Virus record (IMG/VR): IMGVR_UViG_3300020045_006106
Span: 1-33,590 of that record
Reading direction: 5' to 3' (one strand)
Length of the DNA stretch: 33,590 nt
Origin: a virus
Lineage: Duplodnaviria; Caudoviricetes
Shown here: one piece after another, positions 1-33,590 of the stretch
Numbering within the stretch: the stretch's first letter is position 1
Layout of the letters: every line of letters begins with the position of its first letter
Made by a program: the position numbers and the translations under genes
Notes under the pieces: generated by a model
Database searches by the model: none
The model's input: the letters and a program-made list of their open reading frames with translations, nothing else
Told to the model about the DNA's origin: nothing

Positions 1-1
1 C

Positions 2-379
2 ACGTTTATCGCTGACACCTTGGTTATGCCTTGGCGCAAAATGCAATTGCTCGGCTCAACTCGACTGACCGATACAAACGATACCATTTTGTCTTTCATC
101 ATGAAAAACAATGTGTACACGTTGACTACTGGCCAGCAATTGTTGATTCGTGGCGTTCGCTTGCTTGATGGCGTGAACACCGAAACTTCACCACCTTCTG
201 ACCGTATGATTGCCTACCGTCGTTCGCCTGAAGTGTTGAAGCTGCACATTCCAATGCCTTTGCGCTTCCTTGGTGTTCACCAAGACGGGCCATTGCGCTG
301 GGTTGTTCCGGGTGTATTCCGCCTTGGTGGCTTGGATATTCGCCAACCAAAAGCAGTCTCCTACATTGATGGCATCTAA
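2..379 (+). CDS. Major capsid protein, C-terminal part (DUF2184-like), 5'-truncated by window
   Basis: Frame is open to the window edge; C-terminus 'DRMIAYRRSPEVLKLHIPMPL...RLGGLDIRQPKAVSYIDGI' resembles DUF2184 capsid proteins; lies upstream of neck genes. Confidence 0.85.
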   Translation, partial: TFIADTLVMPWRKMQLLGSTRLTDTNDTILSFIMKNNVYTLTTGQQLLIRGVRLLDGVNTETSPPSDRMIAYRRSPEVLKLHIPMPLRFLGVHQDGPLRWVVPGVFRLGGLDIRQPKAVSYIDGI

Positions 380-382
380 TCG

Positions 383-802
383 GTGACAGTCATGAAATTA
401 ATCAATAAATCAATTCGTGCGCTGGGTGTTCCCGGCGCGCGTGCTTCGATTGTGGTACAGGTTGGTCAATCGGTGACTATTACCGAAAAAGACCTGTCTG
501 CAATCAAGGCTAATTCGATGGCGGCGCGATGGCTTGAGTCTGGCGCGCTTGTCATTGAAGGCAATTCAATTAAAAAAGAGGATGAAAATCCTATTGTTTT
601 GCCTGAGAAAGAAACAGAGTTGCTTATTAAAGATGAATCAAGCAATGAAAACACTAATGACCAGCTTGATAAAGCCATTGTTCGTCATGTTGGTGCTGGC
701 AGGTATAACGCCTTTGTCAGTGATGAGCCGTTAAGCGATAAGCCGCTAGATAAGGCTGAAGCAGAATCATTAGCAGGGGAATACAATGCCTCTAGTAATT
801 GA
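383..802 (+). CDS. Hypothetical head-associated protein
   Basis: 139-aa ORF between capsid and adaptor; start may be ATG 392. Confidence 0.7.
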   Translation: MTVMKLINKSIRALGVPGARASIVVQVGQSVTITEKDLSAIKANSMAARWLESGALVIEGNSIKKEDENPIVLPEKETELLIKDESSNENTNDQLDKAIVRHVGAGRYNAFVSDEPLSDKPLDKAEAESLAGEYNASSN

Positions 803-1322
803 GACGGGAGCTTGCGTTACCGGTGCCGATAGCTGGATAAGCCTTACAGACGCCAATGCGTACTTTACTAATTATGGCGGATTCTGGACTGGCACCGATG
901 CGCAAAAAGAGCAGGCATTACGCCGTGCGGCATTGTGGCTATCAACAGCAATGAACTGGAATAGCAGAAAGGTTTGCGCCAATTCAATGCTGGCGTTTCC
1001 TGCTTACGATATTGTTGATTGTGACGGCAATGCGATTGAGTCTGATGTTATCCCGCAAAACATAATCCTTGCTCAGCTTTCCGCAGCATCATACGAGCTA
1101 AGGTTCCCCGGTGGACTAACCCCAAGCCTTGCTGCTGGAAGGCAGGTGCTGAAGGAAAAAGTTGATGTGATCGAGGTCACTTACATGACTGCAGACCAAC
1201 AGGGTATATCAACCCCTATCGATCCTATCGCAGCACAGCGCACAGTATTAACTCAAGTCAATGACCTAATTCGATGCTTTGCCAGCGTAGGGCGCGCCAC
1301 TCCTTGGCCGTTTGTGGTGTAA
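786..1322 (+). CDS. Head-tail adaptor (DnaT-like phage family)
   Basis: N-terminal 'LVIETG..GADSWISLTDANAYF', 'KEQALRRA', 'KEKVDVIEVTY' motifs; synteny. Confidence 0.8.
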   Translation: MPLVIETGACVTGADSWISLTDANAYFTNYGGFWTGTDAQKEQALRRAALWLSTAMNWNSRKVCANSMLAFPAYDIVDCDGNAIESDVIPQNIILAQLSAASYELRFPGGLTPSLAAGRQVLKEKVDVIEVTYMTADQQGISTPIDPIAAQRTVLTQVNDLIRCFASVGRATPWPFVV

Positions 1323-1325
1323 GTC

Positions 1326-1688
1326 ATGGCGATAGATTATGATAGTCTTCGAATTAATACAGCAGAAAGGCTCCTAAGAGAAAATGGCAAAATAGCGCAG
1401 ATAGTAACTCCCGGCGCAGCAACTGGGCCAAGCTATAACCCGTCCCCTTTGCCGCCCACAAAAGAGCCTGTTTATTTCGTAGAAACTCGCTACAGCATGA
1501 CCGACCGAAACCAGACATTGGTCGAGGTTGGTGATAAAATTGGCTTGGTTAGCACCGAGACCGGAGCAATACCAAAAAAATCAATCAATCAAATTGAAAT
1601 CGACGATGTTTTATATCGGTTTATCGATGTTCAGCCGCTTAATCCCGGTGGTGTCGTGATGCTGTATAAGGTTCATTGTCGCAAGTGA
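1326..1688 (+). CDS. Head-closure / head-tail joining protein
   Basis: 120 aa after the adaptor; ends 'VQPLNPGGVVMLYKVHCRK', as in stopper proteins. Confidence 0.7.
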   Translation: MAIDYDSLRINTAERLLRENGKIAQIVTPGAATGPSYNPSPLPPTKEPVYFVETRYSMTDRNQTLVEVGDKIGLVSTETGAIPKKSINQIEIDDVLYRFIDVQPLNPGGVVMLYKVHCRK

Positions 1689-1695
1689 GGAAAGC

Positions 1696-1935
1696 ATGAG
1701 CAAAGCCGTATCCATTCCAACCCTTCCCACCGTCTCGCTGGTTATGCGCGAGGTCAATGGCGTTGAGCTGATATTCACATCCGATGGCAAATTGCTTGCC
1801 GGTCAAACCGATAGCGGACACGTCTACTATCAGGATATTGATGTTCGCGGCAAGACCGAAAAGAAAAAGTGTTTTAGAGCCACTTTCATCTATGGCCCCA
1901 AAGAATTCCACGGCGGCGAACCATTGGAGGTGTGA
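1696..1935 (+). CDS. Hypothetical protein
   Basis: RBS GAGG before ATG; tightly packed. Confidence 0.6.
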   Translation: MSKAVSIPTLPTVSLVMREVNGVELIFTSDGKLLAGQTDSGHVYYQDIDVRGKTEKKKCFRATFIYGPKEFHGGEPLEV

Positions 1936-1938
1936 CCG

Positions 1939-2136
1939 ATGGACAATGTAACCCATATCCCCTCCAAATTCAGCGAGCTACACGCAGCTGTTGCCAATAT
2001 CCGCAAAGACATTGGCGCAATGATCGAAATGCAGACCTACATTGCACAGATGCGCAGGGCTTCCTTTGATGCTCATATCAAAGAGGGTTTTACGCCAGAG
2101 CAGGCAATAATCCTATGCGCTAAGGTGACGATATGA
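1939..2136 (+). CDS. Hypothetical protein
   Basis: RBS GGAGG; ATGA overlap with next gene. Confidence 0.65.
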   Translation: MDNVTHIPSKFSELHAAVANIRKDIGAMIEMQTYIAQMRRASFDAHIKEGFTPEQAIILCAKVTI

Positions 2137-2411
2137 AAAGCCAAATTATTGTCAAAAAGTATGGCGAAGTCGCTGAAGGTTATTTTAATTCACAGGCTGC
2201 GCTAGAGCGCGTTGGTGATATTTGCGTTTGCGAGATTAAGGGCGTTAGGCTGGAAATATTTGGGGAGCTGAAAAAGTTTACTCAATCGGCAAAATGCGAA
2301 TCGATCAGAAAAGCAAAGGTTGCAATTAAAAAAATGGTTACAATGGCTTTTGATGATTCCGCGTTGGATGCAAATAATTTCACGCCACTAGAATTTACTG
2401 AGATTGGCTAG
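2133..2411 (+). CDS. Hypothetical protein
   Basis: ATGA-coupled to upstream gene; RBS AAGGTG. Confidence 0.6.
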   Translation: MKSQIIVKKYGEVAEGYFNSQAALERVGDICVCEIKGVRLEIFGELKKFTQSAKCESIRKAKVAIKKMVTMAFDDSALDANNFTPLEFTEIG

Positions 2412-2413
2412 CG

Positions 2414-3415
2414 ATGGCCACATCATCCAAAAAGCTCCAGCAATTTCTCGATAGTTTAGAGCCAGAAATCAGGAAGGCATTTCTTGAGGACGTGGCTCTA
2501 ATTCGTTATCGGTCGAATATCAAAGCCCTTGAGGATGCTATCTCATCCTATGACATTGAGGCGATCCTATACGCTTCAGGCATTAGGGAAAGCCAATGGG
2601 CGAACCTTGCCGAGTCATTGCGCGCGACCTATAGCAAGTCTGGTGCCTTTGCGGTATCAACCGATGTGCCAGCTCGATTTGGCATGCGATTTAATATGAC
2701 TAATCCGCGCGTCACATCATGGATAGCCGAGCACAGCTCGCAGTTGGTAGTTGAGATAAACGCTAAGCAGCTAGCCGCAATACAAAACACCGTAGCAGCC
2801 GGTTTGGGCGATGGCAGAAACCCCCGCAGCATTGCCTTAGATATCGCCGGAAGAGTTAGCCAGCAAACGGGCAGGCGCACAGGCGGGATAATTGGCCTAC
2901 ACGATCAGTTTGCTGATTACACCAGCAGCGCGCGCCGTGAATTGGCTTCACTGAATGGCAACTACTTCACCCGCACCCGCAGAGATAAGCGTTTCGACTC
3001 ATTGGTCAGAAAGGCCATGGAGTCGGGCAAGCCGATACCCAAAGAAACAGTTGATAGAATCGTCAACCAGTACGCTGACAGGCTTCTTGCTACCCGCGCC
3101 GAGACAATAGCGCGCACCGAAGCAATGACCGGCATGAACGCCGCCGGTAACGAGGCAATGAGCCAAGTGGTTGATGAAGGTCTGGCTGAGGCTGATGCCA
3201 TCACCGAGGTGTGGGATGCTGCTATGGACTCGAAAACAAGACCAGACCATTTTGCGGCAGACGGGCAATCAATCAAACATGGCGAATTTTTCACAGTTGG
3301 CGGCTATCAAATGCGCTTCCCGGGTGATTCATCAATGGGCGCTGGAGCAGATCAAACGGCAAGATGCCGCTGTATGGTAAGAAAAGAAATCGATTTCAGT
3401 AAAACGGTGCTTTAA
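2414..3415 (+). CDS. Minor head / head morphogenesis protein (SPP1 gp7 / Mu gpF-like)
   Basis: 'RAETIARTE', 'W....DSKTRPDH...DGQ', 'FPGD', 'CRC' C-terminal motifs. Confidence 0.85.
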   Translation: MATSSKKLQQFLDSLEPEIRKAFLEDVALIRYRSNIKALEDAISSYDIEAILYASGIRESQWANLAESLRATYSKSGAFAVSTDVPARFGMRFNMTNPRVTSWIAEHSSQLVVEINAKQLAAIQNTVAAGLGDGRNPRSIALDIAGRVSQQTGRRTGGIIGLHDQFADYTSSARRELASLNGNYFTRTRRDKRFDSLVRKAMESGKPIPKETVDRIVNQYADRLLATRAETIARTEAMTGMNAAGNEAMSQVVDEGLAEADAITEVWDAAMDSKTRPDHFAADGQSIKHGEFFTVGGYQMRFPGDSSMGAGADQTARCRCMVRKEIDFSKTVL

Positions 3416-3840
3416 TGAGCTTCTCCGGTGATGTTGCCGCCCACATCGAGAAATGCCGCAAGCGATTGGCATATACTGCCAAGACAGCTACGCTAGCCGT
3501 GTGTAACGATGCGCGACTAGTTGGCCCAAGCGTTGCCAATCCAGATGCTAACAAGGGCGGGCGGATGCCGGTTGATACAAATAACTTGCGCAACTCTATG
3601 GCGGCGTCAATATCTGGACTTCCATCAGGACAGACTGAAGGCAATGAAAAAAAGACCGGCGATGATGTTGCAGCGATGTTAATCCGCTGGAAGCCTGGTC
3701 AATCGCTATTTTATGCAGGATTTACCGCTAACTACGCTCGCCAAATGGAGTACCGCTACGGATTTATGCGCGGTGCCGTTATGAAGTGGGGCGAGTTAGT
3801 CCGTAAAGCCGCCGAAGAATCAAAGAGGAAAATACCATGA
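3415..3840 (+). CDS. Neck / tail completion protein (HK97 gp10-like)
   Basis: 'PVDTNNLRNS' and 'YARQMEY' motifs; TAATG coupling. Confidence 0.75.
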   Translation: MSFSGDVAAHIEKCRKRLAYTAKTATLAVCNDARLVGPSVANPDANKGGRMPVDTNNLRNSMAASISGLPSGQTEGNEKKTGDDVAAMLIRWKPGQSLFYAGFTANYARQMEYRYGFMRGAVMKWGELVRKAAEESKRKIP

Positions 3841-4424
3841 TCAAAGTTCCCGAAAGTTGCCTCCCGTTGTTGCGCGAGCACCGCACCCATTACACTGGTG
3901 ATTTCGTTGCTGCCTACAATGCTGAATTGCAGGCCACATACGAAGGCATTAAGAACTATCTTCCGAGCGAGGGTGTCATTCTGGACATTGGCGCTGGCAT
4001 GGCCGGTATCGATATCCTGCTAGATCGGCATTACGGTGGTGAGGCAAAGATCACGCTATTGGACAAGCAAGGCAAATCAGAAAAGATCAATGCCGGATTC
4101 CACAAATCTGCAGATACCTTTTCGAACTATCATGACTTTGACTTGGCGATTGAAATGCTTGGCACTAATGGTGTTGAAAATATTCGCACTGTTGATATTG
4201 CTAACGAAAAATTCCCGCGCTCGCCATTTACGGTGGTCATCAGCCTTTTAAGCTGGGGATTCCACTACCCGATCAGCACCTATTCGCCAAGGGTCAAGAA
4301 GGGCGGCATTATCATTGCCGACATTCGCCGCGATACCGATGGAATCAAACAGCTAGCCGAGTATGGCGCCATTACTGTTGTGCATAACGCCAAGAAATAT
4401 CAGCGCGTGGTCGTGCAATGCTAG
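3837..4424 (+). CDS. Class I SAM-dependent methyltransferase-like protein
   Basis: Motif I 'VILDIGAGMAG', acidic end of strand 2 'TLLD', late 'KKGGIII'. Confidence 0.75.
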   Translation: MIKVPESCLPLLREHRTHYTGDFVAAYNAELQATYEGIKNYLPSEGVILDIGAGMAGIDILLDRHYGGEAKITLLDKQGKSEKINAGFHKSADTFSNYHDFDLAIEMLGTNGVENIRTVDIANEKFPRSPFTVVISLLSWGFHYPISTYSPRVKKGGIIIADIRRDTDGIKQLAEYGAITVVHNAKKYQRVVVQC

Positions 4425-5113
4425 TGTTCGTTTGCTTCAAATGGGAGCGAATCAAGACCGGATTTCAATTGCCTGCCGTGTGCAATTACACCGCGCATCA
4501 CGTCAATGTGCTGCGCAACATGCTGGAGCGTCACGTAAAAATACCACACCGGCTGATTTGCGTTACTGATAATCCCGAGTATATCGATCCGAGAATCGAA
4601 ACGGTTGAGCTGTGGGATAAGTGCCGAGATTTGGGTGGGTGCTATAACCGCCTATGGGTATTTAGCGAAGAAGCGCGCGAGCTGTTCGGTGATCGCTTTG
4701 TCTGCATTGATCTTGATTGCGTGATCGTAAACGACTGTACCGATTTATTTACTCGGGAAGATGACTTTATTATCAACTCATACAACCCTTGCGCGCGCAA
4801 CCCAATCGACCAGCATTACAACGGCAGCATGTTTATGGTTACCGCTGGCGCCCGCAGACAGCTGTGGGATGATTTCGACCCTGAGTCATCGCCGGATATA
4901 GTGCAAGCCGACCCAAACACCATAGGCACAGATCAGGCGTGGATTAGACACAAGCTAGGCAAAGGCGAGACAAGATGGGGTAACGCCGATGGAGTCTACG
5001 AGGCGCGCCAGATCAACCACTATTTATTGCCCGATGCCAAGATAATATTTTTCTCTGGTCGCCGTGACCCGAGCGAAAACAAATACCGATGGGTGCAGAG
5101 GCATTGGCTATGA
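4418..5113 (+). CDS. Putative glycosyltransferase (GT-A fold, GT8-like)
   Basis: 'LICVTD', DxD motif 'CIDLDCVI', 'NGSMF', 'TDQAWI', 'IIFFSGRRDP'. Confidence 0.8.
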   Translation: MLVFVCFKWERIKTGFQLPAVCNYTAHHVNVLRNMLERHVKIPHRLICVTDNPEYIDPRIETVELWDKCRDLGGCYNRLWVFSEEARELFGDRFVCIDLDCVIVNDCTDLFTREDDFIINSYNPCARNPIDQHYNGSMFMVTAGARRQLWDDFDPESSPDIVQADPNTIGTDQAWIRHKLGKGETRWGNADGVYEARQINHYLLPDAKIIFFSGRRDPSENKYRWVQRHWL

Positions 5114-5766
5114 TCACGATTGCTTGCGTATTAAAAACCGGTGGATGGAAAAACCGACATATCAACGTCGAGTATCACCCACGCCAAGTGATTTGGCTGC
5201 GTGATCAGGTGGCGCGGCACGTTAAGTGCGATTACCGGTTCGTGTGCTTTTCTGATGTCGAGATTGAAGGTGTAGAGGTGATACCGCTAACCGATAATCT
5301 ACCTGGTTGGTGGAGTAAGCTGGAATTGCTTAAGCGCGATATGGGCAAGGTGTTTTACCTAGACCTAGACACCGTGATCATTGACGACATAACCCACATG
5401 GTTAAATACGATCACAAGTTCTCGGTGTTGCGCAATTTGTCGAGCAAGGCGCCGGGACGAATCGGCTCTGGCATAATGGCGTGGAACGGTGACTATTCGC
5501 ATATCTACCGCAAGTTTATGGAATCGCCAGAAAAGTACATGGCGGAATATACGACTTCAGATCGCTGGGGGGATCAGTCACTAATCCAAGAATTTATGAA
5601 TGGCAAGTTTGAGTTTTTTCAGGATATTTTCCCCGCTCAAATGGGCAGTTATAAGTTTGATTTCGCGCAAGGTAATCCATGGCGCGGAACAAGAATTGTT
5701 ATTTTTCACGGACAACCTAAGCCTTGGGAGACTGCCCACGAATGGGTTCCAAAGTTGCCTTCATAA
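5110..5766 (+). CDS. Putative glycosyltransferase (GT-A fold, GT8-like)
   Basis: 'WWSKLEL', DxD 'YLDLDTVI', 'GDQSLI', 'IFHGQPKPW'; ATG 5110 overlaps upstream TGA. Confidence 0.85.
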   Translation: MITIACVLKTGGWKNRHINVEYHPRQVIWLRDQVARHVKCDYRFVCFSDVEIEGVEVIPLTDNLPGWWSKLELLKRDMGKVFYLDLDTVIIDDITHMVKYDHKFSVLRNLSSKAPGRIGSGIMAWNGDYSHIYRKFMESPEKYMAEYTTSDRWGDQSLIQEFMNGKFEFFQDIFPAQMGSYKFDFAQGNPWRGTRIVIFHGQPKPWETAHEWVPKLPS

Positions 5767-6338
5767 TCGCTACCGGCCCAAGCCTAACGCAATCCGATGT
5801 TGATATGGTGCGCGGCAAAGGTGCGGTTTATGCGGTTAATAACGCCGTGTTCTTGGCGCCTTTCGCTGATGTACATTATGCGTGCGATGAAATTTGGTGG
5901 AAAACTTACTGTCCTGTTAGGCCTGATTGGTTTACTGGGGAGCGGTTGACAATATCGCCATATCATTACCGGTTTGATGCGGTAAAAATACCCTCGGAAT
6001 ACACCGGCACGTTTGGAGATGGATTTGGCCGGTCAGCGGTTCGCACTGGTGGAAATAGTGGATTCCAAGCACTAAACCTTGCCATTATTCGCGGATTCAA
6101 AACTATTTGCCTATTGGGGTTTGATCACCAGCAAACGGACGGAAAGGCGCACTTTCATGGCGATCACCCAAAGGGCATGGGTAACGGCAAAGCCACTGAT
6201 ATATGGATCAGGGCAATGAATAAAGCGGCGGCTAACACATACGGCGCAAAAGTGATAAACTGCACCAGAGAAACCGCATTGACGTGTTTTGACCGTATGC
6301 CATTAGAGGATTTTATTCGTGAATACTGCAATTCTTGA
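5742..6338 (+). CDS. DUF115/Maf/CstII-like Rossmann-fold putative glycosyltransferase
   Basis: 'IIATGPSL', 'AVNN', 'NSGFQALNLA', 'ICLLGFD', 'VINCT' motifs; start taken at ATG 5742 (RBS GGGAG). Confidence 0.65.
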   Translation: MGSKVAFIIATGPSLTQSDVDMVRGKGAVYAVNNAVFLAPFADVHYACDEIWWKTYCPVRPDWFTGERLTISPYHYRFDAVKIPSEYTGTFGDGFGRSAVRTGGNSGFQALNLAIIRGFKTICLLGFDHQQTDGKAHFHGDHPKGMGNGKATDIWIRAMNKAAANTYGAKVINCTRETALTCFDRMPLEDFIREYCNS

Positions 6339-6720
6339 GGCGTTTTTAGAAAAGCTTGAGGAGTTGGGTATTTCACCAGCCTTACCAGTTGCATGGCCGG
6401 GCATTAATTTAGACCCGCCCGATTCTGGAATGTGGCTAGAGGTTTTGTTCTTCCCCAATGAAACGGAAAACGTAGCATGGGGAGCAGATGCGCCAGTCAA
6501 TGCAAAAGGTTTTTTTCAGGTATCAGTTTTTTATCGCCCCGGTATTGGGCAAATTCAGCCATCGGCAATAGCGGATTTAATCATCGCGCATTACCCGAAA
6601 GGGCTAAAGTTTATCGGTGACGTTGGGGTTATCAAAAAGCCTTGGCAGTCGCCAGCAGTAACGGGCAGCGATAGATTGTTTATCCCTGTTTCGATCCCTT
6701 ATAGCGGACTTTTAAAATGA
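6319..6720 (+). CDS. Tail terminator-like protein (DUF4128-like)
   Basis: 'VAWPG..DPP...WLEV', 'GFFQVSVF..PG.G', 'IPVSIPY'; upstream of tail tube. Confidence 0.8.
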   Translation: MNTAILEAFLEKLEELGISPALPVAWPGINLDPPDSGMWLEVLFFPNETENVAWGADAPVNAKGFFQVSVFYRPGIGQIQPSAIADLIIAHYPKGLKFIGDVGVIKKPWQSPAVTGSDRLFIPVSIPYSGLLK

Positions 6721-7253
6721 TTGATTTTTATCAAGACTATATAAAGTCAATTATTGAATATTTCCCTGAAACAGGAGAAATGATATGGAAAAAAAGAACA
6801 AGCGAGCACCATAAATCGCCAAAAGTATTGAATGCGTGGAATTCAAACTTTGCAGGTAAGGTGGTTGGCTCCATTGGGAAAAATGGATATAAAAGCGCAG
6901 CAATAATGAATAAATACAAGGTGCTTGTCCATCATATCGCATGGATATATATGACAGGTGCGTGGCCAGAAAAATATATAGACCATAAAAATGGAGTAAG
7001 AACTGATAACAAATTTGATAATCTTAGACCGGCAAATGAGTCTGAAAACTCATTAAATGCAAAGATAAGATGCGACAATAAAAGCGGACACAAAAATGTT
7101 TTTTGGAATTGTCGAGTTAAAAAGTGGAATGTTAAGTTATCGGTTAACAGAAAACCAATACATATAGGTTATTTTGATGATTTAAGCGCAGCCGCTTTGG
7201 CTGCTGAAAGCGCAAGAGTTACCTATCATAAGGACTTTGCTAGACACAGATAA
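6717..7253 (+). CDS. HNH homing endonuclease with AP2-like C-terminal domain
   Basis: 'YFPETG', 'IDHKNGVRTDNKFDNLR', 'NKSGHKNVFW', 'HIGYFDD..AA.A'; AT-rich relative to flanks. Confidence 0.9.
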   Translation: MIDFYQDYIKSIIEYFPETGEMIWKKRTSEHHKSPKVLNAWNSNFAGKVVGSIGKNGYKSAAIMNKYKVLVHHIAWIYMTGAWPEKYIDHKNGVRTDNKFDNLRPANESENSLNAKIRCDNKSGHKNVFWNCRVKKWNVKLSVNRKPIHIGYFDDLSAAALAAESARVTYHKDFARHR

Positions 7254-7367
7254 TATCTGTCCCCATACGCTGGGTTAATCAAGTAAATCAGTCAATCCCT
7301 GCTTTTTGTGGGGCAAATGGAGCCGGTAATCGGCTAAACACTATTTGTCATTTGACGAGGTATTACT

Positions 7368-7832
7368 ATGAGCGATTGCGGCGCTACAAACTACGCAGCG
7401 AAATTCTACATTTCGACCACTGTTCAAAACTCCAACCTTAACCTTACTGGCTTCCAAGGTCTTACTTGGGAAGAAGTGCCTAACCTTGGCACCTTCGGCG
7501 ATACCGGTGTAACTCAAAATATTGTTTCCTACTCCACTTGGGGTAATAACGTTGTCTGTAAGGGCAAGGGCGAGGCTAACGCTGGCGATCCTGATGCAGA
7601 GTTCTTGGATGTTCCAAGTGCTGGCATGGATTTATTGCGCGCGGCTGCATCCGTGAACAACCAAAACAACTACGCATTCAAACACGAATGGGCTGATGGC
7701 TCGCAAGAGTACAACCGTGGATTGGTAACCGGCCCAACCCTGATGAAAGGCGGCAACGAAGACTTCAAGCGTGTTTCATTCAGCTTCGGTCTTAACCAAG
7801 AGCCAATCACCTCTGCTGCTGTAAGTTCGTAA
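7368..7832 (+). CDS. Major tail tube protein
   Basis: 154 aa, strong RBS GAGGT, 'KGKGEANAGD' and 'YAFK' motifs; precedes chaperones and tape measure. Confidence 0.85.
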   Translation: MSDCGATNYAAKFYISTTVQNSNLNLTGFQGLTWEEVPNLGTFGDTGVTQNIVSYSTWGNNVVCKGKGEANAGDPDAEFLDVPSAGMDLLRAAASVNNQNNYAFKHEWADGSQEYNRGLVTGPTLMKGGNEDFKRVSFSFGLNQEPITSAAVSS

Positions 7833-7899
7833 TTTCGTAACTGTTCCGCCCCGAGGGGTTCGCCCCTCAATCAATTAAATCAATCAAGAGAGTTAAAAT

Positions 7900-8304
7900 A
7901 TGTCAGTTGACCTGTCAAAAATCGTAGCAAGCAATAACGAAGTTGAGTTAAGCATCCCCGGCTTTGGCGGCATTGGTTTTTTTGTAACATTGCGCCATGA
8001 CTCATCACCCGAAGTGCAGAAATTCGTTAAGCAGTACCAAAACAAGGTTATGGAAGATTCGCGCAAAGGCGGAAAGAACAAAACCGCGAACGCTGAATGG
8101 TACAAGCTGGAAAAACCACTTGCCCATATTGCAAGCTGGCGCTGGGCTAACGACCAGTTCAATTTCAATGGCGAACAGCCGCAATATTCCCGAGAAAAAG
8201 CTATCGAAATGCTGAAAGGCGAAGGGGCTTTTTCTTTCTACTTGCGTCAACTGGTCGATGAGTCTGTCGCGGATGACGAAAGTTTTTTAGCCAAATCTGT
8301 GTAA
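7900..8304 (+). CDS. Tail assembly chaperone (gpG-like)
   Basis: Position between tail tube and tape measure; slippery site near 3' end. Confidence 0.8.
   Translation: MSVDLSKIVASNNEVELSIPGFGGIGFFVTLRHDSSPEVQKFVKQYQNKVMEDSRKGGKNKTANAEWYKLEKPLAHIASWRWANDQFNFNGEQPQYSREKAIEMLKGEGAFSFYLRQLVDESVADDESFLAKSV
8283..8289 (+). other. Programmed -1 frameshift slippery site T TTT TTA
   Basis: In-frame X XXY YYZ heptamer; the -1 frame is open from 8283 into ORF 8319..8714. Confidence 0.8.
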
Positions 8305-8318
8305 ATTTATCGGAGGCC

Positions 8319-8714
8319 ATGCGCTACCACGTCAGGTACAAAATGATGTGGGGGCACAAGGTCAGGAAGGGCAGGGGCGACCCTGAAGACGTTACTAGAG
8401 AAGATTACAACGCGGCATTTGGTGTTGAGTCGCCAGAGCAACCAGAAATACCAGAGTGCGCATATCACGCATGGGAAATATGGTGGCGACTCAACGCAAG
8501 GCGCCCAACCGGCGAGAATCAAACGCCAATATCATGGAGCGAAATGCAGTCGTTTTGCGCCATGAGCGGTGTAGTTATTTTGCCTGATGACGTAGCGATG
8601 ATAGAGGCTCTTGATAACTCTTACCTGATAGCAGTTTCCGAAGAAAGGCGCGGGGCATTTGACCGGGCAAGAGAAGAAAAAAAAACCGAAAAACCGAAAA
8701 AGGCTAAACGATGA
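8319..8714 (+). CDS. Tail assembly chaperone C-terminal part (gpT-like; probably expressed as G-T fusion)
   Basis: 'PISWSEM..F...G' and 'IEALDNSYL'; in -1 frame relative to the upstream gene. Confidence 0.75.
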   Translation: MRYHVRYKMMWGHKVRKGRGDPEDVTREDYNAAFGVESPEQPEIPECAYHAWEIWWRLNARRPTGENQTPISWSEMQSFCAMSGVVILPDDVAMIEALDNSYLIAVSEERRGAFDRAREEKKTEKPKKAKR

Positions 8715-11700
8715 GTGTTGATCTTGCCAAGCTTGCTTTATCTGTAGATGCCAATCCTTTTGTTAAAGCCGACAAAACAATGACGGCTTTTAACAAGACT
8801 GCGAGCAATACTGAACAGCAGGCTGACAAGATCACCAAGTCTACTGACAGAATGGCTAGGCATATGCGCGCTGCTGATGCCTCAGTTGGACTGCTAAAGG
8901 GCGCCTTTGGTGCTCTTTTGGCTGCTGTATCAATTGGCAAATTTGTCGAGATTGAGAGAGCAACAGGGATACTTACTGCAAGCCTAAAGAATGCCACCGG
9001 TAGCGCACAAGGTGCCGCCGTAGCATTTGGAGCAATCCAGAGGCTGGCTGGACAGCTTCCGGAATCGGTCGAGTCAGTAACAAACGCATTTGTAAAAATG
9101 GTCAATCTAGGTCTTGATCCGTCAGAGGCCGCCATCCGCTCTTATTCCAATACCGCTGCCGCAATGGGCAAAGACCTTAATCAAATGATCGAGGCCGTTG
9201 CTGATGCAGCCACAGGAGAGTTTGAGCGACTTAAAGAGTTCGGAATTAAAGCCCGCCAACAGGGCGAGCAAGTATCCTTCACCTTCCAAGGTGTAACCAC
9301 TACGGTTGCAAAAGAATCGGCGGCGATAACAGGCTACCTGAAGCAAATTGGCGAGGTAAATTTTGCCACTGCCGCAACCGACAGGATGCAGGAGCTTGAC
9401 GGGGCAATGTCAAACTTTGGTGATACCTTTGATGGATTATTCAGAACGATAAACAGCAAAGGACTTGGGGTATTAATTGCGGACACTTTCCGCATGGCTA
9501 CAAATGTACTTCAGGAACTAAACGACACCATAGCAAGCGGCCAATTGGGCGCCTATATAGATGCTCTTGGTTTAAAGTTCAGTGTGTTCGGAAATGAAGC
9601 GCTGACAGCGTTTAATGTGGTTGCTGATGGATACGACTGGTTAAAACAAATGCTGGCACCATCCGCAGGCGGAATTGCTGATTTTCTCCTTGATGCATTT
9701 AAAAACCTTCCTGAAAACATTCGCGCCTTTATTCAGCTTGCAGTTGTAGAAATCGCTGTGCTGGCCGACAAAGCAAAAGCCTACGGCGAGCAAATAGCGC
9801 GCAACCTTAATCCAATTACAGCTATTCAGGATGCTATAGGAGGATATGAGCAATTAAACGCCAAGCTTGCCGGAATAGACAGCGCAAGACAGGATTCGAT
9901 TGCTACGATAATGGATGAGCGAGATGCTGCTTTAAAAGCTTTTGATGATCAGGCTGATAAGGCTGGCGAACTGCGAAAAAAATACGATGCCAATAATGCT
10001 GCACTACTGGATGGTGGCGATGTTCTTGGTCAATTCCAAATAAAAGCAGATGGGGCTACAGAGTCGGCCGAAAAGCTTGCGGAAAAAGTAAAGCAAGCTG
10101 CTGAAATGATGAAGATCATCGAAGAAATGGAAATGGATGATCTATTCGGCGATAGCGATGGCATTGATCCGTTCGCTGGTATTGATGATCCTGCGGTACA
10201 AGAAGCAATAAAGGCACAGCGCGAAGAGTTTGACGAACTAATTAACTCTGTCGATGAGTTCGGCGGAGCTTGGACTCGCACAGGATCGATTGTTGCTGAC
10301 TCGCTGGGCAGCATCATGGACGTGATGAATGATTATTCAAAGCAGCTCGAATCGCTTGGAGAGGCTGAAAATAAAATAGCACTTGCCAGAGAAATGGCAA
10401 ATGATCCAAGCCAACTTAGGGAAGCAGAAAAGGCTGAGAAAAAATTAGCAAAAGAACGCACCGCCGCAAACATTGGAAGCTTTCGCGCTATTACAGGCGC
10501 AGCATCACAAATGTTCAGCGAGCAATCTAAAGCGCGTAAAGTGCTGCACAATTTGGAAATGGCATTTTCGGCTATCGAAATGGCCATGGCTATTCAGCGA
10601 TCTTTCCTTGCTGCAAAGGAGGCTGTTCTTACTCAGGCTAAGGGCGATCCTTACACGGCATGGGCGCGTATGGCCGCTATGGCTGCCGCTGTTGCTGCCT
10701 TGGGATATGCGGTTGGTGGTGGCGGAGGCGGCGGGGGGCAAACTGCTGAGCAAATACAAGAGTCGCAGGGGACCGGAAGCGTACTTGGCAGCAATGATAA
10801 ATCTGAGTCAATGCTCAATGCTATGGAAATGGTGGCGGATACCGGCATAGATCAACTAGCCGAGCTTATTGGCATTAGACAGGGTCTTAGCGGTTTAACT
10901 GGTGGCATAGACAGGCTGGCTATCGGGGTTTCTACAAGCGGCCTCGCAGACCAAAAATACATAAAATTTGCATCTACTCACCTCGGTGTTCCTCTTGAAG
11001 CTGGCAGCTTTGAGCTTACCGGTTCTCGCGACATAGACGATGAGCGCAGAGCCGCGCTTGCTCCACTGCAATCGCAATTTGTTGATATTTTTAAGCAAAT
11101 TGGATCTGTGATTAATACAGGGCTTGAGTCTCTTGGGCTTACCACAAATGAGTCAATAAATTCGTTTTACATGCAGCTCGGAAAAATATCTTTCGAGGGG
11201 TTGTCTGGAGAAGAAATTCAGCAAGAGTTAAATGCAATATTGAGCCAGCAGGCAGACTTAATCACAGGCCATTTAATACCATCACTTTCTGAATACCAGC
11301 AAATGGGCGAGGGACTTTTCGAAACCCTTATTCGTGTTGCAAAAGAACAAGCTGTATTTAACGACACGATTGAAAGCATGGGACTTTCGCTTGGCGGATT
11401 ATCAAACTTAATGCGCATCGACGTTGCTCAGTCAATTATCACACTGATGGGTGGGCTTGAAGAATTTAGCGAAAAAACAAGCGAATACTTTGAGAATTTT
11501 TTCAGTGAAGATGAGCGCGTTAAAATTCTTGGGGATTCACTGACTGAAGCTTTTGATGCGATAAATCAATCTCTACCAGAATCAAAAAAAGCGTTTAGGG
11601 ATTTAGTGGAAGGTCTTGATTTAACAACCGATGCAGACCAAAGATTATTCGCATCATTGATGGAATTGAACCCTTCTTTTTCTAAGTATATTGACGCAAC

Positions 11701-13423
11701 TGAAAAAGCGGCAGAGGCACAAAAGAATGCAGCTGATAAAATTTTAGAGGCCGAGAAGGTGTCACTAGATGCTGCCGAAAAGGCGCAAAAGAAAATTGAC
11801 GAACAAAGGCAAGGACTTGAATTAAAACTGCTTGATGAGCTTGGTATGGCGTCTGAGGCTTTAGCAATTAGGCGCGCTATTGAGCTTGCGGCTATGGATT
11901 CATCGCTGCACGGACTGCAGAATCAAATTTATGCACAGCAGGATTTAAACAGGGCGCTAAAAGAATCAGAGGCAGCCTTGGCTTCTGCATTATCTGCCGC
12001 ACAGAGTTCAGCTGATGCTAATCTTAGCGCCCTATCTAAAGCGATAGATGCAGAGCGTTCTCTGTCACAATCAAGATTGGATTCCGCTGCAGCTGCAGTA
12101 GATGCAGCTCAATCAGAGAGAGATTTGGCAGCAGATAGATACGCGGCTTCAGAGTCAGCATTGCAGGCAAGTTTTGCAGCTGAGATAGCAGGAATAAATC
12201 TGGTAAAGGATAAAAAGCTCGAGGCATTGAATGAGGATTTGCGCATTGCAAAAGAGCAGCAGAGCGCTGGAGCTTCGGTTGTTGCAGCAGCATCAGCAGC
12301 TTTAGAGCAGGCAATCCAAGCTGAGCAAAAAGCCCGCGAGGATTCTGTAAAAAATCAAATCGATCAATACCGAAAAGTTGCACAAGAGGCTGACAAATAC
12401 GCGCAGAGCCTGCGATCACTTTCTGATAATCTACGCCAATCTATAGGCGCGATGGCTGTTGATAGTGCTGAATTGTCAATTGCTAGAAGGGTTGCCGCTC
12501 AAGGCAATGTCGATAAAGCTTTGGCTGGAGCTAGAAAAGGCGATTTTAGCGGTGCTATGGATCTTGATCTATCTGCACTGCAAAACACAGATGACCTTTT
12601 CAAAACTAAAGCCGAGCGTGATTATGATATTGCTGTAACTCAAAATAAGCTGGCTGAGATTGCGAGACTATCTGACGGTCAAGCAACAATTGAGGAAAAG
12701 GCATTTAATGCTGCGGAAAGATCTGCCAATTCATTAGAGAAGCAGGCCGGTCAGCTGGCATCAATAAATCAAGGAATTCTTAGCGTATCAGAAGCAACAA
12801 AGATGCTTGCGGATGCGCAGGAGCAGGCTTCTAGTTTTGACGCTATTGTTGCAGGACTTGAGGCTCAGATTGCAAATGAGCAATTGTTAGCTGATGAGCA
12901 AACTGCAGCTCTACAGGCTCAGCTTGATGCGCTGATTGGCGTTAGTGATGCTGTCCTATCGGTAGATGATGCAATAAAGCAGTTTTTAGATGCAAAAGAG
13001 CAGCTACAAAAAATGGACTTGCAGCTTGAAACTGCAAAAACTGCTCTTGCTGTTGCGCAATCAATGTACGATGCTGAAATTGCTGCTTTTGATCAAATAA
13101 TCGCCCAGCAAACTGCCGCATATAATGCTGCAATTGGCATAGATGAGAGCGTTAAATCAGTCGGTATAGCAATTTATGATTTGAATAGTTCGCTGATTAA
13201 TTACGCTGAGCTTAATCGTCAGCAGCAGGAATTGCTTGCTTCTAAATCTAATGAGCAATCAGTTATGGATGCGCAAAAATTCGCAACTGATAAACTTATG
13301 GCTGATGAGATCACAAAATTACGCGCAGAAAACAAAAAGCTACAGGAAGAGATGGCAAGCAGCTTAAAAACAATTTCAGATAATTCAACTACTCAATTAA
13401 ATCGCGACAGGTTAAACGCATAA
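8711..13423 (+). CDS. Tail tape measure protein
   Basis: 1570 aa, Ala-rich helical; 'IEAVADAATGEFERLKEFGI' and 'QAKGDPYTAWARMAAMAAAVAALG' motifs. Confidence 0.95.
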   Translation: MSVDLAKLALSVDANPFVKADKTMTAFNKTASNTEQQADKITKSTDRMARHMRAADASVGLLKGAFGALLAAVSIGKFVEIERATGILTASLKNATGSAQGAAVAFGAIQRLAGQLPESVESVTNAFVKMVNLGLDPSEAAIRSYSNTAAAMGKDLNQMIEAVADAATGEFERLKEFGIKARQQGEQVSFTFQGVTTTVAKESAAITGYLKQIGEVNFATAATDRMQELDGAMSNFGDTFDGLFRTINSKGLGVLIADTFRMATNVLQELNDTIASGQLGAYIDALGLKFSVFGNEALTAFNVVADGYDWLKQMLAPSAGGIADFLLDAFKNLPENIRAFIQLAVVEIAVLADKAKAYGEQIARNLNPITAIQDAIGGYEQLNAKLAGIDSARQDSIATIMDERDAALKAFDDQADKAGELRKKYDANNAALLDGGDVLGQFQIKADGATESAEKLAEKVKQAAEMMKIIEEMEMDDLFGDSDGIDPFAGIDDPAVQEAIKAQREEFDELINSVDEFGGAWTRTGSIVADSLGSIMDVMNDYSKQLESLGEAENKIALAREMANDPSQLREAEKAEKKLAKERTAANIGSFRAITGAASQMFSEQSKARKVLHNLEMAFSAIEMAMAIQRSFLAAKEAVLTQAKGDPYTAWARMAAMAAAVAALGYAVGGGGGGGGQTAEQIQESQGTGSVLGSNDKSESMLNAMEMVADTGIDQLAELIGIRQGLSGLTGGIDRLAIGVSTSGLADQKYIKFASTHLGVPLEAGSFELTGSRDIDDERRAALAPLQSQFVDIFKQIGSVINTGLESLGLTTNESINSFYMQLGKISFEGLSGEEIQQELNAILSQQADLITGHLIPSLSEYQQMGEGLFETLIRVAKEQAVFNDTIESMGLSLGGLSNLMRIDVAQSIITLMGGLEEFSEKTSEYFENFFSEDERVKILGDSLTEAFDAINQSLPESKKAFRDLVEGLDLTTDADQRLFASLMELNPSFSKYIDATEKAAEAQKNAADKILEAEKVSLDAAEKAQKKIDEQRQGLELKLLDELGMASEALAIRRAIELAAMDSSLHGLQNQIYAQQDLNRALKESEAALASALSAAQSSADANLSALSKAIDAERSLSQSRLDSAAAAVDAAQSERDLAADRYAASESALQASFAAEIAGINLVKDKKLEALNEDLRIAKEQQSAGASVVAAASAALEQAIQAEQKAREDSVKNQIDQYRKVAQEADKYAQSLRSLSDNLRQSIGAMAVDSAELSIARRVAAQGNVDKALAGARKGDFSGAMDLDLSALQNTDDLFKTKAERDYDIAVTQNKLAEIARLSDGQATIEEKAFNAAERSANSLEKQAGQLASINQGILSVSEATKMLADAQEQASSFDAIVAGLEAQIANEQLLADEQTAALQAQLDALIGVSDAVLSVDDAIKQFLDAKEQLQKMDLQLETAKTALAVAQSMYDAEIAAFDQIIAQQTAAYNAAIGIDESVKSVGIAIYDLNSSLINYAELNRQQQELLASKSNEQSVMDAQKFATDKLMADEITKLRAENKKLQEEMASSLKTISDNSTTQLNRDRLNA

Positions 13424-14295
13424 TGTATGTAATCACACCAAGCACAATTAATGATGCGATGATTACTAGCTCGATTGCTGAGCCGGACACTGATGAGACC
13501 GTATGGTCTGCAGGAACGTCAACAATTGGGCAGGTTCGAATTTTAACTACTACTCACCGAAAGTACCGCGCAACAGTTGCATCAACAGATAGCCCAGATG
13601 TTGGAGTTTTGGCTGATCCAAAAACATGGGTGGATATTGGGCCGACAAATAAGTGGGCGATGCTTGATAATCGAAACTCCACTCAGTCAATTGCTGAAGG
13701 GGGAATTGATATTCAATTTACGCCAGGAACTGTTACCCCATCAGTTTCTGGATTTAATATCACTGGCGCAACAACTGTGGACATAACAGTTACATTTGAC
13801 TCAAGCGGTGCAATTTATGAAAAATCAATATCAATGGTGGATAACTCCAGCGTTTATGACTACTGGACTTGGTCGTGGAGTCCAATAAAAACAAGAACAG
13901 AATTTATTGTCACAGATCTACCGTTCTACTCTTCCGCTGTAATAGATATTGATTTTGTTGGGCCAGGAACTGTTGGCGTTGGCAGTGTTGTATTTGGAAC
14001 CTCTACTCAACTTGGGGCAATAAATTACGGAACATCATTTAAGCTGTTGGCCGGTGGAATTGAGGACGACAGCGCAACAATGAAATTAATCGATTACAAA
14101 TTTACCATTTGGAACAATCAAGGCGGTTTTGTTTTCAGAATTCTTGAGTCGCTACTTGGAAAGCCTGCAGTATATTTTGCAAACGAAAACATCGATAATG
14201 GCGCAATGGTTCTTGGCTTTTATCAGGACAGCAATATCAGCATAGACACTCCGAGCTTTTGCCCTGTGTCGCTATCAGTTAAAGGGGTAAATTAA
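13423..14295 (+). CDS. Tail tip / distal tail-like protein
   Basis: Directly after tape measure; 'WVDIGPTNKWAMLD', 'VLGFYQD'. Confidence 0.65.
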   Translation: MYVITPSTINDAMITSSIAEPDTDETVWSAGTSTIGQVRILTTTHRKYRATVASTDSPDVGVLADPKTWVDIGPTNKWAMLDNRNSTQSIAEGGIDIQFTPGTVTPSVSGFNITGATTVDITVTFDSSGAIYEKSISMVDNSSVYDYWTWSWSPIKTRTEFIVTDLPFYSSAVIDIDFVGPGTVGVGSVVFGTSTQLGAINYGTSFKLLAGGIEDDSATMKLIDYKFTIWNNQGGFVFRILESLLGKPAVYFANENIDNGAMVLGFYQDSNISIDTPSFCPVSLSVKGVN

Positions 14296-15266
14296 TGTCA
14301 ATATCACCTCCGCCATCAGTTTCCATCCCTGATGAAGACAGAATTCCCCAGCGTGACGCCAGTCAAGAGCAGGGGGTATATAGTGACAATATGGATTACT
14401 GGGCAGGACAGCTGCCGGTTTCTCTTACTGATTTTATCGCATTGGGCGGGTGGATAGAGGGAGCGGCAAACTTCGCAGAGGAGATGGCAAACGATGCAGA
14501 GCAAAGCGCATCAGACGCAGAGGCATATTCTGAAGTCGCTGTTGCTGTGGCGAATTTTAAGGGTGCGTGGGCTGACCAAGCCGGCGCGGCGGCGATTCCA
14601 TATTCGGTTTTTGAGGGCGGTGACTTTTATGCGTTGCTATCAAACCTTGCTGACGTTACCAGCTCACAGCCAAGTTTAAATCCATCAGACTGGGCTAATA
14701 TCACCGCTGCAATGAGCGGCTATACCAACCCAATGACCACTGCTAACGATTTGATTGTGGGAGGTGTTGCAGGCGCCCAAACTCGATTCAGTGTGCCAAC
14801 ATCATCAGGCATGTCCTACCTATTGCGATATGACGTTGACACAACAACAATAGCGTGGGTTGATGAGGACTCGTACCTCGGCGGCGGCTCTGGCGGAAAC
14901 GGGGAGCTAGACTGGTACGATGCCGGCAATGTGGCCACGACTGGCAGCCAGACGTTGACTGTTGATTTTACGAATGGTCGGTTTTACGTAATGAGTATGC
15001 AAGGCGCGGATACAACCGGAACCCTGACGCTCCAACTTACAAATTTGCCAACCACAACAAATAAAACCGCAACGATGTTAATTTTTATTCGTCGCGGCGG
15101 TCGCAAACCTGTAACTATCACGGCCTCTGGGTTCACAATTAACTACGCGCAGGGAACTGCAGGTAATTTAAACGGAACTACCGGCTATTATGACGTTTAC
15201 GAAGTGCTCAAAAAATTCTCCAGCACTCAGCTGGACGTAACTCATGTGCGCACAGGTATCTACTAA
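14295..15266 (+). CDS. Putative tail fibre / receptor-binding protein
   Basis: 'ANFKGAW' motif after a short coiled segment, Gly linker, Thr/Gly-rich beta C-terminus. Confidence 0.6.
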   Translation: MSISPPPSVSIPDEDRIPQRDASQEQGVYSDNMDYWAGQLPVSLTDFIALGGWIEGAANFAEEMANDAEQSASDAEAYSEVAVAVANFKGAWADQAGAAAIPYSVFEGGDFYALLSNLADVTSSQPSLNPSDWANITAAMSGYTNPMTTANDLIVGGVAGAQTRFSVPTSSGMSYLLRYDVDTTTIAWVDEDSYLGGGSGGNGELDWYDAGNVATTGSQTLTVDFTNGRFYVMSMQGADTTGTLTLQLTNLPTTTNKTATMLIFIRRGGRKPVTITASGFTINYAQGTAGNLNGTTGYYDVYEVLKKFSSTQLDVTHVRTGIY

Positions 15267-15892
15267 TGATGTCGCCAATGTCGCCATTTGTACGCCCGTG
15301 CATGGTCACGTACAGGCTCACAACGCCCGGAACAAAAACCAATTTCCGGCTGCCGTTTCCGGCTGGTTTTTATGCGTGGACAATGATTAGCCCGGGCGGT
15401 GGCTCAGGTGCGAGTCATAGCGGCTATGCAGATCCATCAGAGCGCGGCGGAAACGGGCAGCTGCGATCGTCAGGTTATTCATTTAGGCGCGCAGTAACCA
15501 ATGGGCAGATATCATCAATGATCATCGGCACCAAGGGGCTTGGCGGTACTCTGACGAACAACTCTGACGTTGCCGCTCAGCGAGGAAAGGCGGGTAATGC
15601 CAGCTCATGGACTGATGCCGCGACAACTACCACTAGCAGCGTTGGGGCGGGTGGCCGCTGCGCATTCGAGGCAACTGGATTGAGTCCTACGCAACTAGCA
15701 GCGCCGTACACCGTTTATTTTGACACTAGATCACTAGCGACTGGCGGATGGCTGACTTACCTTGGCTGTGTTCATGATGGCGGGAGCGTTGTTTCTACAA
15801 ATGCGGGTCGTGGCGCGGCAGGCGTGACAAGCCCTGGCGTAGCTGGTAACGACGGTAACGATGGCCGTGCAGATTGGTATTGGTATAACTGA
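15266..15892 (+). CDS. Gly-rich tail-associated protein
   Basis: 'PGGGSG..GGNG..GAGG..GRGAAG..GNDGNDG' glycine-rich pattern; synteny. Confidence 0.6.
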   Translation: MMSPMSPFVRPCMVTYRLTTPGTKTNFRLPFPAGFYAWTMISPGGGSGASHSGYADPSERGGNGQLRSSGYSFRRAVTNGQISSMIIGTKGLGGTLTNNSDVAAQRGKAGNASSWTDAATTTTSSVGAGGRCAFEATGLSPTQLAAPYTVYFDTRSLATGGWLTYLGCVHDGGSVVSTNAGRGAAGVTSPGVAGNDGNDGRADWYWYN

Positions 15893-15899
15893 GGAAACT

Positions 15900-16463
15900 A
15901 TGAATAAATTATTTGTACGTGCGATTGATTTATGGACTATTAACTACCAGCAGTTTGCGGACTACTGCCGTGCACAGCCGGAACAGTGGAATATGCCGGA
16001 CGAACTGGATCCGAGTTTTGTGCAATCTCTTGGGTTCAGAATGATTGATATCCCTGAGCCACGCGACACGCAACCGTGGGAGTCCGCAGAGCTTGTTGGC
16101 CGCAAAAACGGCAGCACGTACTACGCTGAGTGGATTTACCCAGAGCTACCAAACGCGGATGAGATTAAGCGCCAGACTATTGCGCATAAGCGGTGGGAGG
16201 TGGTTGAGAGCGGCATAACGCACAATGGCATTCGCTACAAAACCGACAAAGACACTCGCGACTTTATTGGCGTTATGTATTTCTCTGCTGTGCTTGACCC
16301 GGGTTACGTGGAGCAGAGCTTTAAATCGCTTGACGGTTTTGTATCGCTGTCGGCATCTGATATTATTAGCCTTGGCAATGCACTAAAGGCGCATGTGAAA
16401 GAGGCGTTTGCGAGAGAGGATGAGTTAAGCCAGATCGAAGGTGCAACATATTTAGACTGGTAA
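15900..16463 (+). CDS. DUF4376-like tail-fibre-associated protein
   Basis: 'KRWEVVESGIT.NG..YKTD.D', 'DGFVSL', 'AHVKEAFARE'; RBS GAGG before ATG 15900. Confidence 0.7.
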   Translation: MNKLFVRAIDLWTINYQQFADYCRAQPEQWNMPDELDPSFVQSLGFRMIDIPEPRDTQPWESAELVGRKNGSTYYAEWIYPELPNADEIKRQTIAHKRWEVVESGITHNGIRYKTDKDTRDFIGVMYFSAVLDPGYVEQSFKSLDGFVSLSASDIISLGNALKAHVKEAFAREDELSQIEGATYLDW

Positions 16464-16464
16464 T

Positions 16465-16495
16465 AAAAAGCCCTCCGAAGAGGGCCTGCGCTTTT
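16465..16495. terminator. Hairpin, putative intrinsic terminator
   Basis: GCCCTC-CGAA-GAGGGC (16470-16485) with A-tract on the left (U-tract on - strand) and only a weak T-run on the right. Confidence 0.5.
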
Positions 16496-16546
16496 GTAAG
16501 TCGCCGATGAAGGTCGGCAAATTAAATTTAGCACAACACAGGAAAT

Positions 16547-16690
16547 ATGCAAATGCCATCACGTGAAAACAAGCCCAAAAAAATGAGTCCAGTCGATGAT
16601 GAAACTACTGAAAGCAGCTCCAACACAGGGTTATATATTTGCGCTGGCGTTATTGTTGTACTGGTTGCCCTTGCCGCGTACTTTAGTTAG
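16547..16690 (+). CDS. Small membrane protein (47 aa; not in the ORF track)
   Basis: RBS AGGA; MQMPSRENKPKK...GLYICAGVIVVLVALAAYFS, one C-terminal hydrophobic helix; overlaps ORF 16596. Confidence 0.45.
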   Translation: MQMPSRENKPKKMSPVDDETTESSSNTGLYICAGVIVVLVALAAYFS

Positions 16691-17036
16691 TACTGGCGAA
16701 CTGTGGATTTTTACGACAATTACGATACAGCTACTGTTTGTAATATCGTGTAATATTTCAACGAAAGAATCGTGGTCAACAGCGGTTATAATCATTGAGG
16801 CGTTTTGCATGTTGTTTAACGTGACATATTTTCTAACTGGCCAACTTTTGGCGGATTATCACGCGCAAATAATGCTATCTGCTCTTATAATTGAGCTGCT
16901 TATAATCACAATCAGCATACAGGGGGCGATGATTGGAAGAGCAAATAGCATCAGCTCACCAATTTTTACTCGTCCTGTATGGGCTGAGCGCAGCGGCGTA
17001 CTCAATCTGGGTTGTGGCAAGGAGGCTTTATCGTGA
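16596..17036 (+). CDS. Multi-pass membrane protein in lysis region
   Basis: About four hydrophobic segments; start uncertain. Confidence 0.55.
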   Translation: MMKLLKAAPTQGYIFALALLLYWLPLPRTLVSTGELWIFTTITIQLLFVISCNISTKESWSTAVIIIEAFCMLFNVTYFLTGQLLADYHAQIMLSALIIELLIITISIQGAMIGRANSISSPIFTRPVWAERSGVLNLGCGKEALS

Positions 17037-17311
17037 CCGAGCACATCGTAAGCGTTTGGGACGCAATGACCCAGTTTCTAACAAGCAAAATCACTAATAC
17101 GGTGCTTGCTTCCACGCTTATTGTAAGCGCTGAGAATTCAAAACCTGAACCGTTTCTAAATCTTGCCGACTACGGCCTTTTATCCCTTTCAATTCCATCG
17201 TGGATGCAGATTGTAGGATCGCTCTGGATACTCACCCTGCTGCTAGAAAAAATCGGATTGTTTAAATTGATTGCTTGGCTTTGGAGGCGAATCAGTGCGC
17301 GAAAAAGCTGA
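17033..17311 (+). CDS. Membrane protein, holin/antiholin candidate
   Basis: GTG 17033 after AGGAGG; hydrophobic C-terminal half with basic tail. Confidence 0.55.
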   Translation: MTEHIVSVWDAMTQFLTSKITNTVLASTLIVSAENSKPEPFLNLADYGLLSLSIPSWMQIVGSLWILTLLLEKIGLFKLIAWLWRRISARKS

Positions 17312-17606
17312 GCAGTTTATTCTATGGCTTGGCGACTTTGTGGAGGATTCGCAAAGTGGTCGACCGAGCGTTAAACGGTTTGGGCTTGCTCTCGCGGTAA
17401 CAGTTCTGTGCGGCGTGATGCTTGGCCTTGGGGGCGTTATATCCTACGCCATGCTTATGGCTACTGGGCGCGATCAGGTTGACATTGTAAGGATCGCAGC
17501 CGACACACTCCAAATCATCGCGGGACTTGTTTTAGCGGCGGTAACAACGGGGTATTTAGTTGATAAGGCATCAATCAGAAAATCAAACTCTGATGCAGCG
17601 CAATAG
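17295..17606 (+). CDS. Holin candidate (2 TM)
   Basis: GTG 17295 after GGAGG; 'PSVKRF' followed by two hydrophobic helices; directly upstream of endolysin. Confidence 0.6.
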   Translation: MREKAEQFILWLGDFVEDSQSGRPSVKRFGLALAVTVLCGVMLGLGGVISYAMLMATGRDQVDIVRIAADTLQIIAGLVLAAVTTGYLVDKASIRKSNSDAAQ

Positions 17607-17615
17607 GGGCGACAA

Positions 17616-18191
17616 TTGAGCAGAATTAAAAATCTAGTCGACCAAGCAATATCGGAAACAGGCAGCAAAATCGAACCTGCCGCACTACAGGCATTTATTT
17701 CTGTTGAATCTGGTGGCCGTGGGTTCTGTCCAACAACTGGCAAAATCATGATTCAATTCGAACCTCACTGGTTCGTCAAAAAATCACCCTACAGCCCAAG
17801 CGGCAAGTGGTCGATAAATAAAATCGAGCGACAAAGCAAAGAGTGGGAAGCGTTTAATAGCGCATTCACGCACAACCCCGACGCCGCGATGCAGTCCACT
17901 TCGATTGGTCTCCCTCAAATTATGGGTTTCCACTACGCTCGCCTCGGATATCAAACCGTGGGTGATATGTGGGATGACTTTAAGGTCGGTGAATTAAACC
18001 AGGTAAAAGCGCTGATTAAATTTATCGAAACTGACGCACGATTAGAAAAGGCGTTGATTGAAAAAGACTGGCATATCGTGGCTATGACATATAATGGAGC
18101 GGGGTACGCCGCGCAGGCTCACAGGCTCGGAATTGAGCCGTACAACGCGCAAATGTCAAAAGCGTACTTTTTTATTAAAGGGGACGAATGA
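17616..18191 (+). CDS. Endolysin, N-acetylmuramidase (DUF3380 family)
   Basis: 'VESGGRGF', 'IQFEPHWF', 'STSIGLPQIMGFHY', 'YNGAGY'. Confidence 0.9.
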   Translation: MSRIKNLVDQAISETGSKIEPAALQAFISVESGGRGFCPTTGKIMIQFEPHWFVKKSPYSPSGKWSINKIERQSKEWEAFNSAFTHNPDAAMQSTSIGLPQIMGFHYARLGYQTVGDMWDDFKVGELNQVKALIKFIETDARLEKALIEKDWHIVAMTYNGAGYAAQAHRLGIEPYNAQMSKAYFFIKGDE

Positions 18192-19600
18192 TGCCAAGGC
18201 CACCCGTCCCACTGAAAAAAAACACTCTTGGACTGTTGCCTTTAGCCAGCTCTCTGTACCCTCGCGGCGATGAAGATATTATTAGCGGTGGATCTTCTGC
18301 GTTAAGATACTTTGCTATCGGGGGGGAGGTTGGTCACGGTGACGTTATAATTGTAAAAACTGACGGGACATACGACTTTGGGACCAGAATAAAATCAAGT
18401 GCGGAGATTATCACTGTCGGCGATAGGGCATGGGTGGACGGAAGCGAGTTTGAAACAGTTGAATCATCCTTGTCTGATGGCGCAGCGATGAACTCAAGTG
18501 GCGGCGCTGACTCCAATGTTTTTCGTCTTTGTGAAGGATTTGCAGCTCGCGGTGAAAAAGCGGGAAGAGGCGATTGGGCGTGGGAGTCCCGCACCGAATC
18601 TCAGACGATAGGATCACCTTTCGGGGTTGCCGCATCAGCCACGCCGGATTTGAGGACTACCGGAAAAATAGCTGTTTCTTTTTCTATGCGTCACATGGGT
18701 TCCCTTAACTCAATGCGTCTAGCTTATTACACCGCGTCAACAAATCCACAGAATTTAATCGGGTCAGATACCTCGACTTTTGAATATGGCGAGACAATAA
18801 CTGGAACAAAATCAGGCGGCGGTGCGTTCACGGGCACACTGATAGCTGTCAATACGTCAAATAGTTCAGTAATGTTTATCCCGAATGGTTCGTACAACTC
18901 AACAGATAACAATGGTGCCACTTTCACAGGGGACATTAGCGGCGCTTCAGTTACTTTAGGGGCTGCAGGATATACAATTCCGCTCGCAAACAAACCGATC
19001 AGAATGTCTACAAACAATAGCGAGTTTCCTGACTCTTCTGACGAAGTCGGTCTGGATTTTATAACAACATCTGACGCTCAGTTCGCACACAAACTCCGCG
19101 GGTTTCCCGATGTACTGGAGGACGAAAGACCGCAGGCAACAATAAATCAATCTGGAAACGAATGGGAAAGTTGGTTATATATCATTGACTATAGCGGGTC
19201 TGAGTTTGTTAGCAAAACGTATAGAAATGGCGAGCTTTACGAATATACATTCCCCAATGCAAGCGATCTTGATCTCGAAAAGATACTGCACCAATTAGCG
19301 GTTATTCAATTTGCGTATGATTGGGGAGGGAGTACAAACCCAACTCTTATTAGAGCAAGAATGAAAAACTTCTGTCTTGATTATAATGTTTCAGGGGCAA
19401 CAATTGGCGATGCAGCAGCGCTTGAGGATTGTACCCAAGTCGGTCACTGCGGAGTGGTTCAAACGCAAACTAATCAGCTTTCATTAATCCGAAATTACGG
19501 CGACATAGAAACCGGATCTCAGTGCTATTTGTTTGTCAGAGGCACTAGTGGGGAATACGTTAATTCAAACTCTGGACTACCCATAGGGGAAGCACCGTAA
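18188..19600 (+). CDS. Large Ser/Thr/Gly-rich beta protein, putative virion-associated
   Basis: 470 aa, ATGA-coupled to endolysin; contains 'FEYGETITG...ATFTGDISGAS' module. Confidence 0.55.
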   Translation: MMPRPPVPLKKNTLGLLPLASSLYPRGDEDIISGGSSALRYFAIGGEVGHGDVIIVKTDGTYDFGTRIKSSAEIITVGDRAWVDGSEFETVESSLSDGAAMNSSGGADSNVFRLCEGFAARGEKAGRGDWAWESRTESQTIGSPFGVAASATPDLRTTGKIAVSFSMRHMGSLNSMRLAYYTASTNPQNLIGSDTSTFEYGETITGTKSGGGAFTGTLIAVNTSNSSVMFIPNGSYNSTDNNGATFTGDISGASVTLGAAGYTIPLANKPIRMSTNNSEFPDSSDEVGLDFITTSDAQFAHKLRGFPDVLEDERPQATINQSGNEWESWLYIIDYSGSEFVSKTYRNGELYEYTFPNASDLDLEKILHQLAVIQFAYDWGGSTNPTLIRARMKNFCLDYNVSGATIGDAAALEDCTQVGHCGVVQTQTNQLSLIRNYGDIETGSQCYLFVRGTSGEYVNSNSGLPIGEAP

Positions 19601-21099
19601 TGGGCGTAAAAATTTATGATCAGCAGCAAATAACAGGGCTGACAATCTCTGGCACTACAGACGGTGCGGGGAGCTGGACGATAGGGGTTGATACGTCTGC
19701 GCAACTTTCTTCCATGCCAGTTAATTCTCCCGGGTTATTGATTAAGGTCTCGAATACTAATGCGTCCCCTCGGTGGGCGGGCATCAGAACAACTGGAGTT
19801 GGAACGGCAGAATTTCAAAAGGATATGACTGGCAACTCTTCTGAGTTTTGGTTTATCCCGTTCACTCTGCCGGACAGCGACCTAGATTTTTATCTTGAGT
19901 CAACGGATGTAACATTCCGAGTGATTTGCGCTCTGGATGAACTGTGGGTTTTATTCCCGATAGCTTCGAGACCAACCGTACCTAGCACTGGCACATCGTG
20001 GTTATCGCGCACACTGACCGATTGCGCCGAGAATAGCGCTGTGATAACCACCGGATCAAGATGGCGGCCGACCGGTGAGACTACAAATCTTACTAATGCA
20101 TTATCAGGCCAGCAGCTTGTTAAGCTGGACGGTTCAAAGGCAGTTGAGTTCAATACAGGCGGCGCGTCTCTTTCTGTTATTGGGTATCACACGGGCACCA
20201 CGACGTGGCCAGCGTGGCTATCAGATACGGTTAGTTATACTGCAAACAGCTCATGGCAAAACGCGGCAACATCTTATCCAGGAAAGCGGCTGCTTTTTCT
20301 TCAGTGGGACAAAACTGGGGCGGGGTTTGATATTGATTTTAGAGCTAGGGGGTCTAGCTACAACCCAACTTCAGCGGGCGTACAAGTTGATGAAAGTTTT
20401 TTTTCGCCAATGGACGCCAGCGGGCAGTGGGACTATTTTGCAGAGACAGGATCAACGGGGACATTGTACGCACTAGCGACCATTCCGGATGTTGAGACGG
20501 CTGCGATCAATATAACTAACATCGATCAACTCATAGCGGGGGAAGAGTCGGTATTAACGGTAGATAGTCCGCTTGTTATAGACTCGGTTTCAGTTTCGGA
20601 CGGCAGTGTTACGGTAATTTGTGACGCCGTTTCTATTGATGACGAAAACGCAAATTTTTTTGCACCTGAATGGACTGATGGCGAGGTAGGATTAAAATAC
20701 GGGGCGGTAACTGTTACAGCTACTGACGGTACGGATATAACTGAACCGTACTCCGATGACATAGGTATCGAATCCGGATATAGCGTAGTCACGCTAGATA
20801 GCGTATCGCCCAGCAACTACGGTGCAATTGCAACGCCACCGTATTCGCCAGCTCTGGAGATTGGAAGTCAGGTAAGATTCAATCCACTTGAGATCACTGT
20901 TAGTTTGAATGGGGTGGTCGGGTCTGTTGGGGATTTTGAAGGGGTTTCTTCGATAGCGGATTTAACTGGCGGGGTCGTAAGATTTGGCACGATAACAGTC
21001 AGTGGCGGCGGAGGAGTGGTTACAGATGGCGCCCTAACCAGCATCAGCCTAACCTCTATCGGGCTGACATCAATCAGTCCGACTTCGGTGGGGCTATGA
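19600..21099 (+). CDS. Large acidic Ser/Thr-rich protein, putative virion-associated
   Basis: 499 aa; C-terminal LTSIS/LTSIG pentapeptide repeats. Confidence 0.55.
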   Translation: MGVKIYDQQQITGLTISGTTDGAGSWTIGVDTSAQLSSMPVNSPGLLIKVSNTNASPRWAGIRTTGVGTAEFQKDMTGNSSEFWFIPFTLPDSDLDFYLESTDVTFRVICALDELWVLFPIASRPTVPSTGTSWLSRTLTDCAENSAVITTGSRWRPTGETTNLTNALSGQQLVKLDGSKAVEFNTGGASLSVIGYHTGTTTWPAWLSDTVSYTANSSWQNAATSYPGKRLLFLQWDKTGAGFDIDFRARGSSYNPTSAGVQVDESFFSPMDASGQWDYFAETGSTGTLYALATIPDVETAAINITNIDQLIAGEESVLTVDSPLVIDSVSVSDGSVTVICDAVSIDDENANFFAPEWTDGEVGLKYGAVTVTATDGTDITEPYSDDIGIESGYSVVTLDSVSPSNYGAIATPPYSPALEIGSQVRFNPLEITVSLNGVVGSVGDFEGVSSIADLTGGVVRFGTITVSGGGGVVTDGALTSISLTSIGLTSISPTSVGL

Positions 21100-21602
21100 T
21101 AAGTAAGCCCCTGCTAATTGCGATTGCCGTGTTAGTCACGCTGCTTGGATTGGCCTCGTTTGGCCTTTACAAGCAAGTGCAGGCCAATGGCGCGTTGGCG
21201 TCCAAGTTGAAGCAGCAAAAGGCCAATGTGTTTGCGCACCATGTCGCATGGAAATTTACCGATGGCGTAATGTCATCACAAAGAGAGACTGTTAAGAATG
21301 CAGAAGTTAAAACCGATTTACATGCTGGCAGTGTTGCTGCCGCTGACGATGTTGCAAACAGGTTGCGCGACCAACTCGAAACCTACATTGCAGAATCCGC
21401 CGATGATCGTGCCGGATTTGCCGAGTATCGCAAAGCAGCCGAAGCAAAGCATAGAGTGCTTGCCGACATGTACCGAGAAGCTGACCGCCGCGCGGGAATC
21501 TACGCTGATCAAGCTGACAAAAACAAAATAGCAGGTGATGCGTGCGAGTCTGCTTACGATGAGCTTGTCGGCTGGATTCGCAAAACATACGGCGTAAAAT
21601 AA
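21096..21602 (+). CDS. Inner-membrane spanin (Rz-like, DUF2514-like)
   Basis: N-terminal TM, helical body, 'ADRRAGIYADQAD...AGDACESAYD'. Confidence 0.8.
   Translation: MISKPLLIAIAVLVTLLGLASFGLYKQVQANGALASKLKQQKANVFAHHVAWKFTDGVMSSQRETVKNAEVKTDLHAGSVAAADDVANRLRDQLETYIAESADDRAGFAEYRKAAEAKHRVLADMYREADRRAGIYADQADKNKIAGDACESAYDELVGWIRKTYGVK
21298..21531 (+). CDS. Outer-membrane spanin lipoprotein (Rz1-like), embedded in +1 frame
   Basis: Signal peptide with lipobox-like 'LQTGC', Pro-rich mature part with CLPTC; fully nested in the Rz-like gene. Confidence 0.75.
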   Translation: MQKLKPIYMLAVLLPLTMLQTGCATNSKPTLQNPPMIVPDLPSIAKQPKQSIECLPTCTEKLTAARESTLIKLTKTK

Positions 21603-21726
21603 AACCGTGGATATACGGATCGCCCATCAAAATAACGTGCCAACTTTTAAGCCTTTGATTTAGCTATTAAATTTCAGGCTTAATTTTGGAGTTTTGCTGG
21701 GTAGGCCGTATATTCCGCTGTTAGCC
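21599..21726. repeat. attC-like boundary site (left end of cassette array)
   Basis: Imperfect palindrome AAC-CGTGG-ATATACGG...CCGTATAT-TCCGCT-GTTAGCC with inner AAGCCT...AGGCTT stem; GTTAGCC 21720-21726 is the core site of cassette 1. Confidence 0.65.
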
Positions 21727-21738
21727 AAGGGGGCTTCG

Positions 21739-22341
21739 ATGAAATGTTATCAGTGCGACCGACCTCCTATGTATGAAGTGGGAGAAGCGTGCATTCCCCT
21801 TTGTCTTGAATGTTATTTCAAGTTAATGCAAATTGAGCAGCAGAAATATGAAAATAATGAGCGCATGTTAAATTACCTTCATGACCAAGCTTCTGCAATT
21901 GTGGGAATACCTTCTTTGTTTCCACGCTTTCCGCCTCGCCCTCAACCAGTAATAGTTTCAGGAGCCAAATTGCAAAATATTAATGTTAATAACAGCGTTG
22001 TTGGAACTATTAATACCGGATCTATAGGAACCGTAGATCAATCAATTAGCGCATTGATCCAAACCGGTGAACCTAAACTTGCAGAGGCAATTAAGTCTCT
22101 TTCGGAAGCAATATTACAAAGTGGTGATCTAACTCGGAATCAAAAGAACGAACTTATAGAAAGTTTGAGTGTTCTTTCAAAGGAGGCTGCCACTCCTTTA
22201 GAGCAACGGCAAAATACTGTTGCAGTATCTCTTCTTGAGAAAGCTATTAAGCTAACGAGCCTGGCCAATGACATTACCGACGTGTGTAATAAGTGGTGGC
22301 CGGTTCTTGCTGTAGCATTTGGTGTTTCTCAAAACGGCTAA
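21739..22341 (+). CDS. Cassette 1 gene: 200-aa hypothetical with N-terminal CxxC..CxxC
   Basis: RBS AAGGGGG just after core site; ATG 21739; TAA stop lies inside R'' GGCTAAC. Confidence 0.8.
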   Translation: MKCYQCDRPPMYEVGEACIPLCLECYFKLMQIEQQKYENNERMLNYLHDQASAIVGIPSLFPRFPPRPQPVIVSGAKLQNINVNNSVVGTINTGSIGTVDQSISALIQTGEPKLAEAIKSLSEAILQSGDLTRNQKNELIESLSVLSKEAATPLEQRQNTVAVSLLEKAIKLTSLANDITDVCNKWWPVLAVAFGVSQNG

Positions 22342-22449
22342 CAAAGCAATCAAACGGATGGATTTTAAGTTGCGCTTTTGCCATTCCGCTTCGCTCCATT
22401 TTATGGCAAAAGCGCAACTTAAAAACCACCGTTTATCGCAACGTTATGA
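22336..22449 (+). repeat. attC site 1 (114 bp, canonical geometry)
   Basis: R'' GGCTAAC, 5-nt spacer, L'' AATCAAAC pairing with GTTTATC with one extra base, perfect 22-bp stem 22363-22384/22403-22424, R' GTTATGA. Confidence 0.9.
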
Positions 22450-22656
22450 CTTGCGCATCATCGCTTGAGAATATCGCTCAGTACTTGTGTAGTCGTAACT
22501 ATTCCCGCCCGTCTTGGTCTTCATGTATGAGACTCCACCTACACATTCCCACCCGTTTTCCAGCATCACACAAATATTTGTCGCTAGCTGCCGTTCGCAC
22601 GTATACCAAACAACTTCATATTCATATTTAACTTTTTTCTTTTTAAATGGCCACAT
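22444..22656 (-). CDS. Cassette 2 gene: 70-aa hypothetical
   Basis: RBS GGAG; 'NGWECVGGVS...YSQAMMRK' resembles DUF1737-like small proteins; stop is the TTA of core GTTA. Confidence 0.7.
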   Translation of the reverse strand: MWPFKKKKVKYEYEVVWYTCERQLATNICVMLENGWECVGGVSYMKTKTGGNSYDYTSTERYSQAMMRKS

Positions 22657-22679
22657 AGATCTCACTCCGTATTAATTGG

Positions 22680-22766
22680 TCATAACAAGGCGTTCCATCA
22701 CGGATGCCGCAAGAGCTCGCTCTGTAGTTGTTTTTGGTTCTGGCACCGCTGAACTCGGCGTTATGC
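22680..22766 (+). repeat. attC site 2 (87 bp)
   Basis: TCATAAC-AAGGC-GTTCCATCACGGATGCC...GGCACCGCTGAAC-TCGGC-GTTATGC. Confidence 0.85.
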
Positions 22767-23036
22767 TTGCCTGTAGTCGTAGATGTTTAGTGCGTATTCG
22801 TCAGGGTCGCATCCTCGCTCAAAAGCGCCGACCAAATAATTCGCCCGCTCAATTTTTTCACGAAGCCTGTCATTTTCTGCCGCCATTCCTAAGCACAACG
22901 CTTGCACCTCTTCAAAATGCACGTCGCTGCCGTGAATCCATCCATTAACTTTTTCAAAACTGCAATCAAATGGCAGTGTTATACCATCTACAGTTTCGGC
23001 CAGAGCTTTTCCGCTTTGGTCTATCGTTAGGCTCAT
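22761..23036 (-). CDS. Cassette 3 gene: 91-aa hypothetical phage-type protein
   Basis: RBS AGGA; short coiled segment 'AAENDRLREKIE'; stop is the TTA of core GTTA. Confidence 0.7.
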   Translation of the reverse strand: MSLTIDQSGKALAETVDGITLPFDCSFEKVNGWIHGSDVHFEEVQALCLGMAAENDRLREKIERANYLVGAFERGCDPDEYALNIYDYRQA

Positions 23037-23062
23037 AATTCAGTATCCTATCGTGGTTGTTT

Positions 23063-23149
23063 GCATAACAAGTCATTACAGCACCGACGCGGTTAGAGTC
23101 GGCAAATTAATTACTCTCGGTCAGCGCGCGGCTGAACTCGGCGTTATGA
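23063..23149 (+). repeat. attC site 3 (87 bp)
   Basis: GCATAAC-AAGTC-ATTACAGCACCGACGC...GCGCGGCTGAAC-TCGGC-GTTATGA. Confidence 0.85.
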
Positions 23150-23389
23150 CTATTGCCACTCTGAAAGAAGCTCGCCTAATCTTGCACGCAACTTATCGTC
23201 AAAAGGCATTCCATGTTCAAGCTGAGCTTTTATTGATTCAACTTTCTCAGCAAGCATCTTTTCGCCCCATGAAACACCGCATCTAAAAATATCAGCGGCC
23301 ATACTCGGCTTTCCAATATCATCCCCAAATCCATGAACTATAAGTCCAGTTTCTTCCGTTTTTGTTAAAGGTTTTTTGTGCATACTCAT
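23150..23389 (-). CDS. Cassette 4 gene: 79-aa hypothetical phage-type protein
   Basis: RBS GGAG; stop TAG immediately adjacent to core site. Confidence 0.7.
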   Translation of the reverse strand: MSMHKKPLTKTEETGLIVHGFGDDIGKPSMAADIFRCGVSWGEKMLAEKVESIKAQLEHGMPFDDKLRARLGELLSEWQ

Positions 23390-23414
23390 AGTTTTATCAC
23401 TCCGTATTAATTGG

Positions 23415-23500
23415 TCATAACAAGGCGTTACAGCGCGGATGCTGCAAGAGTTCGCCTTGTAGTTTGTTTAAATTGGGCACCGCTGAACTTGGCGTTACAT
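23415..23500 (+). repeat. attC site 4 (86 bp)
   Basis: TCATAAC-AAGGC-GTTACAGCGCGGATGC...GCACCGCTGAAC-TTGGC-GTTACAT; closely similar to attC site 2. Confidence 0.85.
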
Positions 23501-23662
23501 TCACTTGCCTGCCAGCTCTAACAGGCATTTTAATTTCGCGTTTTCACGTATTAGCGGTAGTGTTTCAGACTCCCATTTTTTGTGAGCTTTGTACTGTTGT
23601 ATGCAAGCTCCGGTAACAAATGACGCATACGCCGCAATAATTAAAAATCCAAAATATTCCAC
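23501..23662 (-). CDS. Cassette 5 gene: 53-aa small membrane protein (not in the ORF track)
   Basis: GTG start after AGGAG; MEYFGFLIIAAYASFVTGACIQQYKAHKKW...LELAGK; TGA adjacent to core site. Confidence 0.65.
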   Translation of the reverse strand: MEYFGFLIIAAYASFVTGACIQQYKAHKKWESETLPLIRENAKLKCLLELAGK

Positions 23663-23692
23663 AATACACTCCTAAATTAGTTCGCTATGTAA

Positions 23693-23720
23693 ATGTAACC
23701 AGTCGCAGCAACTGGACGGA
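23693..23720 (+). repeat. Left arm of a truncated attC site 5
   Basis: ATGTAAC (complement of GTTACAT 23494-23500), 5-nt spacer CAGTC, GCAGCAACTGGACG; no adjacent right arm. Confidence 0.6.
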
Positions 23721-23721
23721 A

Positions 23722-23940
23722 TTAACGCCTAGGCTTCAGGCAGTCTCCGGCCTTTGCGTTGCCGTATTGGCTTAATTCTTCATCCTGATAAACCTCTGCA
23801 TTGATCCAGCGAGTGTATGCGCAGTTTGGAAATATGTGCCAGATTACTGCTGTAACAATCACCCATAAAATACCGCACGCAAGAATGCCAATACAAAGGC
23901 CGCTGATTACAATTGCTAAAGCTAAGATTTCGGTTTGCAT
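23722..23940 (-). CDS. Small membrane protein
   Basis: RBS GAGG; long N-terminal hydrophobic stretch. Confidence 0.6.
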   Translation of the reverse strand: MQTEILALAIVISGLCIGILACGILWVIVTAVIWHIFPNCAYTRWINAEVYQDEELSQYGNAKAGDCLKPRR

Positions 23941-24088
23941 AAATCTATCCTCTTGCTTGGTAAATGTTTCTGCTTAGCCGCTTCGGCCTCGCGTGATATT
24001 TTTGCGCCTTGCGTGATAATTCTGAATCAGTCGTTTCCGGTTTTAACGCCGGTTGTGCCGGTTGGGATTATGGTTACTGTTGGCCGAC

Positions 24089-24439
24089 TCATTTCAGTAG
24101 CTCATCGTTTTGATAGATATTACCTGCGACAATAAAGTTGCCGCCACGCGCTAAAATTAGCTCGTCACATTCAAAAGAAGCGCTAAACTCAGACCGGTAA
24201 ACCTTTCCATAGACATTAAATATTCCATCTTTCAATATGTCACCTTCAAAAATATTCACACCGTTTCTGTCGGTTAGTCCGGTGAATTGCAGCAACTCAA
24301 GATCAATAAATCCAAAAGTGTGCGTTGAATTATGATCAAGTGATTGGCATCCTGCGATGCTGTTATCAAAATCCAACTGGTACACGTTGTACATTTTTTG
24401 GTGGTATTTATTCCAAGCCCTAAAAAGTATCTCTCTCAT
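24089..24439 (-). CDS. YopX family protein
   Basis: 'MREILFRAW', 'QFTGLTDRNGVNIFEGDIL', 'AGNIYQNDELL'. Confidence 0.9.
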   Translation of the reverse strand: MREILFRAWNKYHQKMYNVYQLDFDNSIAGCQSLDHNSTHTFGFIDLELLQFTGLTDRNGVNIFEGDILKDGIFNVYGKVYRSEFSASFECDELILARGGNFIVAGNIYQNDELLK

Positions 24440-24831
24440 CAACAAAACTCCTTTCCTGTGCCGCTAAAACCTGCGTCGATTTCGGCTTGGTTAAAGTTGC
24501 GGTATTTGTAATCTGGATCAACTAAGCACCGTCCACATGAATCATCGCGCAAGTAGTCCATCATTGAGTCAGCCTCCAGAGCATCGTCAATGCCTTGGTT
24601 GTATGCGTCGATAGCGTCTTGGCACTGGATTTCCCAAAGCGAATAAACTTGATTTTTTGCTTCATTGCTTGATTCCATGTACCAAATACCAACATCAGCA
24701 GTCATTTTGTCATCCAAAAACGCAGCCATGCACAAATCACCAAAACCTTGCGCAACTAAATCCAGCAAATCCGGCACATATCCCGCCTTTGTTTTGTGGA
24801 TCGACTCGCAGAATTCTTTGAAGTAAGACAT
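24439..24831 (-). CDS. Hypothetical protein
   Basis: 130-aa ORF coupled to YopX gene; RBS GAGG. Confidence 0.65.
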   Translation of the reverse strand: MSYFKEFCESIHKTKAGYVPDLLDLVAQGFGDLCMAAFLDDKMTADVGIWYMESSNEAKNQVYSLWEIQCQDAIDAYNQGIDDALEADSMMDYLRDDSCGRCLVDPDYKYRNFNQAEIDAGFSGTGKEFC

Positions 24832-24832
24832 T

Positions 24833-25114
24833 TTAAATTTCCTCTCCGCTAATATTATATTTTTCTAGCCTTTCGATTGCAGAATCAAGTGTTGGGCCGG
24901 TAACCATTCCAAATGGGCCATCATTATCACGGAAAAATTTAAGCTCCTTTAATGCAGCCTCAACATCACAAATCATTTCAACAACAAGTTTTGAATGGCA
25001 GGCATTGAAACCATCCTCAAAAGCAAAAACCTCTTTTTTTGGTCTTTCGGTATGACTCCACTCATCAAGGCATTCATTTTTTACTGATTGTCCTCTTTCA
25101 AATATGGCTGACAT
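24833..25114 (-). CDS. Hypothetical protein
   Basis: Tightly packed ORF; 'AFEDGFNAC' motif common in small phage proteins. Confidence 0.65.
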   Translation of the reverse strand: MSAIFERGQSVKNECLDEWSHTERPKKEVFAFEDGFNACHSKLVVEMICDVEAALKELKFFRDNDGPFGMVTGPTLDSAIERLEKYNISGEEI

Positions 25115-25306
25115 TTAATACCATCCTTTTAGTTGTTGAAATATACGATTAAACGTGTGAGAAGTTAAAACAATATATTGACCCTCAAGTGATTTTTTTA
25201 CAAAGCAATCAACTTCTGATCCGTCAAATTTAACGCCAGTAAACTCAAACCCTTCTTTGTTAGGAAGTGATGACTTTGGTTTTAGCTTTTCAGGTAGTTT
25301 TTTCAT
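25115..25306 (-). CDS. Hypothetical protein
   Basis: RBS GGAG; abuts downstream gene. Confidence 0.6.
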   Translation of the reverse strand: MKKLPEKLKPKSSLPNKEGFEFTGVKFDGSEVDCFVKKSLEGQYIVLTSHTFNRIFQQLKGWY

Positions 25307-25394
25307 TCCAACTTACTCCATCGCTTTATTGATGACCCAATATTACATATTTGAATTGTTAATATGGGTAAGCTATGTGTTAAGTTGAGTTAAG

Positions 25395-25598
25395 TCACTT
25401 AGCAAGCTGCTTGATTATTGGGTATGGATAAACCAACCTAAAACACCAATCGTCGAAAAATTCGCGACCAGAAAATTCTTGAACTATTTTGCTGCCAAAA
25501 ACCCTAAAATATTTACCGCCTAAATATCGAGCTTTAAACAACTTCATTGTAGATCCTTGCCGCACATAGCACTCATCGCCTACCTGTAGTCGTCTCAT
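25395..25598 (-). CDS. Hypothetical protein
   Basis: ATGA-coupled to upstream gene. Confidence 0.55.
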   Translation of the reverse strand: MRRLQVGDECYVRQGSTMKLFKARYLGGKYFRVFGSKIVQEFSGREFFDDWCFRLVYPYPIIKQLAK

Positions 25599-25825
25599 CG
25601 AACTATCCTCTTCTCTGATAATTTTTCAACCCAGCTCTGGGTTACTCCAATTTCGTGAGCAATGGCAGCGCTTTTAAGCCGCCGCGCACGTGTCCTGGTT
25701 GCCTCTCGAAGCTTTGTCAGCTCATCAATTACTCCGCTTAACCTAGCCACGTCCGCAATCAAGCTCTCGCGCTCTTTGAGTAGCGCGGTAGCTCTTTTGT
25801 ATTGTTCGTCTGAGTATCTGGGCAT
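25595..25825 (-). CDS. Small coiled-coil protein with C-terminal HTH-like segment
   Basis: 'KSAAIAHEIGVTQSWVEKL' matches an HTH pattern. Confidence 0.6.
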   Translation of the reverse strand: MPRYSDEQYKRATALLKERESLIADVARLSGVIDELTKLREATRTRARRLKSAAIAHEIGVTQSWVEKLSEKRIVR

Positions 25826-25827
25826 GA

Positions 25828-26811
25828 TTAGTAACTTATTTTTACGTTGCGAACCAGCCCTTTAGCCATAGCAGTAATAACCAGCTTGGCGGTTGCTTGA
25901 TCAACACCAGCGAGCGCAAGGTCTGCCAATATTTCATTGTTGACGCGCTTTTTGTTGGCGGTGTCTTTCTCGCGGCGCGCTGCTTCGGCTGCTTGTGCTG
26001 CTGCCTCGGACGCCACACGTTGACGCTCTGCCTCAATTGCCTGTTGCTTTTCGCGTTCTGCACGTTCCTGTGCTGCTTTGGTGGCGGCTTCAGCGTCTGC
26101 CTTGGCTTTGGCTGCTGCGCGCTCGGCTTCTTGCTGCTGACGCAATGCGGCTGCTTCCGCTTCGGCCTTTTCACGCTTGGCGCGCTCAACTTCGGCGGAC
26201 GCTGCCTGTTCGGCTGCGATACGGGCTGCATCAGCTGCATCCTTGGCGATTTGTTCTTCGCGCTCCTTTTGCTTATGTGCGGCGATCTGAGCATCAATTA
26301 CAGCCTGCTTTTCTGCCTCTTCTTTCTGGCGCAAATGCTCGGCATACATAAACACAGCCAACTCATGATCACGGTCAACCTGCTCCTGCAATTCACGCGC
26401 TGCAATTTCAGCAAGGCGTACGCGCTCGGCTTCGGCTTCATCGGCAATACGCTTTGCTTCGATTGCGGCCTGTTCGGCCTCCCAATCATCAAGAGGTTTG
26501 CGAACCTCATCGCGCCATGCGTCGAGCGTGTCTTTCATTGCTTTACGGCTGGCGTCAATCTTCTTGGGGATTTCCTTTGCCTCATCGGCCAATGCCTTGC
26601 CCAATGCTTCAAGTGCGCTCTTTGACTGGGAAACCTTATAGGCCATTGACGCAATTGCCTCGCGGCCTTTCTTGGTTGTAAGGTCTGGCTTGAATGCGTC
26701 AATCTCTGCGCGAACATGCGCAAGGTATGGATCAAGACCTTTTACGGCAGTAAATACCGCCATTGCTTTATCTCGCGGCGGTACATGCGCTAATTCTTTA
26801 CTTTCGCTCAT
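25828..26811 (-). CDS. Ala/Glu-rich coiled-coil phage protein (often annotated TolA-like)
   Basis: 'DLTTKKGREAIASMAYKVSQSK', 'LRDEVRKPL'-like 'WRDEVRKPLDDWE', C-terminal 'VKISY'. Confidence 0.8.
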   Translation of the reverse strand: MSESKELAHVPPRDKAMAVFTAVKGLDPYLAHVRAEIDAFKPDLTTKKGREAIASMAYKVSQSKSALEALGKALADEAKEIPKKIDASRKAMKDTLDAWRDEVRKPLDDWEAEQAAIEAKRIADEAEAERVRLAEIAARELQEQVDRDHELAVFMYAEHLRQKEEAEKQAVIDAQIAAHKQKEREEQIAKDAADAARIAAEQAASAEVERAKREKAEAEAAALRQQQEAERAAAKAKADAEAATKAAQERAEREKQQAIEAERQRVASEAAAQAAEAARREKDTANKKRVNNEILADLALAGVDQATAKLVITAMAKGLVRNVKISY

Positions 26812-26812
26812 C

Positions 26813-27460
26813 TCATTTGCTCCTTAGCTTGGTTTCGTATTCGCATACAAGGGTGTTAAATTCGAGCAGATCCTTTTCAAGCTCTGCGATGTAATTATCA
26901 TCTCGCATTACGCGAATAACGGTTAAATCTTTGCCGATCTTTACCAAGGCTGGGCAGTACAGAATGAAGTCGCACCACTTTCGGCCAGTGATCCAAAGCC
27001 CGCCTTGCACTTGATCCATGCAGTCGGCAATATCGCCAGAAAGTAGAATTGATGAGAGTTTTGTGGGTGACAGAAAGCACTTAATTTCTATTTGCCCATC
27101 ATCATCGACAAGGCCATCCACCGAAGCGCCAAAAAGCCCGTCCTCTGTTTTTGCTAATCCAGCCTGCTCAACCAACACGCCTTTGCGTTCTTCATAATCA
27201 AGGCGCGCTTGCGGCTCTAATTCATTGCCTCTGCGAGCTTGCCATGGTGTGAATTCAGGATCATCAAGTAAGCTGCCGGTGATGCGCTCATAAGCCAGTT
27301 TAAAAGCGTAGTCCCGCGCATCTTTAAGGAATTGCCCAGCGTTTTTGCCAGACTTATATTTTCCTCGGCATTCAGTGAATTTTGAGCCTGTCGCAGCGCC
27401 ACAACGGTCAAGAAACCATTTTTCGCTGCCTTGTGGTGAATCGTAATAAATGCAGCTCAT
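26813..27460 (-). CDS. YqaJ / lambda-type exonuclease
   Basis: 'QGSEKW..RCG..TGS', 'RGNELEP.AR', 'GASVDGLV', 'EIKC', 'QVQGGLW'. Confidence 0.92.
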   Translation of the reverse strand: MSCIYYDSPQGSEKWFLDRCGAATGSKFTECRGKYKSGKNAGQFLKDARDYAFKLAYERITGSLLDDPEFTPWQARRGNELEPQARLDYEERKGVLVEQAGLAKTEDGLFGASVDGLVDDDGQIEIKCFLSPTKLSSILLSGDIADCMDQVQGGLWITGRKWCDFILYCPALVKIGKDLTVIRVMRDDNYIAELEKDLLEFNTLVCEYETKLRSK

Positions 27461-28383
27461 TTAGCCACCTCGGCAAATTTTTTCAGTAAGCCCATTGCGC
27501 CAGCGAATCTGGCAAGCGGCAATTCTGATAATGAAGTTATGGAAATCTTTTTGTGCGCACAGAACTGCTCCTCTGTTACACCAGCCATTTCAATCGCTAA
27601 TTTAAGCTGCGCGACCTCTTCATCGCCAACCAATTTAATTGAGTTTTTAGGGGTAATGTCGCGCTCTTGTCGCGGCAATTCCTCGCTGCCTTCGTACTCA
27701 TTAACTACAGCAATAGCTCTGTCAAGGCGATCATCACGATCAGTTTTAGGCCATTGCTTGCTGGCGCGCTTGATCATTGCCTTTTTGACCATCTCATCAA
27801 ACCACGCATCCCAAACTGTCTTTGTCTTGGCTGCATTCTTTACCTTGGTAATATCATCCATCGCCATGAAATCAACCAAGTAATCGCCTTGGTGAGTTTT
27901 GGCAACGCAATAGCAGCCAACGGTGGCGCCTCGATCCTTGAATGGATTCATCTTGTGAGTTGGTGGAGTGCAAACGCCAAGGTATTCAAATTCATCGCTG
28001 GCTTTAACGATTTCCGCTTTTGCCCAAAGTATTGAGCCGCTATCAGTGGCAATCTTAAGCAGTCCTTTAAACGACACGCGCAACATGCACTCTTGCATCC
28101 AGACTTCTTTTCCGGTGTGGTCTTTTTGCTTAACGGATTCCGGCACCAGATACGCATAGCCAAGTGCAGGGTTTAGCGTCAATCCTACAGCAGCGACATT
28201 GATAACCGCATTCTGTACGGTGATAGGAACGCACTGGCTAAGTTTTTCGTTTTTCTGAATAGCCTGAATAGCAAACTGACTTTCCTCTGCCCACGTAACA
28301 AGCTGGGCGCGATTGGCGATCTGGTTAAACTTATCAGCTGACTGGTTAATCACGTCAGCCCACGTCATTAATTGATTTGTCAT
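27457..28383 (-). CDS. recT: RecT family single-strand annealing protein
   Basis: 'GLTLNPALGYAYLVP', 'SFKGL', 'W..WFDEMVKKAMIKRASKQWP'; adjacent to exonuclease. Confidence 0.9.
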   Translation of the reverse strand: MTNQLMTWADVINQSADKFNQIANRAQLVTWAEESQFAIQAIQKNEKLSQCVPITVQNAVINVAAVGLTLNPALGYAYLVPESVKQKDHTGKEVWMQECMLRVSFKGLLKIATDSGSILWAKAEIVKASDEFEYLGVCTPPTHKMNPFKDRGATVGCYCVAKTHQGDYLVDFMAMDDITKVKNAAKTKTVWDAWFDEMVKKAMIKRASKQWPKTDRDDRLDRAIAVVNEYEGSEELPRQERDITPKNSIKLVGDEEVAQLKLAIEMAGVTEEQFCAHKKISITSLSELPLARFAGAMGLLKKFAEVAK

Positions 28384-28409
28384 TATTCATTCCACCTCTT
28401 TGTGCCGCA

Positions 28410-28718
28410 CTAGGCGGCCTTATTGTATTCTGATTCAAAAACATCAAACCCATCGTTTGTTAGATATTCAATAACAAAAGAGCCGTTTTCTTGCTTTATT
28501 GCTCTAACCTCATAATGAATTGAGCCATCTTTGTTAACCAAAAAATATCCTTGCACGCCTTTAACTCTGGTTGCCTTTGGCTCGTACAATCCGCCATTGT
28601 TGGATGAGAAATTCATGCAACGCAAAGCGTGATCAAGCGTAGGCTGTACGTTAGATCCGCCAACCCATTGCGTCCCTTTAACTTTTCTTAGAGCTGATTC
28701 TATTCTACAGTTTGCCAT
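28410..28718 (-). CDS. Hypothetical protein, first gene of leftward operon
   Basis: ORF downstream of leftward promoter; start ATG 28718 or TTG 28724. Confidence 0.6.
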   Translation of the reverse strand: MANCRIESALRKVKGTQWVGGSNVQPTLDHALRCMNFSSNNGGLYEPKATRVKGVQGYFLVNKDGSIHYEVRAIKQENGSFVIEYLTNDGFDVFESEYNKAA

Positions 28719-28757
28719 CTTCAACCCCCTTAATCCCGCCCCATGCGGTATGTGCTC

Positions 28758-28786
28758 ACTATAGCGCTAGCACGTTAGCGCGTCAA
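28758..28786 (-). promoter_or_regulatory. Leftward sigma70-type promoter
   Basis: -35 TTGACG (28786-28781), 17-bp spacer, -10 TATAGT (28763-28758). Confidence 0.75.
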
Positions 28787-28789
28787 CAG

Positions 28790-28818
28790 TTGACACCATA
28801 AATATTTGCGCCTATTAT
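28790..28818 (+). promoter_or_regulatory. Rightward sigma70-type promoter
   Basis: -35 TTGACA (28790-28795), 17-bp spacer, -10 TATTAT (28813-28818). Confidence 0.8.
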
Positions 28819-28847
28819 GTGCTAACACTAACCAATGAGGAAATAGC

Positions 28848-29021
28848 ATGGCCAACACAGTTAACGTCCGCACCACCACTCAAGCCCGCGCATTTGCGCA
28901 AAACCTGCTTTTACGCATCAACAAAGAGCGCAAGAAAGTAAAGAAAGAACCATTAAGCCAATCGCAAGTAATCGCCCTTGCAATCGAAAACCTAACTGTA
29001 GAAATTGGAGTGGCAAAATGA
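28848..29021 (+). CDS. 57-aa basic protein, candidate ribbon-helix-helix regulator (not in the ORF track)
   Basis: RBS GAGG; MANTVNVRTT-QARAFAQNLLLRINKER-PLSQSQVIALAIENL suggests strand-helix-helix; ATGA-coupled to next gene. Confidence 0.65.
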   Translation: MANTVNVRTTTQARAFAQNLLLRINKERKKVKKEPLSQSQVIALAIENLTVEIGVAK

Positions 29022-29233
29022 AAGAATTTTTTGTTGGATTAATGCTTCTAATAATGTACGGGATTGGGCTATTTACTCAGCCACTTTTCGATTTCGCAAA
29101 CAGTGAAACATTTCAAGATTTAACCGGCACAACAAAAGAGCAGCTTATCGAATATAAGCGCGACTGCGAAAGCTCCGGCCGCGAGTGCGCCATGATCTGG
29201 GAATTTGTTGAGGTGGAGGCTGATTATGATTAG
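29018..29233 (+). CDS. Small membrane-anchored protein
   Basis: N-terminal hydrophobic helix; two Cys; RBS GGAG. Confidence 0.65.
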   Translation: MKEFFVGLMLLIMYGIGLFTQPLFDFANSETFQDLTGTTKEQLIEYKRDCESSGRECAMIWEFVEVEADYD

Positions 29234-29447
29234 CTGGCAATCAATGGGAAACGCACCAATCGACAAGCCAGTCCTGCTAAACGTTGGATATCCGTGGCCT
29301 GTTATCGGTCAGTGGAACGAAGCAGAGCAGGCATGGACTTACGCTAATCTGCAGGCATCAAAAATGGAGACCGGCGATGTAGATTGCTGGTGGGAAAATG
29401 AGATAGATAAAAAGCCGCTCGCATGGCACGAATTACCAGAGGTTTGA
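29226..29447 (+). CDS. DUF551-like small phage protein
   Basis: 'WQSMGNAP.D.PVLL' and 'PLAWHELPE'; ATG 29226 after GGAGG. Confidence 0.7.
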   Translation: MISWQSMGNAPIDKPVLLNVGYPWPVIGQWNEAEQAWTYANLQASKMETGDVDCWWENEIDKKPLAWHELPEV

Positions 29448-29448
29448 T

Positions 29449-29565
29449 ATGAAATACACACGCACCCCAACCGGCATTATGTGCCAATACGGCGGGCACA
29501 AGGTAACCGGCGCAAGCCTAAAAGAAGCTACCAGTAAAATGTTTGTTTTGATGAGGAGAAAATAA
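29449..29565 (+). CDS. 38-aa hypothetical (not in the ORF track)
   Basis: RBS GAGG, fills the gap exactly, TAATG coupling. Confidence 0.5.
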   Translation: MKYTRTPTGIMCQYGGHKVTGASLKEATSKMFVLMRRK

Positions 29566-29852
29566 TGGAGCTAGCAAACGACATTATGGCGATATGGCGC
29601 GAAGATTTTGAGCGGCAACTTAAAAAACTTGGCTACGTCAATGCTCACTTAGAGAAAAACAATATTGGAAACTATTTGGATTTTGAGGTTGGCTCAATGT
29701 TTCGCGGATTCCTAATGGCCAAGCGCAATATGCCAGTTATTGAGCTTCCGCGCCCTTGGACTGATGAATATCAGCATCGTCACATTAACTTGCAGCACCT
29801 TGAAATTTACCTGCAATCTTCTGGCTACAAATACACGATAAAAGGTGAGTGA
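29565..29852 (+). CDS. Hypothetical protein
   Basis: RBS GAGGAG; 'REDFE', 'VIELP' typical of small phage proteins. Confidence 0.7.
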   Translation: MELANDIMAIWREDFERQLKKLGYVNAHLEKNNIGNYLDFEVGSMFRGFLMAKRNMPVIELPRPWTDEYQHRHINLQHLEIYLQSSGYKYTIKGE

Positions 29853-29853
29853 T

Positions 29854-30012
29854 ATGCAAATCCCGCAGCAAGTAATTGACCACTGCGCAGCGCACAAAAT
29901 GTGCCGTGGCTGCCGGTTAAATTGTGTAGCCCCGCCATCTGATCGTGACTTTGACAAATGGCTGGAAACGCAAATTAAACGGGTTATGGCTATTTACAAA
30001 TCTGAAAACTAA
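29854..30012 (+). CDS. 52-aa Cys-rich hypothetical (not in the ORF track)
   Basis: RBS AAGGTG; HCAAHKMCRGCRLNC. Confidence 0.55.
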   Translation: MQIPQQVIDHCAAHKMCRGCRLNCVAPPSDRDFDKWLETQIKRVMAIYKSEN

Positions 30013-30089
30013 TGCAAGCAACTGTCCGCCGTCCATAGACAAAGGACAAACAAATCACACTAACCAGCTATAAACAAGAGGTAGAGATT

Positions 30090-30602
30090 ATGCAGGACCA
30101 TATTAAAAATATCCTCGCAATGCGAACGTCTACGGTAAAGAATTACGGATTACCAGGGGTTGATAGTAGCTTGCTTGGCAACGGGCTTGTGCGCATATTT
30201 GAGAGCAGCCGCGAGCAGCAAGAATCAATCACTCCACACAGCCACAAGTTTGATTTTTCATGCCTTGTGCTGTCTGGCGAGGTGGTTAACCGAACATGGG
30301 TTAAAGATTCAAATGGAGATGATTTTTACGTTAGCGAGCTTGAATATCAGGGTGAAATAGGACAATACAAAACCAGAGTTATCAACAATGAATCATACTC
30401 ATATTCTGATCGAAGATATAGAACCGGCGATTGGTACTCAATGAAGCATGATGAGATTCACTCAATATGGTTTAGTAAGGGCTGCCGCGTGCTATTCCTT
30501 GAAGGCGAGGTAAAGACTAATAAAACTGTAATTATTGAGCCATGCGTAAATGGTGAGCTTCTGAAAACATTTGAGGTTCGCGATTGGATGTTCAAACGTT
30601 AA
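30090..30602 (+). CDS. Cupin-like protein
   Basis: 'TPHSHKFDFSCLVLSG' and 'GDWYSM.HDEIHSI' resemble the two cupin metal-binding motifs. Confidence 0.6.
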   Translation: MQDHIKNILAMRTSTVKNYGLPGVDSSLLGNGLVRIFESSREQQESITPHSHKFDFSCLVLSGEVVNRTWVKDSNGDDFYVSELEYQGEIGQYKTRVINNESYSYSDRRYRTGDWYSMKHDEIHSIWFSKGCRVLFLEGEVKTNKTVIIEPCVNGELLKTFEVRDWMFKR

Positions 30603-30635
30603 TTTAACCCCCACTAACCACAGGAGTATGGAATT

Positions 30636-30812
30636 ATGAATGGCATAGAATTTCGATGGTTTCTCACTACTCAATATTTAGAAGACGCGACTAAAAACAT
30701 TTTTGGCGACAAAATGATTCTGCAATACCGCGAGCGATTAAACCCGATGGAAGCAGGCCTTCACCCTGCTATTTGGTCAGAGTGGCAAGATGTTCCATTC
30801 GCTAGATTTTAA
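30636..30812 (+). CDS. 58-aa hypothetical (not in the ORF track)
   Basis: RBS AGGAG; 'EFRW', 'ILQYR', 'WSEWQDVP' pattern seen in small phage proteins. Confidence 0.6.
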   Translation: MNGIEFRWFLTTQYLEDATKNIFGDKMILQYRERLNPMEAGLHPAIWSEWQDVPFARF

Positions 30813-30843
30813 CCCCTACCCGCTATAAATACAGGTGAATATT

Positions 30844-31164
30844 ATGGAGACAGTAAAAATATCTCTGCACGGTAGAAATCCGATAGTCGGTGATGTGGCA
30901 ATTGAGCTTTTCAATCAGTTTCTGATCAGAGATAAGCTTGCGGGTCGTTTTTGGGTGCATTGCGAATCTAAAGATAACTGGCACCTTGAACTGATGCCGC
31001 ATTGCATAGCGTGCAAAATTGAGGTCACCGGCAATAACATTGACGACCTAAAAACAAACATAGGCCTAATCCATTCGTCAGTTGCGATTGATAATCCTGA
31101 CACATGCGCACTATATAAAATGCTTCTTGACGCATCAAAACCCGAAATTGAAACCGAGGAATAA
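30844..31164 (+). CDS. Hypothetical protein
   Basis: RBS AGGTG before ATG 30844. Confidence 0.6.
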   Translation: METVKISLHGRNPIVGDVAIELFNQFLIRDKLAGRFWVHCESKDNWHLELMPHCIACKIEVTGNNIDDLKTNIGLIHSSVAIDNPDTCALYKMLLDASKPEIETEE

Positions 31165-31172
31165 ATTCAATC

Positions 31173-31355
31173 ATGGCCGATATTGCGATGTGCGAAAAAT
31201 CAGACTGCCCGAGCTTTAAAGATTGCTACCGCGCACAGGCAAAGCCAAACGAATCCCGGCAGTCATACATGGATTTCGACAACGCTGGCGAATCTTGCTG
31301 CGATGACTATATCCCGGTTGCTCCGACATGGAAAAACAAATTTCCACTGTTGTAA
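31173..31355 (+). CDS. Small Cys-rich protein
   Basis: 'MADIAMC...CP....CYR' pattern; RBS GAGGA. Confidence 0.7.
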   Translation: MADIAMCEKSDCPSFKDCYRAQAKPNESRQSYMDFDNAGESCCDDYIPVAPTWKNKFPLL

Positions 31356-31380
31356 TTGATTATACAAAATGAGGTGAATT

Positions 31381-31524
31381 ATGCACCAGTACCGCGTAGA
31401 GCTTCGCACGGACTTCGGGCAATCTAGATTTGTTGACGTGATGGCCGATAATCACCAACAGGCCGTTTACCGTGCAGAGCGCCAGACCGGCTTGAAAGTT
31501 TTATCAACTGAGTTTATTGCTTAA
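31381..31524 (+). CDS. 47-aa hypothetical (not in the ORF track)
   Basis: RBS GAGGTG; MHQYRVELRTDFGQSRFVDVMADNHQQAVYRAE. Confidence 0.55.
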   Translation: MHQYRVELRTDFGQSRFVDVMADNHQQAVYRAERQTGLKVLSTEFIA

Positions 31525-31554
31525 TCCTAAATATTGATTATACAGAGGTAATTT

Positions 31555-31848
31555 ATGAAACTTTTAACACTAGCTTTAATCCTGGCGCCATCTATCGCAA
31601 TGGCAGACTACGTTTCACCCAATGAGTACAAGGATTTTACTTGTGCCGAATTAAGCGCCGATTATTACGACTTGGGCAGCATGATGATCGATAACCTAAG
31701 CGAAAGCCTTGATTACGATTACCGGTCACAGCGGCGATTTGATCTTGACCAGGAGTACAAGGCAATGAAGTCTCGCCAAGCTGCTATTGAGAAGGCAGCC
31801 AAGCGGATTGAATGCGATCTATCAAAGATGGTTGCAACTACTGATTAA
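31555..31848 (+). CDS. Exported protein with Sec signal peptide
   Basis: MKLLTLALILAPSIAMA signal-like N-terminus; 'Y.DFTCAEL' and terminal Cys. Confidence 0.7.
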   Translation: MKLLTLALILAPSIAMADYVSPNEYKDFTCAELSADYYDLGSMMIDNLSESLDYDYRSQRRFDLDQEYKAMKSRQAAIEKAAKRIECDLSKMVATTD

Positions 31849-31859
31849 TGCATTATAAT
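31832..31859 (+). promoter_or_regulatory. Putative sigma70 promoter for replication module
   Basis: TTGCAA (31832-31837), 16-bp spacer, TATAAT (31854-31859). Confidence 0.55.
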
Positions 31860-31865
31860 CTTAAC

Positions 31866-32073
31866 CGTGCCCAAGCCGAGTTTTCGCCCGAGAACGCAGG
31901 CTGGTAAGCACAACCATTAGCCGAAAGGCCGTGTCTGTGACAAGCACGTAAAACATATGGGGTAAACAGAGCGCTTTTCGGAGTTGGCCTTGTTTACCGA
32001 ACAATGGCTAAAACCTTTTTGCCAGTACCCCACGGTATTGTCACCAAGGCCAACCCCAAAAGGCGCTTTTTTT
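31866..32073 (+). ncRNA. Putative structured leader / antisense-type regulatory RNA ending in terminator-like stem
   Basis: Several hairpins, long stem 31970-31992/32045-32067 followed by T7, alternative complementary boxes. Confidence 0.5.
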
Positions 32074-32229
32074 ATGCCCGCTAAATACCCATACAAATCC
32101 CCCGAGCAGTTCAAACGCTGCGCAGAATTTCAATCCAAGGCCGATAAGGCTGCTAAAAATATAGCTCATGCTGCTAACAAGCCGCGTGCAGTTAATCAAT
32201 TCCTGAAGCTTCTGTATTTGAGCATTTAA
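32074..32229 (+). CDS. Possible 51-aa basic protein
   Basis: ATG right after the T-run, ends 2 nt before the initiator gene; weak RBS. Confidence 0.35.
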   Translation: MPAKYPYKSPEQFKRCAEFQSKADKAAKNIAHAANKPRAVNQFLKLLYLSI

Positions 32230-32231
32230 GT

Positions 32232-32957
32232 ATGCACTATTACCAGTTCAATATTTCGACTTGGATACTCCACACCAGCCACTTAACGGTTGAGGAAGAG
32301 TGCGTTTACAGGCGTCTAATTGACTTCTACTACGACACGGAAAAGCCAATACCTAAAGAAACCAAGTCGGTTATCCGTAGGTTACGGTTGGTTAATTACG
32401 AACACATTGTTGAACAGATTTTAAGTGAATTCTTTCACCTTGAGAATGATGGATGGCATAACAATAGGGCTGATATTGAGATAGCGGACTATCAATCAAA
32501 GGCCGATAAGGCTAGAGAAAATGGTAGAAAAGGAGGCAGGCCAAAGAAGGAATCAGCAGAAGAAACCAAGCCGGTTATTTTAGCTAACCAAGAAGAAACC
32601 GGATTGAAAGCTAACTATGAACTATCAACTATTAACGATGAACTAGATAAAAACATTCTTGTTCCTTCGGAACGTGAGCGAGTACCGGCAAAAGAAATCA
32701 TTGAACTGTTCAACAATGTTTTTACTGAATTGCCAGAGGTTAGGCTGATCAGCGAGAAACGCCTCCAGTCGGTTAGATCGAGATGGAAGGAAACTGAAAA
32801 ACTGAGAAGCATTGACCAATGGGAAAAGTTCTTTATCTGGATCAAGCAATCAGATTTTTTAATGGGCAGGGACAAAGCAGAATTTAAGCTGTCTTTCGAC
32901 TGGATATTCAAGGCGGCAAACTTTGCCAAGATTTACGAGGGGAACTACCACAAATGA
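32232..32957 (+). CDS. Replication initiator (YdaU/DUF1376 family)
   Basis: 'MHYYQFNI...T.HLT..E...YRRLID.YY..E.P', 'NGRKGGRP', C-terminal 'FDWIFK..NF.KI.EGNY'. Confidence 0.9.
   Translation: MHYYQFNISTWILHTSHLTVEEECVYRRLIDFYYDTEKPIPKETKSVIRRLRLVNYEHIVEQILSEFFHLENDGWHNNRADIEIADYQSKADKARENGRKGGRPKKESAEETKPVILANQEETGLKANYELSTINDELDKNILVPSERERVPAKEIIELFNNVFTELPEVRLISEKRLQSVRSRWKETEKLRSIDQWEKFFIWIKQSDFLMGRDKAEFKLSFDWIFKAANFAKIYEGNYHK
32556..32650 (+). repeat. Iteron-like repeats, candidate replication origin
   Basis: AAGAAACCAAG(C/T)CGGTTAT at 32560 and 32356; repeated AGAAGAAACC, GCTAAC and AACTA units in the initiator linker. Confidence 0.55.
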
Positions 32958-33590
32958 GATTTTCAATCGAAGCAGAGCAAAGCGTGATTGGCGGGCTGCT
33001 ATTAGATCCTAACCGGCTGGATGAGGTTTTGGAGATTACGCAAGCTGATGACTTTTACAATCTTGATCACCGGTTCATATTCGGCGCCATTTGCGACATG
33101 GGCGCGACTGGAAAAACTGTTGACGTGATTACCCTATCGGAGAGATTAAACGATATCGGTGAGTTGGAGCGTATTGGCGGACTTGGTTACTTGGTAGAAC
33201 TGGCTAACAACACTCCAAGCGCCGCCAATGTTAAATCCTATGCGCATATCGTTGCAGATCGAGCAATGGAGCGCCGTATCACTGAGGCTGGGCAGCGTAT
33301 CGCGGAATTGGGCGATGATGAATCTATCCAAGTTGACGACAAGCTTGAAACACTTCACGGCGAGCTTTCAGGAATGGAGCGCCGCGATTCCGTTGAGGTA
33401 ACCAATTTTGACCAGATCATCAAGTCTCGGGTGCAGGTTATCGATGGCAAGTTCAGGGGAACAGCTAAGCGCGGACTTGAGTGCGGATTTAAAGCCCTTG
33501 ACGAACGCTTTCAGGGGATTGGCGACACTGACCTATGGATTCTTGCCGCTCGCCCCGCAATGGGAAAAACAGCCCTTGCAATGAACCTTG
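32954..33590 (+). CDS. dnaB: Replicative DNA helicase, 3'-truncated by window
   Basis: ATGA-coupled; 'SIEAEQSVIGGLL', 'YLVELANNTPSAANV..YA.IV', Walker A 'AARPAMGKT'. Confidence 0.95.
   Translation, partial: MRFSIEAEQSVIGGLLLDPNRLDEVLEITQADDFYNLDHRFIFGAICDMGATGKTVDVITLSERLNDIGELERIGGLGYLVELANNTPSAANVKSYAHIVADRAMERRITEAGQRIAELGDDESIQVDDKLETLHGELSGMERRDSVEVTNFDQIIKSRVQVIDGKFRGTAKRGLECGFKALDERFQGIGDTDLWILAARPAMGKTALAMNL

Follow-up and report, generated by a model that had tools for sequence, protein, structure and literature searches.

We found that a linear phage contig of 33,590 nt, representing about 52% of a phage genome and here called the window, carries a genuine integron-type gene-cassette array 3' of the phage lysis genes. 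Based on sequence comparisons, we consider it probable that this array forms an integron platform, carried by the phage but lacking an integrase gene on the contig, in which a chromosomal IntI, likely that of Cellvibrio, likely works an attI-like site and five cassettes in trans, in which the phages draw on a specific pool of cassettes with reversed genes, and in which a second process swaps attC bodies. The array and its flanks are laid out in the window as follows.

21096..21602, plus strand: Rz-like spanin, terminal gene of the late operon and left flank of the array (phrog_312, E 3.7e-21; PF10721)
21599..21726, plus strand: attI-like head site (84% identity to L002 across 127 nt and 83% to L034; the similarity stops at GTTA)
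21721..22443, plus strand: cassette 1 of bacterial type, gene in forward orientation (copy at 99.6% identity in sequencing run X1, its ends exactly at G|TT)
21739..22341, plus strand: 200-aa protein of cassette 1, N-terminal Cys pairs, helical (229 homologs)
22336..22449, plus strand: attC1, 114 nt, with a strong hairpin, from the Cellvibrio chromosomal family (107.7 bits)
22444..22656, minus strand: cassette 2 gene, reversed, 70 aa (ATG behind GGAG; 70-aa homologs at 91-94%)
22680..22766, plus strand: attC2, 87 nt, short phage type (27.7 bits; pfold 0.003)
22761..23036, minus strand: reversed mosaic gene of cassette 3, 91 aa (partial matches to different loci)
23063..23149, plus strand: attC3, 87 nt, short phage type (29.4 bits; pfold 0.022)
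23150..23389, minus strand: cassette 4 gene, reversed, 79 aa (71% to a gene of >145 aa in L190; weak match to phrog_36891)
23415..23500, plus strand: attC4, 86 nt, short phage type (29.4 bits; pfold 4e-5)
23501..23662, minus strand: reversed gene of cassette 5, 53 aa, with AGGAG ahead of its GTG start (open reading frame and start context)
23693..23721, plus strand: attC5, left half only (28/28 nt shared with the left portion of the full L075 site)
23722..28724, minus strand: leftward early operon with small genes, YopX, YqaJ exonuclease and RecT (gene calls and family matches)

The original prediction had described five cassettes delimited by ten cores, four complete attC-like sites and two boundary sites. 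All ten cores were located at the ends of the five units in a coordinate check, and a heuristic scan of the whole 33,590 bases returned these four complete attC sites only. The proposed covariance-model check gave the same result: a model trained on 21 attC sites, all bacterial (CM R1), matched the four on the plus strand at 27.7 to 107.7 bits, while its best independent match elsewhere reached 11.3 bits. Rfam returned nothing on the window but chance miRNA-type matches under the gathering score. The window sites have R'' and R' cores with AAC and GTT, 5-nt spacers and paired L'' and L' boxes, and the cluster falls within the definition of a CALIN, with at least two clustered attC sites and no intI nearby. 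Both boundary sites are present, the left one being attI-like and the right one a truncated attC, which reaches 10 bits with CM R3 only and is joined to the stop codon of the adjacent early gene. The claim that the two cores within each assembled site mismatch outside GTT/AAC needed correction, as sites 2 and 3 match at 6/7 positions and sites 1 and 4 at 4/7. Across arrays, a complement of at least 7 nt to the unit's own core was found in 83 of 93 units versus 5 of 61 assembled sites.

We assigned the array to the plus strand because both the CM R1 scores and the position of the extra base favour it; minus-strand polarity was considered and ruled out by the same two tests. With the extra base of L'' at position 4 in the left arm, 6.37 of 7 pairs were formed, compared to 3.64 with shuffled partners and 4.37 for the best right-arm alternative, and none of 2000 shuffles scored as high (38 unique box pairs). 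The extrahelical base in L'' fixes attC polarity. In addition, the L-box helix was 94% paired, with two-sided changes in 6/6 pairs (40 sites).

By sequence, the left boundary has a Cellvibrio attI-like build. The crossover lies at G21720|T21721. An inverted box precedes the core by 5 nt and a further GTT by 29 nt, and a ATATACGG motif is also located upstream. Scored with a matrix built from 13 Cellvibrio attI sites, the head site ranked in the top 0.42% of 9,248 GTTR sites, and 13/14 phage head sites fell within the top 5%. Sequence comparison indicated that it heads the array and takes cassettes, and other phages with the same head site have different first cassettes and vary in cassette content. 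BLAST at E<=1e-10 gave no match to the head site across 64 host genomes, and it is therefore no plain copy of any sampled attI; its core is unlike every sampled host attI core. Short forms of the site in G006 are without the long hairpin. A reading of the head site as a degenerate attC was rejected: although the site does fold (z -3.7), it has no L-box extra base and no match to R1 or R3. No consensus Pc promoter was present within the head site, and a promoter scan of the array region yielded 5 matches against 6.0 expected, which is chance level.

Judging from comparison with its copies, cassette 1 is of bacterial (host-type) origin. Over 727 nt, the X1 copy shows 2 substitutions and a single gap; the match begins at 21720, directly behind a host-type attC end, and the neighbours are Cellvibrio-type attC sites. 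Identical cassette 1 cores and attC occur in L165, L167 and L170. The attC1 site (z -9.6, pfold 0.34) is predicted to form a recombinogenic bottom-strand hairpin and was matched in 41/64 Cellvibrio genomes, with the best matches reaching 96%. The 200-aa protein matched nothing in Pfam, PHROGs, PADLOC or NCBIfam, and a fold search gave no match at E<=0.001. From attC identity and MAG titles, the host of the phage is likely Cellvibrio. Cassette 1 would be a recent acquisition from the host pool, inserted into first position.

The genes of cassettes 2-5 all lie on the minus strand with their attC sites on the plus strand, and the usual rule that a cassette gene runs 5' to 3' towards its own attC, which is not universal, is satisfied by the forward gene of cassette 1 alone. 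The early operon runs in the same direction as genes 2-5, which would be transcribed from it. The stop codons of the cassette 2 and 3 genes lie within the R' core, and an alternative GTG start at 22665 would extend the cassette 2 product to 73 aa. Residues 5-63 of the cassette 3 protein match the attC-free loci L193 (69%) and L112 (56%), and residues 53-89 match a cassette gene of L210 (57%); run X7 keeps this gene joined to attC3, with 1 difference in 294 nt. The cassette 4 gene is a shortened form of a phage gene that is present without attC in L190, L191, L192 and 7 GenBank phage records, and attC4 is 90-93% identical to sites in L003, L012 and L021. Profile searches of PHROGs and Pfam gave no family match for the cassette 5 gene. 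Cassettes 2-5 would belong to a phage-specific pool in which attC polarity is normal and the small gene is reversed.

Such arrays were found in 19 further virus records, giving 20 in all. Among 88 clean phage units, 81 were reversed, 2 forward (1 marginal) and 5 ambiguous, and among 49 host units, 29 were forward, 1 reversed (marginal) and 19 ambiguous. A 16-nt pattern search returned 50 loci, of which 43 had no array and were discarded as chance; in a separate set of 23 loci, arrays were present at 9 (on 8 contigs), 2 showed one short site each, 1 carried a host-type cassette and the other 11 had none of these. Arrays of this kind were absent from GenBank phages, where the matches were limited to a single attC in M16-3 and weak flanking ones. 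The predicted lack of an integrase stood for the contig, which is linear and about 52% complete: a profile search found no PF00589 match on it, so there is no adjacent intI there. We saw no integron integrase in the array-bearing virus records, and IntI is encoded in 41/64 Cellvibrio genomes. Tyrosine recombinases occurred in 3/20 of these records, none scoring as IntI where tested; those of G004 and G018 were tried as IntI and had no match in an integron-integrase profile search. The G087 tyrosine recombinase resembles that of G004, as judged by eye only.

Consistent with the original prediction, sequence comparisons showed that cassettes move as units with breakpoints at G|TT. In three pairs (G006/M125, M122/M127 and L216/L219), one cassette follows an attC in one record and the head site in the other, with identity beginning at the cassette's GTT. 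The attC body after the gene was kept in M122/M127, L216/L219, window/X1 and window/X7, partly kept in M127/L214, and replaced in G006/M125, G005/L209 and L227/L003; the joints of run X4, with short sides and unknown inserts, were left out. These replacements, which we counted against our main reading, go beyond what canonical IntI chemistry alone predicts. We also counted against it that pfold exceeded 0.1 in 17/68 phage-type sites versus 66/83 host sites, and that the minimum-energy folds of phage-type sites were mostly non-canonical. The truncated attC5, the lack of a host match to the head site, the missing half or so of the genome and the indirect assignment of the host weigh against it as well. 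Low-pfold attC sites are described as recombining at reduced or undetected rates (Loot 2017). The short phage attC sites would have kept the R and L boxes and lost the long terminal hairpin, and rare recombination is therefore expected. On our main reading, the host chromosomal IntI, likely from Cellvibrio, would insert and excise cassettes at G|TT behind the docking site. A second process would swap attC bodies and place unrelated genes within common cassette ends, likely through RecT-type short-homology recombination by annealing proteins or through top-strand IntI crossover at R''.

The weakly folding phage-type sites, the attC body replaced in 3 pairs, the mosaic cassette 3 gene and the RecT and YqaJ encoded in the window would also fit attC-derived sequences that now act mostly as short shared repeats, with RecT/Sak homologous recombination shuffling genes and IntI acting occasionally. 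Boundary repeats are analogous recombination points in lambdoid and T4-type phages. We think this unlikely, however, as L-box pairing is maintained by compensatory changes, the core match spans each unit and is absent within assembled sites, and landing is exact at the head-site G|TT, which has only a few bases in common with attC ends. A recombinase encoded by the phage or a helper, its gene lying in the missing part of the genome, might drive the array instead of host IntI; the incompleteness of the contig leaves room for such a gene, and the head site has a core unlike that of any host attI sampled. We regard this as very improbable, since attC1 belongs to the host family, and the array-bearing G008, G018 and G089, which have terminal repeats, encode no IntI and in two of three cases no tyrosine recombinase at all.

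The truncated attC5, and distal attC sites that are missing in other arrays too, could point to a fossil, that is, a host integron block taken up by a single illegitimate capture and now decaying. That account is hardly credible: it is contradicted by the conserved head site with differing cassettes in other phages, cassettes 2-5 are unlike host cassettes, and cassette 1 is nearly identical to its copy in a bacterial-type array. Integron recombination with host IntI in trans, as the original prediction had suggested, draws support from the covariance-model matches, variable content, G|TT breakpoints and IntI distribution. That prediction did not extend to the reversal of genes 2-5, the resemblance of the left boundary to attI, the derivation of cassette 1 from the host or the sharing of cassette ends between unrelated genes.

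How cassettes first arise is a long-standing question. We observed unrelated genes with identical cassette ends of up to 38+51 nt, including one cassette frame that contains four unrelated genes. Close homologs of cassette genes also exist without attC, and the cassette and free forms of one gene are 89.5% identical. Because unrelated genes share ends and close homologs exist without attC, the data suggest that cassettes were made out of phage genes. Frame coupling past the 8-nt core was modest over all pairs (21/46 versus 56/192, non-independent), and the genesis argument therefore rests on particular long frames. We tentatively propose that these phage arrays might serve as factories for new cassettes, in which ordinary genes of the phage, each taken from its start codon through its stop codon, are joined into a few reusable frames (leader, R'', attC and stop-bearing R' end) that host IntI circulates among unrelated phages of one host genus, exchanging with the host chromosome. 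The gene in both cassette and free form and the frame with four unrelated genes thus provide concrete substrates for a genesis experiment.

Phage attC clusters are already published: a survey of 10,705 phages reported 17 CALINs, 3 complete integrons and 1 In0, IntI1 recombined 5/6 tested phage attC sites, and divergent attC sites were mentioned in P12002L (Qi et al. 2023, PMC9892861). Like those CALINs, the window combines an attC cluster, no intI and small accessory genes; unlike them, it carries an attI-like site of its own together with reversed genes, and draws on a pool common to many phages of a single host genus. In TJE1, their model case, attC sites and genes lie on the same strand, whereas window genes 2-5 lie opposite, and 0/14 phages in their Table S1 are Cellvibrio phages. 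The CALIN of Shewanella prophage M16-3 is likewise an attI-headed array among phage structural genes, and one of its attC sites is 74% identical to attC1; in contrast to the window, it has forward genes and an attI that nearly copies that of the host, and the same prophage also contains a complete integron. Cellvibrio chromosomal integrons (intI, attI, attC of 111-140 nt) share attC end boxes and attI architecture with the window, and attC1 is of the same family, but in host cassettes the gene is forward and the attC sites are long and fold strongly, whereas phage-type attC sites are about 76-88 nt and weakly folding, with reversed genes and no adjacent intI. A cassette inserted in inverted form through the top strand (Nivina et al. 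2016, PMC5027507) also has its gene facing attI, but gene and attC would be flipped together, whereas in the window the gene is reversed and attC polarity is normal. A search of mostly openly available literature gave no account of phage arrays that combine an attI-like head with reversed genes.

Taken together, if our main reading is true, phages would run an integron without the cost of an integrase, using their own docking site, cassettes from the host chromosome and a separate reversed-gene pool among phages with few common genes. Genes would then have a further path between host and phage and from one phage to another. Should phages also build cassettes from their own genes, the arrays would offer a visible, testable route of cassette genesis.

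The array in the window is real, and it goes beyond the reading originally made of it. The window is a linear, partial tailed-phage genome, about 52% complete, with the following annotated features:

window, plus strand: capsid fragment, tail, endolysin and Rz genes
window, minus strand: RecT, YqaJ and YopX genes
21599..21726, plus strand: head site, the left boundary of the array (crossover G21720|T21721)
21721-23721: cassettes 1-5; gene 1 forward, genes 2-5 on the minus strand and co-oriented with the early operon

All ten cores named in the original prediction lie where it placed them, and a heuristic scan of the 33,590 bases returned its four complete attC-like sites (attC1-4) and no others. 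As an independent test, a covariance model trained on 21 bacterial attC only scored these sites at 107.7, 27.7, 29.4 and 29.4 bits on the plus strand, with the next independent match at 11.3. Both predicted boundary sites are present on the plus strand, the right one being a fifth attC reduced to its left half and the left one being attI-like instead. The proposed complementarity of each start core to its own unit end, over at least 7 nt, holds in 83 of 93 parsed units versus 5 of 61 assembled sites, as expected for inserted circles.

Elsewhere in the window, two glycosyltransferase-like genes and one sialyltransferase-like gene lie within the head-tail connector cluster (3837-6338), possibly serving virion glycosylation, and a free-standing HNH endonuclease lies in the tail module, where the sequence is locally AT-rich (6717-7253). 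In the rightward early region, short intergenic stretches (29527-29594, 29718-29743, 30059-30092, 30603-30639 and 30808-30846) are 79-100% identical to a relative, L001, in which most genes there are different; these stretches look like shared boundary repeats. Positions 28808-28846 are only a divergent gap, outside the L001 matches.

Pattern and protein scans revealed arrays in 19 further virus records and in 8 contigs of Cellvibrio metagenome-assembled genomes (MAGs), which are phage-like where length permits judgement; a relative retrieved by the same Rz query (G001) is without an array. Two records carry two arrays each. Two separate arrays within one phage, each with its own head, are seen at L002 (7170-8130 and 12070-14500) and in G006; in G002 the two face each other on opposite strands. 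Compared with the window, 13 array-bearing virus records have 0-2 of 16 window proteins in common, never the tape measure, which argues that the system spans distant phages.

The gene orientation of these arrays is distinctive. Among the 88 phage units that passed the core filter, 81 are reversed, 2 forward (one marginally) and 5 ambiguous; the 49 host array units comprise 29 forward, 1 marginally reversed and 19 ambiguous. The TAA of the R' core supplies the stop codon in 50 of 82 reversed units. According to the excerpt consulted of Nivina 2016 (PMC5027507), a cassette inserted by its top strand would have both its gene and its site inverted. In 38 unique L-box pairs of short phage-type attC, leaving out left-box position 4 gives 6.37 of 7 pairs, compared with 3.64 for shuffled partners (0 of 2000 shuffles reach 6.37) and 4.37 for the best right-arm alternative for the extra base. 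The L helix is 94% paired across 40 aligned sites, with two-sided changes in 6 of 6 pairs. On this pairing evidence, attC polarity appears normal relative to the left boundary, and reversal appears limited to the genes. Among the reversed cassettes in the middle of the L212 array sits one more forward gene, bacterial in appearance and accompanied by a short phage-type attC, and more distant phage contigs (L020 1324-1371; L025) carry 48-nt minimal attC with reversed genes.

Several lines of evidence connect the arrays with the host. Of the 64 genomes in the genus, which MAG titles name as Cellvibrio, 41 contain attC sites that match attC1, the best hits reaching 96%. Of 9 bacterial loci with homologs of the cassette 1 protein, 3 (L165, L167 and L170) place them between the same cores and an attC; partial signs appear in others. 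Window positions 21720-22446 recur with 2 substitutions and 1 gap in a 3,200-nt contig of sequencing run X1, preceded by a host-type attC end and followed by two further host-type attC. Judged by sequence, cassette 1 derives from the host pool, although this contig is too short for chromosomal placement. The 114-nt family of attC1 also has a member in another genus, in Shewanella prophage M16-3 (L207 3498-3609; 74% to attC1, 98 bits with the covariance model). L010 (4320-5771) has a forward host-type cassette with a long attC immediately after an ordinary prophage integrase that is not IntI; a prophage may have inserted into an integron here. L222 (G033:C72:1-1190) carries two long host-type attC along with a forward gene of 174 aa and, after them, a phage-type cassette whose gene is reversed and whose attC is short; this possibly marks movement of a phage-pool cassette into an array of host type, on a piece too short to place.

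A tyrosine recombinase is encoded in 3 of 20 array-bearing virus records; the two scanned did not match IntI, and on visual inspection the third looks similar to one of these. Terminal repeats occur in 3 such records. In the host genus, 41 of 64 genomes encode an IntI that scores above the TIGR02249 cut-off, and we infer that host IntI acts in trans on the phage arrays. Cellvibrio genomes (L128-L163) contain IntI of several clades, whose attI cores are distinct, and some carry two intI.

The head site is 83-84% conserved over 127 nt, up to GTTA, in L002 and L034, where the first cassettes differ. Phage heads share their spacing with Cellvibrio attI of several IntI clades, in which an inverted box precedes the core by 5 nt and an ATATAC/GTTATA motif lies 29 nt upstream. 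Under a matrix of 13 host attI, the window head ranks in the top 0.42% of 9,248 GTTR sites, and 13 of 14 phage heads fall in the top 5%, the matrix being their only independent test because they were collected with a window-derived motif. Three pairs of records share a cassette that lies behind an attC in one member and behind a head site in the other. These features indicate an attI-like head, which is a copy of no sampled attI. Direct repeats are described for attI1 in the excerpt consulted of PMC8946536.

A simple integron-platform picture is strained by the folding of the phage-type sites, whose median pfold, obtained as in the consulted part of Loot 2017, is 0.008 versus 0.31 for host sites (attC2-4: 0.003, 0.022 and 4e-5). 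Such sites would recombine rarely, and hairpin loss may ease transcription through them. It is also strained by the attC body behind shared genes, which is kept in 4 comparisons, partly kept in 1 and replaced in 3; this replacement points to a second exchange near R'', by top-strand crossover or homologous recombination.

How integron cassettes first arise is a long-standing question. BLASTP found only 2 homologous protein pairs among the 93 units, yet cassette ends are reused. One such frame surrounds four unrelated genes (5 units), the shared ends measuring 33-38 nt (left) and 44-51 nt (right). No homologous pair occurs within the frames of window cassettes 2 and 4 (10 units), 5 (12) or 3 (3), a comparison in which the ATG-only rule mis-called 3 or 4 frame-B proteins. 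A cassette gene of G012 has an attC-free copy in G015 with 89.5% identity, the homologous stretch being bounded by the start codon and a point about 15 nt short of the stop. Window gene 4 corresponds, in shortened form, to a longer attC-free gene (L190; 71%); its family extends to GenBank phages of other hosts and is attC-free in the 3 records inspected out of 7. Gene 3 is a mosaic. Because arrays erode at their distal ends and may set genes free, change between cassette and free gene could run in either direction, and frame coupling across all pairs is modest. That phage arrays build new cassettes is a real possibility, which we rate a little short of even.

The consulted part of Qi 2023 (PMC9892861) reports CALINs in phages, with IntI1 active on 5 of 6 sites; the genes of its model phage TJE1 are forward, in contrast to window genes 2-5. 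Excerpts of Ghaly 2021 and of a bioRxiv paper on chromosomal integrons as anti-phage biobanks touch on cassette genesis in passing. Our literature searches returned no account of an attI-headed, reversed-gene phage array layout. Taken together, the window array is probably a phage integron platform: it is headed by an attI-like site, has no integrase on the contig and draws on a pool of reversed-gene cassettes, with Cellvibrio IntI as the likely recombinase.

Follow-up and report, generated by a model that had tools for sequence, protein, structure and literature searches.

The 33,590-nt virus record IMGVR_UViG_3300020045_006106 (the window, meaning the entire stretch of DNA analysed, which is the whole record at a completeness of ~52%) carries an array of integron cassettes in which four out of five genes are inverted relative to their own attC sites. 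The attC sites are real and share one polarity, the four genes are antisense to them, cassettes run from core to core, the docking site from which the array starts is variably filled in related phages, and one cassette is shared with a host-type array. From these observations we infer a phage cassette class that is probably recombined by the integron integrase (IntI) of the host and read from the early promoter of the phage. The array is a real variant of the phage-borne integron cassette arrays, integron-like but with neither an integrase nor a Pc of its own.

A cassette array between the late and early genes of a phage

The window reads rightward through head, tail and lysis genes, the last being an Rz-like gene that ends at 21602. 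The leftward early region spans 28724 down to 23722, and replication genes (O-like, DnaB), again rightward, close the contig. The array sits at the junction of the rightward late and leftward early regions, flanked by the Rz-like gene on one side and by early genes on the other. Its features, and those of the early operon, are as follows.

21600..21726, + strand: attI-related docking site that 5 related phage contigs also conserve; G|TT crossover at 21720/21721
21739..22341, + strand: cassette 1 ORF, 200 aa, sense, host-type cassette; core-to-core copy in a contig of run X1
22336..22449, + strand: attC s1, 114 nt, of the host chromosomal type; shares 92% identity with an attC from Cellvibrio sp. 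OA-2007
22444..22656, - strand: cassette 2 ORF, 70 aa from ATG (73 from GTG at 22665), antisense; stop is the TTA of the s1 core
22680..22766, + strand: attC s2, 87 nt, phage subtype; covariance model 54.3 bits, pfold 0.003
22761..23036, - strand: cassette 3 ORF, 91 aa, antisense, N-terminal 63 aa conserved; stop is the TTA of the s2 core
23063..23149, + strand: attC s3, 87 nt, phage subtype; covariance model 67.9 bits, pfold 0.023
23150..23389, - strand: cassette 4 ORF, 79 aa, antisense; stop abuts the 7-nt s3 core
23415..23500, + strand: attC s4, 86 nt, phage subtype; covariance model 65.7 bits, pfold 5e-5
23501..23662, - strand: cassette 5 ORF, 53 aa, antisense; stop abuts the 7-nt s4 core
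23693..23721, + strand: s5, 5' half of an attC (R'', L'') with the 3' half absent; left-arm score 13 bits
23722..23940, - strand: backbone gene that ends the leftward operon; the TTA of its stop (23722-23724) closes the array on the right
24089..28724, - strand: leftward early genes, YopX-like, phrog_1376, YqaJ exonuclease and RecT (PHROGs/Pfam matches), with gaps of -4 to 88 nt
28758..28786, - strand: sigma-70-like promoter match, 10/12, a match to consensus only

With four full attC sites in 1.2 kb and no integrase found in the contig, the array is a CALIN, a cluster of attC sites without integrase. It is not a complete integron, having neither intI beside it nor a Pc match in a contig that is ~52% complete. 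At all five junctions of the window R' and the R'' that follows it are reverse complements in 7/7 positions, as expected for cassettes integrated at G|TT, and the cassettes are TT-to-G units whose circles restore a complementary R''/R' pair (5/5 junctions). Most integron cassette genes point towards their own attC. By this measure of a typical cassette the array is mixed, with one sense gene pointing to its attC (cassette 1) and four antisense genes that do not (cassettes 2-5).

Elsewhere in the window, two glycosyltransferase-like genes and one sialyltransferase-like gene lie amid neck and tail genes (4418-6338), possibly serving glycosylation of the virion or of the host surface, and an HNH endonuclease lies between the tail terminator and major tail genes (6717-7253). 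Promoter matches stand back to back at 28758-28818 (10/12 leftward and 11/12 rightward), where PHROGs and Pfam recognised no adjacent repressor-like gene. A 35-nt inverted repeat (31963-32074; 80% complementary, spaced by 42 nt) is found upstream of the O-like gene, and direct repeats within that gene (32122-32578) may mark a replication origin.

Polarity of the attC sites

On the + strand s1-s4 show R'' (RYYYAAC) and R' (GTTRRRY) cores together with L'' and L' boxes, with one extra base in L'' and L boxes at 6-7 of 7. A weight matrix built solely from 41 bacterial attC sites scores s1-s4 at +18 to +29 bits per arm with the + strand as top, and at -2 to -20 bits with the - strand as top. The five best left-arm matches of this matrix in the window are s1-s5. 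The bacterial sites behind the matrix are oriented away from intI and belong to sense genes, so its orientation is the usual one. The same detector found sites at three out of four host intI loci, all oriented away from intI, and none at the fourth. A covariance model made from 55 phage sites, with the window left out, gave four matches in the whole window, all on the + strand with E values of 8e-15 to 3e-10. The initial annotation hinged on the + strand being the top strand of the attC sites, and both models bear this out and rule out the reverse polarity. Two weak attC-like candidates at 3726-3784 and 25228-25395 gave no covariance-model match and are taken as chance.

The same annotation read cassettes 2-5 as bounded by attC cores. 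The sites s1-s4 are full, whereas the attC of cassette 5 is a 5' half only, its right arm not found by the weight matrix. The first 27 nt of s5 match an intact site in another phage array (L047), and the related phage L052 retains an intact last attC that ends at the same backbone point. The sequence at s5 suggests that its 3' half was deleted across a TTA micro-homology. A damaged last site is seen in about 6/25 arrays with enough sequence behind it, as judged by eye.

Cassette genes

The four - strand ORFs of 53-91 aa named in the initial annotation agree with the sequence and the ORF list in every coordinate. Their stops likewise lie where described, on the TTA of GTTA at 22444 and 22761 and directly abutting the core at 23150 and 23501, and the ribosome sites that had been placed just within R'' are found there as GGAG/AGGA, 11-19 nt inside. 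The leaders of these genes measure 20-35 nt with the ribosome site, leaving no room for a promoter. As the annotation had proposed, they continue the leftward operon in direction, with gaps of 59-148 nt; that they are also read through with it we infer.

Scored against codon use in the phage's own genes, cassettes 2-5 reach +1.4, +15.5, +23.0 and +12.4 bits. The five alternative ORFs on the + strand score -21, -13, -15, +9.8 and -5 bits, the +9.8 belonging to the ORF at 23053-23286, and four of the five cross an attC site. Codon scores, attC overlap and the ribosome sites and homologues on the - strand lead us to reject the + strand ORFs as genes. The outcome that would have told against the initial annotation, translation of the + strand, is thus not borne out, and codon use and homologues favour the - strand ORFs as the predicted translated genes.

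In searches of Pfam, PHROGs and PADLOC the only match above cut-off for any of cassettes 1-5 was phrog_36891 (function unknown) for cassette 4 (E 6e-5), and Atlas yielded leads only. Codon support is weak for cassette 2, at 1.4 bits, and its protein has one independent homologue of 70 aa at 91% identity. A Pfam match to DUF1737 (E 0.036) lies below cut-off and the nearest Atlas clusters are viral DUF1737 clusters (score 0.89), so that a DUF1737-like protein is a lead only. Cassette 3 has 33 homologues and its changes are biased to third codon positions in 5/5 DNA comparisons. Cassette 5 has one independent homologue of 53 aa at 87% identity.

The initial annotation had suggested that homologues be examined for flanking inverted attC sites. 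Among 13 loci of cassette 3 homologues, judged by eye, five are preceded by an inverted site that is attC-like but of a different type (two of these loci are identical and one is cut by a contig end) and eight are plain genes. Cassette 4 has three N-terminal homologues, and all three of the viral ones are longer, plain genes without attC (0/3). Both families occur as plain genes and as cassettes.

A class of antisense cassettes in related phages

Orientation was counted by a strict rule in which the ORF must fill >=70% of the cassette, for cassettes of 100-800 nt with 7/7 complementarity only and one locus per array. Four loci with host-type or other arrays were left out (L028, L034, L054, L058) and seven loci from Cellvibrio-genus bins were added, four of them phage by PHROGs and three assumed to be so (L287, L289, L290). 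Among 109 cassettes in related phage arrays, 86 are antisense, 11 both, 12 neither and none sense. Host arrays, by comparison, hold 33 sense, 21 neither and 2 antisense cassettes (n=56), where many of the 'neither' rows stem from one frameshift-rich assembly; decisive cases are sense in 33/35.

A survey of the motif given in the initial annotation returned 88 viral and 123 genome loci, and those with full attC sites (26 of the viral and 13 of the genome loci) proved to be phage arrays or mostly Cellvibrionaceae arrays. In this set, by the longest ORF, 88/96 viral cassettes are antisense and 24/33 bacterial cassettes sense, and R' and R'' are 7/7 complementary in 82/96 viral cassettes. The TTA of the core is the stop codon in 56/97 phage antisense cassettes. 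Host sense cassettes mirror this arrangement by stopping on the TAA of R'' in 17/33.

The phage sites also form a subtype of their own, combining the arms of the host's attC with an unstructured middle. A length of 83-89 nt is found in 105/137 phage sites against 1/41 bacterial sites, a measure that cannot define the subtype alone because a loose family-wide pattern search mostly returned short attC sites of other genera. With 86/109 against 2/56 cassettes antisense and an attC subtype of its own, the phage-adapted cassette class with genes antisense to attC put forward in the initial annotation is upheld.

Phage arrays reach 13 sites. One contig holds two arrays in opposite directions, and the cassettes scored in each are antisense. 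The phage contigs L217 and L236 each carry two arrays; in L236 one follows an Rz-like gene and the other, which has a docking-like site of its own, precedes a Gam-like gene within the early region. Two larger antisense cassettes, of 236 aa each, occur in L017 and L073, and in their sequence motifs the proteins resemble DNA methyltransferases, as in the phage cassettes of Qi 2023.

Homologous cassettes in different phages have a neighbouring site that is <80% identical in 8/8 pairs. The attC 5' of the gene travels with it in 5/8 pairs (5/6 without the double-length cassette), at an identity of 0.54-0.96 that is often below the 84-92% of the gene itself. As the 5' attC accompanies its gene in only 5/8 pairs, some other process must reshuffle the sites as well. 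The idea of a shuffleable module fits the class, with different neighbours in all eight pairs, and fits less well the cassettes 2-5 of the window, where s5 is broken and s4 has a pfold of 5e-5.

Folding and covariation of the sites

The bottom strand of s1 folds at -35.1 kcal/mol (z -9.6) with a pfold of 0.39. For s2, s3 and s4 the lowest-energy structure is not attC-shaped (z 0.8, -0.5 and -2.0), and by class the median pfold is 0.019 for the phage subtype versus 0.18 for host sites. The values for s2-s4 (0.003, 0.023 and 5e-5) fall within the range of chromosomal sites given in the accessible text of Loot 2017 (PMC5371416), which also describes no excision between two sites with pfold 3e-3 and 8e-6.

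When the 55 phage sites are aligned, 98% of cells are paired, against 27-42% in slid controls, and compensatory change is seen in 10/15 pairs. This covariation is partly built in by a site filter that demanded L-box pairing, and four covarying pairs in the inner stem lie outside the filter. Folding of the coding-strand RNA is weaker in the phage subtype, with a median of -21.7 versus -53.9 kcal/mol (-0.26 versus -0.43 per nt). A terminator-like hairpin lies on the - strand at 23715-23699; such matches are not above chance (11 versus 10.5).

An attI-related docking site and a link to Cellvibrio

Three features go beyond the initial annotation, namely an attI-related docking site, a host link through cassette 1 and the mixed orientation of the array. 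The docking site carries the motif ATATACGG at about 21611 with an inverted copy adjoining the core. It has the CTG|TTA core and the AAATATACGGC motif in common with the host attI beside intI, but carries AAATATACGGC twice, inverted, whereas the host attI is not a long inverted repeat. Because the motif is present twice and inverted the docking site can fold, and its predicted folding is better than that of shuffles (z -3.3/-4.2). A host-type L box is absent, and with attC only the core is held in common. The docking site of one phage contig (G202:C54) is nearly identical to the host attI. Across 21600-21726 there is no sigma-70-like match at >=9/12 and so no Pc match; the antisense cassette genes would in any case be unable to use a Pc.

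Five related contigs conserve the docking site up to CTG|TTA, and each has a different first cassette. At the other end of the array, in the window and in L052 alike, the stop codon of the last early backbone gene is the TTA that closes the array. The C-terminus of the 23722 gene matches L052 in 12/13 aa, and the stop in L052 is there the TTA of the last core. A backbone relative, L216, has no array at the equivalent position. In this contig Rz is followed by a low-complexity Gly/Asn/Gln-rich ORF in place of the cassette array (L216:8760-9500).

The likeness of the attC sites and the genome bins make Cellvibrio the likely host. A 3200-nt contig from run X1 contains cassette 1 with two substitutions and one gap, its ends falling exactly at 21720 and 22446, and the cassette is preceded by a host-type attC end and followed by two more s1-like sites. 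In the reverse sense, a 1190-nt contig of the Cellvibrio sp. OA-2007 assembly has, next to two host-type sites and one sense cassette, an antisense cassette whose attC is of the phage subtype (L238:759-1103, G001:C72). This contig could be chromosomal or derive from a prophage. The cassette 1 protein had no real match in 64 Cellvibrio-genus genomes, and runs X1-X4 gave no cover over cassettes 2-5. Top-scoring model matches occur in 8/64 of these genomes, six to the phage subtype and two to host-type sites of 113-114 nt, and the four contigs with such matches that were checked are all phage. In GenBank phages the sole match is an s1-like site in Shewanella phage M16-3.

IntI scores above the TIGR02249 cut-off in 7/9 genomes searched, and upstream of intI in 2/7 loci lies what we take to be a LexA-like box. 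One host array (L239-L241, G002) repeats many times a ~375-nt cassette without a clear ORF, which may be a non-coding cassette or reflect assembly frameshifts.

Discussion

Our results point to a model in which host IntI, acting in trans, would insert and remove cassettes at the attI-like docking site of the phage. With their genes antisense to attC, the cassettes would therefore be read from the leftward early promoter, and an early transcript from the promoter match at 28786 would pass through the 59-148 nt gaps and along the attC bottom strands. The short, weakly folding attC subtype may represent an adaptation to being transcribed through. The docking site, remote from the early promoter, would be the point of entry for new cassettes, and old cassettes on the promoter side would become fixed upon decay of their attC, as may have happened to cassette 5. 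An origin near the O-like gene at 32232 would place the bottom strands on the lagging-strand template, favouring recombination; that this placement raises recombination is described in the accessible text of Loot 2017 (PMC5371416).

Several other explanations were weighed against host IntI. The sites may derive from attC while most of the gene shuffling is done by RecT/exonuclease recombination between repeated arms and leaders, in the manner of the repeated early cassettes of T4-type phages. RecT and YqaJ are encoded in the same operon, s2 and s4 are 88% identical over 73 nt that include the ribosome-site leader, attC bodies are mosaic relative to their genes, s5 resembles a deletion across TTA micro-homology and pfold is low. 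We nevertheless consider this unlikely given junctions that fall precisely on G|TT, where R' and R'' are 7/7 complementary in 82/96 cassettes, a docking site that is attC-like in its core only and takes different first cassettes, and stems that covary while the sequence diverges to ~60% identity, which favours selection on shape over identity.

A relic array, in which host integron cassettes were gained in either orientation, those suited to early transcription were kept and all are now immobile, is more doubtful still. It would accommodate the host-type cassette 1, the broken s5 with similar damage in about 6/25 arrays, and the few antisense cassettes of host arrays (2/56, and that in L238). 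It would not be expected to yield antisense cassettes with an attC subtype of their own and genes of phage type that have plain phage genes as homologues, nor arrays of up to 13 sites with different neighbours in 8/8 shared pairs. IntI reportedly inserts cassettes in a single orientation; a flip of the gene on entry would therefore flip its attC too, which is not seen.

We regard as similarly improbable the action on these sites of a tyrosine recombinase other than IntI (Xer-like), whether encoded by the phage or by the host. The docking site is an inverted repeat with an L box unlike that of the host attI and, because the window is only ~52% complete, a phage recombinase may be encoded outside it; an ordinary phage integrase is carried by one related bin contig. 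Against this, PF00589 (tyrosine recombinase) matches neither the window nor any of 10 related virus records, three of which are nearly complete (>=90%), and the attC arms and attI motif are those of the host's own integron. A reading of the cassettes as ordinary, with the + strand ORFs as their true genes, is highly improbable, since the +9.8 bits of the ORF at 23053-23286 on the codon model stand against -5 to -21 bits for the other four, four of the five traverse an attC site and the - strand ORFs have ribosome sites, homologues of equal length and changes biased to third codon positions.

Among known systems, the array resembles the sedentary chromosomal integrons of Cellvibrio (IntI, attI and attC sites of 110-140 nt) in its attC arms, G|TT boundaries, a related attI motif and one cassette. 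The Cellvibrio integrons differ in having sense genes, an adjoining intI and long hairpin attC sites, whereas the phage array has no intI and genes directed towards attI. Vibrio integrons contain single antisense cassettes with their own promoter, for example toxin-antitoxin cassettes, as a minority. The phage cassettes, by contrast, have 20-35 nt leaders too short for a promoter and make up whole arrays. A departure in orientation within an integron is also known from the inverted integron-integrase group (Treponema and others), where, in the text available for Cury 2016 (PMC4889954), intI is flipped relative to attC. In the window, where intI is absent, it is instead each antisense gene that is turned round with respect to its attC.

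The closest precedents are the 17 phage CALINs described in the accessible parts of Qi 2023 (PMC9892861), which are likewise arrays of attC sites and small genes in phage genomes without intI, and IntI1 recombined 5/6 tested sites. Those arrays are called typical and same-direction there, with odd orientations ascribed to mosaicism. The class to which the window belongs differs, as far as that text goes, in being antisense by rule, in using a separate attC subtype and in starting from a docking site related to attI. The CALINs of TJE1 and M16-3 are sense, as checked here. In Polaribacter phage P12002L, the bottom strand of attC1 (L321:30003-30059) coincides with the coding strand of the flanking methyltransferase genes, as in the window; this attC1 was the single tested site that did not recombine, and the accessible parts of Qi 2023 (PMC9892861) name no such class. 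A 2026 review (PMC13492144), in its available text, cites Qi alone on phage CALINs. Our literature search, with subscription papers mostly outside its scope, found phage CALINs and no antisense phage cassette class.

In a wider reading that we put forward tentatively, these phages may hold their own branch of the integron system, with backward cassettes made from ordinary phage early genes, an attC subtype of their own, a captured attI and IntI-dependent shuffling, and with cassettes traded in both directions with the chromosomal array. If so, phage genomes would be a place where cassettes are made and where old ones are re-fixed through loss of attC. The occurrence of the same gene family with and without attC gives a handle on the origin of cassettes. 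As a cultured host genus has matching IntI and attI, the main step can be tested directly. Integrons are usually seen as bacterial platforms whose cassettes run one way and are read from Pc. This group of phages appears to vary its early genes through mirrored integron sites while not encoding the enzyme itself. Phage mosaicism would then have a site-specific route, and phages and chromosomal integrons would be linked by a channel that runs both ways.
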